Part shown: positions 1 through 64,000 of the stretch, one piece after another
How the letters are laid out: each line of letters starts with the position of its first letter
How positions within the stretch are numbered: the stretch's first letter is position 1
Assembly: GCA_947041315.1 (NCBI GenBank)
Contig: CAMRDW010000001.1
Span: 840-64,839 of the forward strand
Source of the DNA: an uncultured Enterovibrio sp.
GTDB taxonomy: Bacteria; Pseudomonadota; Gammaproteobacteria; Enterobacterales; Vibrionaceae
DNA length: 64,000 nt
Reading direction: 5' to 3'
Position numbers and translations under genes: made by a program
Notes under the pieces: model-generated
What the model was told of the DNA's origin: nothing
The model's database searches: none
The model's input: only the letters and a program-made list of their open reading frames with translations

Positions 1-98
1 GCTGCGGGTTAAGCGCATTCATCCCTGTAAGTCTCTCCCTCTTGCTGAGGGGGGACGCTTGCTTGTCGTCTACACGCAAGCTCAAAGGTATTGGGTAG
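1..98 (+). repeat. ERIC-like MITE, 3' part (cut by window edge, degenerate)
   Basis: Ends ...gcttgtcgtctacacgcaagctcaaaggtattgggtag, matching the 3' end of the better copies; a second 3'-end stub lies at 135-160. Confidence 0.6.
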
Positions 99-200
99 GA
101 TCTGTGTTCGGTTTTTTTCGTCCTTGTCGTTGACCTGCATCTTCAAATCGCTTGGGAATAGAAGGGTAAGACGCAGGGCATTTAGAAAAGACGAAATTAT

Positions 201-743
201 TTAGCATTTTTTGCACTTGTTTGCTTTTGGGGTAAAATCGATAAGATTTCCTTGTTTATCCAACTCATAGTCACAACATTTTTCAAATAATTTCTTTAAT
301 TCGGAACGTCCTTTTTGTACTTGGGATTTTAATGTGGAGTAACTGATCCCCATTTCATGGGCGTAAGCTTTTTGCGATTTACCCTCGAGTTCAATGGCGC
401 GCATTAAATCGGAGAGTGCTTCTGGTAATTCATTAAAAAAGGCTTCAATACATCGAGAAAGATCGGTTTTAACATCATACTTATTTTCGCTATACCACAC
501 CTTGTCAGGGTCTATTTCGATGAAATGTTTTTTCTTTCTATAAAAATCGATCGTGGTTCGATTTGCAATTTGAAAAAGCCAAGATTTAATGCTCTCTTCT
601 TTTTTAAGGGTATGAATATTATTGTGCGTTTTGATCAAGATCTCTTGAAGTAAATCGTCAACATCGACGGGATTAGAAATTTTTGAATATAAAAATGTTT
701 TTAAGCGACTGCGGTATGACGACCATATTTCTTCAAGTGTCAT
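201..743 (-). CDS. sigZ: ECF RNA polymerase sigma factor, SigZ-type
   Basis: Region 2 (DVDDLLQEILIKTH...WLFQIANRTTIDFYRKK), region 4 (STLKSQVQKGRSELKK), C-terminal CC/CxxC tail. Start set at ATG 743 with AAGGA RBS; the longer ORF begins inside an ERIC. Confidence 0.85.
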   Translation of the reverse strand: MTLEEIWSSYRSRLKTFLYSKISNPVDVDDLLQEILIKTHNNIHTLKKEESIKSWLFQIANRTTIDFYRKKKHFIEIDPDKVWYSENKYDVKTDLSRCIEAFFNELPEALSDLMRAIELEGKSQKAYAHEMGISYSTLKSQVQKGRSELKKLFEKCCDYELDKQGNLIDFTPKANKCKKC

Positions 744-817
744 GAGTGCGTTCCTTATAAGAGTGAATGAGATTCTAGAATCAGCGATTTCATTCAAATT
801 GACGATGAAGTTAAGTC

Positions 818-944
818 TATATCCGTCGCCTTTGAAACTGGGTGGGTGTTGCCTGCTCTCGTTCAAGCCCATCACAGAGTCGATTTATCCTCAGGGCCTT
901 CATTCGTTTGCCGTAGGCACGCATCTTCAAGTGTTTTGGGTATA
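818..944 (+). repeat. ERIC-like MITE, full length 127 bp
   Basis: TATATCCGTCGCCTTTGAA...CTTCAAGTGTTTTGGGTATA; TA ends and imperfect terminal inverted repeats. Confidence 0.9.
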
Positions 945-1349
945 TATCAGATGAAAACAGATTATTCTGTTTTCATTGATGCGTCTATCCCACAGGATTA
1001 AAGCCAAAAGACCCTTCTCCCACTTTTTCTGTAAAGGTTTTTTTGTTTTTTTGCATCCAACCATTTGGCGACGAAGCCGGTGTGGAATAATGAACAAAAG
1101 AAAGACAGAGACGGAATAAAGAAGGAGGAGTCGTCGTAGGAGGAGGGCGCAAGATAGAGAAAGAAAAGGCGGTTTGCGTCCGAAATTGAGAGGTGAAACG
1201 GCAGGTTTAAATTCGATGTTTAATGGGCGGTGTTTTTGCTTCGGTATTCTTGCATTCTTCTCACGTTTGAATTCATTTTTGTTTGAACTGGCATGGCAGT
1301 AGAAGGTCAGGAGGTCAGAGACCTCCGCTTATCCGATTACATGTGTTGA

Positions 1350-1661
1350 TTATTCGCTCTCATCACTGCTTGCAGATGCGTCATCTGGCGCCATGCTTGT
1401 TTCTTCTGTCATAAAGGTTTCTTCTGGGGTCAGGGTGACCTCTTCTGCGACAAGGGTTCCATCAGGTTCCATGGCGCCTTCTTCTGCGATAAATGTTTCT
1501 TCTGGAGTCAGGTTGATCTCTTCATCGACAAAGGTCTCATCCGTGGCAAGAGTGCATTCGCTTTCGTTGCTGACTGAAGAGCCGTCAGGGCACATGGTTT
1601 GAGCAAAGGACAGTGGAGAAAGAAAAACCGTTATTGCTGCAATGAGTATCGAAATTTTCAT
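1350..1661 (-). CDS. Secreted, highly acidic protein with ~13-aa repeats, function unknown
   Basis: GGAGG RBS, 20-aa signal peptide MKISILIAAITVFLSPLSFA, then CPDGS...C and repeats xLTPEETFxxEE. Confidence 0.75.
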   Translation of the reverse strand: MKISILIAAITVFLSPLSFAQTMCPDGSSVSNESECTLATDETFVDEEINLTPEETFIAEEGAMEPDGTLVAEEVTLTPEETFMTEETSMAPDDASASSDESE

Positions 1662-2062
1662 ATTTGCCTCCTTAGGCATTGACGCCTTGCTAAGAGGCGT
1701 ATCACTGTTGGCTAAAAGGATTTGGAACGAACGACAGCCAACGATTAGACGTCCGTTTAAGTCACTTTTGAGCACTTTAAAGGTCCATTATGGAAAGACG
1801 TTTGAGGTGCTTTTTGTTGTGGTTTTGTTGGAAAGAGACTTTTGTTTTTTTAAGAGTATGTCGATTCTTCACGCTGTCAACCTGCCTAAGGAGACTTCTT
1901 AGATTGCAGTAAAAATCGACACACTTGATATATAAAAGAGAGTCCGTTTCTTTTAAGCTTCGAATTTTTAAAGGATCAAGCAAAGTGCTCATTTTAGATA
2001 AAAAAAGGTGCATTTTAGATAAATAAGAGAAGCAGACAATGTGTCTTGAATGAGGTTTTTTT

Positions 2063-2122
2063 TATGCCGAAGTGGCTCATTTGCTTGCCGCTTAGACGTA
2101 TTTTTTAAATAAAAGGGGTATA
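2063..2122 (+). repeat. ERIC-like MITE, 3' half
   Basis: tatgccgaagtggctcatttgcttgccgcttagacgt...ggggtata aligns with the 3' half of full copies. Confidence 0.65.
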
Positions 2123-2401
2123 CGGGGCCTGTTTGATTTGATTAGATTCCATCTAAAATGACATGCGAAAAAGGACTGTCCGCGTTTAGAATAAAGACGC
2201 GAGCGAGTTTATATCCATTCCAGTAAGCACTTAAGCAGACATTGCGCTGAAAAAATCATTGAAAACCAGGCTGGAATTTTTGATCACGCGTTATTTTAAT
2301 TGAGAAATTCAGATAATCTTATCGGTTATTTTAACAAGCAAGAATGAAAAAATATTTACTGGAATGGGTATTACATCAACAAAAAAATGAGATTCTTACT
2401 T

Positions 2402-2950
2402 ATGGATGCCTTGACATTGTTAACACAGCGCCGCTCTATGGCGCGCTTGATCTTTCCGGGTCCTGATGAGGCGGTGTTAGATCAGATTTTACGGGCTGGA
2501 ATGCGTGCTCCGGATCACGGCGCGTTAAGACCTTGGGAATTTGTGGTCGCGCAAGGGGCTGGGCTGGATAAGCTTTCTTCTCTTTTTGAAGAGGCCGCGA
2601 TAACAGATAAAGAACCTATTCAATCCATTGCACGGGCCGCAAAAGCCCCTTACCGCGCCCCCTTGATTATCTTGGTCATTGCACGAACGAAACCGCATGA
2701 GAAAGTGCCGTGCATTGAGCAAGTGATCAGTGCGGGCTGTGCGGTACAGGCCATGCAAATGGCGGCGGTGGCTCAAGGATTTCAAGGAATATGGCGTACT
2801 GGGAAATGGGCTTATCATTCTTTGGTTCGGGATGCTTTTCATTTAAAGTCTGAAGATGCAATTGTTGGTTTTTTGTATATTGGAACCCCTGAATGCCCAA
2901 TAAGCCCTCCTTTGGAAGGCGATATAAAACAATATGTAAAACATCTTTAA
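2402..2950 (+). CDS. ydjA: NAD(P)H nitroreductase, YdjA family
   Basis: MDAL..L.QRRS, RAPDHGALRPWEF, GIWRTG motifs; upstream of topB as in enterobacteria. Confidence 0.9.
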   Translation: MDALTLLTQRRSMARLIFPGPDEAVLDQILRAGMRAPDHGALRPWEFVVAQGAGLDKLSSLFEEAAITDKEPIQSIARAAKAPYRAPLIILVIARTKPHEKVPCIEQVISAGCAVQAMQMAAVAQGFQGIWRTGKWAYHSLVRDAFHLKSEDAIVGFLYIGTPECPISPPLEGDIKQYVKHL

Positions 2951-2986
2951 TCTATCGACGCCCCTGTAAAAGGAAGCCCTCCCTTT

Positions 2987-3113
2987 TATATCCCTGTCGC
3001 CTTTGAGGGGGCGGCTTTTTGGTGCGTTCTCAACGCTCAATCACTGAGTTAATCTGTGCGCTGGGGGTTTATTTTCTTGTCGCGGGCGTCTGTCTTCAAT
3101 TCCTTTGGGTATA
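2987..3113 (+). repeat. ERIC-like MITE, 127 bp, diverged
   Basis: TATATCCCTGTCGCCTTTGAG...AATTCCTTTGGGTATA. Confidence 0.8.
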
Positions 3114-3213
3114 ACAAGGTCCTTTTTCATCCGGGATAAATAGCCTGTTAATTCTTGTGTTGGCTATATAATTTCGATAAATTGTTCTTGATAATTTTAA
3201 TGTTTGGCAATTT

Positions 3214-5163
3214 ATGGCACTTCTTTTTGTTGCAGAAAAACCCAGTTTAGGGCGCGCTATTTTGGCCGCTTTACCAAAACCGCATAAAAACCATGAAGGG
3301 TATTGTGAAGCGGGTAATGGCGATATCGTCACTTGGTGCATCGGACATTTGTTGGAGCAGGCGGCTCCAGAAGTGTATGATGAGAAATACAAAAAATGGC
3401 GCAAAGAAGATCTGCCTATTGTGCCTGAAAAATGGATATTAATTCCTCGAAAATCCGTTTCAAAACAACTTTCCGTCCTAAAAGCCCTTCTTAAAAAAGC
3501 AGAACACATTGTTCATGCCGGTGATCCCGATAGAGAAGGGCAATTGCTGGTGGATGAGGTGTTTGAATATGCCAAGTTACCTTTGCGAAAAAAACACGCC
3601 ATTCAACGTCTTTTAATCAGTGATCTTAATTTACACGCAGTGCAAAAAGCGTTAACGAAGTTGCAGAGCAATTTAGATTTTATTCCGCTTTCTGTTTCTG
3701 CTTTGGGCCGAGCGCGGGCGGATTGGCTTTATGGTATTAATATGACCCGTTTATGTACCCTTCAAGGTCAAAAAATGGGGTACAACGGGGTGCTTTCCAT
3801 TGGGCGTGTTCAAACCCCTGTTTTAGGCTTGGTCGTATTTCGCGATTTGGAAATTGAACATTTTGTCTCTAAGCCCTTTTATGAAGTGATCGCAAAAATT
3901 AAAACCCAAAATGATGAAGTGTACGAAGGCAAATGGAAACCCAGTGCGGCCTGTGAGCCTTATATGGATGAAGATAAGCGCGTTTTATCTAAAGCCTTGG
4001 CTGAAAATGTGATTGGACGCATTTTAGGAAAAAAAGGCCAGGTCTCTTTGGTAAAAGAAAACAAAAAAAAACAGGCTCCTCCTTTACCTTATAGCTTGTC
4101 GGCTTTGCAAATTGACGCATCAAAGCGCTTTGGAATGAGTGCGCAGACTGTGCTTGACACCTGCCAGCAACTTTATGAACGCCATAAATTGATCACTTAT
4201 CCTCGTTCTGACTCGCGTTATTTACCAAAAGAGCAGCTGCATGATGCTAACAAGGTCACTCAGGCCATCAGCTCCTCATCTGCTCAGTTAAAAGAGGCGG
4301 TTGAAAAAGCCAATTTAACCTTGAAAAGTAAAGCGTGGAATGATGCAAAAGTGAGCGCGCACCATGCCATTATTCCAACGTCAAAATCGTTAAACACCCA
4401 CTCCTTGTCTTCTTTAGAAGCCCATATTTATGAATTGGTGGCCCGTCAGTATTTAATGCAGTTTTATCCTGATTTTGAATTTATGGAAAAAGAAATTAAT
4501 ACTGACATTTCAGGAGGCTTATTTATATCAAAGCAAAAAGAAGTGCGCTTTGACGGTTGGAAGGCTTTGCTGGGTCCAAAAACGACGTCAATGAAAAGTA
4601 AGGATAAAAAAGATTTAGAAGATGAAGGCTTTAGCAAAATAAAATTGCCCAATGTGCAGCAAGGAGATGAGGTCGATTGCATTGATGCACAACTTCTAGA
4701 AAAACAAACAAGCCCTCCCAAATATTTAACGGATGCTTCGTTGCTCTCGTCGATGACGGGGATTGCACGTTCCGTAAAAGATCCTGCGATAAAAAAGGTG
4801 TTAAGAGAAACAGACGGATTAGGCACTGAAGCGACGCGAGCGGGGATCATTGAACTTCTTTTTAAGCGCCAATATTTAGAGCGAAAAGGAAAAGAAATCA
4901 GAGCGACTGCGATAGGACGAGAATTGATCACCGCGTTACCTCAGCAAATGGTGATCCCTGATATGACCGCGCATTGGGAATCGCAGCTCACCGCAATAAG
5001 CAAGAAAGAAACCAAATATAACGATTTCATGCGCCCATTAACTCAAAATATTTTTCAATGGGTTGAAGAGGTACAGAAGGTGAATTTTAAGGGATTGCAA
5101 GGGAAAGGCGTTGAAAAAGTCCCCTATAAAAAAACCGCAAAACGCAAAACAAAACGTTCTTAA
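3214..5163 (+). CDS. topB: DNA topoisomerase III
   Basis: TOPRIM AEKPS and GDPDREG, active-site LITYPRSD, GLGTEATRAGII. Confidence 0.95.
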   Translation: MALLFVAEKPSLGRAILAALPKPHKNHEGYCEAGNGDIVTWCIGHLLEQAAPEVYDEKYKKWRKEDLPIVPEKWILIPRKSVSKQLSVLKALLKKAEHIVHAGDPDREGQLLVDEVFEYAKLPLRKKHAIQRLLISDLNLHAVQKALTKLQSNLDFIPLSVSALGRARADWLYGINMTRLCTLQGQKMGYNGVLSIGRVQTPVLGLVVFRDLEIEHFVSKPFYEVIAKIKTQNDEVYEGKWKPSAACEPYMDEDKRVLSKALAENVIGRILGKKGQVSLVKENKKKQAPPLPYSLSALQIDASKRFGMSAQTVLDTCQQLYERHKLITYPRSDSRYLPKEQLHDANKVTQAISSSSAQLKEAVEKANLTLKSKAWNDAKVSAHHAIIPTSKSLNTHSLSSLEAHIYELVARQYLMQFYPDFEFMEKEINTDISGGLFISKQKEVRFDGWKALLGPKTTSMKSKDKKDLEDEGFSKIKLPNVQQGDEVDCIDAQLLEKQTSPPKYLTDASLLSSMTGIARSVKDPAIKKVLRETDGLGTEATRAGIIELLFKRQYLERKGKEIRATAIGRELITALPQQMVIPDMTAHWESQLTAISKKETKYNDFMRPLTQNIFQWVEEVQKVNFKGLQGKGVEKVPYKKTAKRKTKRS

Positions 5164-5165
5164 GG

Positions 5166-5189
5166 AAAAAAAGGGGGGCTTCCCCCTTT
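5166..5189. terminator. Probable bidirectional intrinsic terminator between topB and the GGDEF gene
   Basis: AAAAAAAGGGGGG-CTT-CCCCCTTT hairpin between convergent genes. Confidence 0.6.
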
Positions 5190-5217
5190 ATGAAATCAAA
5201 AAGCCTCTTAACGCCGG

Positions 5218-6810
5218 TTATTCGAAGACAAAGACTTGGTTCTTTCCTTTGTTTTTTGCTTTATACAAGGCGGTGTCTGCATCTTCAAAAAGTTGTTGCG
5301 ATCCATTTATTTCTAACGGAATTGTCGTTTTTCCACCCACGCTGATGGTTACATTTTTTTCAATCGGAGAGCCGTCATGTGCAATCGCGAGATCGGCGAC
5401 GGCTTTGAGTGCGCGTTTGGCCACAATTTGTGCCCCCTCTTTATCACAATTGGGTAAAAGAAACACGAACTCTTCCCCTCCAAATCGTGCAAGTAAGGCG
5501 CCAGCACGGCGTTCAACTCGGCTCAGGGCGCTTGCTACTTTTATTAAGCATTGATCTCCTGCGCTGTGCCCATAAGTATCATTAAATTCTTTGAAGTGAT
5601 CGATGTCGACAATCAGCAAAGAGATGTTGGTTTTAAACCGTAAAGCACGGCGCCACTCTTCGTCGAGTTTCTCGTCGAGCATTCTTCTGTTTGGAACATG
5701 GGTGAGGCTGTCTTCTTTTGAAATCAGGGTTAAACGTCGATTTATTTTCTCTAGCTCTTCGGTGCGCTCTGTGACTCTCTGTTCTAAATACATATTGAGA
5801 TTGATGAGGCTGTCTTGAGCACGAAATTGAATTAAGTGCTGAGACATGATGATCCCCAGTAATTTTAAAACTTCAATGTGATAACTTTTGATGGGGTGGC
5901 TTGTTATTAGATTGTCGCAAGCAATCCAGCCAATGGGTTGATTCCCCTCCCAAAGCGAAATGGTGGCATTCCAGCCTCTCCCGACTTCGATGTTGTTTTG
6001 ATATAAGGGCGTATCATGATAAATGGCGATGTGCTTGCCTTTATCTAACGTCTCTTTTGCATGAGCGTGTTGTTCTATGTAGGTGCTGTACCATTTTTCA
6101 TTTTGGACTGTGCCGTGGATATCGGTGCCGTAGGTTCCTTGAATTAACCCGTTGTGATCTTTATATAAAAAGACAGCTATACGATCAATTTCAAGCGTAT
6201 GAATGCATTCATAAACGGCGGTGTGAAGCATTTTATCTATCGAGGTGGCACTCCATAATTTTAAAGAAATATCATGGAGAATATGGAGCTGTTCCAGCAA
6301 GCGTTTTTGAGCGTCTATTTCTTGGTTTAAACGTTTTCTTGTGTGTTCGTGGGCCCGTTTTTCTTTTTTGTTTGCTTTGAGCATTAAAAGTGGGTGTAAT
6401 TTTCCACTCAAAAGATGCGACAGCATTTTGATGGCCTCTTCATCTACAAAGATTGGATCATCAAAAGACAGAAAAAGACAGGCAAATTCTTCTTCCAGCG
6501 CGTAAAGGGGCAGAGTCAATTGGGTGGCGTCTTTATTCTGTTCTGTGCTTTGTTCAAAATGGCCGTTTTTCAGTAATTCAGTGTATTTTTTTTCGAGAAA
6601 AAGAGGGGGGGAATGAACTTGAATTTCATTTTGATACAGGGAACTCCATTGATTCCACTTGTCTTTTTCTTTTATTAAAATAACCCCGTCAAGAGGTGGT
6701 CCGTTCTTTGAAAGAACCTTCCAAAAGACCAAAAAAAAAGTGTAAAAATCTTTTGAGGCTGAAATCGCATCAGAAAGCTTTAGACAAAAGGAATGATCCA
6801 GAGCACGCAT
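5218..6810 (-). CDS. Diguanylate cyclase with GAF-like domain, coiled coil and GGDEF domain
   Basis: DSLTHVPNRR, DIDHFKEFNDTYGH, RFGGEEF, ADTALYKAKNKGKN. Start set at ATG 6810 with AAGGGA RBS; longer ORF begins in an ERIC. Confidence 0.9.
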   Translation of the reverse strand: MRALDHSFCLKLSDAISASKDFYTFFLVFWKVLSKNGPPLDGVILIKEKDKWNQWSSLYQNEIQVHSPPLFLEKKYTELLKNGHFEQSTEQNKDATQLTLPLYALEEEFACLFLSFDDPIFVDEEAIKMLSHLLSGKLHPLLMLKANKKEKRAHEHTRKRLNQEIDAQKRLLEQLHILHDISLKLWSATSIDKMLHTAVYECIHTLEIDRIAVFLYKDHNGLIQGTYGTDIHGTVQNEKWYSTYIEQHAHAKETLDKGKHIAIYHDTPLYQNNIEVGRGWNATISLWEGNQPIGWIACDNLITSHPIKSYHIEVLKLLGIIMSQHLIQFRAQDSLINLNMYLEQRVTERTEELEKINRRLTLISKEDSLTHVPNRRMLDEKLDEEWRRALRFKTNISLLIVDIDHFKEFNDTYGHSAGDQCLIKVASALSRVERRAGALLARFGGEEFVFLLPNCDKEGAQIVAKRALKAVADLAIAHDGSPIEKNVTISVGGKTTIPLEINGSQQLFEDADTALYKAKNKGKNQVFVFE

Positions 6811-6831
6811 TATCAATGATCCCTTGATTGA

Positions 6832-6960
6832 TATACCGGTTGTTTTTGAGATGAAGTGGGTCTTTTGGCCGTCCTTGTTCAACCCAATCACATAGTGCAC
6901 CTATGCTCAAGGGTTTCACTCACTTGCCGCCGAGACGCAACTTCAAGTGTCTTGGGTATT
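6832..6960 (+). repeat. ERIC-like MITE, near full length
   Basis: TATACCGGTTG...CACTTGCCGCC...CTTCAAGTGTCTTGGGTATT. Confidence 0.85.
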
Positions 6961-7096
6961 GAGGGGTAAAAAGAGTACCCAAAAAAGTATGAGATAAATT
7001 ATGACAGCTATTGATTTTGAATTTTGCGTAAAAGGTTTCAATTTCGAGAGACATCACAGGCGCTAAAGGCGGGACTTAATGAGGAGGGGGCATTCT

Positions 7097-7140
7097 TATT
7101 CCCCTCGCTTTTGAAGATGAGGGGAGCTTGTGTTGGCTCT
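7097..7140 (+). repeat. ERIC-like MITE, 5' fragment
   Basis: tattcccctcgcttttgaagatg...tgttggct matches the 5' end of full copies. Confidence 0.5.
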
Positions 7141-7173
7141 TTTTGTTTGATGAGCCTGTTCCTTTTTTTCACA

Positions 7174-7806
7174 TTAGACGACGTTAAACCTTAATACCGT
7201 TTTAAGCTTTTCAGGGGCTATCTTTCGAGCATCTGACAGGTATATTTCTCTGTGTATTTTTGAAACGCGCGTCATTCCTTTTTCTCTTGCATAGTCTTCC
7301 ATTTTTTCAAAAGTACGGGGTTCATCTTCATATCGGCCTAAATGCAACATTTGTACACATTTTCCTTCTGAAATGGTTTTAAATTCAACTTGTTCCAGCA
7401 AAGGATTCGGTTTTTTTTTCTTAAGATTGTCCAATATCTCTACATACAATGCCTTGTTAACAAAATCGGGTTGTCGGATCATTAACTCATAAACAAAGTC
7501 TTGTTTATTGACTGCCCCATTAAATATTTTTTTTGCTTCTTCGTTGATATCCCAAAGACCTTCTAATGGATAAACGGTGAAATCAAAATAATTTTCTGGT
7601 TTTTTCTCCATGCGTTTTGGTTGCATTTTGATCCCATAGGCAATGGAATACAAGGTTCCAACAATGTCTGAAAACACCTTTTCAGCTGGACTCCCTTCGC
7701 CACGCAAAGTGATGAATTTAAACCTTGGTACATCAATACATTGCGGCTTACTTTTAGGAAGATATAAGGTTTTTTCCCTTTTTCTCCATTCGTATTTATC
7801 TGACAT
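7174..7806 (-). CDS. GyrI-like small-molecule-binding domain protein
   Basis: LYSIAYGIKM, VYPLEGLW, MIRQPDFV, GKCVQMLHLGRYEDEP, HREIYLSD, LKTVLR are typical of stand-alone GyrI-like proteins. Confidence 0.85.
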   Translation of the reverse strand: MSDKYEWRKREKTLYLPKSKPQCIDVPRFKFITLRGEGSPAEKVFSDIVGTLYSIAYGIKMQPKRMEKKPENYFDFTVYPLEGLWDINEEAKKIFNGAVNKQDFVYELMIRQPDFVNKALYVEILDNLKKKKPNPLLEQVEFKTISEGKCVQMLHLGRYEDEPRTFEKMEDYAREKGMTRVSKIHREIYLSDARKIAPEKLKTVLRFNVV

Positions 7807-7837
7807 ATTCTTCTTTCCTCGATCCGGATTAAAGTCT

Positions 7838-7948
7838 TATAGCCAAGACGCTTGACGTTGCGCGCCTGCGGCAAGCGCGTGCACCCTCTAAGTATGGATA
7901 GACTCTGGGGCGTAGGTCATACCCACTCGCTTCGAAGGCGAGGGGGGA
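7838..7948 (-). repeat. ERIC-like MITE, reverse orientation, degenerate
   Basis: tatagccaagacgcttgacgttgcg...gcggcaag...cttcgaaggcgagggg. Confidence 0.7.
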
Positions 7949-7999
7949 GAAAATAAAGAGACCCGACCGGGCAAGTGTAAATTTGCTGTTTTAAATAGG

Positions 8000-8578
8000 T
8001 TATTTGGAACAAATCGCGGTGACTTGGCAGCGTTTTCCTGTTGATTTTGATGATTTATCAAATGAAATTCTTAGTTTTCGCAAGGACGCGGTGAGTGCGA
8101 ATGATAAATTGACATTTTCGATGACAAAGCAGCCTTTCGATTCACATCTTTTATCAAAGCCAATATGTTCATCTCCGTGAGCACCTATGCCATAGCTATC
8201 AATCACAATAAAAAGAGGTGAATTTAAAAGAAGAACATCAAGAACATCACTTTGAAGAGCGGTATTCCTGCTGGCATATTCAGGGGTGCCATATTCATTT
8301 TTCTCACTGTTTCCAGTAAAAAGAATAATGGCTTTTCCTGAAATATCCAGAGAGTCAAAATCATTCACTGAAGGCATTTTTTCGGTGCAGTTTATTGTGA
8401 CGGCCTCCACTTCGTAATCGGCTTTTTCCGGTTCGGCTTCATAACAATCAATGTGCGTGCCAATATGTCCAAAAGCACTGACTGCGTCAGATTGACGTTT
8501 TGCCCATTCATAGGCAGAGTGCCCCTCTTCAACAACAAGGCTTATATTTTCTTCATACATAGGTTGGATCTCTTTCAT
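8000..8578 (-). CDS. Cyclase family (kynurenine-formamidase-like) metal hydrolase, short form
   Basis: GHIGTHID motif, LFTG, IDSYG, FVIENV. Confidence 0.75.
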   Translation of the reverse strand: MKEIQPMYEENISLVVEEGHSAYEWAKRQSDAVSAFGHIGTHIDCYEAEPEKADYEVEAVTINCTEKMPSVNDFDSLDISGKAIILFTGNSEKNEYGTPEYASRNTALQSDVLDVLLLNSPLFIVIDSYGIGAHGDEHIGFDKRCESKGCFVIENVNLSFALTASLRKLRISFDKSSKSTGKRCQVTAICSK

Positions 8579-8591
8579 GTATTTAACTGAA

Positions 8592-8714
8592 TATACCCGT
8601 CGCCTTTGACGTTGCGTGCTGGCGGCGCCCTCTCACCCCAATCACACACTACCTCTATGCTCAGGGGCTTCGTTCGCTTGCTGCCTACACGCATCTTCAA
8701 GTGTCTTGGGTATA
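8592..8714 (+). repeat. ERIC-like MITE, 123 bp
   Basis: TATACCCGTCGCCTTTGAC...CTTCAAGTGTCTTGGGTATA. Confidence 0.9.
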
Positions 8715-8879
8715 AAAACGCTGAAACTCAAAGCGTCCTGCTGAACCGTTACTTTAAATCAAGATTGAAAGGAAAACTTTTCAGGTCGCGCAAGAGGCGG
8801 GCACAAAGATGATAAAAAAACAAAGCCTCCACTGCAAGAGGCTGGCAAGGTTGCGGTTCTGGAGGCGAGACACCTTTGG

Positions 8880-9461
8880 CTAGCTCATCAGGCGAGATGC
8901 CTGTTTGTCAAGTGAATATATCCAGCGAGTGCATTTTACACTGCCTTTTTTAAAATCTTTTTCTTCTTTGATTTTAAAACCCGCTTTATCCAAAGACTGC
9001 TTAAATGCATCTTTGGCCTCGCTGCCATTAGGCAGGCCACCGTCTTTTACGACGATAAGTTGGCCACTCGACTTAAGGATCCGATGAATTTCTTTTAGGC
9101 CTAGTGCTTGATTGTGCCAATGATCAAAGGAGTCAAAAGCAAATACAAAGTCAGCTGTATCATTTTCAATTGGTATCTCTTCAGCTGAACCTTCATGGAA
9201 TTCAATACGTCCTGTCGATGGATGGTCAGCTGTTTGCTCTATAGCAATCTCAACCATGCGAGGTACTGGATCGATGCCTATCAAGGTGCCGCTTGTTACT
9301 TGATCAGAAGCATACCTTAGAGCGCAGCCTGTACCACAACCAATATCGACGACTGTTGCGTTTTCAAAAAGCGTTAATGCTTCGAGTCCAAGCTCATTTG
9401 TGTCGTAATTTCCGTATTTCTCTGCATACCACTCTGCAGTTTCGGTATCCCATTGACTCAT
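8880..9461 (-). CDS. Class I SAM-dependent methyltransferase
   Basis: VVDIGCGTG, GIDP, GSAEEIP..DTAD, RILKSSG motifs; AGGAG RBS. Confidence 0.9.
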   Translation of the reverse strand: MSQWDTETAEWYAEKYGNYDTNELGLEALTLFENATVVDIGCGTGCALRYASDQVTSGTLIGIDPVPRMVEIAIEQTADHPSTGRIEFHEGSAEEIPIENDTADFVFAFDSFDHWHNQALGLKEIHRILKSSGQLIVVKDGGLPNGSEAKDAFKQSLDKAGFKIKEEKDFKKGSVKCTRWIYSLDKQASRLMS

Positions 9462-9476
9462 TAACGACTCCTGTGG

Positions 9477-9545
9477 GCATAACGCCTATGTTGATAGCTG
9501 TAAAAGTTGAGCGCTATAAAATGGAAAGCTATAAAAAATGCTGGC
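9477..9545 (-). other. Possible right half of an integron attC site with core site GTTATGC
   Basis: Minus strand ...gcgctcaacttttacagctatcaacataggcGTTATGC-ccacAGGAGtcgttaATG; left half absent, an ERIC starts at 9546. Confidence 0.45.
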
Positions 9546-9673
9546 TATACCCGTCGCCTTTGACGCAGGCTGGGTGTTTACTGTGCGTTTCGACCCGAAC
9601 AGATTGCGCCTCTATATGCGCAAGGGTTCATTCGCTTAGGTGTTCAGATGCAAGGTCAGGCTTTTTGGGTCTT
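9546..9673 (+). repeat. ERIC-like MITE, diverged
   Basis: TATACCCGTCGCCTTTGACG...ctttttgggtctt. Confidence 0.8.
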
Positions 9674-9999
9674 CGCCGATTTTTTTTCGTTGAAGAAAAC
9701 AAAGCTGAAAAATCAAGCTTGCACTGGGGTAATCAAAAAAAGGGGGCTGACACCCTGATGGCGCCGCGCTTGAGTGTGCCCAGAAAAACCTCCATCAAAG
9801 AGACCGCGGATAGACGTTCCCAATTAATCCCCATTTTTGCGTGCCGAATACCTTTGAAAATCGATTGATACGCATTAATGAGATTTATTTTTGCTCAGAG
9901 CGGACATTCTTCGCTGGGTTTTTATATTAAGGTTGAAAAAAAGAAGCGTGCTAAAGAAGATAGAGCACATTGTAACCGATTATCGAGGATCATATGTAT

Positions 10000-10590
10000 A
10001 TGAAACAAAGTCATTTTTTTGCACATCTTGCCAGAATGAAGCTGATTTATCGCTGGCCATTAATGCGCAGTGTTGCGCCTGAAAATATTTCAGAGCACAG
10101 CCTTCAAGTTGCTTTTGTCGCGCATGCTTTGGCCCTGATTGAAAATAAGAAATTTGAAGGACATTTTTCACCTGAGCGCATTGCTCTATTGGGGATGTTT
10201 CATGATTGTACCGAGGTTTTGACGGGGGACTTGCCAACGCCTATAAAATACTACAATCCGGAGATTGCGAATGAATATAAGAAAATAGAAAAAATCGCAC
10301 AAGGTAAATTGATAAGCATGTTACCGAAAGAATTTCATGAAGATTATCGGCCCTTGATGGACAGCTTGGTGATAGACAAGAATGAATACCGATTGGTAAA
10401 ACAAGCCGATGACATATGCGCCTATCTAAAATGTCTTGAGGAGTTGTCTGCAGGAAATCATGAATTTGAACAGCCAAAACGCCGACTTGAAAATTTACTC
10501 GAACAAAACGCAACCCTTGCGACCCAGTATTTCTTGCAAACCTTTGGGGACAGTTTTGAATTAACCTTGGATGAAATCAGCGATGATTGA
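10000..10590 (+). CDS. yfbR: 5'-deoxynucleotidase, HD family
   Basis: [32 protein letters not shown] motif (MFHD), [13 protein letters not shown]. Confidence 0.95.
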
Positions 10591-10638
10591 TTTTTATGGG
10601 AAGAACCTTCTAAAAAAGTCCCCAATCAGACTTCAAAA

Positions 10639-11208
10639 ATGAAGGAAAAAATCAATATTGCCTGTTCGCATTTTCCTTTTCGCGTTATGGGTCTGCTCAT
10701 TTTGTTGCTTTGCATTGCACAACTCCCTTTTGTTCATGATCTTTTTGCTTGGGATCGGGCTTTGATTCAATCGGGTCAAGCTTGGCGTGTCTTTACTGGC
10801 AATCTTACGCACACTAATTTTTTACATTTGGCAATGAATGTTTCAGGCTTGGTACTTTTAGCTTGGTTTCATCATTCTTACTATAAGGCAGGCTCTTTCG
10901 TGTTCATGGTGTGGATCATGATGAGCGTGATTGGGCTTGCTATGTTTTTCACGACGTTTGATTGGTATGTCGGTTTTTCTGGGGTTTTGCATGGTCTTTT
11001 TGTCTGGGGGGTGATCAAAGACATTCAAAATAAAATCCCGCTTGGTTGGGTACTTTTATGCGTGATATTTTTAAAATTGATGCTGGATGTGCAAAATGCC
11101 ACTGATGGAACGACAGCCCAATTGATTGATGCCAATGTGGCTTATCAAGCGCATTGGGTTGGGAGCATATTAGGAATGCTCTTTGGGATATTTTCGAAAA
11201 AAACCTGA
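10639..11208 (+). CDS. rrtA: Rhombosortase (GlyGly-CTERM-processing rhomboid protease)
   Basis: WRVFTGNLTHTNFLHLAMN, YVGFSGVLHG, AHWVG; start uncertain. Confidence 0.85.
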   Translation: MKEKINIACSHFPFRVMGLLILLLCIAQLPFVHDLFAWDRALIQSGQAWRVFTGNLTHTNFLHLAMNVSGLVLLAWFHHSYYKAGSFVFMVWIMMSVIGLAMFFTTFDWYVGFSGVLHGLFVWGVIKDIQNKIPLGWVLLCVIFLKLMLDVQNATDGTTAQLIDANVAYQAHWVGSILGMLFGIFSKKT

Positions 11209-11225
11209 CGGGATCAGGTTTTTTT
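11197..11225. terminator. Bidirectional intrinsic terminator
   Basis: AAAAAAACCTGA-CGGGA-TCAGGTTTTTTT between convergent rhombosortase and alaA. Confidence 0.8.
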
Positions 11226-11251
11226 CATTTTTGAGGGTGAAGTGCATCCAC

Positions 11252-12466
11252 TTATTGGCGGTAGCTGGATAAAAATCGTTCAAGACGGCCTATCGCGGTT
11301 TCTAAATCATCGACTCTGGGTAAGGTGACAATCCGAAAGTGATCCGGTTTTGGCCAATTAAAACCCGTACCGTGCACCAGCAAGACTTTTTCTTGCAATA
11401 AAAAATCGAGCATCATTTTTTCGTCATCAACAATCTTGTATTTTTTTGTGTCGATTTTAGGGAAAAGATACAAGGCGCCTTTTGGTTTAACGCAGCTTAT
11501 CCCTGGAATTTGATTTAAGAGTTCCCAGGCTTTATTGCGTTGCTCCAGTAAACGTCCGCCGGGTAAAATCAGTTCATTGATGCTTTGATATCCGCCCAGT
11601 GCTGTTTGAATGGCGTGTTGCATAGGAACATTTGCACATAAACGCATAGAAGAGAGCATCTCTAAACCGGCGATATAGCCCTTTGCTTCGTGAAGCGGAC
11701 CCGACAAAATCATCCATCCTGAGCGAAATCCACACACGCGATAAGATTTTGACAATCCACTGAAGGTCACGCAAAAGACATCAGGGGCCAGAGGGGCGAT
11801 AGGATGGTGTTGTGCGCCGTCGTAAAGGATCTTGTCATAGATTTCGTCTGAAAAAATGATGATTTTATGTTGTCGTGCAATTTCTGCAATCTCTAAAAGA
11901 AAATCGCGGCTGTAGACGGCCCCTGTTGGATTGTTCGGATTGATGAGGACAATCCCTTTGGTTTTCGAGGTGATTTTCGATTTAATGTCGTTTAAGTCAG
12001 GATACCAATCGGCTTCTTCATCACAAATGTAATGCACGGGCTGACCGCCTGATAAGGAAACCGCAGCGGTCCATAATGGGTAATCGGGAGAGGGGACCAA
12101 GAGTTCGTCACCGCTGTTAAGCAGCGCCTGCATGGCCATGACAATCAGCTCGGAAACCCCGTTACCTAAGTAAATATTTTCAACATCTAAATCTAACATG
12201 CCACGTTTTTGGTAATGCTGAACCACGGCTTTTCGTGCCGAATAGATGCCTTTTGAGTCGCAATAGCCTTGAGATGTTGGAAGATGACGGATCACATCCA
12301 CCAATATCTCATCTGGGGCATCAAAACCAAATGAAGCTGGATTTCCAATGTTTAGCTTTAAGATTTTGTGTCCTTCTTCTTCTAAACGTTTGGCTTCCTT
12401 CATCACAGGACCCCGTATGTCGTAGCATACGTTATCCAGTTTTTTTGACATTTTGAATTCGTGCAT
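11252..12466 (-). CDS. alaA: Glutamate-pyruvate aminotransferase AlaA (PLP-dependent, class I)
   Basis: KLDNVCYDIRGPV, KLNIGNPA, INPNNPTGAVY, SDEIYDK, FSGLSKSYR. Confidence 0.93.
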   Translation of the reverse strand: MHEFKMSKKLDNVCYDIRGPVMKEAKRLEEEGHKILKLNIGNPASFGFDAPDEILVDVIRHLPTSQGYCDSKGIYSARKAVVQHYQKRGMLDLDVENIYLGNGVSELIVMAMQALLNSGDELLVPSPDYPLWTAAVSLSGGQPVHYICDEEADWYPDLNDIKSKITSKTKGIVLINPNNPTGAVYSRDFLLEIAEIARQHKIIIFSDEIYDKILYDGAQHHPIAPLAPDVFCVTFSGLSKSYRVCGFRSGWMILSGPLHEAKGYIAGLEMLSSMRLCANVPMQHAIQTALGGYQSINELILPGGRLLEQRNKAWELLNQIPGISCVKPKGALYLFPKIDTKKYKIVDDEKMMLDFLLQEKVLLVHGTGFNWPKPDHFRIVTLPRVDDLETAIGRLERFLSSYRQ

Positions 12467-12835
12467 GATCTTTCCTAGGTTCGATGTAGAATTTTTATGT
12501 AACTTACACGAAGGATACCTTTTCGATAAGTACTTAGTAGAAAGAAATGAAAAAAAGGGCCTTATTCATTGAATCTTAATTTTTTGGTATGAAAGCCTGA
12601 TTTATATAATTTTCATTCTTCTTATATGCCTGTAGAATACTCCCCCTAAGAAACATCTAGCCGAATGTATCAAGATGAATATATAAGTAAGACGATGTTT
12701 TTAATTTTCTTTTTATGACGTCTTGTTTTTTTTTTGTAAAAAGACTGTCTTCGTTGTATAGATCTCTTTCACAAGATCTCAGCGAGGGGAATCCCAGAAT
12801 ATCGGGTAATGCATTGTGATTTTTGAGAGGGTATT

Positions 12836-14173
12836 TTGACCCATTTAGGGCAAGTTGTTGCCAGATTAATCGATGATTTGTCCATCATTTCTCCGCTTCC
12901 ATCTCAGATTTGTGTCAATTTCACATGGCCTTCTCATGTGGAGCCGGTGGCTTGGTTTAATGCTCAGTCTCTTTTTCCTCAGTTTTACTGGCAAACCCGT
13001 GACAGCAATGAAGAAGTGATCGCGCTTGGACAGTGTGCGTCCTTTACTGATCCGACAGAGGCTGAAAATGCCCTTTTGGAAGGGCAACGTATCTGGGGAG
13101 GTTGTGCTTTTGAACCCCACACCCAAAGAGGTGAAGACGAGGTCCCATCGTCGTATTTTTTCCTTCCTCAAATTGAATTGATACGCAAAGGATCGGAATG
13201 GTCATGTGTTGTGAATGTGGGGAAGGGGCGTGCTGATATTCTGACTGCATTGTCTGCGTTATGTTTTTTTGTCCGACCTCTTTATAAACCGGAGTGGCGG
13301 GTGCTTTCAATGGCACATGAGCCGCCCTATTCTCATTGGGAAAAGAGGCTTGAAAAAGCATTAGAAGCGATAAAACACACTGAGTTACAAAAAGTGGTTT
13401 TAGCCCGAAAAACGACCTTGGTTCTGAATGGTTTGGTTTCAGCTGTTCAATTACTGCATGCCAGTATCCATGAGAATCAAGGCAATTTTCATTTTTTATT
13501 GGCAATGGATGAAAAACGCTCTTTTGTAGGATCGTCTCCAGAAAGGCTCTTTTTTCGGCGTCAATTGGGAATGAAAACAGAAGCGCTTGCCGGCACGGTA
13601 GGGCGAGGTGGAACCTTGAATGACGATGTCTCTTTGGCCAACTGGCTTTTAAACGATGAAAAAAACCGCTACGAAAATAAATTGGTTGTGGACGATATTT
13701 TAGATCGCCTCCTTTCTTCTTGCCGTGAAATCCACATCGAAAAAGAGCCCCATCTGGTTCGATTAAGACAAGTACAACATTTAAAAAGAAACATGACCGT
13801 GAGCCTCAAGAGGGGGATTTCAAATGCAAGCTTGCTCAATGTGCTCCACCCTACGGCGGCGGTCGCGGGACGTCCTCGAAAAGCCGCCTTGGCTTTTATT
13901 GCAAAAGAGGAAGGTTTTGATCGAGGTTGGTACAGTGGCACTGTCGGGTATTTAAGCCCTGAGCGCACTGAATTTTGTGTGGCGATAAGAAGCGCGGTGT
14001 TATCAGAAAAAAACATTGCCTTGTATGCCGGTGCTGGCATTGTTCCTGGCTCTCAACCTGAAAATGAATGGAAAGAGCTTAATAGAAAGATTTCTACCCT
14101 TATGAGCTTGCTCAATTCAGGGGATGAGAAAGTGGCATGCACATTAAAACGCAGGGAGAAAATGGCAGGATGA
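12836..14173 (+). CDS. menF: Isochorismate synthase (menaquinone)
   Basis: KVVLARK, GSSPERL, TEALAGT, LHPTAAVAG, RGWYSG, CVAIRSA, YAGAGIV; TTG start with GAGAGG RBS. Confidence 0.9.
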   Translation: MTHLGQVVARLIDDLSIISPLPSQICVNFTWPSHVEPVAWFNAQSLFPQFYWQTRDSNEEVIALGQCASFTDPTEAENALLEGQRIWGGCAFEPHTQRGEDEVPSSYFFLPQIELIRKGSEWSCVVNVGKGRADILTALSALCFFVRPLYKPEWRVLSMAHEPPYSHWEKRLEKALEAIKHTELQKVVLARKTTLVLNGLVSAVQLLHASIHENQGNFHFLLAMDEKRSFVGSSPERLFFRRQLGMKTEALAGTVGRGGTLNDDVSLANWLLNDEKNRYENKLVVDDILDRLLSSCREIHIEKEPHLVRLRQVQHLKRNMTVSLKRGISNASLLNVLHPTAAVAGRPRKAALAFIAKEEGFDRGWYSGTVGYLSPERTEFCVAIRSAVLSEKNIALYAGAGIVPGSQPENEWKELNRKISTLMSLLNSGDEKVACTLKRREKMAG

Positions 14174-15885
14174 AGGTGTCGACGTTAAATCGTATTTGGT
14201 CGCGTCTTATTCTCACGGTTTTGCACCGAAGCGGCATAAAAGACATCTGTATCGCTCCAGGTTCGCGCTCTTCTCCGTTAACTTTAGAAGCGCAACGTTT
14301 ACACCTTCTTGATAATGAAGTGAATTTACACACTCATTTTGATGAGCGAGGATTGGGTTTTCTCGCTTTGGGTTTGGCAAAGACGTCCGCTCGCCCTGTC
14401 ATCGTGATTGTGACCTCCGGTACGGCCGTGGCCAATTTAATGCCCGCTGTTGCAGAAAGCCGATTGACCCGAGAAAAACTCTTTTTGCTGACGGCGGACA
14501 GGCCCATTGAATTGCTGCAATCGGGGGCAAATCAAGCCATCACTCAGCGTCAATTCTTTGGTGAGCATGCGGATGTTTTTTGCGATTTGCCCTCACCGAC
14601 AGAATCCATTTCTCCTGCTTGGTTGCTTTCTCGCATAGATGAAAGTCTCTTTCAACAAGCGAAAACGGGGGGATGCGTCCACATCAATTGCCCTTTTCCT
14701 GAGCCACTTTATGGTGAAATGGAGAAGACAGAGCCTTATCTTTCTTCTGTGGCTTCTTGGTTAGAAGGCGATGATCCTTTTTTGAGCTTCACGCACACAA
14801 AAGCAGATCTCGCGCCTTTTATGGCGCTTTGGGGAGATTTACAAAATAAAAAAGGGCTGCTTCTTGTGGGGAAGGTTTCACAAGAAGAAAGACACGTATT
14901 AGACACCTTGGCATTGCGCTTAGGCTGGCCTATCTTGTGCTGCCCACAAGCGGGCGAAGCCTCTTCTTATGCGGGGTTTGATCTTTGGTTACAAAATGCG
15001 GGCTGCCGTGAACGTTTAGAGCAAGCTGAATGTGTTCTGCAATTTGGGGGGCGTTTGGTTTCAAAAAGGCTTTCGCAGTTTCTTGAACATTTCAACGGGG
15101 ATTTTTTCTTAATCGATCCTCACCCTGGGCGTCTTGACCCACAAAACCATCAAGGCATGCGTTTGCTTGTGAAACCTGAAGAGCTTGCCAAAGCGGCTCT
15201 TGAGGCCCTCTTTCATCCAAAAGAAAAACACTGGGCCATTGAATTGGAAAAGGCGAGTCAGGCTGTTTTTTCTTTGGTGTCCGCTCGATTCAACGAGGAT
15301 GCGCCTATTTCTGAGGTGGCGATGGCGGTGGATTTTTCTCATTGGATTGCCCCTAAAACGGATTTATTTGTAGGCAATAGCCTTGCTATCCGTGTTCTGG
15401 ATATGTTTTGCAGACTGCCAGACAGGGCGGTCTTTGCTAATCGAGGCGCCTCGGGGATTGATGGCCTCATCGCAACGGCGTGCGGTGTGCAACGAGGACG
15501 AAAACACCCGATGATTTGTTTGCTGGGGGACACGAGCGCCTTGTATGATCTCAACAGTCTTTCTCTTTTAAGGCAAAATACCCAGCCTTTTGTTTTGCTG
15601 ATCCTCAACAACGACGGGGGCGGTATTTTTGATCTTCTGCCCATCCCCAAAGAGAATAGAAACGATTTTTACCGTCTGCCTCATGGGCTGCATTTTTCTC
15701 ATGCAGCCGCGATGTTTGGTTTGCGCTATCTGGCGCCAACCTCTTTGTCTGAGGCAAAAACCGCCTGCCTTGATGCACAAGAGCGACCATTCACAACCCT
15801 GATTGAATTGACGATGCCTGCGGGCCTTGCCGCTTTTCAAATTCGCACTCTTTTTGAAGAGATTGCCCATGCGGATCTTCTATGA
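14170..15885 (+). CDS. menD: SEPHCHC synthase
   Basis: CIAPGSRSSPL, HFDERGLGF, TSGTAVANL, ANRGASGIDG, GDTS, NNDGGGIF; ATGA overlap with menF. Confidence 0.95.
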   Translation: MKVSTLNRIWSRLILTVLHRSGIKDICIAPGSRSSPLTLEAQRLHLLDNEVNLHTHFDERGLGFLALGLAKTSARPVIVIVTSGTAVANLMPAVAESRLTREKLFLLTADRPIELLQSGANQAITQRQFFGEHADVFCDLPSPTESISPAWLLSRIDESLFQQAKTGGCVHINCPFPEPLYGEMEKTEPYLSSVASWLEGDDPFLSFTHTKADLAPFMALWGDLQNKKGLLLVGKVSQEERHVLDTLALRLGWPILCCPQAGEASSYAGFDLWLQNAGCRERLEQAECVLQFGGRLVSKRLSQFLEHFNGDFFLIDPHPGRLDPQNHQGMRLLVKPEELAKAALEALFHPKEKHWAIELEKASQAVFSLVSARFNEDAPISEVAMAVDFSHWIAPKTDLFVGNSLAIRVLDMFCRLPDRAVFANRGASGIDGLIATACGVQRGRKHPMICLLGDTSALYDLNSLSLLRQNTQPFVLLILNNDGGGIFDLLPIPKENRNDFYRLPHGLHFSHAAAMFGLRYLAPTSLSEAKTACLDAQERPFTTLIELTMPAGLAAFQIRTLFEEIAHADLL

Positions 15886-16751
15886 GTCCGCGCCTCAACC
15901 CTCTATTGGCGGCCGATTTAACGGGGCAGGGTAAACCGCAAGCCATCGTTTTTGTACATGGTTTTTTGGGGAGCTCTGGAGATTGGTTTCCGCTTGTTCA
16001 GCGCTTTAAAAAAGATTTTCAATGTGTGACGGTGGATCTTCCAGGACACGGTAAAAGCCGAAATCTTGAAGTGAAAAACATGGAAGAGACCGTTGAACAT
16101 CTTATTCAAACGGTGTTTGAGCATGTGTCCGTTCCATTTTGGCTGGTGGGTTATTCACTGGGTGCCAGGGTGTGCATGTTGCTTTGTGCAAAAAGGTCCC
16201 AGGTTTTTAAAGATAAGCCCTGTCAATTACGCGGTCTGATGATTGAAAGTGGGCATCCTGGCTTGTTGCACCCTGAAAAAAAAATGCGCAAAGCAAACGA
16301 CGAAGCTTGGGCCTGTCGTTTTGAAGAAGAGCCTTTGCGTGATGTGCTTGATGATTGGTATAGTCAAGCGGTATTCTCCTCTTTAAATGATCTTCAAAAA
16401 CAAAATGTTATATCAAAAAGAAGCCAAAATAACGCCGGCTCTTCTTTGGCAAAGATGTTGCGTGCGACCTCTTTGTCAACCCAAGCTTGTTTGGCCCTTG
16501 AACTTGAAAAAAGTGAGATTCCTTTTTATTACTTGTGTGGTGAGAAGGATTTGAAATTTTCCCAAATAGGACGTGCTTTAAAATGCCCTTTTTACGGCGT
16601 AAAGCAGGCAGGGCATAATGCACATCATGAGCAACCTGAACGTTTCAGTCTTGCCATGAAAAAAATAATAACAAATTCTAACAAAGGAATTCAGCGTGGC
16701 AAGAACCGTCGGACTTACAGAAGAAGAGTTGTACGCACCGCTCTCGTTTGA
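15882..16751 (+). CDS. menH: SHCHC synthase (alpha/beta hydrolase)
   Basis: [13 protein letters not shown] nucleophile elbow, GHNAH; C-terminus overlaps menB by 56 nt. Confidence 0.9.
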
Positions 16752-17562
16752 AAATAAAACAGAAGATTATCAAGATATTTTGTACCACAAATCCCAAGAA
16801 GGGATTGCCAAAATCACCATCAACCGACCCACGGTGCGAAATGCATTTCGTCCTCAAACCATCAAGGAAATGATGCATGCATTGTCAGACGCTCGCTATG
16901 ATGGAAATATCGGGGTTATTATTTTAACGGGATTGGGTGAGGATGCATTTTGTTCTGGTGGTGATCAACGCGTGCGTGGAGATTATGGCGGCTACAAAGA
17001 TGAAGAGGGCACGCATCATTTGAATGTGCTCGATTTTCAACGTCAAATTCGCACCTGCCCAAAACCGGTGATTGCCTCTGTGGCAGGTTACGCGGTCGGA
17101 GGGGGGCACGTGCTTCATATGATGTGTGATTTAACCATTGCTGCAGAAAATGCACAATTTGGTCAAACAGGCCCAAAAGTCGGATCTTTTGATGGTGGCT
17201 GGGGCGCATCTTATATGGCACGGATTGTTGGACAGAAAAAAGCACGAGAAATATGGTTTTTATGTCGTTTCTATAATGCACAAGAAGCGTTAGACATGGG
17301 GCTTGTGAACCATGTTGTGCCTTATGTTGAACTCGAACGTGAAACCGTGCGTTGGTGTCGCGAAGTTTTACAACACAGTCCGATGTCACTACGTTGTTTA
17401 AAAGCCGCACTGAATGCAGATTGTGATGGACAGGCCGGATTGCAAGAATTAGCAGGGAATGCCACGATGCTCTTTTATATGACAGAAGAAGGGCAAGAAG
17501 GACGAAATGCTTTTAATGAACGCCGTAAACCTGATTTTGATAAATTCCCACGAAATCCGTAA
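16696..17562 (+). CDS. menB: 1,4-dihydroxy-2-naphthoyl-CoA synthase
   Basis: [31 protein letters not shown]; GTG start. Confidence 0.97.
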
Positions 17563-17573
17563 ACGAGGTTCTT

Positions 17574-18557
17574 ATGAAAACAGCCACACTTTTCCGTTAT
17601 GTTTTGCCTATGGACAGTGGGGTCATATTGCGCCATACCCGTCTGTCTGTTCGCAATGGGATGATTCTTGAATTACATGAAGCGGGACGTGTTGGGCGAG
17701 GTGAAATCGCCCCCTTGCCTGAATTTAGTCAAGAAACAGACGAAGAGGCACAGGTGCAGGCCATCGCGGTCTTAACCTCATGGTTAAACGAGGAGCCGAT
17801 TGATTGGGACACCCTTTATCCTTCTGTGGCTTTTGGCATTTCGGTCGCGCTGGCTGAATTGAATGAGGTCCTTCCTGTCGCCGGACATTACGCGGTGGCC
17901 CCTTTGTGTTCGGGCGATCCCGATGAATTGCTTCAAAAACTCGCACAGATGCAAAGCCCTAAAACGGCAAAAGTGAAAGTGGGGATGTACGAAGCCGTTC
18001 GTGATGGCATGGTGGTGAACATGCTTTTAGATGTGGTGCCTGATTTGCGCTTGCGTCTGGACGCCAATAGAAAATGGACTCTTGAAAAAGCAGGGCAATT
18101 TGTTAAATACATTAACCCGACATACCGCTCTCGTATTGCTTTTTTAGAAGAGCCATGCCAGACGCCCGCTGAAAGTGTGGCATTTGCTTTAGACACAGGT
18201 ATTCAGATTGCTTGGGATGAAAGCTTATGTGAGAAAGGGTTCGAGCTTAAAAAAGATGAAAATGTGGCGGCCATCGTGATAAAGCCGACCTTGATAGGCT
18301 CTCTTGAGACGGTTCAGTTTTGGGTAGAAAAAGCCCATGAATTAGGGATTGAGGCGGTCATCAGCTCATCTTTAGAGTCCAGTTTTGGACTCAATCAGCT
18401 CGCACGTATTGCGCATTGGTTAGCGCCTAAAACGCTTCCAGGTCTTGATACGGTCACTCTTTTTACGCAACAATTAGAGACGCCTTGGCCTGAATGTCCC
18501 CTTCCTTTAATCCCTCTTTCTGATTGCGAAATAGTATGGACTCAATGCGCGCCTTAG
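17574..18557 (+). CDS. menC: o-succinylbenzoate synthase
   Basis: AKVKVG, LRLDANR, FLEEP, AWDES, KPTL, ISSSLESSFG. Confidence 0.93.
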   Translation: MKTATLFRYVLPMDSGVILRHTRLSVRNGMILELHEAGRVGRGEIAPLPEFSQETDEEAQVQAIAVLTSWLNEEPIDWDTLYPSVAFGISVALAELNEVLPVAGHYAVAPLCSGDPDELLQKLAQMQSPKTAKVKVGMYEAVRDGMVVNMLLDVVPDLRLRLDANRKWTLEKAGQFVKYINPTYRSRIAFLEEPCQTPAESVAFALDTGIQIAWDESLCEKGFELKKDENVAAIVIKPTLIGSLETVQFWVEKAHELGIEAVISSSLESSFGLNQLARIAHWLAPKTLPGLDTVTLFTQQLETPWPECPLPLIPLSDCEIVWTQCAP

Positions 18558-19924
18558 TTTTCAAGGAATGGCCTTGGTTACATTGGAATGCGCTTAGACC
18601 GGATGCCGTGGCGCTTTTTAATGAAGAGCGCCCCATTACCTGGCATCAATTGTGTGAAGACATTGCTTCTTTTGCATTGCCGCGTGAGGACAGCGCGGCC
18701 CCTTATCTTGCGATTTTAAGCCATAATAATTACGCCTCACTTTTGTGCATGTTGTCTGCTTGGCAGAGGGGATTGTGCACCTTGATGCTCAACCCCTTTT
18801 TTTCAATACAAGAGCGAAAGGATATTTTGGCGAATGCCGGTATTCATACTCTGATTGAGCCGAGCTTCTCTTTTCAAAAGGCCAAGACGAAACAAAGCCC
18901 CCCTTTTGATCTGATGGCCCATCTAACCTTGACCCTGACATCGGGTTCAACAGGGACGCCCAAGGTGGTTGTCCACACGGCGAACAACCATCTGGCCAGT
19001 GCGCAAGGGCTACTCTCTTTGCTTCCTTTTGAAAAAACGCAGATCTGGTTACTTTCTTTGCCTCTGTTTCATGTTTCTGGCTTGGCCATTGTTTGGCGTT
19101 GGCTTTTAAAAGGGGCCATCTTAAAAATCGCCCCGACCCAAGGAAACGCATTGCAAGAGGCCCTAAAAGGAGTCACGCACGCGTCTTTGGTGCCCACGCA
19201 ATTACAGCGACTTCTGCAAAAAAGAAAACCGCCTGCTTTGCAGTGCGTTTTGCTTGGGGGAGGGGTTCTTTCTCAAGCGCTGGTGGACGCTGCGGAGCGG
19301 CTCGGAATTCAATGCTGGTGTGGTTATGGGATGACGGAAATGGCCTCAACCATCACAGTAAAAAGAGCCAATGAAAAAGCCTCTGTTGGAGCCCCTTTGC
19401 CTTTTCGTCAATTAACCTTGTCTCCTTTTGGTGAAATTGCCGTAAAAGGCGAGACGCTTTTTGTGGGGTATTTAAAGGCGGGAGAGATTGAACCTTTGTC
19501 CTCTGATTGGTTTTATACCAAAGACAAGGGGGCTTGGTTAAATAAAAACCGAGATCTGAAAATTCTGGGACGCATGGATAATATGTTTATTTGTGGAGGG
19601 GAAAAAATACAACCTGAAACGATAGAACAAAAATTATCTGTTTATCCGGGGGTTTTACAATTGTTTATTTTGCCTTTTCCAGATGAAATATGGGGAGAGG
19701 TTCCGGTTGCAGTGATCCAAGGCAAGGTCGATATCGCTGCATTTTTGATCTGGGCGAAAGAGAAACTCCCCGCTTATCAATGTCCGAAATGGGCTGTTTT
19801 ATTTCCAGAGCAGGACTTTGAAACGGGCATTAAAATATCGCGTAAAGATCTTTTGGGCTGGTTAAGAAGAGAACAAATTCTCTCGTCTTTGCCTGAGAAA
19901 AAAAAGAACCCCGCGTTTGTTTAA
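18536..19924 (+). CDS. menE: o-succinylbenzoate-CoA ligase
   Basis: TSGSTGTPK, LPLFHVSG, GYGMTE, GRMDNMFICGGE. Confidence 0.92.
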   Translation: MDSMRALVFKEWPWLHWNALRPDAVALFNEERPITWHQLCEDIASFALPREDSAAPYLAILSHNNYASLLCMLSAWQRGLCTLMLNPFFSIQERKDILANAGIHTLIEPSFSFQKAKTKQSPPFDLMAHLTLTLTSGSTGTPKVVVHTANNHLASAQGLLSLLPFEKTQIWLLSLPLFHVSGLAIVWRWLLKGAILKIAPTQGNALQEALKGVTHASLVPTQLQRLLQKRKPPALQCVLLGGGVLSQALVDAAERLGIQCWCGYGMTEMASTITVKRANEKASVGAPLPFRQLTLSPFGEIAVKGETLFVGYLKAGEIEPLSSDWFYTKDKGAWLNKNRDLKILGRMDNMFICGGEKIQPETIEQKLSVYPGVLQLFILPFPDEIWGEVPVAVIQGKVDIAAFLIWAKEKLPAYQCPKWAVLFPEQDFETGIKISRKDLLGWLRREQILSSLPEKKKNPAFV

Positions 19925-19947
19925 AAATGTGTCTTTTGATTTTCTTG

Positions 19948-19977
19948 AAAAACAGCCTGAATGAACAGGCTGTTTTT
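19948..19977. terminator. Bidirectional intrinsic terminator ending the men operon
   Basis: AAAAACAGCCTG-AATGAA-CAGGCTGTTTTT. Confidence 0.85.
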
Positions 19978-20009
19978 CCGTCAAAAAGAGAAGATAGGTT
20001 GAGGACAGC

Positions 20010-20405
20010 TTAAGAAAAAATGCGGCTGTTTTTATCTGAGATTTGTTGGTTCAAGGTATAAAAATCGTAAATCACACCGAGAAAGAAAAAACCGAAAGTG
20101 AAAAGATAAAGAAATCCAGAAATCCATTTACCGAGATACATGCGATGGAAGCCTAAAGGCCCAAGAAAAGTGAGGAAGATCCAAGCAATAGAATAGTTAT
20201 ATTGTCCACAGTGGTAACGAAGATCCGCATTTTTATCCATTGATGGAATTAAAAAGAGATCAATAAGCCAGCCAACACCGCATAAACCCAATGTAAATAA
20301 CCAAAGGGTGCCAGTGAGGGGTTTACCATAATAAAAACGGTGCGAACCTAAAAAACCAAAAATCCAGAGAATATATCCAATGAATTTGCTGTGTGTATTT
20401 TTCAT
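20010..20405 (-). CDS. TM2 (NINE) domain membrane protein, two TM2 units
   Basis: LWIFGFLGSHRFYYGK..TGTLWLFT.GL.G.GW.ID, second unit LG.LGFHRMYLGK. Confidence 0.88.
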   Translation of the reverse strand: MKNTHSKFIGYILWIFGFLGSHRFYYGKPLTGTLWLFTLGLCGVGWLIDLFLIPSMDKNADLRYHCGQYNYSIAWIFLTFLGPLGFHRMYLGKWISGFLYLFTFGFFFLGVIYDFYTLNQQISDKNSRIFS

Positions 20406-20754
20406 ATGAAGAAACCTTGAATTCAACGAACGTCAGAATTTTAAAGCAACACCCTGCTGAATTATAAATCAATAATGAATAGGCAACATGCAAACTTAGC
20501 CGACGTATTTTAAAAGTTTTATTACATAATGGAAGTGTTTTTTATTCAAAATATACCCTGATGAATGTATTTTGAATAAAAAAGAGGTATTTTGCATTTA
20601 TTGATCTCCTTGTTTGACAAGCGAAATGAGAAGGTTAGCATGTGTTTTTTTAAGTGAGATTATCGCTTGAGTCATTTTATATTTGTATGCCGTATGCGTT
20701 TTTGGCATATGATGGCTTTCTCTTTTTGAATGGAATTTATTAATAGGATTTTAA

Positions 20755-21681
20755 ATGAAACGTTATATTTCTATCTTTTCGATATTGTTTGTCATGGTAT
20801 TTTCTTCTTCTGACGCTTTTGCTAAAAAATTTGGGGGAGGGAAGTCATTCGGTAAATCTTATAAAACAGCCCCTGCATCTAAGCCTGCCCAATCTGATAA
20901 CTCGCGCAAACAAAATGATCCGGCTCAAGCACCAGGTAAGTCATCAATGGCGAAAGGTTTAATGGCGGGTATGCTCGGCGGTTTGCTTGCAGGTGGCCTT
21001 CTTGCTTCTTTATTTGGAGGCGGTTTTGAGGGCTTTCAAATCATGGATTTTTTGATCATCGCTTTGATTGCGTTTATTTTGTTTAAAATCTTTAAAGCCG
21101 TGATGGCCTCAAAAAACACAAAGGGAATGGCATCAGGAAAAAATCAAGTTTATGCGGGGGGCACTCCTGAGTCAGGAGCCACACAAAAAGAGAGCTTTGA
21201 CGAAAAAGAACAAGCGACACAAAAAACCAACCCTTTTTCTAAAGCGCAAGCCCCTCTTGCGGGCAGTGGCTTCGGCAAAAGTGAGCCGCTTACAGATGAA
21301 GTTCCAATGCACTTTCCAGCCGGTTTTGATGGTGTTTCTTTTATTCATGGCGCGCTCAATCATTACCGTATTTTACAAGATGCCTGGAATAAAAATCAGT
21401 TAGAAATCATTCAAGAGTATGTCACGCCAGAATTATACAATGACTTAGCCTCTGAGCGCCGTACGTTAAGCACTGAGCAATGCACTCAGGTTTTGTTTGT
21501 GGATGCCCAGATTGTGCGCGCGGATTGTGATGCGAATAGCGCTCAATTAAGTTTGCAATTTATGGGGCGTTATTCTGATGATCTTGAAAGTGAAGAAAAA
21601 GAAATCACAGATATTTGGCATTTAGAACGAAATCTTCGCCAAGCCGATGCGCCTTGGTTGATTGTGGGTATTCAAGATTAA
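20755..21681 (+). CDS. Tim44 domain protein with signal peptide
   Basis: AKKFGGGKSFG, GLLAGGLL, LQDAWN, EYVTPELY, IWHLER, WLIVGIQ. Confidence 0.88.
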   Translation: MKRYISIFSILFVMVFSSSDAFAKKFGGGKSFGKSYKTAPASKPAQSDNSRKQNDPAQAPGKSSMAKGLMAGMLGGLLAGGLLASLFGGGFEGFQIMDFLIIALIAFILFKIFKAVMASKNTKGMASGKNQVYAGGTPESGATQKESFDEKEQATQKTNPFSKAQAPLAGSGFGKSEPLTDEVPMHFPAGFDGVSFIHGALNHYRILQDAWNKNQLEIIQEYVTPELYNDLASERRTLSTEQCTQVLFVDAQIVRADCDANSAQLSLQFMGRYSDDLESEEKEITDIWHLERNLRQADAPWLIVGIQD

Positions 21682-21749
21682 TGTTTTTTTAAGCGTCTCT
21701 TACTTTGGGATGTCTCTTTGATGGGGGGTCTCAATGAAAAAAAACAACG

Positions 21750-21773
21750 GCAGCTGATTTTAGCTGCTTTTTT
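21750..21773 (+). terminator. Intrinsic terminator after Tim44 gene
   Basis: GCAGCT-GATTTT-AGCTGC followed by a T run. Confidence 0.6.
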
Positions 21774-21989
21774 AAGCGTTGTTTATCGAGGGGATAAACG
21801 GAAATGCTTTGCCTTAGATCTCCTTTTTTAAACAGAGACAAGAAAGGGTTGCGCATTCATTCAAAAAAATCACTTTTGGGCGCTTGGATTGATCTCGGAT
21901 CTGGTTATTTTTGATCTTGTTCGCATTTATCTGTTCTGTGTGGGTTTATAGTTAATTTAAGATTTGAGTAACATTATCCAGGAGTGAAG

Positions 21990-22232
21990 ATGCCTTTTAG
22001 TGTCGAATTGATTGATGAGTTGAATGTTCTTGTTAGGTTTTCCCTTTCATCTGAAATGACGGGTTTGAAAATCCACAATGATGCAGATCCTCGATGGGTA
22101 GAAGCAACGCATCGGTTATACAATAAAAAATTAGTGACTTCTTTGGATGGTGGTTATTTAACGGCCATTGGTCGTGATGCCGTAGAGCATGCGAAAGAAG
22201 CCTTGCGCATTCTAACGTCTTTGCCGGGATAA
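21990..22232 (+). CDS. TIGR02647 family small protein
   Basis: ELNVLVRF, GLKIH.DA, RLY.K.LVT..DGGYLT..G; AGGAG RBS. Confidence 0.85.
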   Translation: MPFSVELIDELNVLVRFSLSSEMTGLKIHNDADPRWVEATHRLYNKKLVTSLDGGYLTAIGRDAVEHAKEALRILTSLPG

Positions 22233-22294
22233 GCACTGATTTGGCTTTTTAAAAAGAAGCCTTTTGTTTTCTTGAATGCTTTATTTGTTGAAAT

Positions 22295-22330
22295 AAAAAC
22301 GGGTTCAATCTTTTGATTGAACCCGTTTTT
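22295..22330. terminator. Bidirectional intrinsic terminator with perfect 16-bp stem
   Basis: AAAAACGGGTTCAATC-TTTT-GATTGAACCCGTTTTT. Confidence 0.85.
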
Positions 22331-22356
22331 TGTTTTAAATCAAGTGTCAGTTTTGT

Positions 22357-23778
22357 TTATTTCCAGACATCGCGGTCTAGTTGTTTGTCCAACTGAGGGA
22401 ATTTTCTACGATCAAAGGTCGGCTTGATCCCCGCTTTAGATTGTGTTTGGTAATCTTTCAATAACGCAAATGCAATACCAGAAAGCAAGCAAATAGCAAC
22501 CAGGTTGATGATGGCCATCATGCCCATCGACAAATCAGCAAAGGCCCACACAAGGGGTAAATCGAGTACCGCGCCAACAAGGACCATTCCCAATACGGCA
22601 AAACGGTAAATATTGACCGCCCATTTGCTTTTGAAAATGTACGTGATATTTGACTCGCCGTAAGAGTAGTTTGCAATGAGTGACGTAAAAGCAAACAAAA
22701 AAATGGCACAAGCAATGAAAATTGCGCCCCAAGGACCCACTTCCGCGACAAGTGCGGCTTGAGTGAGGGCGATTCCTGTGAGACCACTGTCTGTGTCCAA
22801 CGCGCCAGAAAGTAAAATGATGGACGCGGTGGCTGTACAAATCAGAAGCGTATCAATAAAAACGCCCAGCATTTGTATGTAGCCTTGTGCGACAGGGTGG
22901 TTTGGCGTCGTGGTTGCGGTGGCCGCGGCAATCGGCGCGGAGCCCATTCCGGCTTCGTTTGAAAAAAGACCGCGTTTGATCCCTTGCATCATTGCCGCAC
23001 CAATCGCTCCAGCGCCGGCTTGTTCAAATCCGAAGGCACTTTTGAAAATGGTTTCAAAAACAGCGGGAAGTTCTGTGATGTTCATTCCAATAACATACAG
23101 GGCAACAGCGAGGTAACTCATCGCCATAAAAGGAACAATCAACTCAGCCACTCGTGCAACGGAGCGCATCCCACCAAAAATGATAGGGGCGACGCACACC
23201 GCAAGTGCAATCCCTACCCACATGTTGTTGGTGCCAAAGGCGGCCCCAAATGCGGCGGCAATGGAATTGGACTGCACTGCATTAAACGCAAGACCAAACG
23301 CCAAGATAAGGCAGATGGCAAAAGCAATGCCTAACCAACGTTGACCTAGGCCTTTTTCAATGTAGTAAGCCGGTCCTCCTCGAAAGGTGTTGTCTTCATT
23401 TCGAACTTTATAGGTTTGTGCGAGAGTGGACTCAACAAGGCTCGTTGACATTCCAAGAAGCGCGGTGACCCACATCCAGAAAACGGCGCCGGGTCCGCCT
23501 AAATAAATAGCAACAGCAACCCCTGCCATATTGCCTGTGCCAATACGCGCAGCAAGGCTGGTGCTGAAAGCTTGAAAAGAGGAAATCCCACCATTTGCGC
23601 CCTGGCGGCTTCTTTTGATCAGTGAGAACATGTGTCCGAAAGAACGAAATTGGATGAAACCTGTGCGAACGGAAAAATACAATCCAACACCGAGCAGGAG
23701 ATATACGAGCAGGCTTCCCCAAAGAAGGGCATTCCCTGTATTAATAAAGGATTCAAACAGTTCTTTTAGTTCCGTCAT
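22357..23778 (-). CDS. Alanine/glycine:cation symporter (AGCS family)
   Basis: LAARIGTGNMAGVA, GGPGAVFWMW, GGPAYY, RGLFSNEAGMGSAP, FIDTLLICT. Confidence 0.93.
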   Translation of the reverse strand: MTELKELFESFINTGNALLWGSLLVYLLLGVGLYFSVRTGFIQFRSFGHMFSLIKRSRQGANGGISSFQAFSTSLAARIGTGNMAGVAVAIYLGGPGAVFWMWVTALLGMSTSLVESTLAQTYKVRNEDNTFRGGPAYYIEKGLGQRWLGIAFAICLILAFGLAFNAVQSNSIAAAFGAAFGTNNMWVGIALAVCVAPIIFGGMRSVARVAELIVPFMAMSYLAVALYVIGMNITELPAVFETIFKSAFGFEQAGAGAIGAAMMQGIKRGLFSNEAGMGSAPIAAATATTTPNHPVAQGYIQMLGVFIDTLLICTATASIILLSGALDTDSGLTGIALTQAALVAEVGPWGAIFIACAIFLFAFTSLIANYSYGESNITYIFKSKWAVNIYRFAVLGMVLVGAVLDLPLVWAFADLSMGMMAIINLVAICLLSGIAFALLKDYQTQSKAGIKPTFDRRKFPQLDKQLDRDVWK

Positions 23779-24170
23779 AATAAACTCTTTTGTCGTCAAG
23801 TTGAAAAAGTGGTGCTACGAAAAGGCTGTAGGATAAGAAAGGAATGGACTGGATGAACATTTTTTGTGATTTCATTTTCCATTGAGGGATCGGGTTGTAT
23901 GGCGCACCCTAAAAAGAATCGTAATGCGTTCATTTTACTTACCCCCATGAAATAGACCCTTTCTGTCTTCTGGTCATTTTCCTTGTATGGACAGGGTGAA
24001 AGCCTTTCGTGTCATTCACGAAGTGGCTTTGGTCTTTAGCCGAAATTTTAGAGCGCGGGAATAATACTCTACTTTTTGTGTTCTGGACATGAAGAAATTG
24101 AATATTTAAGCAAGGAGCCTTGATATTTGAGGGGACACTAAAAGGCATTTTGCGTCTTTTTTTGTTCTTT

Positions 24171-24297
24171 TATCCTCCGTCGTCTTTGACGCTGCGTGGG
24201 TGTTGGTTAGGCTCGAAGCGTTCAATTATCCGCTCCATTTATGCTCAGGGGCTTCACTTGCTTGGCGTCTATTCGCCTCTTCAATTATTTTGGTCTA
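24171..24297 (+). repeat. ERIC-like MITE, 127 bp
   Basis: tatcctccgtcgtctttgacgctgcgtgggtgttgg...atgctcaggggcttcacttgc...tggtcta. Confidence 0.85.
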
Positions 24298-24411
24298 TGT
24301 CTTTTTTTATTCGTTTAACATGGTTTTTCAATCATCCAAAAAACGAAGCGATTATCCGAGCGCATGATAAGCGGAATTATTTTTTAAATCCTTTTATATT
24401 ATGATGTTATA

Positions 24412-24588
24412 TCACCTCTTTTCTTCTTGATTGACAAAAGGGGGAGGGCCTTTCAATTTTTTTTCGTAGTCTTTTTTGACGATAGCCAAGGCTTTAAGCA
24501 CGACATCGGATGGAATGTCGTTTTTTTCAAGAAGGCAAATAAGATCCACTGCCAGCTTTATTTCATCGGGGGCCTTATCGAGGGACAT
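24412..24588 (-). CDS. ybaM: YbaM/DUF2496 (RsmS-like) small protein, 58 aa, absent from the ORF track
   Basis: Manual translation [45 protein letters not shown]...; AAGGAG RBS; follows priC as in E. coli. Confidence 0.9.
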
Positions 24589-24636
24589 AAAAACTCCTTT
24601 TTAAGTTATTGAAATTTGTTTTTTCTGAGGGGCGTT

Positions 24637-25191
24637 TTAGCGAGATTTCTTTTTTTGGATAAACGCGATATTGGACTCAATTTTTTGCTTTGCTTTGCGG
24701 CAACGGGACAATCGCTCTTTCGTGACGATAAGGTGTTTTTGAATTTCTATTTGATTTTTCTGCGTGGTTTGATAAGGAAAAATGGCTTCGATTTGTCTTA
24801 CTTTTTCTTCAAGGCGTCGCTCCCAATTTTGATGTTGTGTTAAATCTTGATAGAGCAGATACAGGGGAGGCGTCTGCTTAAATGAAAAGCGTTTTTCTTT
24901 CTCTCTGATGGACAAGGTGGCCATTTCGCGTTGTAAAGCACTGACTTGATTGAGGAGCTTTTCACACAAATGGCTGGCTCTAATAGAAGAAAGGCGGCCA
25001 CTTTTTTGTTCTTTTTCGAATTGTTCAATGAGGTTTTTTGCTTCTTGAATACAAGGACAAAGAAAACGTGACAGACAAGAAAACAAACGGTCATCAAAGA
25101 GGGGTTTTAAGCTTTCCCCTCGGCGTTTGTCTATCGCTTGCGCTTGAATTGACATGTTATGCAGCGCGTCTTTTAAGTGTGTTAAACTCAT
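24637..25191 (-). CDS. priC: Primosomal replication protein PriC
   Basis: LFDDRLFSC, CEKLLNQVSALQRE, LYQDLTQHQNWERRL, RLSRCRKA. Confidence 0.85.
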   Translation of the reverse strand: MSLTHLKDALHNMSIQAQAIDKRRGESLKPLFDDRLFSCLSRFLCPCIQEAKNLIEQFEKEQKSGRLSSIRASHLCEKLLNQVSALQREMATLSIREKEKRFSFKQTPPLYLLYQDLTQHQNWERRLEEKVRQIEAIFPYQTTQKNQIEIQKHLIVTKERLSRCRKAKQKIESNIAFIQKKKSR

Positions 25192-25212
25192 TTTCCCTTC
25201 TTAAATTGGTTT

Positions 25213-25986
25213 TTAAAGCCAAGCATCCATGCCTAATTTAATGGTGAGAGCCATCACAACAGTGATGAACACGGGCTTGATAAACGTGGCGCCAAAACGA
25301 ATGGCTGAATGCACACCGATAAAAGCCCCGCACATCAGACAAACCCCCATGGTTAAACCCAAAGCCCAATTGACATGGCCGAGATAGATAAAGGTCACCA
25401 GGGAGGCCAGATTACTGGTGAAATTCATGGCTTTTGCAAGGCCCGATGAAAGTAAGATGTTCATCTTGTATAAGGACATAGAAGAGACAGTCCAAAAAGC
25501 GCCGGCGCCAGGTCCCAGTAAGCCATCATAAAATCCCAAGATAAGCCCTTGGCCTGATTGCTTTAAATGTAAATGAGGATCGTCTTTAGGAAGTTGTTGG
25601 TTTTCTGTTTTGGGTTTGCCTTGAAACAGGGTGTAAATGGCGGTAGAAAAAATCAAAATGGGGAGGATTTTTTCCAGTAAAGCGGTGCTGATATAGTCAA
25701 CAATCAAGGTGCCTAAAACCGCGCCAAACAAAGTCGCTACAAAAGCGCGCACCCAAAATCGGGGTGAAAAAAGTTTTTTGCTGTAATAGGTCAGTGCCGC
25801 AGTTGAAGAGGCAAACGTGGCTGAAAGTTTGTTGGTCCCCAAGGCGATGTGCGGGGGTAAACCGATGGAAAGCAAGGCTGGCACGGTCAGCATGCCGCCG
25901 CCGCCTGCAACGGCATCAATGAAACCGGCAAGAAAGGCGACCACACCAAGGGTGGCGAGGGTCATTGGGTCTAAAAGTTCAAGCAT
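25213..25986 (-). CDS. TSUP (TauE/SafE) family membrane transporter, YfcA-like
   Basis: AGFIDAVAGGGG, ALGTNKL, GFYDG..GPGAG, AKAMNFTSN. Confidence 0.9.
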   Translation of the reverse strand: MLELLDPMTLATLGVVAFLAGFIDAVAGGGGMLTVPALLSIGLPPHIALGTNKLSATFASSTAALTYYSKKLFSPRFWVRAFVATLFGAVLGTLIVDYISTALLEKILPILIFSTAIYTLFQGKPKTENQQLPKDDPHLHLKQSGQGLILGFYDGLLGPGAGAFWTVSSMSLYKMNILLSSGLAKAMNFTSNLASLVTFIYLGHVNWALGLTMGVCLMCGAFIGVHSAIRFGATFIKPVFITVVMALTIKLGMDAWL

Positions 25987-26004
25987 AGAATTTTATCGTC
26001 ATGT

Positions 26005-28077
26005 TCATTCAATGATGCGGTTGAATGGGGGAAGTGATTCAAGCAGCATTTTGCCATACCGTTTGCTGATGATACGTCTGTCAAGCAATACGACTCTACC
26101 AGAATCTTCCTCTTTACGCACGAGACGACCGACGGCTTGAATGAGTTTTTTACTCGCTTCTGGGAGTGAAATATGTAAAAAAGGATTGCCGCCTTTTTCT
26201 TCTATGTATTCGGCGTGCGCTTCTTCGATGGGGGAGGTTGGAACTGAAAAGGGGATTTGGGTGATGATGAGATTGTTTAATTGAGAGCCTGGTAAGTCAA
26301 GTCCTTCTGAAAAGCTGCTTGTGCCAAAGATCACGCTGATTTTCCCTTGAGCACAGCACGTTCGATGTTTTTTCAAAATGTGTGCACGGGCGCTTTCTCC
26401 TTGTACATGCAGATGCCAACCGTTTTTCTTCATTTCTTTTCGAAGGTGATCCGCGACGAGGTTCATTTTTGCGTAAGACGAAAACAGAACCAAACTTGCG
26501 GTTTCACCTTCAAGGTATTCCATTAATCTCTTTTTTAAATCCGGTATAAATTCTTGCTGTGAAGGATCATAGGGCAGATCAGGGATCACCAAACGTGCAT
26601 TTTTTTGGTAGTCAAAAGGCGAGGGCAAAGCCAGAAAGCGCGTTCCTTCATTTTCATTTAGCCCCACTTGGCGACAAAAATACTCAAACGAATTCATGGC
26701 GCGAAGGGTTGCAGAAAGCAAGGCAACGCCCGCAGCCCGTGACCATAAGAGTTGCTCTAATTGCCAACCTATTTCAAGCGGGGAGACATGCACGGTGAAA
26801 TCATTGTCTTTTTCTGGGGTAACTTGTATCCAACGTGCTAAAGGAGCTGCATTTTTTGGATTTGGTTTGGACATTAAAGCCCAGACTTTTTCTAAATTTT
26901 CTAAACGTTGTAAAAAAAACGCGGACTCAGCAAAAAGAGGGTCTGCAATTTTTCCTGAAATCTCGCCATTTTTAAAGCGCTCAACGAGAAGTTCGTAGAG
27001 TTTCCCAAGAGATTGATTGGCTTTTTTGGCTGCTTGAGAGAGGGTTTTCGATTCATTCAAGAGCTCTTCTGGTAATTCCCCTCCGGAAAATCGATAGCGC
27101 CCTTCTTGGTCTAGGGGCAAGCTGATGAGGGTATTTCTCACTGTATAAAGACTGGGGATCAAGACTTGAATGCTGGATTGAAGGACTGTGAGGAATCGAC
27201 TGCTGGTTTTGATGTCTGCAGCATTGGCCCATTTTGAGGCGTTTTGATTTATTTTTTCTAACCAATTTGATGTGCCGATAAGGCTGCCTGAAGCGGCCGT
27301 AAAATCACGGGCGACTGTGGGTAAATGGTGCGCTTCATCGAGGATATAAAGTGATTTTTCAGGCTCATGAAGGATCACGCCCCCCCCTAAACTCAAGTCT
27401 GCCATCAAGACACTGTGATTGACAACAAGTACATCGGTTCTATTGAGCTGCTCTCGCGCTTTGGGAAAAGGGCAGTTTCTGTGATTGCTTAAACCGGGGT
27501 GGCAGGTGTGTTTATCCGAAACAATCTGTTCCCACAGTTTTTCGGGCAAAGGGGTGGGCCAGAGGTCTTTGTCTCCAGACCATGTGCCATCAAGATACGC
27601 TTTATGCATCTCGCCTAATGTGCGTTCTTCTGATTTTTGAGGGGGAGTGTCGAATAAATTTTCTTGATTTACATTTGTGTTTTGGGCTGCGAGACTGAGC
27701 TTGTGGGCACAGCAATAACGCTGGCGACCTTTAACAAGAGCGAAAGAAAAGGGATGAGGAGAGATGCGTCTAAAAAGAGGCAGATCTTTGTCAATAAGTT
27801 GTTCTTGTAAGGCGACCGTCGCAGTAGACAAGATCACTTTCTTGTTATTATGCAAAGCAAAGGGAATCGTGGCGATTAAATAAGCCATTGATTTTCCTAT
27901 GCCCGTTCCGGCTTCTGCAACCATGATAGGACGTTGTTTGTTGTATTCACCCGCCCAGGTTTTTGCAAGTTCGGCGACCAAATAATTTTGTGCTTTTCTT
28001 GGAATAAAATGCTCAAGGTGGATTTTAAGGTTGGAATAGCAGTTTCTGATGTCATTTTTAACGGTTAAATTGAGCAT
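26005..28077 (-). CDS. dinG: ATP-dependent DNA helicase DinG
   Basis: EAGTGIGKS, KGRQRYCC (FeS), DEAHH, LSATL, SFSEGLDLPG, QAVGRLVR. Confidence 0.95.
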   Translation of the reverse strand: MLNLTVKNDIRNCYSNLKIHLEHFIPRKAQNYLVAELAKTWAGEYNKQRPIMVAEAGTGIGKSMAYLIATIPFALHNNKKVILSTATVALQEQLIDKDLPLFRRISPHPFSFALVKGRQRYCCAHKLSLAAQNTNVNQENLFDTPPQKSEERTLGEMHKAYLDGTWSGDKDLWPTPLPEKLWEQIVSDKHTCHPGLSNHRNCPFPKAREQLNRTDVLVVNHSVLMADLSLGGGVILHEPEKSLYILDEAHHLPTVARDFTAASGSLIGTSNWLEKINQNASKWANAADIKTSSRFLTVLQSSIQVLIPSLYTVRNTLISLPLDQEGRYRFSGGELPEELLNESKTLSQAAKKANQSLGKLYELLVERFKNGEISGKIADPLFAESAFFLQRLENLEKVWALMSKPNPKNAAPLARWIQVTPEKDNDFTVHVSPLEIGWQLEQLLWSRAAGVALLSATLRAMNSFEYFCRQVGLNENEGTRFLALPSPFDYQKNARLVIPDLPYDPSQQEFIPDLKKRLMEYLEGETASLVLFSSYAKMNLVADHLRKEMKKNGWHLHVQGESARAHILKKHRTCCAQGKISVIFGTSSFSEGLDLPGSQLNNLIITQIPFSVPTSPIEEAHAEYIEEKGGNPFLHISLPEASKKLIQAVGRLVRKEEDSGRVVLLDRRIISKRYGKMLLESLPPFNRIIE

Positions 28078-28163
28078 AAATTGGATGAATTTGAGGAAGC
28101 GAAAGTCATTATAACATGGAATAAGAATGTTAATTAGTTCATGAATTTATCTCTTTATTTTTA

Positions 28164-28185
28164 AAATGTGACATGAATCACGCAC
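28164..28185. promoter_or_regulatory. Candidate CRP-binding site
   Basis: AAATGTGA-CATGAA-TCACGCAC versus consensus AAATGTGA-N6-TCACATTT, in the dinG/porin divergent region. Confidence 0.7.
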
Positions 28186-28595
28186 AAAGTGCCCTTAAAT
28201 TTTCAACCGTGTTAAAGCCAATATTCAAGTTTTTTAATCTGATTTATGTTGAATTTCAGAGTTTTATTCTTTATTTTATTTTATTTTTATTCACTTAAAG
28301 ATTTATTCACTGCCATTTGTTGCCTTTCTTATATTTCTTCATTTTATCCTATTTAATGAATGCCGCATGATTAATTGTTGTTTCTTGGTTCAACTTGTTG
28401 ATTTTGTTTGTATTTTTTGTGTTTCATTCAATGATTTGACAGATTTTAAATTTCTCTGCACTCTGAATCAGAATTTATCGTACTTTCCACGTCAATACGC
28501 TCCTTTTATATCGATTGGCATGCCAGTGGAGAGTGAAAAACCCAGGAATTCCGAACAACGAATTCCATCCTTAAATTAGAAAGGCAGTGGATAAC

Positions 28596-29630
28596 ATGAA
28601 AAAGACCATTCTAGCTATGGCGGTTCCAGCTCTATTGGCCGCAGGCACAGCAAATGCAAGCGTTAACCTGCACAATGCAGACGGTGTTGTCGTTGATATG
28701 AGCGGCGCTGCCGAAATTCAATACATCAAGGAATACAACAACACACAAGATCCTTATCTTCGTGTTGATGACGGTGATTTACTTTTCACCGCATCCATGG
28801 AAGTCACAAACACACTCAGCGCCGTTGCGGGGATTGGTTTTAAATTTGAAGCCAATCTAAATAACTCTGGCAGCACTGAAAGTGATGAGATGTATGTGGG
28901 TTTGCGTAGCACCGATTTTGGTGTTTTAACCTTCGGTCGTCAGATCATGCTTGCTGATGATGTCGGTAATGCAAAAGACTATGAACTGGGTTCAGAGCAA
29001 GTTAACTTCGTGACAGACAGTGCAAACCAAGTTGTTAAATGGGTTTATGACAACGGGATGTTCTATGCGGGCGCAAACTATGCCTTAGACACTGATCCTA
29101 CGAAATCAACATCTACAGCCAGCAATGAAGGCCAAAAAGTCGCCGGTGCGCGTCTAGGTGTGCGTGGTGCTGGTCTTGACGCCCGTGTTTATCTTTATGA
29201 TGCGCAAAATGCAGCGTCAAATGCGTTTGCACCTACCGGTGTTAACCTACAAGATGTAACGGGTTTTAACCTTGAATTGGATTATGTTTTCGGCCAATTT
29301 GATTTTTCTACAAGCTATGGTCAAGTTGAATACAAAGATGTTCAAGCAAGCACGGTAGAAAATAAAAATACAGTTGATTTCTGGCAGTTATCAGGGGGCT
29401 TTAAAGCCGATGAAAAAACCTATTTTGCTTTAGGTTTTGATGCCCTAGACAGCTCAGCTTCAGGTAACTATTTGAAATATAAGTCAAACAGCTTGTATGC
29501 GAATGTTTCTTATAAATTGCACAAAAATGCAATGGTGTATGCTGAAGTCGGTCAAGCAGACATTAAAATCAACAATGTTGACCAAGATCCAGACGTAGGT
29601 TACTTGCTGGGTATGGAAGTGACTTTCTAA
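28596..29630 (+). CDS. General outer-membrane porin (dinG-linked, OmpT-locus-like)
   Basis: Signal peptide MKKTILAMAVPALLAAGTANA, YVGL...GVLTFGRQ, amphipathic beta strands, C-terminal Phe. Confidence 0.85.
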   Translation: MKKTILAMAVPALLAAGTANASVNLHNADGVVVDMSGAAEIQYIKEYNNTQDPYLRVDDGDLLFTASMEVTNTLSAVAGIGFKFEANLNNSGSTESDEMYVGLRSTDFGVLTFGRQIMLADDVGNAKDYELGSEQVNFVTDSANQVVKWVYDNGMFYAGANYALDTDPTKSTSTASNEGQKVAGARLGVRGAGLDARVYLYDAQNAASNAFAPTGVNLQDVTGFNLELDYVFGQFDFSTSYGQVEYKDVQASTVENKNTVDFWQLSGGFKADEKTYFALGFDALDSSASGNYLKYKSNSLYANVSYKLHKNAMVYAEVGQADIKINNVDQDPDVGYLLGMEVTF

Positions 29631-29671
29631 TAGATTGCACTTCTTTGTAGAGATGTTTTTAGAGATGCATG

Positions 29672-29701
29672 AAAAAAGCCGCCATTGAGCGGCTTTTTTT
29701 T
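29672..29701 (+). terminator. Intrinsic terminator after porin
   Basis: AAAAAAGCCGC-CATTGA-GCGGCTTTTTTTT. Confidence 0.85.
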
Positions 29702-29724
29702 CAAGCCATTTTAAGGAGTTTGAT

Positions 29725-30363
29725 GTGACGTTCTTTATGCCTTTCGTTTTTGTATTATCGGGTGTCTTTTTGTCGACCACCGTCAATGCAGCGCAATTGT
29801 CCAGTTCGAATGGAGTTGAATTTCTGGTTATCAATGGGACAAAAGCAGAAAAATACGCAAAAGGAGCGCACAAAAGCATTGAGCTTGCTCCCGGTGAATA
29901 TCAGGTTATAGCGCGCTTTGAAGAGAATTTAAAACGCGGTTCAAGTAACACCTTATTTACTTCTAAGCCCTATGTTTTTAATATAAAAATACAGGAAAGT
30001 GATCTGCTTCTTTCTGTCCCTAACATGAAAATGCACAGCCATGCTGCGGCTTTTTTCTCTGATCCAAGCTGGACCTTAACCCAGCTTTCAACCCAGCATA
30101 AAACACCGATTTCATCGGTTGAACTTGTGGGAAGCGGTTTTGGCGCTTTCAGTAATATGGAAAAAGCGGTCGCTTATCATAACGAACAACAGGGTATTTT
30201 CTTGTATCAAGAGAAAATGCAAGATTTAAAAGAAGGGTCTGTGGCACAAGGGGCGCTCACTCAAAAATCAGAGCCGAGTACACAACTTAAGTTCTGGTAT
30301 AACAAAGCCAATGACGAAGAAAAGAAAGCATTTCAGCGTTGGATCATCAGTCAAGATGGCTAA
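29725..30363 (+). CDS. DUF2057 (YccT-like) exported protein
   Basis: Signal peptide, VEFLVING, GEYQVIARF, FTSKP, TQLKFWYNKA.DEEKKAFQRW; GTG start with AAGGAG RBS. Confidence 0.8.
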   Translation: MTFFMPFVFVLSGVFLSTTVNAAQLSSSNGVEFLVINGTKAEKYAKGAHKSIELAPGEYQVIARFEENLKRGSSNTLFTSKPYVFNIKIQESDLLLSVPNMKMHSHAAAFFSDPSWTLTQLSTQHKTPISSVELVGSGFGAFSNMEKAVAYHNEQQGIFLYQEKMQDLKEGSVAQGALTQKSEPSTQLKFWYNKANDEEKKAFQRWIISQDG

Positions 30364-30467
30364 CTGAATAAGCTCATTTTTAGGGGTACGCGGGTATTTA
30401 AAAAAGTGATCTTCTCTTAAAACTTCTGTAAAGAGGTTACATCCTCTAGAAGAAAACGGGAGCCATC

Positions 30468-30545
30468 TAGACGCGTCACTCTTGACGATGCAAGATGATG
30501 ACGGAGCTCTCGAAGCCCAATCACAGAGTCCGTTTAGCTTGATGT
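30468..30545 (+). repeat. ERIC-like MITE, 5' two-thirds
   Basis: tagacgcgtcactcttgacgatgc...ctctcgaagcccaatcacagagtcc. Confidence 0.6.
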
Positions 30546-30678
30546 GTTAGCTCTTTTTTTGTGAATAAACCCAGAAAAAAACGCTCTAATTGGGTTTGTA
30601 TGACTGTTTTCTCATTAATAAGCTTTTTATGCATTTGTGCTACCTTTTCTTTATTCAGGGGTCTTTATTTGTCACTTT

Positions 30679-30806
30679 TGTGCCCCTCGCCTTTGACGCT
30701 ACCTGGGTGTTGCCTACGCTCGCAGCGCCCAAGCATAGAAGCCACTCTATGCTCAGGGGCTCCACTCGTTTGGCGCAGGCGTACATCTTTAATTACTTTG
30801 GGTATA
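30679..30806 (+). repeat. ERIC-like MITE, 128 bp
   Basis: tgtgcccctcgcctttgacg...atgctcaggggctccactcg...tttgggtata. Confidence 0.85.
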
Positions 30807-30822
30807 CGCTAAGGAGATACAC

Positions 30823-30939
30823 ATGAATAAAAGCAAACAAGATCCTTTTAATCTTCTCTATCTTTTTGTGTTCATTTTGGTCTTATGTATATCGACCTTG
30901 CCAGCAAGCTTGACCTGGTTTGAAATATTAAGTCGGTAA
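30823..30939 (+). CDS. Candidate 38-aa single-TM small protein, absent from the ORF track
   Basis: TAAGGAG RBS 6 nt before ATG; MNKSKQDPFNLLYLFVFILVLCISTLPASLTWFEILSR*. Confidence 0.6.
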   Translation: MNKSKQDPFNLLYLFVFILVLCISTLPASLTWFEILSR

Positions 30940-30945
30940 AGTTTT

Positions 30946-31082
30946 TATGCCCAAGACACGTAAAGCCGCAGGTTCTCGTTGGGGGCGCTCACGAAATCCA
31001 ATCCTAGAGTCCCTCTTACTTCATGACGGCATGGACATTGTTCACTCTCTGTTTGGGTGTTTATGTCGATCTCTTTGGTATA
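30946..31082 (+). repeat. ERIC-like MITE, strongly diverged
   Basis: tatgcccaagacacg...ctcacgaaatccaatcctagagtcc...ttcactc...ctttggtata. Confidence 0.6.
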
Positions 31083-31129
31083 AAAATGTGGTCTCAACGA
31101 TATCATTGAATTAAAAGAAGGAGGGGGAG

Positions 31130-31522
31130 GTGTCATTAAAATCCTTTGTATTTTTAGGTGTCGGATGGATTTGTATTGGGCTCGGGGTTTTGGGGGTTTT
31201 ACTGCCTTTGCTGCCGACAACCCCTTTTTTATTATTGGCCAGTGCGTGTTTTGTTCGGGGTTCGCCTCGCATGGCTGCTTGGTTGCATCAACACCCAACA
31301 TTTGGGCCTATTTTATTTCATTGGCATCAAAATCGTGCGATTGAAAAAAAAGTGAAACGGCGTGCCAATTATTTTATTGTTTCAAGTTTTATTTTGTCTA
31401 TTTTTTTGGTTCCTCTTTTTTGGCAAAAAGGCCTGCTTTTCGTTTTCGGGGTCCTGCTTTTAGTGTTTTTTAATCGTTTACGCGAAATAGACGCAGTTGA
31501 AGACGATCATAAAAATACTTAA
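31130..31522 (+). CDS. ybaN: YbaN (DUF454) inner membrane protein
   Basis: [27 protein letters not shown]. Confidence 0.92.
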
Positions 31523-31619
31523 CATGCCTTCTTCTTTTCTGGGAATGAAAATAAATGATTTTTTTGGTATCCTACTTTTCATTTTATTGATTTTGGAAGC
31601 CACATTTGTGGTAAGGCAT

Positions 31620-32165
31620 ATGACTCAAAGTAAAATCGAACTCATTAAGAACAGCATTAAAACGGTTCCTGATCATCCAAAACCAGGGATCATGTTTCGG
31701 GATATCACAAGCTTGATGGAAAATGCACCGGCTTACAAAGCGGCGATGGAGATCTTGGTTGAAAAATACAAAAATCAAAATTTCACAAAGATAGTTGCAA
31801 CAGAAGCGAGAGGCTTTTTCTTCGGAGCGCCTTTGGCTTTAGAATTAGGCATTGCTTTTGTGCCTGTGCGCAAACCGGGTAAACTTCCTCGCGAAGTGAT
31901 TTTCGAGAAGTATGACTTAGAATACGGATCGGATTCTTTAGAAATTCATATTGATGCGATACAAAAAGACGATAAAGTGCTTCTTGTTGATGATCTTCTT
32001 GCGACAGGAGGAACGATTGAAGCGACAACCAAATTAATTCGTCGTCTTGGTGGCGTTGTTTCCCATGCCGCATTCATTATCAACTTGCCTGAAATTGGCG
32101 GCGAAGCATGCCTTAAAGCGTTGGATATCGATGTCTTTAGCTTGTGTGAATTTGACGGACACTGA
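31620..32165 (+). CDS. apt: Adenine phosphoribosyltransferase
   Basis: [39 protein letters not shown]. Confidence 0.97.
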
Positions 32166-32263
32166 GTTTTTTTGTTCTTAAAAAATGCGCTTGATGCTTA
32201 AGATCGCGCTCTCTTTTTCTCTGTGCTACGATGGCGACAACAATTGAATGGACATTGTCACTT

Positions 32264-34633
32264 ATGGGTTATCAAGTCTTAGCCAGAAAATGGCGACCGC
32301 TTCACTTTCAAGATGTTGTTGGGCAATCGCATGTCTTGACCGCTTTAGGAAATGCACTCGATAATAACCGACTTCATCATGCTTATTTGTTCAGCGGTAC
32401 GCGCGGTGTGGGTAAAACAACCATTGCGCGTATTTTGGCCAAAGGTTTGAATTGTGAGCAGGGCGTAAGTGCGCGTCCTTGTGGACAATGCACCTCGTGT
32501 TTGGAAATAGATCAAGGGCGTTTTGTTGATCTTTTAGAAATCGATGCGGCATCCCGAACCAAAGTCGAAGACACGCGCGACTTGTTAGACAACGTGCAAT
32601 ACAAACCCGCGCGTGGACGATACAAAGTTTATCTTATCGATGAAGTGCATATGCTCTCTCGGCATAGTTTTAACGCCCTTTTAAAAACCCTTGAAGAGCC
32701 GCCAGAGTATGTGAAATTTATCTTGGCAACAACGGATCCCCAAAAGTTGCCTGTCACCATTCTTTCTCGTTGCCTTCAATTTCATTTAAAACATTTAGAT
32801 ACAACGCAAATCAAAGACCAATTGCTTCGTGTGCTTGAAAATGAATCCATCGATGCACAACCGAGGGCCCTTTCTTTTATTGCGAGGGCAGCGGAAGGAA
32901 GCATGCGCGACGCCTTGTCTTTAACTGATCAAGCCATCGCGTTAGGAAATGGGGCCGTAATAGAATCTCAAGTCATTGATATGCTTGGAACCCTCAGTGC
33001 AGATCAAGCGATTTTATTGCTTGAAGCCTTGACAGAAGGGCAAGCGACCTCTGTGATGCAGTGTTTGGAGGCGCTGGCTGAAATCGGCATTGAGTGGGAT
33101 ATTTTACTGAAAGAGCTGGCCGCACAGTTGCACGTGGTTGCGATGGCACAGGCTTTATCGGAGTCTGTTGACCCCCATTCGCCTGATGCCACACGCATAT
33201 TGGCTTTAGCAAAAACACTTTCACCACAAGATGTGCAACTTTTTTATCAAATAGCCCTTCAAGGACGTCAAGATTTACCTTTCGCGCCTGATGGTCGTGC
33301 TGGTTTAGAAATGGTTTTACTGCGCATGTTGGCCTTTAAACCCGTTGTCAGTACAGATTACGAGCCAGATGCCATTCATGTGCCTGATGCGCAGCCTCTC
33401 GCTTCTTTGTCCAGGTCATCGACATCGGCGAGCTCTGTTGCTACAAAAGACAGAATCGCTTCTTTAAAAGCCCAAGTCAGCGCCTCTCGTCAGCCTGTGC
33501 CTATAAAGCAAGTCCCGAAAACCGCCCCTGTTTTTTCACAAGAAAATGCTGAGTTTTTGGATGCACCCAGAGGACAAGATAAAGCCCCTTCTCAAGAAAA
33601 GAGAGCCTCTTTGTCTGCGGCGCCTTCAAAAGAAAGAGATAAAAGTCTCCCTCCACCTTCTGGATTTGTTTTGGACTCTCAGCCCTTATCTGAGGAGCCT
33701 CCTTTTTTCGACGAAGCGCCCTTATCTGACGGGCCTCCCTTGTTCGACGGGCCTCCTTTGTTAGACGAGCCTCCCTTATTCGATGGGCCTCCCTTGTTCG
33801 ACGAGCCGCCCTTATTTGACGAGAGCCCCTTGCCAATAGAGGAGATGGATGTTGCGCCTTTTTCGCCAATGCAGTCCACGTCTTTAGATGAATACCAACA
33901 AGAGCCCGTACCCCATTCTTTGGATAATGTGTTAGCTGCGCGTAATTTGTTGCGCAGTCGAGTTCGCCTGCAGGAGGGGCAATCTGTTAAAAAAAAGGGT
34001 AAATCGGTAGAGGCGAAAGAGAAACCGTCTTCTGTGTTTGAGCGCTTAAGCACAAATAACGCGGTTTCACAACGCACTGAAACCGTTGCCTCAGCGATGC
34101 CGATGACCCACAATGAAACCAAAGAAGAAGCTTACCAGTGGACGGCAACAAAGCCGCTTTCATTTGTTGAGCCTTTGGCGATGCCTCCTGATAAAATGAA
34201 ATTGGCGCTGATGCATGAGCGTACGCCAGAAATGCGAGACAAGCTGGAGCATGAAGCATGCGAGAAAGATGAATGGAGTCGGATCTCCAATGATCTTCAA
34301 GTTCCTCAGCTTATTAAACAAATGGCTCTAAATGCTTCAATGAAAAAAGAAGATGCGCATATTATTCTTTATTTGCGCCCTTCTCAACAGCACCTTCATA
34401 CCGAAAAATCAAGAGAAATCTTGCAGGCTGCCTTAAATCAACAGCTCGGGAGCAGTATTATCTTGTCCGTTGAGATTGGAAGTGAAGGGGTCTCACCATT
34501 GGAATGGCGAGACCGTCTTTATGCAGATAAATTATCTCAAGCAACTGAAATTTTAAGAAATGATCTTCATGTGCGTTTCATCTGTCAGCGCTTTTCTGCT
34601 GAAATTGATGAAGACAGTATTCGACCAATTTAA
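32264..34633 (+). CDS. dnaX: DNA polymerase III subunits gamma/tau
   Basis: YQVLARKWRP, GTRGVGKTT, DEVHML, SRC motif, tau C-terminal domain; long low-complexity linker. Confidence 0.97.
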   Translation: MGYQVLARKWRPLHFQDVVGQSHVLTALGNALDNNRLHHAYLFSGTRGVGKTTIARILAKGLNCEQGVSARPCGQCTSCLEIDQGRFVDLLEIDAASRTKVEDTRDLLDNVQYKPARGRYKVYLIDEVHMLSRHSFNALLKTLEEPPEYVKFILATTDPQKLPVTILSRCLQFHLKHLDTTQIKDQLLRVLENESIDAQPRALSFIARAAEGSMRDALSLTDQAIALGNGAVIESQVIDMLGTLSADQAILLLEALTEGQATSVMQCLEALAEIGIEWDILLKELAAQLHVVAMAQALSESVDPHSPDATRILALAKTLSPQDVQLFYQIALQGRQDLPFAPDGRAGLEMVLLRMLAFKPVVSTDYEPDAIHVPDAQPLASLSRSSTSASSVATKDRIASLKAQVSASRQPVPIKQVPKTAPVFSQENAEFLDAPRGQDKAPSQEKRASLSAAPSKERDKSLPPPSGFVLDSQPLSEEPPFFDEAPLSDGPPLFDGPPLLDEPPLFDGPPLFDEPPLFDESPLPIEEMDVAPFSPMQSTSLDEYQQEPVPHSLDNVLAARNLLRSRVRLQEGQSVKKKGKSVEAKEKPSSVFERLSTNNAVSQRTETVASAMPMTHNETKEEAYQWTATKPLSFVEPLAMPPDKMKLALMHERTPEMRDKLEHEACEKDEWSRISNDLQVPQLIKQMALNASMKKEDAHIILYLRPSQQHLHTEKSREILQAALNQQLGSSIILSVEIGSEGVSPLEWRDRLYADKLSQATEILRNDLHVRFICQRFSAEIDEDSIRPI
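33674..33835 (+). repeat. In-frame 18-bp tandem repeat, ~9 units (D[EG]PPLF) in the dnaX linker
   Basis: Units DSQPLS EEPPFF DEAPLS DGPPLF DGPPLL DEPPLF DGPPLF DEPPLF DESPLP; DNA unit ~gac ggg cct ccc ttg ttc. Confidence 0.9.
33972..34002 (+). other. Programmed -1 ribosomal frameshift signal of dnaX
   Basis: SD-like AGGAGG at 33972, in-frame A_AAA_AAG at 33991-33997, -1 frame reads GGG TAA (34000-34002). Confidence 0.8.
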
Positions 34634-34658
34634 CTCCCACACAAAGAGAGAATGAAAT

Positions 34659-34988
34659 ATGTTTGGTAAAGGCGGAATGGGCAACTTGATGAAGCAAGCC
34701 CAGCAAATGCAAGATCGTATGCAAAAAATGCAAGAAGAAGTGGCCAATATGGAAGTCACGGGTGAAGCAGGTGCCGGTTTGGTTAAAATTACCATCACGG
34801 GAAGCTACAGCGTTCGCCGTATTCATATTGATGAAAGTCTCATGGGTGATGAAAAAGACATGCTAGAAGATTTGATTGCCGCCGCGTTCAATGATGCATC
34901 GCGTCGTGTTGAAGAAACGCAAAAAGAAAAAATGTCTTCTATCAGTGGTGGAATGCAATTACCGCCGGGTTTTAAAATGCCGTTTTAA
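34659..34988 (+). CDS. ybaB: Nucleoid-associated protein YbaB/EbfC
   Basis: [38 protein letters not shown]. Confidence 0.96.
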
Positions 34989-35593
34989 TGATGCAAACAA
35001 GTCAATTGCTAGAACAACTGATACATTCATTACGTTGTTTGCCTGGTGTGGGTCCAAAATCTGCTCAGCGTATGGCCTTTTATCTTTTGCAACGCAATCG
35101 GCAAGGTGGAATTGAATTATCAACCGCCTTGATGGAGGCCATGACGAAAATAGGGCATTGTGAAAATTGCCGCACCTTCACGGAAGAGAAAGTCTGCGCG
35201 ATTTGTGCGAATCCTCGACGACAAGAAAAAGGACAAATTTGTGTAGTGGAAAGCCCTTCTGACATCGTTGCCATTGAGGCAACAGGACAATATTCAGGAC
35301 GTTATTTTGTTTTAATGGGGCATTTATCTCCTCTTGATGGCATCGGGCCTGCGGACATTGGCTTGGATGTATTAGAAAGGCATTTGGCTTTTGAGTCTGT
35401 TTTTGAGGTGATTTTGGCAACCAATCCGACAGTGGAAGGGGAAGCGACCGCGCACTATATTGCAGAGCTTTGTGCTCAGAACAATGTGATTGCGACTCGA
35501 ATAGCACAAGGTGTGCCTATGGGGGGGGAGCTTGAAATGGTGGATGGAACAACTTTGTCGCATTCTATCGTTGGAAGACTCCGCCTTGTTTGA
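34988..35593 (+). CDS. recR: Recombination mediator RecR
   Basis: [12 protein letters not shown]4 zinc finger, [19 protein letters not shown]. Confidence 0.97.
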
Positions 35594-35619
35594 AAAAAGG
35601 CAATGATTAAAGTAGAACG

Positions 35620-35647
35620 AAAAAAGGCCGCGATTGCGGCCTTTTTT
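35620..35647. terminator. Bidirectional intrinsic terminator
   Basis: AAAAAAGGCCGC-GATT-GCGGCCTTTTTT. Confidence 0.85.
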
Positions 35648-35658
35648 CGTTTTTATTT

Positions 35659-35958
35659 TTATTGACGTGGAATAAACGCATGGGTACTTACTTTTTGATT
35701 GTCTGCCGTGGTTGCGACAAATTCAGCGCTGCTTGCTGACTCACTGTGGACACGAACGAAAACGCGTCCACTTTCGGGGGTTGTGTACTCACCGTTGATT
35801 TTTACGCCCGAAAGAGGCTGCCCTTCTTTGGTGACTTTAACCCAAGCCCCACCGTCCATGGGTTCTACATTGATCTCTAAATTAGAGCTCGGCATGGCGC
35901 TTGCGAGAGAGGCGCTTAGAAATAAACTTGTACCGAGTGCGAGAAGCGTTTTATTCAT
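35659..35958 (-). CDS. Small exported beta-rich protein, function unknown
   Basis: Signal peptide MNKTLLALGTSLFLSASLASA, AGGA RBS, own terminator. Confidence 0.75.
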   Translation of the reverse strand: MNKTLLALGTSLFLSASLASAMPSSNLEINVEPMDGGAWVKVTKEGQPLSGVKINGEYTTPESGRVFVRVHSESASSAEFVATTADNQKVSTHAFIPRQ

Positions 35959-36216
35959 TCTTTGTTTCCTTCAATTGGTTGTTATCGATTGATTAAAAGA
36001 TAGGCAGCATCCTTATCCATGACAAGAGAGTAAACGCCTTTATCCCTTCAAAATGAATGCAATTTTTTTTTCCTATTCCGGTCCGAAAAATGCGCTTCAT
36101 CGTTATATGAAATGAGACTTTTGTCGTATTTTTGAGTTTGCAGATATTTTTTTATTTTTGCCCTTTTCATTTCTATCTTCTTGAGTCAAATATTTTCTTC
36201 TTATTCGAACGAAGCA

Positions 36217-36244
36217 CTTGAAAAAAGAGAAATCAACCCTATAT
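36217..36244 (+). promoter_or_regulatory. Sigma32 (RpoH) heat-shock promoter of htpG
   Basis: CTTGAAA-13 nt-CCCTATAT versus consensus CTTGAAA-N13/14-CCCCATNT. Confidence 0.8.
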
Positions 36245-36322
36245 ATAAAATCATCTCACACCCATAAAATGATTTTGTTGACTTTACGGAATACAAACTT
36301 AGATAACGAGGCAGATTTAAAA

Positions 36323-38215
36323 ATGGAAAAAACGCTTGAAAAACATAGCTTTGGATCGGATACATCAAAGCTTCTTCATTTAATGATCCACTCTCTTTAT
36401 TCAAATAAAGAAATTTTCTTACGCGAATTGATCTCCAATGCCTCCGATGCGGCAGATAAACTCCGTTTTAAAGCGCTTTCTAATGGGGCCTTGTATGAAA
36501 ATGAAGGTGATTTACGTGTCCGTCTGAGTGTGGATAAAGAAGCGGGTACCTTGACCGTCGATGACAACGGTATTGGAATGTCATGGCAAAATGTGATTGA
36601 CAATTTGGGTACCATTGCGCGCTCTGGAACGGCTGAGTTTTTCAAGCAAATGTCTGACGAGCAAACAAAAGAGAGCCAATTGATTGGTCAATTTGGTGTG
36701 GGTTTTTATTCCGCATTTATCGTGGCTCACAAGGTGACTGTTTTAACACGTGCTGCGGGTGAGCCTGCCTCTGAAGGGGTGCGTTGGGAGTCTGAAGGTG
36801 AAGGTGAATACACAATAGAAGCGGTTTCAAAAGACAGCCGCGGTACCTCCATCATTCTGCATTTGCGTGAAGAAGATAAAGATTATCTTGAAGATTGGCG
36901 TTTACGCGAAGTGATTGGAAAATATTCTGATCATATCGGGATCCCGGTTGAAATGTGGAAAAAAGAAACCAATGAAGAAGGGGAAGAGCTAGACGGCGGA
37001 CAATGGGAACAAATTAACAAAGCCCAAGCCCTCTGGACGCGATCTAAATCAGAGATTTCAGACGAAGAATACAAAGAATTTTATACGCACCTTTCTCATG
37101 ATTATGCAGAGCCGCTGTTGTGGAGTCACAATCGTGTTGAAGGAAAAAATGATTATACAAACCTGCTCTATATTCCAACGAAAGCCCCTTGGGATATGTT
37201 TAATCGTGAGCATAAACACGGTTTGAAATTGTATGTTCAACGTGTATTTATCATGGATGACGCGGTTCAATTTATGCCGTCGTATTTGCGTTTTGTGAAA
37301 GGCTTGATTGATTCCAATGATTTGCCGCTGAATGTGTCTCGTGAGATTTTACAAGACAACAAAGTGACCCAAACCTTGCGCAATGCCGCGACCAAACGCG
37401 TGCTCACCATGCTTGAGCGTTTGGCCAACAATGACGTTGAAAAATATCAGAATTTTTGGAATGAATTTGGCTTGGTTCTAAAAGAAGGACCTGCAGAAGA
37501 TTTTGCAAACCGTGAAAAAATTGCTGCTTTGATGCGTTTTGCTTCAACGCACACGGACAGCAGCACTCAATCGATTTCTTTGACAGAATATGTTTCTCGC
37601 ATGAAAGAAACCCAAGATAAGATTTATTATCTGACGGGTGACACCTATCAAACGACCAAAAACAGCCCTCACCTTGAGCAATTTAAAGCGAAAGGCATTG
37701 AAGTCATTTTAATGTATGACCGTATTGATGAGTGGTTGATGAATTATTTGTCTGATTTTGATGGTAAAAGCTTCCAATCCATTACAAAATCAGATCTTGA
37801 CCTCAGTCAGTTTGAAGATGATGAAGAAAAAGAACAGCGTGAAGAAACAAAAAAAGAATTTGAGTCTGTTGTTGAACGCACGAAAAGCTATTTAAAGGAT
37901 CGTGTGAAAGATGTTCGCACCACTTTTAAATTATCCGATACTCCTGCTCTTTTAGTGACCGATCAATATGATATGGGCACTCAAATGGCGAAATTATTGG
38001 CCTCCTCGGGTCAAAAAGCACCTGAGGTGAAGTATCTTCTTGAGCTAAATCCTGAACATCATTTAGTTAAACAAATGGCCCATGAAACAGACGAAGAGAT
38101 TTTTGCACATTGGGTTGAAATGCTTTTTGGTCAGGCGATGCTGGCGGAGCGCGGTTCAATGGATGATTCTTCTTCTTTCTTAAATGCCATGAACAGCCTA
38201 TTAACAAAGGCTTAA
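36323..38215 (+). CDS. htpG: Chaperone HtpG (Hsp90)
   Basis: [49 protein letters not shown]. Confidence 0.97.
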
Positions 38216-38228
38216 GATCTTCTGTTTG

Positions 38229-38355
38229 TATACCTGTCGCCTTTGAAGTGGCGTGGGTGTTGGCCATGCTCGTTCAGTCCAAACACAGAGTAGCTCTATA
38301 CTCAGGGGCTTCACTTGCTTGGCACCAACACGTATCTTCAATTGCGTTGGCTATA
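38229..38355 (+). repeat. ERIC-like MITE, 127 bp, 14 nt after the htpG stop
   Basis: TATACCTGTCGCCTTTGAAG...ctcaggggcttcacttgc...TGGCTATA. Confidence 0.9.
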
Positions 38356-38449
38356 TTATAAAAAATAAATCCAAGCCCAGTTCATTGCTGGGCTTGATAG
38401 GTTTTACATAACCGTGTATGTTGCATTTTTTTAAAAATCGCGAACATAA

Positions 38450-39109
<660 letters not shown>

Positions 39110-39127
39110 CTCCTGTTTTTAGTCATT

Positions 39128-39156
39128 AAAAAAGGGTGCACAGGCTGCCCTTTTTT
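39128..39156 (+). terminator. Probable terminator after adk
   Basis: AAAAAAGGG...CCCTTTTTT. Confidence 0.6.
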
Positions 39157-39186
39157 GATTTATTTTTTAGGCGTCGAAGAGACCTG

Positions 39187-39311
39187 ATATCCCCTCACCT
39201 TTGAAACTGCGTGAGTGTTGACTTCGCTCTCGAAATCCAATCACATAGTTCAACTATGCTAAAGAGGTTGTTCACTGGGCGCCTACAAGATCTTCAAATC
39301 TCTAGGGTATA
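39187..39311 (+). repeat. ERIC-like MITE between adk and hemH
   Basis: atatcccctcacctttgaaactgcg...ccaatcacatag...ctagggtata. Confidence 0.85.
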
Positions 39312-39345
39312 TGCTGTTAATTTTAAATATTGAAAGCTGGCTTAA

Positions 39346-40317
39346 ATGAAAAATTCAGAAAAAAAAGTGGGTGTGTTGTTGGTGAATTTGGGTACGCCTA
39401 AAGCGACAACTGCAAAGGCCGTTAAATTGTTTTTAAGTGAATTCTTACAAGACAAGCGTGTGGTTGACAAGAACCCTTTCCTTTGGTATCCGCTGTTGCA
39501 TGGGGTGATCCTTCCTTTTCGTGCCTCTAAAATTGCCCGTCTTTATAAAAACATTTGGATGGTTCAAGGTTCGCCTTTGCTGGTGTACTCTATTCGCCAA
39601 AAATTAGAATTAGAGCGCGCGACAGGTTTGCCTGTTGAAATAGGGATGACGTATGGTCACCCAAGCATGTCGGGGGCGGTGAAATCTTTATTAGCGCAAG
39701 GTGTGAATAAAATAGTGGTGCTCCCTTTGTACCCTCAATATTCTCAAACGACGACCGCAGCGGCTTTTGATAAATTTGCATTGACATTAAAAGAACACCC
39801 CGTAATACCTGAATTTCACTTTGTTCATCATTATTATGATAATGACGATTACATCGAAGCCTTGGCGATATCCATCGAAGCCCATTGGAAGAAAAAAGGC
39901 AAACCGGACATGTTGCTTTGTTCTTATCATGGGATCCCTGTGCGTTATTCCAATAATGGCGATCTTTATTTAACCCACTGCACAGAGACGACAGCAAAAT
40001 TGCGTCAACGTTTAAGAAAAGATGTGCCAATTCGGATGACGTTTCAATCACGTTTTGGCCCAGAACCTTGGCTGGAACCTTATACGGACAAAACCATCAC
40101 TTCCTTGCCAAAAGAAGGCATAAAACACCTTGATGTTATTACGCCGGGTTTCTCTGTCGATTGCCTTGAAACGGTAGAAGAAATTTCTGTTCTTTGTCGC
40201 TCCCTCTTTCTTAAGGCGGGTGGAGACATTTTTGAATACATTCCTTGTTTAAATGATGCCCCTCAACACATTGAGATGATGCGTAAACTTGTTGAAACAT
40301 ATCTAAAAAATGTTTAA
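39346..40317 (+). CDS. hemH: Ferrochelatase
   Basis: LLVNLGTP, LPLYPQYS, SYHGIP, FQSRFG..PWLEP, DCLETVEE. Confidence 0.96.
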   Translation: MKNSEKKVGVLLVNLGTPKATTAKAVKLFLSEFLQDKRVVDKNPFLWYPLLHGVILPFRASKIARLYKNIWMVQGSPLLVYSIRQKLELERATGLPVEIGMTYGHPSMSGAVKSLLAQGVNKIVVLPLYPQYSQTTTAAAFDKFALTLKEHPVIPEFHFVHHYYDNDDYIEALAISIEAHWKKKGKPDMLLCSYHGIPVRYSNNGDLYLTHCTETTAKLRQRLRKDVPIRMTFQSRFGPEPWLEPYTDKTITSLPKEGIKHLDVITPGFSVDCLETVEEISVLCRSLFLKAGGDIFEYIPCLNDAPQHIEMMRKLVETYLKNV

Positions 40318-40438
40318 TGCCGTTTCTTTTTCGATGAAAAGGCATTTTTCATTTTTTGGAATGTTTTATTTGGGATATTGATCTTGTTATTTCTGTGATA
40401 AAATTCTGTTTTTCGTATTGCCTCAAAGTAATCAAAAA

Positions 40439-41743
40439 ATGAAATTTCCAGGCCAACGCAAATCCAAACATTATTTTCCCGTGCAGGCACGTGAGCCACT
40501 TCTTGTTCAGTCTACAAAGAAACCAAAATTAAAGCATCCTTACGTGATCGGTATTGATCAAACATTGGTTGATATAGAAGCGAATGTCAGCGAAGCATTT
40601 GTGGAAAAATATGGCCTCAGCAAAGGACATTCTTTGGTCATTGACGACAAATGCGCAGAAGCTTTGTATGAAGAGCTTCAAGAAAAAAAAATGATCAAGC
40701 ATGAATTTGCTGGGGGAACCATCGGGAATACTTTGCACAATTATTCTACTTTGGCAGACGACCGTTCTATTTTATTGGGGGTGATGAGCCGTGCTATCCG
40801 TATTGGAAGTTATGCGTATCGGTATTTATGTAACACCTCGAGTCGAATGGATTTAAATTATCTTCAATCGGTTTCTGGCCCTATTGGGCGTTGTTATACC
40901 CTTATCAGTGACGACGGTGAACGCACTTTTGCGATAAGCGAAGGGCAAATGAACCAGCTTCATCCCAGTTCGGTTCCTGAGCATATTTTTGAAAATGCTT
41001 CTGCTTTGGTATTAACGGCCTATCTTGTTCGTTGTAATGAAGGTGATCCTATGCCTGAATCGACGATGATGGCGATTCAATATGCCAAAAAATACAATGT
41101 TCCGATTGTGATGACGCTTGGCACAAAATCGGTGATCCTTCAAAATCCACAATGGTGGCGTGACTTTTTAAAAGAGCATGTGACGCTTTTGGCCATGAAT
41201 GAAGACGAAGCTGAAGCGCTCACGGGGGAGTCTGATCCGCTTCTTGCGGCGGATAAATCCCTCGAATGGGTTGATCTTGTTTTGTGTACGGCAGGACCGA
41301 TTGGATTATATATGGCGGGGTTTACTGAAAACAATGCCAAACGAAAAACGACCTTGCCTCTTTTGTCCAGCACCATTGTTGACTTTAATCAGTATGAATT
41401 CAGTCGGCCCATGAAAAAAGACGCTTGTGAAGATCCCGTAAAAGTGTATTCACACATTGCACCTTATATGGGTGGACCGGAGCGCATAAAGAACACGAAT
41501 GGGGCGGGGGATGGTGCTTTATCTGCCGTTTTGCATGATATGTCGGCCAACCGCTATCATAAAGAAAATGTTCCTAATTCAACGAAACACACCCATACAT
41601 TTTTGACATACAGTTCATTTTCTCAAGTTTGTAAATATGCAAATCGAGTCAGTTATGAAGTACTCGCTCAGCATTCACCTCGTTTATCGCGCGGTTTACC
41701 CGAAAAAGAAGAAAGCTTGAAAGAAGCGTATTGGGAACGTTAA
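40439..41743 (+). CDS. gsk: Inosine/guanosine kinase
   Basis: MKFPGQRKSKHYFPV, GIDQTLVDIEA, NTNGAGDGAL. Confidence 0.95.
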   Translation: MKFPGQRKSKHYFPVQAREPLLVQSTKKPKLKHPYVIGIDQTLVDIEANVSEAFVEKYGLSKGHSLVIDDKCAEALYEELQEKKMIKHEFAGGTIGNTLHNYSTLADDRSILLGVMSRAIRIGSYAYRYLCNTSSRMDLNYLQSVSGPIGRCYTLISDDGERTFAISEGQMNQLHPSSVPEHIFENASALVLTAYLVRCNEGDPMPESTMMAIQYAKKYNVPIVMTLGTKSVILQNPQWWRDFLKEHVTLLAMNEDEAEALTGESDPLLAADKSLEWVDLVLCTAGPIGLYMAGFTENNAKRKTTLPLLSSTIVDFNQYEFSRPMKKDACEDPVKVYSHIAPYMGGPERIKNTNGAGDGALSAVLHDMSANRYHKENVPNSTKHTHTFLTYSSFSQVCKYANRVSYEVLAQHSPRLSRGLPEKEESLKEAYWER

Positions 41744-41867
41744 TTTTGATCGATTGGTTTTGTTGTTGGCTTTTTACTTTAAGCAAGAGCAATTGATTTT
41801 CTGCGATTGTGCGAGATGAAAACGCACAGAGGATCACCCTGAATAAAAAGAATTGAGCACTTTAAAT

Positions 41868-41903
41868 AAAAAATCCGAGTAGGTATGCCTCTCGGATTTT
41901 TTT
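41868..41903. terminator. Bidirectional terminator between gsk and gltA
   Basis: AAAAAATCCGAG...CTCGGATTTTTTT. Confidence 0.75.
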
Positions 41904-41917
41904 ATGTCAAACGCTTC

Positions 41918-42024
41918 TATACCCGTCGCCTTTGAACCTGCTCATTGAGTCCAATTACATCGTCCATCGATGCTCAGGAGCTTCATTCACTTGCCGCTTT
42001 GCAACTTCAAGTGTCTTGGGTATA
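41918..42024 (+). repeat. ERIC-like MITE with ~20-bp internal deletion (107 bp)
   Basis: Intact ends TATACCCGTCGCCTTTGAA and CTTCAAGTGTCTTGGGTATA. Confidence 0.9.
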
Positions 42025-42037
42025 ACCGAAATGTGCT

Positions 42038-43327
42038 TTAAGTTCGTTTTTTCATGGGGGTGAATTCACGTTTTGTATAGCCTGTATAAAGCTGGCGGGG
42101 ACGGCCTATACGATTTTGTGGATCACTGTGCATTTCATTCCAATGGGCTATCCAACCAATGGTTCTCGACATTGCAAAAATGACAGTGAACATTGAAAGG
42201 GGAATACCGATGGCTTTCAAGGTGATCCCTGAATAGAAATCCACATTAGGGTAGAGTTTTTTCTCGATAAAGTAGGGATCAGACAGGGCGATTCTTTCTA
42301 GTTCCATCGCAATATCAAGAAGAGGATCTTCAATTTTGAGTTCGTCTAGCACGTCATGGCAAGCTTTGCGCATGACGGTGGCTCTTGGATCATAGTTTTT
42401 ATAAACGCGATGCCCAAAGCCCATAAGACGGAATGGATCATTTTTGTCTTTGGCTCTTTCTATAAATTCAGGAATATTTTCAACACTTCCAATCTCTTCA
42501 AGCATTTTGAGACAAGCTTCATTTGCACCGCCGTGAGCGGGACCCCATAAAGAGGCAATCCCTGCGGCAATACATGCAAAAGGATTCGCACCGGAGGAGC
42601 CAGCTAAACGAACAGTGGAAGTGGATGCATTTTGTTCATGATCTGCGTGTAAAGTGAAGATTTTATCCATGGTACGGGCGACAATGGGATTGACTTCATA
42701 TTCTTCACATGGCGTTGCGAACATCATGTGTAGAAAATTTTCTGCGTAATCTAGATCATTTCGTGGGTAGATAAAAGGTTGACCTATCGAATATTTGTAA
42801 CACATTGCGGCCAGTGTCGGCATTTTCGATAGAAGGCGAAATGCGGTAATTTCGCGGTGATAATCGTTATTAATGTCGAGAGAATCGTGATAAAAGGCGG
42901 CAAGCGCGCCAACAACACCGACAATGACAGCCATCGGATGTGCATCTCGGCGGAAGCCATGGAAAAAGCTGGAAATTTGCTCGTGAACCATGGTGTGTCG
43001 AGTGACGATGCGACGAAATTCTTTGTATTGTTTTTCTGTGGGGACTTCGCCATAAAGCAAGATATAACACACTTCCAAATAATCTGCATTATTAGCGAGT
43101 TCATCAATGGGAAAACCACGATGCAATAGGATCCCCGCATCACCATCAATGTAGGTGATTTGTGATTCACAGGATGCTGTAGCAACAAAGCCTGGGTCAA
43201 AAGTGAAATAACCGCTCGCACCTAAAGATCGCACATCAATGACCTCCGGACCGATCGTTCCTTTGCTAATCGGAAGTTCAATGGCTTCTTGTCCTTCAAT
43301 CTGTAAGGTGGCTTTTTTAGGGGCCAT
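42038..43327 (-). CDS. gltA: Citrate synthase, type II
   Basis: [36 protein letters not shown]. Confidence 0.98.
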
Positions 43328-43728
43328 AATTTTTTTCCTCGTGGGTTAAACCGATTGAATGTGTTGTTATTTTTATATTCTTGCTCGCTAAATTAGATAT
43401 TAATTGTCCTAAATGTCAATGTGCCACATTGATTTTTGGTTTATTTAATTATTCATTAAATTCACACGCTATAAGTTAATGCTCTGTTTCGCGATTTGTG
43501 TCAATTTTATTAGTTTGTGTTTAAATCTTGCGATGCATATACTCAGCCTGTTTAATCTGTGTCATTCTGTGTAATCTGCTCATGTTTTTGTTTATTGAGA
43601 TTACTCTCGGCATAGATGAGCTGCAAGTTTATATATACAAATTTAAAAATATCAGTGTTTCGGTCTCTTGTTTCGTGATGTGTGATTCGAAGAGGTATAA
43701 AAACTATTATTGTTCCAAATGGAGCAGA

Positions 43729-44121
43729 GTGGACCAACGCATGGATTTAAAAAAGAAAAGACCCGTAAATCTCGATCTTCAAACCTTTCACTTTCCTATT
43801 CCGGCGCTAGCTTCAATTGCACATCGAATTTCTGGTGTCGCCACTTTTTTTTCAATAACGATTTTGCTCTGGCTACTGAGCCTTTCTCTTGAGTCTGAGG
43901 ATGGTTTTTTGCTCGCCGTGGACATTATGAATCGTTTCTTTGGAAAATTTGTTTTATGGGGAATTTTGACCTTTCTTGCTTATCACATTGTCGGAGGGAT
44001 CCGCCACATGATCATGGATCTCGGTTATTTTGAAGATTTAGAAGCAGGAACAGCCAGCGCAAAAGTGGTCGGTATTATGACCGTCTTATTGTCAGTGTTT
44101 GCGGGGATATTAGTATGGTGA
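43729..44121 (+). CDS. sdhC: Succinate dehydrogenase cytochrome b556 subunit
   Basis: RPVNLDLQT, SIAHRISGV, YHIVGGIRH; GTG start with GGAG RBS. Confidence 0.93.
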   Translation: MDQRMDLKKKRPVNLDLQTFHFPIPALASIAHRISGVATFFSITILLWLLSLSLESEDGFLLAVDIMNRFFGKFVLWGILTFLAYHIVGGIRHMIMDLGYFEDLEAGTASAKVVGIMTVLLSVFAGILVW

Positions 44122-44462
44122 TGCATGTTTCTTCTTTTGGTCGAAATGGGGTTCATGATTTCATTTTGATACGGGCTACAGCGGTTGTGATGGCTCTTTT
44201 TTGTGTTTATATGGTTGGTTTTTTTGCGATAACACCCGAAATAACCTACGGCATTTGGTTGGAATTTTGGGGCCGTGTCTGGAACAAAGTATTTGCTTTA
44301 TTGACCTTGGGCTGTGTGCTTGTTCATGCGTGGATTGGCCTTTGGCAAGTTCTCACTGATTATATTAAGTCCACTTTTCTTCGTGGACTGCTTCAATTCA
44401 GTGTTGTGATCTTGCTTATCGTGTATTTGTTGACTGGTTTTTCTGTATTGTGGGGGGTGTAA
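44115..44462 (+). CDS. sdhD: Succinate dehydrogenase hydrophobic anchor
   Basis: GRNGVHDF, HAWIGLWQVLTDY. Confidence 0.95.
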   Translation: MVMHVSSFGRNGVHDFILIRATAVVMALFCVYMVGFFAITPEITYGIWLEFWGRVWNKVFALLTLGCVLVHAWIGLWQVLTDYIKSTFLRGLLQFSVVILLIVYLLTGFSVLWGV

Positions 44463-46229
44463 GTGAGTATTCCTGTAAGAGAATTTGATGCGATTGTGAT
44501 TGGTGCTGGCGGTGCTGGAATGCGGGCCGCTTTGCAAATATCGGAAGAAGGCTTATCTTGCGCTCTTTTATCCAAAGTCTTTCCTACACGCTCTCATACT
44601 GTTTCAGCACAAGGTGGGATCACTGTTGCTTTAGGTAATTCTCATCCGGATAATTGGGAATGGCACATGTATGATACCGTGAAAGGGTCAGATTACATTG
44701 GCGATCAAAATGCCATTGAGTACATGTGTAAAACGGGACCACAGTCTGTTATTGAATTAGAAAAAATGGGTTTGCCTTTTTCGCGCTTTGAAGATGGGAC
44801 TATTTATCAACGTCCTTTTGGTGGGCAATCTCTTGATTTTGGTGGAGAGCAGGCGGCGCGCACAGCAGCGGCGGCAGACCGTACGGGCCACGCCTTGCTT
44901 CATACGCTCTATCAGCAAAACATTAAACACAAAACCACTATTTTTTCAGAATGGTATGCCTTAGATTTGGTTAAAAACCAAGATGGTGTGGTGATGGGTG
45001 CGACGGCCATGTGCATCGAAACGGGCGAAGTGTGCTATTTCAAAGCCAAAGCGACCGTACTTGCAACCGGTGGCGCGGGACGTATTTATCAGTCCACCAC
45101 CAATGCCTTTATCAACACTGGCGATGGGGTCGGCATGGCACTGCGCGCTGGCGTTCCGATGCAAGACATGGAAATGTGGCAATTTCATCCAACCGGTATT
45201 GCAGGGGCTGGCGTTTTAGTGACCGAAGGTTGTCGTGGTGAAGGCGGCTACCTTCTTAATAAAAACGGTGAGCGTTTCATGGAGCGTTATGCCCCCAATG
45301 CAAAAGATCTCGCTGGTCGTGATGTCGTGGCGCGTTCCATGATGGTTGAGATCAGAGAAGGTCGAGGTTGTGATGGCCCTTGGGGACCCCATTTAAAACT
45401 GAAACTCGATCATTTAGGAAAAGAGGTTTTGGAAGCGCGTCTTCCTGGCATTCTTGAGCTTTCTCGTACCTTTGCTCACATCGACCCTATCAAAGATCCT
45501 ATTCCTGTGATCCCAACCTGTCACTATATGATGGGGGGCATTCCCACTCAAATTTCAGGTCAAGCACTCAAACTGGACGCAAAGGGAAATGATATTGATG
45601 TGCAAGGTTTATTTGCCTGTGGGGAAATTGCGAGTGTCTCTGTTCATGGTGCAAACCGTTTAGGTGGAAATTCATTGCTTGATCTTGTGGTCTTTGGGCG
45701 AGCAACTGGATTGCACTTAGGGGAAACCTTGGCGGCAAGTGCCGATGCAAGAGAGGCCTCTGAGTCTGATATTGACGCTTCATTGGCGCGTTTGAATCGT
45801 TGGAATTCGACCTCTAAAGGAGAAGATCCTGTGCAAATCAGAAAAGATTTGCAATCGTGTATGCAGAATAATTTCTCTGTCTTTCGTGAAGGAGAAGCCA
45901 TGGAGAAAGGTTTGGAAGAACTTAAAGTGATCCGTGAGCGTTTAAATGTCGCTCGGTTAGATGACCGCTCCAGTGAATTCAATACACAAAGAATTGAATG
46001 TTTAGAACTTGATAATTTGATGGAAACGGCTTTTTCGACTGCGGTTGCGGCCAACTACAGAACGGAAAGTCGTGGAGCACATGCCCGTTTTGATTATCAA
46101 GAGCGTGATGATGAAAATTGGTTGTGTCACAGTATTTATGATCCTGAAACACAATCGATGTCCAAACGAGGTGTGAATACCTCACCTGTTTATCGTGACG
46201 CCTTTCCACCCAAAGCGCGTACTTATTAA
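44463..46229 (+). CDS. sdhA: Succinate dehydrogenase flavoprotein
   Basis: [39 protein letters not shown]. Confidence 0.98.
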
Positions 46230-46243
46230 GGTGACATGAAATC

Positions 46244-46954
46244 ATGAAACTGAATTTTTCTGTTTATCGTTTCAATCCTGATGTTGATGACGTGCCACAC
46301 ATGAAAGGGTACAGTCTTGAACTTCCTGACGGTTCTGACATGATGTTGCTGGACGCACTGATCTTGTTAAAAGAGCAAGATCCAACACTCTCATTTCGTC
46401 GTTCTTGCCGTGAAGGTGTCTGTGGCTCTGATGGCTTGAATATGAACGGTAAAAACGGCCTGGCTTGCATTACTCCACTCTCTACGTTACTTGATCAATC
46501 CAGTATTGTTATTCGGCCTTTGCCGGGATTGCCTGTTATTCGTGACTTGATTGTGGACATGGCACAATTTTATATTAATTACGAACGAGTCAAACCCTAT
46601 CTTATCAATGATGGCGCTCCGACATCAAGAGAAAATATTCAATCTCAGGATGAAAGGGCTCATTTGGATGGGCTTTATGAATGCATCTTGTGCGCTTGTT
46701 GTACAACGTCTTGCCCTTCTTTTTGGTGGAATCCAGATAAATTTATTGGTCCTGCGGGCTTGCTTGGCGCATACCGTTGGTTAATTGACAGCCGCGATAC
46801 CGATACTGAGCAGCGTTTATCTGAACTTGACGATCCATTCAGTGTTTTTCGTTGTCATAGCATAATGAACTGCGTCAGTGTTTGCCCTAAAGGTTTAAAT
46901 CCGACCAAAGCCATTGGACATATTCGTTCGATGTTGCTCAAACGCGCGATTTAA
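46244..46954 (+). CDS. sdhB: Succinate dehydrogenase iron-sulfur subunit
   Basis: RSCREGVCGSD, CILCACC, CHSIMNC..VCP. Confidence 0.98.
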   Translation: MKLNFSVYRFNPDVDDVPHMKGYSLELPDGSDMMLLDALILLKEQDPTLSFRRSCREGVCGSDGLNMNGKNGLACITPLSTLLDQSSIVIRPLPGLPVIRDLIVDMAQFYINYERVKPYLINDGAPTSRENIQSQDERAHLDGLYECILCACCTTSCPSFWWNPDKFIGPAGLLGAYRWLIDSRDTDTEQRLSELDDPFSVFRCHSIMNCVSVCPKGLNPTKAIGHIRSMLLKRAI

Positions 46955-47058
46955 CCTTGGGTTGAAAATACCCAAAAATCGTAAGGTCAGAACTGAAGTG
47001 TAAAGGGGGGTCACTTTTGAGTGGCCACATAATAAAATCAAGTTGTTAAGGGTTAGAA

Positions 47059-49869
47059 ATGCAAAATGGCGTGATGAAGACGTGGTTTGAGTCTTCTCAT
47101 TTGGCTGGCGCCAATGCGAGTTATGTTGAGACGCTTTATGAATTGTACCTCTGCGCGCCAGAGTCTGTTGATCCAGAATGGAAAGCGGTTTTTGATGCAT
47201 TGCCAACGGTAAATGGGCATGTAAAAGAAAAAGATCACTTGAAAATTCGTGATGATTTTCGCCGACTTGCAAATGAGAAGAGACCATTTGGCGGATCCGG
47301 AGTCAACCCAAATTTAGATGCAAAACAAGTAAAAGTATTACAACTGATTAATGCATATCGTTTTCGTGGGCATCAGCAAGCTAATTTGGATCCTTTGGGT
47401 CTTTGGCAAAGAGATTCGGTTCCCGATCTTGAACCCTCATTTCATCATTTGACCGAAGAGGATTTCGAAGAAGAGTTTAATGTCGGCTCTTTTGCTGTTG
47501 GGCAAGAGAAAATGAAATTATCCGATTTGTATGATGCACTCCAAAAAACCTATTGCGGTCATATTGGTTCAGAATACATGCACATCACGGATACCGAAGA
47601 AAAGCGCTGGATACAACAACGTTTAGAATCGGTTGTCGGACATCCTTCTTTTTCTCGCAATGAAAAAATCACGTTATTAGAAGAGCTCACTGCTGCGGAA
47701 GGGCTTGAACGTTATTTAGGTGCGAAATTTCCGGGAGCCAAACGTTTTTCTTTAGAAGGGGCGGATGCCTTGATCCCGATGATGAAAGAGCTTATTCGTC
47801 ACAGTGGAGAAAAAGGTGTACGTGAGGTCGTGATTGGAATGGCCCATCGGGGTCGTTTAAATATGCTTGTGAATGTTTTGGGGAAAAAGCCCTCTGAACT
47901 TTTTGATGAATTTGCGGGCAAGCATGGCGATTCTTGGGGAACCGGAGATGTGAAATACCATCAAGGTTTTTCGAGTGATTTTTCAACCCCTGGAGGCGAT
48001 GTTCATTTGGTGTTGGCGTTTAATCCTTCTCACCTTGAAATCGTGAACCCCGTTGTGATTGGTTCTGTTCGTGCCCGTCAAGACCGTTTAAACGACAAAA
48101 ATGGTGCGATGGTTTTACCTATCACCTTGCATGGAGACAGTGCCATTGCAGGGCAAGGTGTAGTCCAAGAAACCTTCAATATGTCTCAAGCGAGAGGCTA
48201 TTGTGTGGGTGGGACCATACGCATCGTCATCAATAATCAAGTAGGTTTTACAACCTCTAATCCAAAAGATTCACGTTCGACCTTGTATTGCACTGATGTG
48301 GCTAAAATGGTGCAGGCACCGATTTTTCATGTGAACGCCGATGATCCTGAAGCCGTGGCTTTTGTAGCCCGACTTGCACTTGATTATCGTTATGAATTTA
48401 AGCGAGATGTTGTGATTGATCTCGTGTGTTATCGCCGTCATGGGCATAACGAAGCCGATGAACCGAATGCCACACAGCCTCTCATGTATCAAAAGATCAA
48501 AAAACACCCCACCCCCCGAAAACTTTATGCTGACAGATTGGATGACCAAGGTGATGTTGACGCTAAATTGTCTTTAAATTTAATCAATGAATACCGTGAC
48601 GCTTTGGTCGAAGGGGAAAGTGTTGTTAAAGAATTTCGCCCAATGGCGCTGCATTCTGTCGATTGGTCTCCTTATCTGGGACATGATTGGGAAATTTCAT
48701 GGGCCCATAAAGTCAATATGTCTCGACTGGTTGAATTGGCTGAGCGGGTTTCATGGGTGCCTCAAGATCATCAACTCCATGATCGGGTTAGCAAGATTTA
48801 CAGAGATCGCGCCGCGATGGCCAAGGGCGAGAAACCGTTAGATTGGGGAATGGCTGAAACGTTGGCTTATGCCAGCATTGTTGACGAAGGAAAACGGATC
48901 CGTATCACAGGGCAAGACTCGGGACGAGGGACATTTTTTCATCGTCATGCGGTTTTACATAATCAAACGGATGCCAGTGTTTACATTCCTCTCATGCATA
49001 TTCATGAAGAGCAAGGGCCTTTTCAAATCTTTGATTCTGTCTTGTCGGAAGCGGCTGTGGTTGCTTTTGAATACGGCTATGCAACGGCTGAGCCGAATGG
49101 ATTGACCGTGTGGGAAGCGCAGTTTGGGGATTTTGCAAACGGGGCGCAGGTTGTCATCGATCAGTTCATTAGTTCAGGTGAACAAAAATGGGGAAGAATG
49201 TGCGGTTTAACCATGTTGTTGCCGCATGGATATGAAGGACAGGGTCCTGAGCATTCTTCTGCTCGCCTTGAGCGTTATTTACAGCTGTGTGCTGAGCAAA
49301 ATATGCAGGTTTGCATCCCTTCAACACCGGCACAAATTTACCATATATTAAGACGGCAAGTGTTTAGGCCGATGCGCCGCCCTTTGATCATTATGTCTCC
49401 CAAATCGTTATTACGTCATCCATTGTGTATCTCGACATTGGATGATCTTGCAGAGGGGAACTTTCAGCCCGCCATCGGTGAAATCGACGAATTGGATCCA
49501 AAAGCGGTGAAACGTGTTGTCATGTGTTCAGGAAAAGTCTATTACGACTTGCTTGAAACACGCCGTAAATCAGAAATAAAAGACGTGGCACTGGTTCGAA
49601 TAGAACAACTGTATCCGTTCCCGAAAGACAACCTAGAAACGATTATTCGTGAATATGTGAATGCGAAGGATTTTGTGTGGTGTCAAGAAGAGCCTCAAAA
49701 TCAAGGTGCCTGGTACAGCAGTCAGCATAATTTCCGTTCAGTGCTTCCCGCTGATGCGCGCTTAAGTTATGCAGGGCGAGCGGCTTCTGCGTCTTCTTCT
49801 GTAGGCTATATGTCGGTTCATTTGAAGCAACAAAAAGCCTTAATTGATGATGCACTTACTTTAAATTAA
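47059..49869 (+). CDS. sucA: 2-oxoglutarate dehydrogenase E1
   Basis: GMAHRGRLN, HGDSA, RRHGHNEAD, WEAQFGDF, PHGYEGQGPEHSS. Confidence 0.98.
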   Translation: MQNGVMKTWFESSHLAGANASYVETLYELYLCAPESVDPEWKAVFDALPTVNGHVKEKDHLKIRDDFRRLANEKRPFGGSGVNPNLDAKQVKVLQLINAYRFRGHQQANLDPLGLWQRDSVPDLEPSFHHLTEEDFEEEFNVGSFAVGQEKMKLSDLYDALQKTYCGHIGSEYMHITDTEEKRWIQQRLESVVGHPSFSRNEKITLLEELTAAEGLERYLGAKFPGAKRFSLEGADALIPMMKELIRHSGEKGVREVVIGMAHRGRLNMLVNVLGKKPSELFDEFAGKHGDSWGTGDVKYHQGFSSDFSTPGGDVHLVLAFNPSHLEIVNPVVIGSVRARQDRLNDKNGAMVLPITLHGDSAIAGQGVVQETFNMSQARGYCVGGTIRIVINNQVGFTTSNPKDSRSTLYCTDVAKMVQAPIFHVNADDPEAVAFVARLALDYRYEFKRDVVIDLVCYRRHGHNEADEPNATQPLMYQKIKKHPTPRKLYADRLDDQGDVDAKLSLNLINEYRDALVEGESVVKEFRPMALHSVDWSPYLGHDWEISWAHKVNMSRLVELAERVSWVPQDHQLHDRVSKIYRDRAAMAKGEKPLDWGMAETLAYASIVDEGKRIRITGQDSGRGTFFHRHAVLHNQTDASVYIPLMHIHEEQGPFQIFDSVLSEAAVVAFEYGYATAEPNGLTVWEAQFGDFANGAQVVIDQFISSGEQKWGRMCGLTMLLPHGYEGQGPEHSSARLERYLQLCAEQNMQVCIPSTPAQIYHILRRQVFRPMRRPLIIMSPKSLLRHPLCISTLDDLAEGNFQPAIGEIDELDPKAVKRVVMCSGKVYYDLLETRRKSEIKDVALVRIEQLYPFPKDNLETIIREYVNAKDFVWCQEEPQNQGAWYSSQHNFRSVLPADARLSYAGRAASASSSVGYMSVHLKQQKALIDDALTLN

Positions 49870-50010
49870 AACCATTTTTTCAAAATATTGGGTTGCGATA
49901 CGTTGATAAAACGTCTTTTATTTCCATCTCAAAATGCACGATTTTATGGGATGGCGTGATGACTTTCAGCTCGTATTTTGGAGGTATTCATAATGAAGGA
50001 ATTAGAGAGA

Positions 50011-51210
50011 ATGACAGTTGAAATTGTGGTTCCAGATTTGCCGGAGTCTGTTGCTGATGCCACTGTTGCGACTTGGCATAAACAGCCAGGAGATACGGTT
50101 TATCGCGATGAAGTTTTGGTTGATATTGAAACAGATAAAGTTGTATTGGAAGTCCCTTCTCCTGAAGACGGTATTTTAGAATCAATCATTGAATTGGAAG
50201 GTTCGACGGTCTTGTCAAAGCAACTACTTGCAACCTTAAAAGTGGGTATTTCGCCTGAAAAATTAACAAAAGAAACGGTGATTTCAGATGACGCCGCTTC
50301 TGAAGAAAGGCCAGTGCCGGATGAGCATCATGACGCTTTGACTCCAGCTGTGCGCCGACTTCTCTTAGAACACGCGCTCAACCCTGAAGAAATAACCCCC
50401 TCAGGAGTCGGAGGACGTCTTACCCGCGAAGACATTCTGTCTTACCTGAAAATGAAAGACCAAAAGACGGACTCGGTGTTGGAAGAAAAAGCGTCTTTAA
50501 GGGTTCCTTTTCGAGGAGAAAAGCGTGTCCCAATGACGCGTTTACGTAAAAGGGTGGCAGAGCGTCTCCTTGAAGCAAAGAACAGCACAGCCATGTTGAC
50601 GACATTCAATGAAGTGAACATGAAGCCGATTATGACGCTGCGTGAAAAATATCAAACTGCGTTTGAAGCACGCCACGGGATCCGATTGGGTTTTATGTCG
50701 TTTTATGTGAAAGCTGTGGTCGAAGCGTTAAAGCGTTACCCCGAAATCAATGCTTCGATTGATGGTGATGATATTGTTTACCATAACTTTTTTGATGTCA
50801 GTATGGCGATTTCGACGCCGCGTGGCCTTGTCACGCCTGTTTTACGTGATGCTGATACCTTGAGCCTTGCTGAAATAGAAAAAGGAATTAAAGCATTTGC
50901 TGAAAAAGGACGTAATGGGAAATTGACGGTAGACGATCTCACGGGAGGAAACTTTACCATTACTAATGGTGGGGTTTTTGGATCCCTGATGTCGACGCCT
51001 ATTATTAATCCACCTCAGGCGGCTATTTTAGGCATGCATAAAATACAAGAAAGACCCATGGTCGTGGAGGGTCAAATTGGTATTTTGCCCATGATGTACC
51101 TTGCTCTTTCTTATGATCACCGTTTAGTGGATGGGCGTGAGTCTGTGGGTTTTTTGGTGACCATAAAAGAATTTTTAGAAGATCCAACGCGTTTGTTGTT
51201 AGACGTTTAA
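50011..51210 (+). CDS. sucB: Dihydrolipoamide succinyltransferase E2
   Basis: Lipoyl ETDKV, E3-binding [11 protein letters not shown], catalytic DHRLVDG. Confidence 0.97.
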
Positions 51211-51246
51211 TCTATTTTTGTCGCTTTGTTTCTTAAGTAACAGGTT

Positions 51247-51326
51247 TATACCCAAAAGCCTTGAAGGGGGGCATGCGGCAAGCGTGTTCAGCCAAAGGTC
51301 CGGCACCTTCAAAGGTGACGGGTATA
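51247..51326 (-). repeat. Short (80-bp) internally deleted ERIC-like MITE inside the suc operon
   Basis: TATACCCAAAAGCCTTGAAG...CTTCAAAGGTGACGGGTATA, followed by a TATACCCGG stub. Confidence 0.85.
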
Positions 51327-51405
51327 CCCGGTTATCTTTTTAGTTTATGGGGAGAAATGCTCTCCCTTTTTTATGAACAACGCATTTTTTCACGGATAAA
51401 ACATC

Positions 51406-52572
51406 ATGAATCTGCACGAATATCAGTCAAAAAAGCTATTTTGTGAATACGGTTTGCCCGTTTCTGAAGGGTATGCTTGTGATACACCCCATGAAGCTGC
51501 AGAAGCGGCGGATAAACTGGGAGGAAATAAATGGGTTGTAAAATGCCAAGTGCATGCAGGGGGAAGAGGCAAGGCGGGTGGCGTTAAGCTTGTCAATTCT
51601 AAAGAAGAAATAAAAGAATTCGCTAAAAAATGGCTTGGAAATCAACTTGTTACTATTCAGACGGATGAAAAAGGCCAACCCGTTAGTAAAATTTTAGTGG
51701 AGTCTTGTTCAAATATTGAAAAAGAACTTTATTTTGGGGCTGTCCTCGATCGTAGTTCTCAACGCATTGTTTTTATGGCCTCAACGGAAGGCGGCGTTGA
51801 AATAGAAAAAGTAGCAGAAGAAACGCCGGAACTTATTTTTAAAACCTGCATTGACCCTTTAGTGGGGCCTCAGCCTTATCAAGGACGTGAGTTGGCTTTT
51901 AAACTCGGATTGACAGGAGGATTGGTCAAAGAGTTTACAAAGATTTTCATGGGCATTGCGACGTTATTTTCCGAAAAAGACGTTGCTTTGGTGGAAGTGA
52001 ATCCACTGATCATTACTGAAGAAGGTCATTTATTGTGTCTCGACGCAAAAATTACCATCGACAGTAACGCGCTCTTTCGTCAGGCCGAGCTTCGTGAAAT
52101 GCATGACATCACCCAAGAAGATCATCGAGAAGCCCTTGCTGCAAAATGGGAGCTTAATTATGTGGCCTTAGATGGAAACATTGGTTGCATGGTTAATGGA
52201 GCCGGTCTTGCGATGGGGACAATGGACATTGTTAATTTGCATGGCGGACGTCCTGCAAATTTCTTGGATGTGGGAGGCGGTGCGACGAAAGAGCGCGTTA
52301 CTGAAGCCTTTAAAATCATTTTGTCTGATCACAATGTCAAAGCTGTATTGGTGAATATCTTTGGTGGGATCGTTCGTTGTGATCTTATTGCGGATGGTAT
52401 TATTGGTGCTGTCGAAGATGTGGGTGTGAAAGTACCGGTAGTTGTGCGTCTTGAAGGAAACAATGCGCCTTTAGGTTTGTTAAAACTAAAAGAGTCAGGA
52501 TTGAATATTATCACCGCGAACACCTTGACGGAAGCGGCTGAAAAAGTCATTGATGCCGTAGAGGGGAAATAA
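51406..52572 (+). CDS. sucC: Succinyl-CoA synthetase beta subunit
   Basis: [37 protein letters not shown]. Confidence 0.98.
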
Positions 52573-53444
52573 TGTCTATTTTAATCAATAAAAATACAAA
52601 AGTGATCTGCCAAGGTTTTACGGGTGGACAAGGAACCTTTCATTCAAAGCAAGCCCTAGAATATGGAACGCAAATGGTTGGGGGTGTGTCTCCCGGTAAA
52701 GGTGGCACATTTCATTTAGATTTGCCGGTCTTTAATACTGTGTCTGAGGCTGTTGAAGCCACGGGCGCGACGGCAAGCGTCATTTATGTTCCTGCGCCGT
52801 TTTGTAAAGATGCCATATTAGAAGCCATCAGTGCGGGTATTAAGCTGATCGTGACAATCACAGAAGGCATACCCACGTTAGATATGCTGGATGTAAAAGT
52901 AAAATTAGATGAAGCAGGGGTTCGTATGATTGGACCCAATTGCCCTGGGGTGATAACCCCGGGTGAATGTAAAATAGGGATCATGCCAGGCCCTATTCAC
53001 AAAGCGGGAAAAGTCGGTATTGTTTCACGTTCAGGCACCCTTACTTATGAAGCCGTAAAACAAACAACAGACGAAGGTTTCGGACAGTCTACTTGTGTTG
53101 GAATTGGTGGGGACCCGATTCCTGGTTCTCACTTTATTGATATTTTATCTCTGTTTGAAGCGGATCCTGAAACCCAGGCCATCGTGATGATAGGGGAAAT
53201 CGGTGGCACCGCCGAAGAAGAAGCGGCTTCTTATATAAAAGAACATGTGACGAAACCTGTTATTGCTTATATCGCAGGAGTCACTGCACCTGCGGGAAAA
53301 AGAATGGGTCATGCGGGGGCCATTATTTCCGGTGGTAAAGGGACAGCAGCAGATAAATTTGCGGCTTTAGAAGAAGCCGGGGTTACGACGGTGAAAAGCC
53401 TTGCAGATATTGGTAAGGCTTTACGCGAACGTACGGGTTGGTAA
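52572..53444 (+). CDS. sucD: Succinyl-CoA synthetase alpha subunit
   Basis: QGFTG, GPNCPG, RMGHAGA. Confidence 0.98.
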
Positions 53445-53526
53445 TGCTATTTGAAAGACATTTTTATCCATTTATGCCTTTAATACCTCTGTGTTTCGTT
53501 TTTTAGAGTGTATTTTATGAACAACA

Positions 53527-53569
53527 AGCCGCTTCATGAAGGTTCACTTTTATGAAGCGGTCTTTTTTT
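53527..53569. terminator. Long hairpin terminator between sucD and ppaC
   Basis: CCGCTTCAT...ATGAAGCGG followed by a T run. Confidence 0.7.
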
Positions 53570-53583
53570 ATAATAAAAGGGGT

Positions 53584-54504
53584 TCAGGAAAAGACGCTTT
53601 GCAATTGAGGTATGATTTGTTTTTTCCGACTTAAGACACCATCCAGCCACATACGACCATTTTTACATTTTTGTCCGTATGCTTTTTCAATCAGGCTGAT
53701 ATCATCAGAAACGACGAGAAGTTCTGAGCCTTCTTTCATTATGTCAGTTAAGAGTAAGATGACACTGTGGTGTTCACCTTCTTTTTTGAGTAAGGCAATA
53801 TCGGCTTCGAGTTCTTCTTTGATATCATTAAAAACAGATAAATCAACAACTTCAAGTTGACCGATTCCAATGAGGTGCTCGTTCATTTTGAAGTTTTTAT
53901 AATCACGCATCACAAGTTCACGTACAGGGGTCCCTGTAACGGCAGACTTGATGTTGAACATTTCCATTCCAAGTTGATTAACATCTTCTATCTTGGCTAT
54001 TTTAGCGAGATCTTCAACACACCGGATATCCGCCGTCGTGCATGTCGGTGATTTAAAAATAACCGTGTCGCTCAAAATGGCGCAAAGCATAATGCCTGCG
54101 ATATTTGGAGGAATGGTAATACCATGAAAATCGTACATCATTTTGATCACGGTGTTGGAGCATCCAACGGGACGAATCCAGCATTCAAGGGGGGTAGAGG
54201 TGGTTAAATCTCCGAGTTTGTGATGGTCAACAATGCCAACAATGGTCGCTTCATTGATGTCGTCGGGTGCTTGCGTTAATTCAGAATGATCAACGATAAA
54301 AACATTTTCACCTGCATAGCTTTCTTTGAGAGCGGGCGCTTCAATACCAAAACGTTCCAAAATGAACTGGGTCTCAGGTGACAGCGCACCAAGGCGAGTT
54401 GCAATTGCAGGCTCATCGATTTGGTTTTTTAGGTATGCAAGAGCGATTGCACCACAGATTGAATCAGAATCTGGGATCTTATGACCCACGACATACATTG
54501 GCAT
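53584..54504 (-). CDS. ppaC: Mn-dependent inorganic pyrophosphatase (family II, DHH)
   Basis: GHKIPDSDS, VDHS, VDHH, AILSDT, SRKKQ. Confidence 0.95.
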   Translation of the reverse strand: MPMYVVGHKIPDSDSICGAIALAYLKNQIDEPAIATRLGALSPETQFILERFGIEAPALKESYAGENVFIVDHSELTQAPDDINEATIVGIVDHHKLGDLTTSTPLECWIRPVGCSNTVIKMMYDFHGITIPPNIAGIMLCAILSDTVIFKSPTCTTADIRCVEDLAKIAKIEDVNQLGMEMFNIKSAVTGTPVRELVMRDYKNFKMNEHLIGIGQLEVVDLSVFNDIKEELEADIALLKKEGEHHSVILLLTDIMKEGSELLVVSDDISLIEKAYGQKCKNGRMWLDGVLSRKKQIIPQLQSVFS

Positions 54505-54577
54505 GTTAAGTCCTCATTATATTCATATTTGAAAGTGAATCTAGTTTACCAAAGAGGGCTTAAATGTGCATTGCCTT

Positions 54578-54709
54578 TATCCCCTTTGCTTTTGAAGCGC
54601 CAGGGTTCCTTCTAAGATTGCAGCGAATTTATATTCCAATCACATACGCAATCTAAACTCTGATTTTGTTCCTTGTTGCCGAGCTGTATCTTTACATATC
54701 CTGGGTGTA
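54578..54709 (+). repeat. ERIC-like MITE, strongly decayed; possibly a second tandem copy to 54823
   Basis: tatcccctttgcttttgaagc...ccaatcacata...ctgggtgta. Confidence 0.55.
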
Positions 54710-55111
54710 TCCTCCTCCCCCTTATAGGATGATGGGTTTCTTTGTTTGTCGTTCAAGGGCATAATTTTTTGGGGACCCATCAAACTCAATGCCTTCTGAC
54801 TGTTTTTTATTCTGTATGGGTATTAGAGCTTAGGCGGACTGGTAGTTTGTAAATTGATTGGTCCCGTTTTTTGAAAAGGACACGAAGGAAACTGGAGAGA
54901 AAAAGAGTTCAAAAACCCCGTTTTTAATTAACGAGGTTTTTGAAGAAAAGGTTTAATGAGATGCCTTTGTAACACTGGACTCCGGACCGTTTTTGCGTTT
55001 TATCACCGTTTCTGATGACACGTAATTGATTTAAAAATAAGTGCGCGCTGGTCAGGTTGAGGTTTTCTTCTGTTAAATAAAATAAGTTATAAAAAGTATT
55101 CAAACCATTGA

Positions 55112-55414
55112 TTACAAATCACGCATTAGAATTTCAAATTCTTCATTGGCTTCATCAATAAGATTTTCGAGATCCTTCGCATCGTCATGATTGAAAGGAA
55201 CTTGCCATAGAGTGGGTTTGCCGTTGGAGGTATTTTTGCCGAATAATTTTGTTATTTTTCCTTCTTGTTCAAAATGAAGCTCTAAAAATTCAGCGGCGTG
55301 GTGTTGCTTTTTTTCTATGATTTCAATCTCGACTAAACCCGTTGGAATGACTTGTACATGAGCATGGAGCTTTTTTGTGTCTTTCAGTAGATAGTTTCTG
55401 TGTTTTGCGAGCAT
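55112..55414 (-). CDS. Hypothetical cytoplasmic protein, 100 aa
   Basis: AGGGGGA RBS, globular-looking sequence, acidic C-terminal helix EANEEFEILMRDL. Confidence 0.7.
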   Translation of the reverse strand: MLAKHRNYLLKDTKKLHAHVQVIPTGLVEIEIIEKKQHHAAEFLELHFEQEGKITKLFGKNTSNGKPTLWQVPFNHDDAKDLENLIDEANEEFEILMRDL

Positions 55415-55685
55415 GATTCCCCCTGAAATGTCACCTATCGATTGCTCAATAATTGTAGTCAAGGAGAGGCGTTTGAGAGAAGAGAAGGAGTAAAAATGAC
55501 TGATTTTATAAATAAGACTTTGATGCATTTATAATTTTTTATTAAATATGAGAACGCGCGTTTGTTTGTTTTTTGCTCGTTTTTGTTACAAAAAGAAATT
55601 TTTAGTTCGTTTTTGATTTATATTGCTTTATTCATGGGATTGTGAGAATTAAGCTGCATTTTTTGTTTTTGATGTAGGGCTTTTT

Positions 55686-56381
55686 ATGTTTAGTTTCGTT
55701 TTTCAAAATGATGATTTTATTTTGATTGATAAACATCCAGGGATCAGTGTTCATAAAGATGAAAACGAAACATCGCTTTTGCTTGAAATTGCGAAAGTAA
55801 CGGGTGATAAGCAATTATATCTCATTCATCGTCTTGATAAAATGACGTCGGGTCTTTTGTTATTGGGGCGTCATCAAGAAGCGGCCTCTTTATTGTCTTC
55901 TCTTTTTGCACAAAGAAAAGTAGAAAAGTATTACTTGGCTTTGTCATCTAAAAAACCGAACAAAAAACAAGGGGCCATTATAGGTGACATGTCTAAAAGT
56001 CGACGTTCTATGTGGAAATTGCTCTCAAGCAGAGAAAATCCGGCGATAACGCAGTTTTTTTCAATGTCTGCCGGTCAAGGATCCCGTGCATTTCTTTGCA
56101 AGCCCTTAACGGGAAAAACCCATCAAATACGCGTGGCATTAAAAAGTCTTGGTTCAGCGGTTCTTGGTGATGAGATTTATGGGGGTGCTAAAGCAGATAG
56201 AGGGTACCTACACGCCTATTCTTTGCGTTTTATATATAAAGAAAAAGAATTTAATTTTATTGTACCACCAACAATTGGGACACAATGGAGTCTGCCAAAG
56301 GCGGCTTGGTCGCGCCCTTTTGAAATGAGTTGGCCTGTATTACTAAATAAGAAAAAGAATGATTATACCCAAAGGAATTGA
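55686..56381 (+). CDS. RluA-family pseudouridine synthase (TIGR01621-like)
   Basis: DKHPG, HRLDKMTSG, TGKTHQIRV, GDEIYG, LHAY. Confidence 0.9.
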   Translation: MFSFVFQNDDFILIDKHPGISVHKDENETSLLLEIAKVTGDKQLYLIHRLDKMTSGLLLLGRHQEAASLLSSLFAQRKVEKYYLALSSKKPNKKQGAIIGDMSKSRRSMWKLLSSRENPAITQFFSMSAGQGSRAFLCKPLTGKTHQIRVALKSLGSAVLGDEIYGGAKADRGYLHAYSLRFIYKEKEFNFIVPPTIGTQWSLPKAAWSRPFEMSWPVLLNKKKNDYTQRN

Positions 56382-56490
56382 AGCTGCGTGTAGGCGGCAA
56401 GTGAATAAAACCCCTGAGCATAGATGGGCTCTATGATTGGGTTGAGCGAGCGAAGCCTACACCCACGCAACTTCAATGGCGACAGGTATA
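56364..56490 (-). repeat. ERIC-like MITE, 127 bp, overlapping the last 6 codons of the upstream CDS
   Basis: TATACCCAAAGGAATTGAAG...CTTCAATGGCGACAGGTATA. Confidence 0.92.
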
Positions 56491-56558
56491 ATGAAAGAAA
56501 ATCTTATTGTGTTTATGGGTCTCATACCTCATCCCGCGAATACTTACTTGGAAATAGA

Positions 56559-57524
56559 ATGATGGATTTGGGTGCGTTACCTTTTTTATTTGAATTATTA
56601 TCCTCGCGTCTTTTAAAGAGCGATAAAGAGATAAGAAGACTCTTTCATGGCAGAGGCTGTGTTTATTCAGGATTAGAGCAAATAACCCTTGATTGGTTGG
56701 GATGTGGTATTTTATCAATTGGTGTTTTTAAAGAACAAGATCTTGCTTTTTATGATGAACTTACAAAGCAGGTAAGTGCTTTTACTCACACTGATGTTTG
56801 GATGAAAAAAGGAGGGGTGGGAATACTGCTTCAACATCGTGCTCGTGCGGGCGCTCCTATTGAGGTTTTATTTGGTGAAATTCCCCGTTACCTCAATGTC
56901 GTAGAAAACGGTCTTACCTTTAAACTTGAATTAGGTCAACGTCAAAATAATGGATTGTTCTTAGATATGCGCTTAGGACGTCAATGGGTTTTAGAGCATA
57001 GCCTTGGAAAGCGAGTGTTAAATTTATTTTCGTATACCTGTGGTTTTTCTGTTGCGGCGATAGAAGGAGGGGCTAAACACGTTGTGAATTTGGATATGGC
57101 GAAATCTTCTTTGTCTCGAGGTAAAGAGAATCATTTGTTAAACCAGCATGATTTAAAACAAGTTCATTTTTTAGGGCATGAACTTTTTAAATCTTGGGGG
57201 AAAATAAAAAAATATGGCCCTTATGATTTAATGATCATCGATCCTCCTTCTTTTCAAAAAGGCAGTTTTGTACTTACAAAAGACTACGCAAGGATCTTAC
57301 GGCGTTTACCGGAGCTTTTAGTTGAAGGTGGAGAGGTTTTAGCTTGTGTTAATGCACCTGAGATCCATCCGTCTTTTTTGTTGGATCAAATGTCTCAATG
57401 TGCGCCTTTATTTCGTTTTATAGAACGATTAGAAAACCCTCCCGAATTTGACGATATAGACATAAATAAGACCTTAAAGGTCATGTACTTTAAACATTCA
57501 AATGACATTCAAAAGAGAGAGTAA
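56559..57524 (+). CDS. Class I SAM-dependent methyltransferase, RlmI/RlmK-like
   Basis: GLFLDMR, VLNLFSYTCGFS, NLDMA, IIDPPSF; RRLFHGRG N-terminal motif. Confidence 0.88.
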   Translation: MMDLGALPFLFELLSSRLLKSDKEIRRLFHGRGCVYSGLEQITLDWLGCGILSIGVFKEQDLAFYDELTKQVSAFTHTDVWMKKGGVGILLQHRARAGAPIEVLFGEIPRYLNVVENGLTFKLELGQRQNNGLFLDMRLGRQWVLEHSLGKRVLNLFSYTCGFSVAAIEGGAKHVVNLDMAKSSLSRGKENHLLNQHDLKQVHFLGHELFKSWGKIKKYGPYDLMIIDPPSFQKGSFVLTKDYARILRRLPELLVEGGEVLACVNAPEIHPSFLLDQMSQCAPLFRFIERLENPPEFDDIDINKTLKVMYFKHSNDIQKRE

Positions 57525-57543
57525 AAAAAGGAAAAGGTCCTTT

Positions 57544-57673
57544 TATACCCCTTGCCTCTGATCTTGCGTGGGTGTTGGTTATGCATGTTCACGATTCAAT
57601 TAGATCGCTCATCTGTGCTCAGAGGTTTCATGAGCTTTTCGCAGACACAGATCTTCAACTACGTTGGGGTATA
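57544..57673 (+). repeat. ERIC-like MITE
   Basis: TATACCCCTTGCCTCTGA...tgtgctcagaggtttc...TGGGGTATA. Confidence 0.8.
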
Positions 57674-57802
57674 TGGCGATACTCAATATGAGTGAGAATG
57701 CTGTAAGGGAGGAAGGAAGAAAAGCCCCTGAGTCTATATGGTCTATCTGATTCGGCTTTGAAGGGGATACAAAAAAACTTCAGCTTTAAAGGCGAGGGTA
57801 TA
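57670..57802 (-). repeat. ERIC-like MITE, inverted and sharing TATA with the previous copy
   Basis: aaagcccctgagtctatatggtc...ctttaaaggcgagggtata matches the reverse copy at 56364. Confidence 0.7.
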
Positions 57803-58164
57803 AGAGACATGTTTAAAATACAAAAAGCGTTTAGGTGTATTTTTTCTTTTAAAAAGGAAAATAAGTAAAAATATGACCTCAAACTTATTGTCATTCTTTC
57901 TTATGGCAAGCTCAGAAATGACGTACACCCGTCATTTCGCACCTAACCTCGGTATTTTAAAATTTGATGTTGAAACTAAAATTGAAAGGCAAATTTCTCA
58001 CTTAGCGTGACCTTAAAATACGAATGAGTGGGTCGCGCTCTTTAAGTTTGCCTATAAAATTATATTTCTTTTCATGTGCGAAATGATGGGTGCAAAGTGT
58101 CTCTTCAATTATTTAATTAATGAAGAGACTGAAGCCTTGTGTATCTCGATTGGGGGAGCATTTT

Positions 58165-58608
58165 TTATACGCCGTTATGCGGCATGACTTTTTCTTTGGG
58201 TTCAATACCTGCATTTAGGCAATCGCCAATCCCGATAACGCGAGCTAAAACAGCTTTACCACGAGAATCACGGAAAAGTAATTTGTAAGTCAGTCCTTGC
58301 TCAAGCAAAGAGACAATTTCTTTATCTCGACAGTAGGTATTTTGAATGCTTTTCGCTAAGGGAATGGGAGAGATATCGCCTTTGCCCGTGAAAAAAAGTG
58401 TCAGTTCTATTTCTGAACCTTTTGCTTTTGCACGTAATAAATTATATCCATTTAATTCAATAGGCACGATTTTTGAGAGCATTTCCGCCCGTTGTTTAGC
58501 AAAAGATTCTGCAAGTTCGACTTCTGGTGGAGTGCTGCTGCATCCAGAAAGAACGATTGCTAAAGTAGCAAAAAGTGCCATTCGTCCAGATTTTAACATT
58601 TTGCACAT
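58165..58608 (-). CDS. Type II secretion pilotin lipoprotein, AspS-type
   Basis: Lipobox VLSGC, LA..RA..LS..VP, YC, LL.QGLTY; adjacent to yciI as in vibrios; start uncertain. Confidence 0.7.
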   Translation of the reverse strand: MCKMLKSGRMALFATLAIVLSGCSSTPPEVELAESFAKQRAEMLSKIVPIELNGYNLLRAKAKGSEIELTLFFTGKGDISPIPLAKSIQNTYCRDKEIVSLLEQGLTYKLLFRDSRGKAVLARVIGIGDCLNAGIEPKEKVMPHNGV

Positions 58609-58644
58609 TAGTTGAAGACTCCTCGCGTTGAATGTTTCATAGTG

Positions 58645-58947
58645 TCAGGCTGGTAACACTTTCTTAAAGGGTTTAACGATGACGTTTTTATAAACGCCAG
58701 CTTTAATATAAGGGTCAGCATTTGCCCACGTTTTAGCCTCTTCTAAATTGTGAAATTGAGCAATGACAGTTGACCCAGAAAAACCTGGGTCGGTTGTTTC
58801 TTCATGATCTGAAATAGGATGAGGACCCGCAACAAATAAACGACCTTGATTGTCTAGCTCTTGGAGGCGCATTAAATGCTCACTTCGAACCTTGAGACGT
58901 AAGGGTAAACTATTTTCTACGTCTTCTGAAAAAATAATATACCACAT
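58645..58947 (-). CDS. yciI: YciI family protein
   Basis: MWY.IF, EHL.RL, AGPHP, GS.VIA.F, ADPY..AGVY. Confidence 0.92.
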   Translation of the reverse strand: MWYIIFSEDVENSLPLRLKVRSEHLMRLQELDNQGRLFVAGPHPISDHEETTDPGFSGSTVIAQFHNLEEAKTWANADPYIKAGVYKNVIVKPFKKVLPA

Positions 58948-59001
58948 TCTATTTGTACTCCTGTGTTCTCTTATTTGATAGAGTAATTTCTAATGTGGTT
59001 A

Positions 59002-59403
59002 TTATGCCGTAGTTATAGGTCGTGGGCGACTATTACCATCAATTGCAACATAATTAAATTTTGCCTTACAGACTTTTTTACGTTTACCGATGCCGTTGGC
59101 ATAAACGGGTTTAACCCAGACCTCAAGTTCAATGCTCATCGATGTTCTGCCAATATGAACACATTTGCCATAACAACATACAACATCTCCAACCGAAACA
59201 GGTGTTTTAAAAACAATTTCTTCAACAGAAACAGTGACCACTTTTCCTTGAGATATTTCTTTTGCGAGCATTGCACCAGCTAAATCAAGCTGTGACATGA
59301 TCCAACCACCGAAAATATCGCCATTTGCATTCGTATCTGCAGGCATTGCGAGAGTACGTAGTAAAAGCTGACCTTTAGGGGGGGGGCTTGTTTCTGACGC
59401 CAT
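59002..59403 (-). CDS. yciA: Acyl-CoA thioester hydrolase YciA
   Basis: LRTLAMPADTNANGDIFGGWIMSQLD. Confidence 0.95.
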   Translation of the reverse strand: MASETSPPPKGQLLLRTLAMPADTNANGDIFGGWIMSQLDLAGAMLAKEISQGKVVTVSVEEIVFKTPVSVGDVVCCYGKCVHIGRTSMSIELEVWVKPVYANGIGKRKKVCKAKFNYVAIDGNSRPRPITTA

Positions 59404-59467
59404 AGAATATCCTGGGAATTAAACCGTTTAAAAAGACGGGCTGAAAAAGAGAAAATGATGATACGTT

Positions 59468-60007
59468 TTATTCAATATCATTGTTTTTCGGTAGGTATTT
59501 ATAAATATAAAGACCTGTTACGACAGTATACACCAGCGTTAATGTTAGCAGACCAAAGACCTTAAAATTTACCCAAAAATCCAAAGGCATCCTGTAGGCA
59601 ACGTAGATGTTAACGCCGGCAAGCAAGGTAAAAAAGAGGACCCAAGCGTGATTAATATTTGTCCAAACGCCATCAGGTAAACTGATTTCTTTTCCAAGCA
59701 TCCCTTTTATAAGCGGCTTTCCTAAAAAGTGAGAGACCATTAAGCCGATAGCAAATATTGCGTAAACAATCGTGACTTTCCATTTAATAAAATTATCGTC
59801 TTGAAAGAAAAGGGTCATGCCACCAAAAGAAATGACAAGGCAGGTTGTGATCAGCTGCATTTTTTCTATTTTTTTGTACATTATCCAAGTGACAAGAAGT
59901 TGGATAAGGGTCGCGACAATGAGTGCGCCTGTTGCCATATAGATATCATGGGTTTTGTAAAGGGCGAAAAAAATAACTAAGGGAATAAAATCGATGAGTT
60001 GCTTCAT
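59468..60007 (-). CDS. yciB: Intracellular septation protein A (YciB/IspZ)
   Basis: [28 protein letters not shown]. Confidence 0.95.
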
Positions 60008-60042
60008 TAAAATGTGTGTCCTTTTGTTTGAAATAGGCAAGA

Positions 60043-60169
60043 TATACCCAAAGTAATTGACGTTGCGTGTAGGCGGCAAGTGACTGACGCCCCCGAGCGT
60101 AGATGGACTCTGTGATTGGGCTGAACGAAACTAGCCAACATCCACACCGCTTCAAAGGCGACGGGTATA
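60043..60169 (-). repeat. ERIC-like MITE, 127 bp, well conserved
   Basis: TATACCCAAAGTAATTGACG...CTTCAAAGGCGACGGGTATA. Confidence 0.93.
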
Positions 60170-60241
60170 ATGAGGCTTAGTGTACATAAAAGAGTGAAAA
60201 GTTAATACGCAAATGCATCAAGATCCAACTTTAAACAAATT

Positions 60242-60274
60242 GAAAACAACCCCCTCTAAAATTTTAGGGGGGTG
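60242..60274 (-). terminator. Probable trp operon terminator
   Basis: Minus strand ACCCCCCCTAAAATTTTAGAGGGGGT followed by TGTTTTC. Confidence 0.6.
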
Positions 60275-60385
60275 TACATGGTTCATATTGGTATGGGTTT
60301 ACTTTAGAAGGCCCTGTAACAAATAAAAAGTTCGCGTAATTTAGATTAAGTGTTTGCGTCAAAATGAAGGTGTTTCTTTTATTTT

Positions 60386-60496
60386 TATATGCCTCGACGT
60401 TGAAGATGCAGGCTTGTTGGTTGCATTCTCAAAACCCAATCACACCGTACAGCCGTGCTCATGGGCTTCGCTCGATTACTTTAAATATCCCTGAGT
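60386..60496 (+). repeat. ERIC-like MITE, decayed, abutting the trpA stop
   Basis: tatatgcctcgacgttgaagatgc...cccaatcacac...tgctcatgggcttcgctcg. Confidence 0.65.
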
Positions 60497-61330
60497 TCAG
60501 GCGTCTGATTGTTTGTGGGTGGCTGCTTTCATGTTGCGTACGAAGGTCGCCAGAGCCAAAAGCATTTGCGCTTCATCATGCTGATGGCGTTCTATTAATT
60601 TAACGATGGCCGAGCCTGAAATCGCCCCAGCGGCCCCCGCTAAAATCGCTTCTTTCACTTGTGTCGGCTCCGAAATTCCAAATCCAAGTAAAGGGGGAGG
60701 GGCTTTGAGTTGAGCCAGTTTATCTAATAAGGGGGTAATGGGTTTTCCTGCTTTAATTTCGGCCCCCGTGACGCCTGCACGGGACACTAAATAAGTGTAA
60801 CCACTGCCGAATTGGGCAATGTTTTTGAGGGTGGTTTCATTGGCATTGGGAGGAGCGATAAAAATACTGTGAACGCCGTATTTCATCGCACTTAGACGAA
60901 AAGACTCAGACTCACCGGTGGGGACATCTGCAATTAAGACAGAATCTACACCGGAATGAGCGCATTGTGCGTAGAAATTGTCAACGCCATTGGCAAATAC
61001 AAGGTTGGCATACATTAAAAGTCCGATGGGGATCGATGGGTATGCGTTTCGTATGTCTTTTACAATACCAAAACAGATGGGTGGGGTGGTGCCTGCTTCA
61101 AGAGCTCGAAGTGCGGCCGCCTGTAATGTGGGTCCATCGGCGAGCGGATCTGAAAAGGGAATACCGAGTTCAAGTGCGTCTGCGCCATTGTCAATCAAGG
61201 TTTTAATGATCTTTAAAGAAAGAGAGGGCGTTGGATCTCCAACGGTGACAAAAGGAACAAAAGCGCCTTCTTGTTTCGCGTCTAATTCTTTAAACATCGT
61301 ATCATAGCGAGAAGATAAGGGGAGGGTCAT
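60497..61330 (-). CDS. trpA: Tryptophan synthase alpha chain
   Basis: [36 protein letters not shown]; ATGA overlap with trpB. Confidence 0.96.
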
Positions 61331-62520
61331 TCGCACAGTCCTTTTTCTTTTAAAATATCATGCACAGTGAAAATATCTTTGTCTCCTCGTCCTGACAAAT
61401 TTACCACGAGGAGCTGTTCTTTATGTGGATGTTCATGGGCCATTTTTAAGGCATAGGCCAATGCATGGGCAGACTCTAAGGCGGGAATGATCCCTTCTTG
61501 ACGGGCAAGACGCTGAAATGCGTCTAAGGCTTCGTTGTCGGTGATAGAGACATACTGAGCGCGTCCTGTTGCATTTAAATGGGCATGTTGTGGGCCAACG
61601 GAAGGGAAATCAAGGCCCGCTGAAATAGAATAAGACTCTTCTATTTGTCCGTTGCAGTCTTGCATGAGAGGGGATTTCATACCAAAAAAAATCCCGAGCT
61701 TTCCGTGTTTAAGAGGGGCGCCGTGTTGGTTTGTATCAATGCCATACCCTGCGGGTTCAACCCCTATCAATTGCACTTCTTTGTTTTCTAAAAAATCGTT
61801 AAACATCCCAATGGCATTGGATCCGCCGCCAACACAGGCAATTAATGCATCGGGTAAGCGCCCTTCTTTTTGTAAAATTTGTTTTTTGGTTTCTTCACCG
61901 ATGATTTTTTGAAATTCTCGTACGATGGTAGGGAATGGGTGAGGGCCTGCGGCTGTGCCCAAAAGATAATGGCTGGTATCGTAGGTTCCACTCCAATCGC
62001 GAAGGGCTTCATTGCAGGCATCTTTGAGGGTGCCTGAGCCTGAATGAACCGGGATCACTGTGGCTCCCATGAGTTTCATACGGAAAACATTGGGGCTTTG
62101 TCGCTCTACGTCTTTTGCACCCATATAAACGCGGCATTTTAATCCGAGAAGGGCGCAAGCCAGTGCAGTTGCAACGCCGTGTTGTCCTGCCCCTGTTTCT
62201 GCAATGATCTCATTTTTTCCCATGCGCTTGGCTAAAAGCGCTTGGCCTAAAACTTGGTTGGTTTTATGGGCGCCCCCATGAAGCAAATCTTCACGTTTTA
62301 GATAGAGGGTTGTTTTTGTATTTTTTATGAGATTTCGACACTGAGTTAGCGCCGTAGGGCGTCCTGCATAGTCTTGAAGTAATGAAATGAATTCATTTTG
62401 AAAATGAGGATCGTCAAGGGCCTCAATAAAGGCCTCTTCTAATTGATCCAATGCGGGGACGAGGATTTGCGGGACAAATTGGCCGCCAAATTCGCCAAAA
62501 TAAGGGTTTAGTTTTGTCAT
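61327..62520 (-). CDS. trpB: Tryptophan synthase beta chain
   Basis: [34 protein letters not shown]. Confidence 0.98.
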
Positions 62521-62528
62521 AGTGGGCC

Positions 62529-63896
62529 TTAATACTCTCTCAGCGCGGAAAAAGCCGCATTAATTTTCATTTTATCTTTTATTCCAGGAGCGCTTTCAAC
62601 CCCTGAATTAAAATCAAGCCCTGCGCACCCTAATTGGGCGGCTTTTTGTGCATTTTCAGAGGAAAGTCCTCCTGCAATCATTAATTTCTCCGCATGCTCT
62701 AGGGGGATTAATGACCAGTTAAAGGGGTGTCCTGTTCCGCCTGATTGTGCTCCAATGCGACTGTCAAGAAGATTTCGGTCAACGTTGGGGTTTAAGCTTG
62801 GCGTTTCGTCAACAATACTTTGAGCTTTCCAAATTTGTGTATTTTTAGGTAGGGCGTTTCGAAGTGTTTCAATGTCCTTTTGGCTTTCTTCGCCATGAAG
62901 TTGAACCACGGAAAGATCCAAGCTTCTGACCAGCATGATGATCTCTTGTATATCGTTGTTTTGAAAAACACCAACATAAGATAAAGGTGCGGCTGTCATG
63001 ATGTTTCGCGCCCTATCAAGAGTGACAAAACGAGGCGATTTTTTCACAAAAATAAGTCCACCGTAGTTAGCTCCAGCATCATAGGCCACTTTTGCGTCTT
63101 CTTCTCTTGTCAAACCACAGATCTTGTTGTCGCCATAGATAATACGTTTCACTGCTTGATCTAATTGCGCTTGAGCCATCAAGGCGCTGCCAATTAAGAA
63201 GCCATTCACGAAAGGTGCAAGGGTACGAATATCTTGATGTGTATTGATGCCTGATTCTGAAATGATACAGGTTGTTTTAGGCAGCAAAGGGGCAAGGGTT
63301 TTGGTTCGGTTTAAATCGATGCTTAAATCTCGGAGATCCCGATTGTTTATACCAACCACTTCAGCTTTTAAATGGATGGCGCGATTGAGTTCACTTTGGT
63401 TACTGATTTCTGTCAAAATGCCTAAATGCAGTTTCCGAGCCAGATCAGCTAAAAGGCAGTATTGCTCATCAGAAAGCACAGAGAGCATCAATAAAATGGC
63501 ATCGGCTTGGTAATGGCGCGCTAAATATACTTGGTAGGGATCAATGATAAAATCTTTGCAAAGAACAGGGCAAGGAACCCTCGCTCGAACGCGAGGAATA
63601 AAATCGAGTTGTCCTTGAAAATATTTTTCGTCCGTTAAAACTGAAACGACAGCGGCATGTTTTGCGTAAATATCTGCAATTGCATCCAAATCAAAGTCGG
63701 CACGAATTAACCCTTTAGAAGGGGAGGCTTTTTTACATTCTAAAATGAATTTTGCAGGTGATTTTGATAACGCCTTCAGGAAATCACGGTCACTTGGGAT
63801 CAGGGTATCTATAAACCCGTCAAGCGGTTTTTTTATTTTTTGTTGCGTTAACCAGGCCACTTTGGATTCGATGATTTCTTCGAGTACTGTTTTCAT
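62529..63896 (-). CDS. trpC: Bifunctional IGP synthase / PRA isomerase (TrpCF)
   Basis: [25 protein letters not shown], then [21 protein letters not shown]. Confidence 0.96.
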
Positions 63897-64000
63897 TTTG
63901 TGCTCCGTAAAGCCAATGCGTTGAGCAAGGCGTAAGGTTTGCCTGTTTTCATGATCTCTAAAGCATTTTGGGTGTTTTCTTTTAAATCTTCATGCCCAAA
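63893..64000 (-). CDS. trpD: Anthranilate phosphoribosyltransferase, 3' end (truncated by window)
   Basis: FGHEDLKENTQNALEIMKTGKPYALLNALA...*; ATGA overlap with trpC; operon position. Confidence 0.8.
   Translation of the reverse strand, partial: FGHEDLKENTQNALEIMKTGKPYALLNALALRSTK

What the first reader, a model, noticed from the sequence alone, without database searches (positions are those of the whole stretch)
7174..9673. Candidate fossil integron cassette cluster with ERICs at every junction
Seen: three co-oriented, unrelated single genes (methyltransferase, cyclase, GyrI-like), each with an ERIC just upstream. Two have GTTRRRY right before the start (GTTATGC 9483-9477; GTTAAAT 8587-8581); such a 7-mer occurs about once per 1,000 positions at equal base frequencies. 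The GyrI stop lies in GTCTAAT (RYYYAAC-like). No integrase is nearby. Known: Vibrionaceae carry cassette arrays; cassettes are usually promoterless single ORFs bounded by GTTRRRY and RYYYAAC. Inference: cassettes stranded in the core chromosome were locked in place when MITEs destroyed their attC sites, and may be expressed from MITE-derived signals, a route to cassette domestication.
Basis: partly seen in the sequence, partly recalled or inferred. Interest (0 to 1): 0.7.

Follow-up and report, generated by a model that had tools for sequence, protein, structure and literature searches.

The report
Decayed integron cassettes among ERIC repeats
Three small accessory genes in a Vibrio chromosome look like former integron gene cassettes that have lost their recombination sites, and the ERIC repeats between them are part of a genome-wide burst of about 800 to 1,170 copies, not a feature special to this spot.

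Summary
Three co-oriented, unrelated genes (SAM methyltransferase, cyclase-like, GyrI-like) lie on the minus strand. ERIC elements lie at 9546-9670, 8592-8715, 7837-7945 and 6832-6959, with a fragment at 7097-7135.

The ERIC pattern is not exceptional. This 3.69 Mb genome has 758 full-length ERICs (1,167 loci). 127 ERIC-anchored 2.9 kb stretches hold four or more.

Cassette ancestry is supported by comparison with homologs:
- All three genes are absent from 23 congeners.
- The nearest relative keeps only the last ~48 nt of the GyrI gene.
- The methyltransferase shares an exact 5' boundary (G|TTATGCCCA...) with homologs that sit behind attC or attI sites. Everything left of GTT differs in every case.
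- The closest GyrI homolog and two cyclase homologs have a significant attC directly after the stop codon.

No attC survives here. Two covariance models that recover 103 attCs in related arrays, and attCs beside homologs in other taxa, find nothing in 6800-10000. The candidate segments fold no better than shuffles.

That ERICs destroyed the attCs, or drive expression, is not shown.

Verdict: attC-less ex-cassettes outside the integron, a known and predicted outcome, in an ERIC-saturated lineage. Moderately interesting.

The parts
9546..9670 (-). Degenerate ERIC copy (J0), 62 nt upstream of the methyltransferase cassette core site
   Evidence: ERIC profile HMM positions 6-129, 38.4 bits, E 3.8e-11
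9462..9483 (-). Cassette 5' boundary and 5' UTR of the methyltransferase: G|TTATGCCCACAGGAGTCGTTA, then ATG
   Evidence: 16-19 of 22 nt identical to the same stretch in L100, L098 and L085. Sequence left of GTT is unrelated in all four: attC, attI-like, attC, and here none.
8880..9461 (-). Class I SAM-dependent methyltransferase, 193 aa; ex-cassette gene with a C-terminal extension of 7 aa
   Evidence: PF08241 E 3e-21. Closest homologs are 73% and 69% identical and flanked by attC on both sides. The extension contains TTGACAAACAGG where homologs have the attC start ATAACAA(A/G).
8817..8843 (-). Intrinsic-terminator-like hairpin with a T-run after the methyltransferase
   Evidence: AGCCTCTTGCAGTGGAGGCT followed by TTGTTTTTTT. 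The wider 103 nt stretch 8810-8912 is not attC-like: fold z -0.88 and no covariance-model hit.
8592..8715 (-). Well-preserved ERIC copy (J1), ending 31 nt upstream of the likely cyclase start
   Evidence: ERIC HMM positions 2-129, 115.5 bits. Weak Rfam V_AS5 match, 26.7 bits, below the gathering score.
8000..8560 (-). Cyclase-like (PF04199-related) protein, probably 186 aa. The stop codon lies in AAATAACCTATTTAAAAC, which resembles the R''/L'' start of a Vibrio-type attC.
   Evidence: Homologs are 185-186 aa, the closest 81-84% identical. Homologs in Motilimonas (attC 64 bits) and an Ignavibacteriales MAG (36 bits) have an attC right after the stop. The resemblance here is by eye only; fold z +0.38.
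7837..7945 (+). ERIC copy (J2), in the opposite orientation, ending 30 nt upstream of the GyrI-like start. More ERIC-end-like sequence follows to about 7975.
   Evidence: ERIC HMM positions 2-125, 48.3 bits, E 3.4e-14
7174..7806 (-). GyrI-like small-molecule-binding protein, 210 aa
   Evidence: PF06445 E 3e-16. The closest homolog (75%) has an attC of 44 bits starting 9 nt after its stop. The last ~48 nt survive in the nearest relative G018.
7097..7135 (-). ERIC 3'-terminal fragment downstream of the GyrI-like gene
   Evidence: ERIC HMM positions 91-129, 11.6 bits, E 0.007. Conserved in G018.
6832..6959 (-). ERIC copy (J3) between the GyrI-like gene and the GGDEF gene; shared with G018, so older than the split of the two species
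   Evidence: ERIC HMM 95.5 bits. It lies in the block that is 95% identical to G018:C235.

Best explanation
Window 7174-9483 holds three former integron gene cassettes (methyltransferase, cyclase-like, GyrI-like). They sit in the chromosome between a GGDEF gene and yfbR, away from the genome's own integron.

**Origin (inferred).** The integron integrase placed them there. Either cassettes inserted at a non-canonical genomic site, with further cassettes added next to the first, or a piece of an array was relocated.

**Present state (shown).** Their attC sites no longer exist as foldable, recognisable sites, so the genes can no longer be excised and now behave as ordinary accessory genes. What remains:
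- the methyltransferase's exact 5' crossover point with its conserved ribosome-binding leader;
- short stretches resembling R''/L'' boxes at the 3' ends of the methyltransferase and cyclase genes.

**The ERICs.** They are later arrivals. They belong to a burst confined to this species and its nearest relative, which placed a copy roughly every 3-5 kb in intergenic DNA. They need not have caused the attC loss.

**Possible ERIC effects (inferred).** Each ERIC now lies in or next to a 5' leader. By analogy with Yersinia ERICs it may change mRNA stability. ERIC copies also provide homology for deletions such as the one that removed this block in the nearest relative.
For: **Accessory status.**
- No orthologs in 23 congeners or 13 other genera of the family.
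- In the nearest relative G018, homology runs from topB to 46 nt inside the GyrI 3' end and resumes at window 9690. Between these points G018 has different DNA.

**Different sources.**
- Gene GC content is 43%, 40% and 36%.

**Cassette context of homologs.**
- Methyltransferase, L085: attC hits immediately before and after the gene.
- Methyltransferase, L100: a six-attC array with the gene flanked at 1272-1343 (40 bits) and 1927-2024 (28 bits).
- Methyltransferase, L098: first cassette behind an attI-like site that is 36/39 identical to this genome's own attI on C286.
- Cyclase: Motilimonas attC at 64 bits and Ignavibacteriales MAG attC at 36 bits, each right after the stop.
- GyrI: L095, 44 bits, and L152, 23 bits.

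**Boundary.** Core site plus UTR is 16-19/22 identical and the ORF 77-78% identical, while sequence left of GTT is unrelated in all four contexts.

**attC loss.**
- R1 and R2 with filters off find nothing in 6800-10000.
- Candidate segments fold at z -0.37, +0.35, -0.88 and +0.38. The true attCs upstream of the homologs fold at z -4.55 and -3.49.

**ERIC background.**
- 758 full-length copies and 1,167 loci.
- The burst is limited to G000 and G018 among 24 congeners.
- No ERIC in any homolog locus or in six related integron arrays.

**Literature.** Genomic insertion of cassettes, and their domestication by attC loss, are described or proposed in bioRxiv 10.1101/2022.09.11.507474.
Against: - Only the methyltransferase has an exact, shared boundary.
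- For the cyclase, 26 of 28 homolog loci scanned have no attC beside the gene, and L092 also had no hit. For GyrI, 49 of 51 have none. Those two genes could have arrived by ordinary gene transfer.
- GTTAAAT is probably not a core site.
- The attC models were trained mostly on Vibrio-type sites. One short own-genome attC scored only 8.9 bits, so a strongly divergent attC could be missed.
- The assembly has 325 contigs, so the distance from this locus to the integron is unknown.
Confidence: 0.6

Rival explanations
1. This is an ordinary variable locus. The three genes arrived by generic horizontal transfer with no integron involved, and the ERICs are lineage-wide background. The resemblance to cassettes is coincidental.
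For: - Most cyclase and GyrI homolog loci have no attC.
- Several lie in ordinary operon-like contexts.
- No attC is found in the window.
- The ERIC cluster is unexceptional.
- The locus also differs in G018, where it holds an IS30-like fragment and a lipoprotein ORF.
Against: - The methyltransferase homology starts exactly at G|TT in four independent contexts, two behind attC and one behind attI. That is the signature of integrase crossover.
- The closest known GyrI homolog is attC-associated.
- Cyclase homologs at 66-71% identity occur as cassettes in two distant taxa.
Confidence: 0.2
2. One reading: ERIC insertion into the attC sites inactivated them and locked the cassettes in place, and ERIC-borne signals now drive transcription.
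For: - ERIC ends lie 4 nt (J1) and about 3 nt (J2) from where the next cassette's core site would be expected.
- At the end of the resident array on C87, an attC 5' half is fused to ERIC positions 89-129 through a shared GCAGCCAACAC.
- Array-associated contigs carry many ERICs; C149 has 9 hits in 9 kb.
Against: - A MITE insertion should leave both attC halves on its two sides. Joining the flanks of J1 gives no attC-like palindrome and only gappy similarity to homolog leaders.
- J0 ends 62 nt from the core site, and the stretch between does not fold.
- The ERIC next to the C149 attC actually abuts a group II intron end, not the attC itself.
- Promoter-like sites are at chance level and none lies in an ERIC upstream of a gene.
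- ERICs are everywhere in this genome.
Confidence: 0.15
3. The block is a live cluster of attC sites without an integrase (CALIN) that the integrase encoded on C286 can still mobilise.
For: - The genome encodes an intact-looking integron integrase of 331 aa, 387 bits against TIGR02249.
- The genes are co-oriented and single, as in arrays.
Against: - No attC with either model on either strand.
- No structure above shuffles.
- The conserved AAC of the methyltransferase R'' box reads GAC.
Confidence: 0.03

Closest known systems
CALIN / SALIN elements and genomic (attG) cassette insertions (Cury et al. 2016 and Neron et al. 2022 from my own knowledge; Loot et al., bioRxiv 10.1101/2022.09.11.507474, read)
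   Same: - Cassette-derived genes lie outside an integron with no integrase nearby.
- They are co-oriented single ORFs.
- The 5' boundary is at G|TT.
- Domestication after attC loss is explicitly proposed in that paper.
   Different: - CALIN and SALIN are defined by detectable attC sites. Here none is detectable, so attC-based tools would not call this locus.
- Cassette origin rests on comparison with homologous cassettes.
- ERIC elements fill the spacers.
ERIC / IRU miniature inverted-repeat elements (Hulton et al. 1991; copy numbers as reviewed in PMC10969869)
   Same: - Imperfect palindromes of about 127 nt with TATACCC...GGGTATA ends.
- Intergenic and in both orientations.
- Present in Vibrionaceae.
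   Different: Copy number and density are higher than the reported record. This genome has 758 full-length copies in 3.69 Mb, against 711 in Photorhabdus luminescens. The burst is limited to two of the 24 congeners sampled.
MITE-flanked class 1 integrons of Acinetobacter (Gillings 2009; Domingues 2011, 2013; cited in PMC10969869)
   Same: MITEs are physically associated with integron-derived DNA. Two ERICs in the same orientation (J0 and J3) bracket the three genes.
   Different: - There, identical MITEs flank a complete integron and are thought to mobilise it.
- Here the flanking copies are divergent (38 and 95 bits) and J3 is older than the species split.
- Nothing here indicates that the block moved as a composite.
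Group IIC-attC introns in chromosomal integrons
   Same: Another mobile element that invades attC sites. It is present in this genome's own array (C247) and next to the attC that precedes the DUF1801/glyoxalase cassette upstream of the methyltransferase cassette in L085.
   Different: None is present in the window region.

Membership tests
Integron gene cassette (by descent) | 5' end at the integrase crossover G|TTRRRY, with unrelated sequence upstream in independent copies | tested here: met
   Methyltransferase only. GTTATGCCCA... is shared with L100, L098 and L085, and the left flanks are unrelated. For the cyclase and GyrI genes the boundary cannot be placed.
Integron gene cassette (by descent) | Own attC site (R''-L''...L'-R' imperfect palindrome) directly after the ORF | tested here: not met
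   R1 and R2 with filters off give no hit in 6800-10000. Fold z-scores are -0.88 to +0.38, against -3.5 and -4.6 for true attCs.
Integron gene cassette (by descent) | Close homologs found as attC-bounded cassettes in arrays | tested here: met
   Methyltransferase: L085, L100, L098. Cyclase: L106, L103. GyrI: L095, L152.
[quoted passage not shown] | Two or more detectable attC sites close together | tested here: not met
   Zero attC hits in the region. IntegronFinder's own model was not available.
[quoted passage not shown] | No integron integrase nearby | tested here: met
   The only TIGR02249 match above the cut-off is on contig C286. None lies on contig C1.
ERIC (enterobacterial repetitive intergenic consensus) MITE | Imperfect palindrome of about 127 nt with conserved terminal inverted repeats; multicopy; intergenic | tested here: met
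   The consensus from 150 own copies is TTTATACCCAAGACACTTGAAG...CTTCAAAGGCGACGGGTATAT. The four junction copies score 38-115 bits. The genome has 1,167 loci.
MITE-derived promoter driving a downstream gene | Sigma-70-like promoter inside the MITE, oriented towards the gene; transcription start in the element | tested here: inconclusive
   The consensus scan finds no promoter-like site in the ERICs on the gene strand, and the total equals the shuffles. RNA data were not obtainable.

The most novel reading that the evidence does not exclude
In this ERIC-saturated Vibrio lineage, the MITE burst may itself erode integron recombination sites. ERIC copies would land in or recombine with attC sites, through microhomology such as GCAGCCAACAC. 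That would strip cassettes of their mobility and fix them as chromosomal genes, both inside the resident array and at outlying mini-arrays such as this one. This would be a MITE-driven route to cassette domestication.
Probability: 0.15. Interest if true: 0.6.

Novelty: new member of a known kind. Interest (0 to 1): 0.38.

Why it matters
Integron cassettes are usually recognised by their attC sites, so cassettes that have lost them are invisible to standard tools. This locus shows that such genes can still be traced by comparison with their mobile relatives, down to the exact crossover base. It gives a concrete natural example of the predicted end state of cassette insertion outside integrons: fixation after attC loss. 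It also flags a Vibrio lineage with an exceptional ERIC burst, which would be a useful system for asking how MITEs and integrons interact. The three genes themselves have no known special function.

Tried and rejected
1. **Regular-expression plus minimum-free-energy scans for attC in the own genome.** Far too strict. They found 2-6 sites and missed known ones. Replaced by covariance models.
2. **Position weight matrix of the attC L'-R' end.** The methyltransferase site scores -1.9 because of a 1 nt shift. Hundreds of genomic sites score above 8. Not discriminating.
3. **R1's best window hit, 7051-7189.** It lies on the wrong strand, scores 15 bits with E 0.28, and disappeared with the broader model R2. 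Treated as noise.
4. **In-silico removal of ERIC J1 and alignment of the joined spacer to homolog leaders.** Only the last ~35 nt before the start codon align convincingly. No restored attC.
5. **GyrI stop in GTCTAAT as an R'' box.** The real R'' of the closest homolog lies 12 nt after its stop, and the sequences do not align.
6. **"ERIC abuts attC" on contig C149.** The intervening CCATGCTGGGCGTA is the end of a group II intron, so this is not evidence for ERIC insertion into an attC.
7. **Specific functions for the three proteins.** NCBIfam gives only generic methyltransferase matches below the cut-offs and nothing for the other two. The cyclase-like protein has no sequence match in the PDB.
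Full report
**1. What is there**

On the minus strand the window reads as follows:
- yfbR, divergent, at 9994-10590 (+)
- a methyltransferase at 8880-9461
- a cyclase-like gene at 8000-8578, with a likely true start at 8560
- a GyrI-like gene at 7174-7806
- a GGDEF gene at 5218-6900

A profile built from 150 ERIC copies of this genome places elements at 9546-9670 (-), 8592-8715 (-), 7837-7945 (+) and 6832-6959 (-). A 3' fragment lies at 7097-7135. GTTATGC does not strictly fit GTTRRRY.

No integrase lies on this contig. The genome has an integron integrase on contig C286, scoring 387 bits against TIGR02249. An attI and cassettes lie beside it.

**2. Is the ERIC pattern more than chance?**

No.
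- The genome (3.69 Mb, 325 contigs, 41% GC) holds 1,167 ERIC loci, 758 of them full length.
- That density is above the published record of 711 copies in Photorhabdus luminescens (PMC10969869).
- 127 ERIC-anchored stretches of 2.9 kb contain four or more copies.
- The burst is confined to this genome and its nearest relative G018. The first-look candidate counts are 713 and 819, against 0-35 in 22 other congeners.
- None of six related integron arrays, and no homolog locus, contains an ERIC.

**3. Are the genes vertically inherited?**

No.
- None has an ortholog in 23 congeners or 13 other genera of the family.
- G018 (yfbR 96% identical) shares topB, the GGDEF gene, ERIC J3 and the ERIC fragment at 95% identity. 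The shared block ends 46 nt inside the 3' end of the GyrI gene.
- Homology resumes at window 9690.
- In between, G018 has an ERIC end, a small lipoprotein ORF and transposase fragments.
- So at least the GyrI gene was present before the two species split, and G018 later lost the block.

**4. attC test**

I built two covariance models.
- R1 was built from 24 attCs taken next to intI in six congeners, plus four attCs from this genome. The consensus structure has 20 pairs, 11 of them with compensatory changes.
- R2 was built from the 103 attCs that R1 recovered, all on the expected strand.
- With filters off, neither model finds anything in 6800-10000 on either strand.
- R1's best window hit was 7051-7189, on the wrong strand, at 15 bits and E 0.28. 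It vanished with R2.
- The candidate segments 9474-9548, 8810-8912 and 7950-8006 fold no better than shuffles, with z between -0.88 and +0.38. The true attCs upstream of the methyltransferase homologs give z -4.55 and -3.49.
- One caveat on sensitivity: a short own-genome attC scored only 8.9 bits with R1.

**5. Where do the closest homologs sit?**

*Methyltransferase.*
- P0105 (73% identical) in L085 has attC hits at 3940-3987 and 4569-4680, immediately either side of the gene. Its neighbours are DUF1801 and glyoxalase genes.
- P0106 (69%) in L100 sits in a six-attC array, flanked by sites of 40 and 28 bits.
- P0109 (68%) in L098 follows a sequence that is 36/39 identical to this genome's own attI. 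It is therefore a first cassette.

*Cyclase.*
- The Motilimonas homolog (66%) has a 64-bit attC right after the stop and another attC upstream.
- An Ignavibacteriales MAG copy (71%) has a 36-bit attC at the stop.
- The other 26 loci scanned have none beside the gene.

*GyrI.*
- The closest homolog (75%, L095) has an attC of 44 bits beginning 9 nt after the stop.
- L152 has one at 23 bits.
- The other 49 loci scanned have none.

**6. The boundary**

The methyltransferase leaders align as follows:
- window: GTTATGCCCACAGGAGTCGTTA|ATG
- L100: GTTATGCCCATAGGAGTAGATA|GTG
- L098: GTTATGCCCATAGGAGTATATA|GTG
- L085: GTTGCCCTTAGGAGTAGATA|ATG

They are 16-19/22 identical, and the ORFs are 77-78% identical. 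Everything left of GTT is unrelated in each pair. A homology break exactly at G|TT in four contexts, two behind attC and one behind attI, is the mark of integrase crossover. This is the strongest single result.

At the 3' end the homologs carry TGGCATAACAA(A/G) just after the stop. The window has TTGACAAACAGG inside a 7-codon extension of the ORF, with the conserved AAC changed to GAC. An intrinsic-terminator-like hairpin follows.

The cyclase stop lies in AAATAACCTATTTAAAAC, which resembles the start of a Vibrio-type attC. This is by eye only.

GTTAAAT aligns with internal leader sequence of the Psychromonas homologs. The real core site of one of them, GTTAGAC, lies 68 nt upstream of the start codon. 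GTTAAAT is therefore probably not a core site.

**7. ERIC versus attC**

- ERIC ends lie close to the expected positions of the next cassette's boundary at J1 and J2. Removing J1 in silico does not restore an attC.
- At the end of the resident array on C87, an attC 5' half is fused to ERIC positions 89-129 across a shared 11-mer. This is one real example of an ERIC-linked attC truncation.
- The apparent ERIC-attC contact on C149 is in fact next to a group II intron end.
- Causation at the window locus is therefore open.

**8. Expression**

- The promoter scan equals the shuffles, and none of the promoter-like sites lies in an ERIC on the gene strand.

**9. Comparison with known systems**

- Cassettes outside integrons (CALIN, SALIN), their insertion by the integrase at GWT genomic sites, and their possible domestication through attC loss are described in bioRxiv 10.1101/2022.09.11.507474.
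- This locus fits that end state. It fails the attC-based definition of CALIN.
My tests agree on the core site and on the mutated R''-like stretch, but show no foldable half-site.

**10. Verdict**

- Cassette ancestry is well supported for the methyltransferase and plausible for the other two genes.
- The attCs are gone.
- The ERICs are lineage-wide background whose causal role is unproven.
- This is a new member of a known kind, of moderate interest.

Noticed in passing
whole genome (G000) and G018; e.g. window 818-946, 56363-56490, 60043-60169: There is a lineage-specific ERIC burst. This 3.69 Mb genome has 758 full-length copies and 1,167 loci, and the nearest relative has about as many. 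The other 22 congeners have essentially none. The density exceeds the published maximum for Photorhabdus luminescens. The burst probably explains why the assembly has 325 contigs.
   Followed up: partly
window 1681-1774 (-): This is the best attC-model hit in the whole window (R2 19 bits, E 0.05; R1 12.6 bits). It has a recognisable L''/L' pairing but lacks the GTTA end. It lies about 20 nt from the small ORF at 1350-1661. It may be another decayed cassette site.
   Followed up: no
G000 contig C87, about 13564-13625 (L081 about 5565-5626), minus strand: At the distal end of the resident cassette array, an attC 5' half (ACATAACAAATAAGAATAAATTTCGCC) runs straight into ERIC positions 89-129. The join is at the motif GCAGCCAACAC, which the genome's short attC type and ERIC share. 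A tyrosine-recombinase-like gene follows on the other strand.
   Followed up: partly
L057 (G018:C235) 715-818 versus window 7174-7250: In G018 the GyrI-like gene is reduced to its last ~48 nt. An ERIC terminus (TTTATACCCGTCGCC) lies about 40 nt upstream of the remnant. It aligns with TATACCTGTC in the window's GyrI coding sequence. This hints at a deletion through ERIC-end microhomology.
   Followed up: partly
L077 (G000:C247) 3825-4049 (-); L085 2876-2976 (-): Group II intron domains (Rfam RF02001, 43.7 and 34.2 bits) lie against attC sites, in the orientation opposite to the cassettes. The motif GTTCATGCCCATGCTGGGCGTAYACAA that precedes several attCs in this genome appears to be the intron end. 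These look like group IIC-attC introns in this genome's array and in the array that holds the closest methyltransferase homolog.
   Followed up: partly
L098 2953-2990 versus G000:C286 1718-1756: A metagenome scaffold carries an attI-like site 36/39 identical to this genome's attI, with the methyltransferase as first cassette. The 760 nt upstream show no integrase reading frame, and a SAICAR synthase gene lies beyond.
   Followed up: no
window 8596-8715 (-): Rfam family V_AS5 (Vibrio antisense RNA AS5, RF02818) matches the ERIC copy weakly, at 26.7 bits against a gathering score of 96. That family may itself be an ERIC-derived transcript.
   Followed up: no
L092 / L102 (Shewanella subflava) 2940-3000 and 3560-3600: A chromosomal cyclase homolog (78% identical) is preceded by CTCCCTAAGCCGATGTTAAGC, a good match to an attC L'-R' end with a degenerate partner upstream. 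It is followed by a 32 nt mini-palindrome, GCTTAACGCAT...ATGCGTTAAT. It may be another cassette in the process of losing its attC sites.
   Followed up: no
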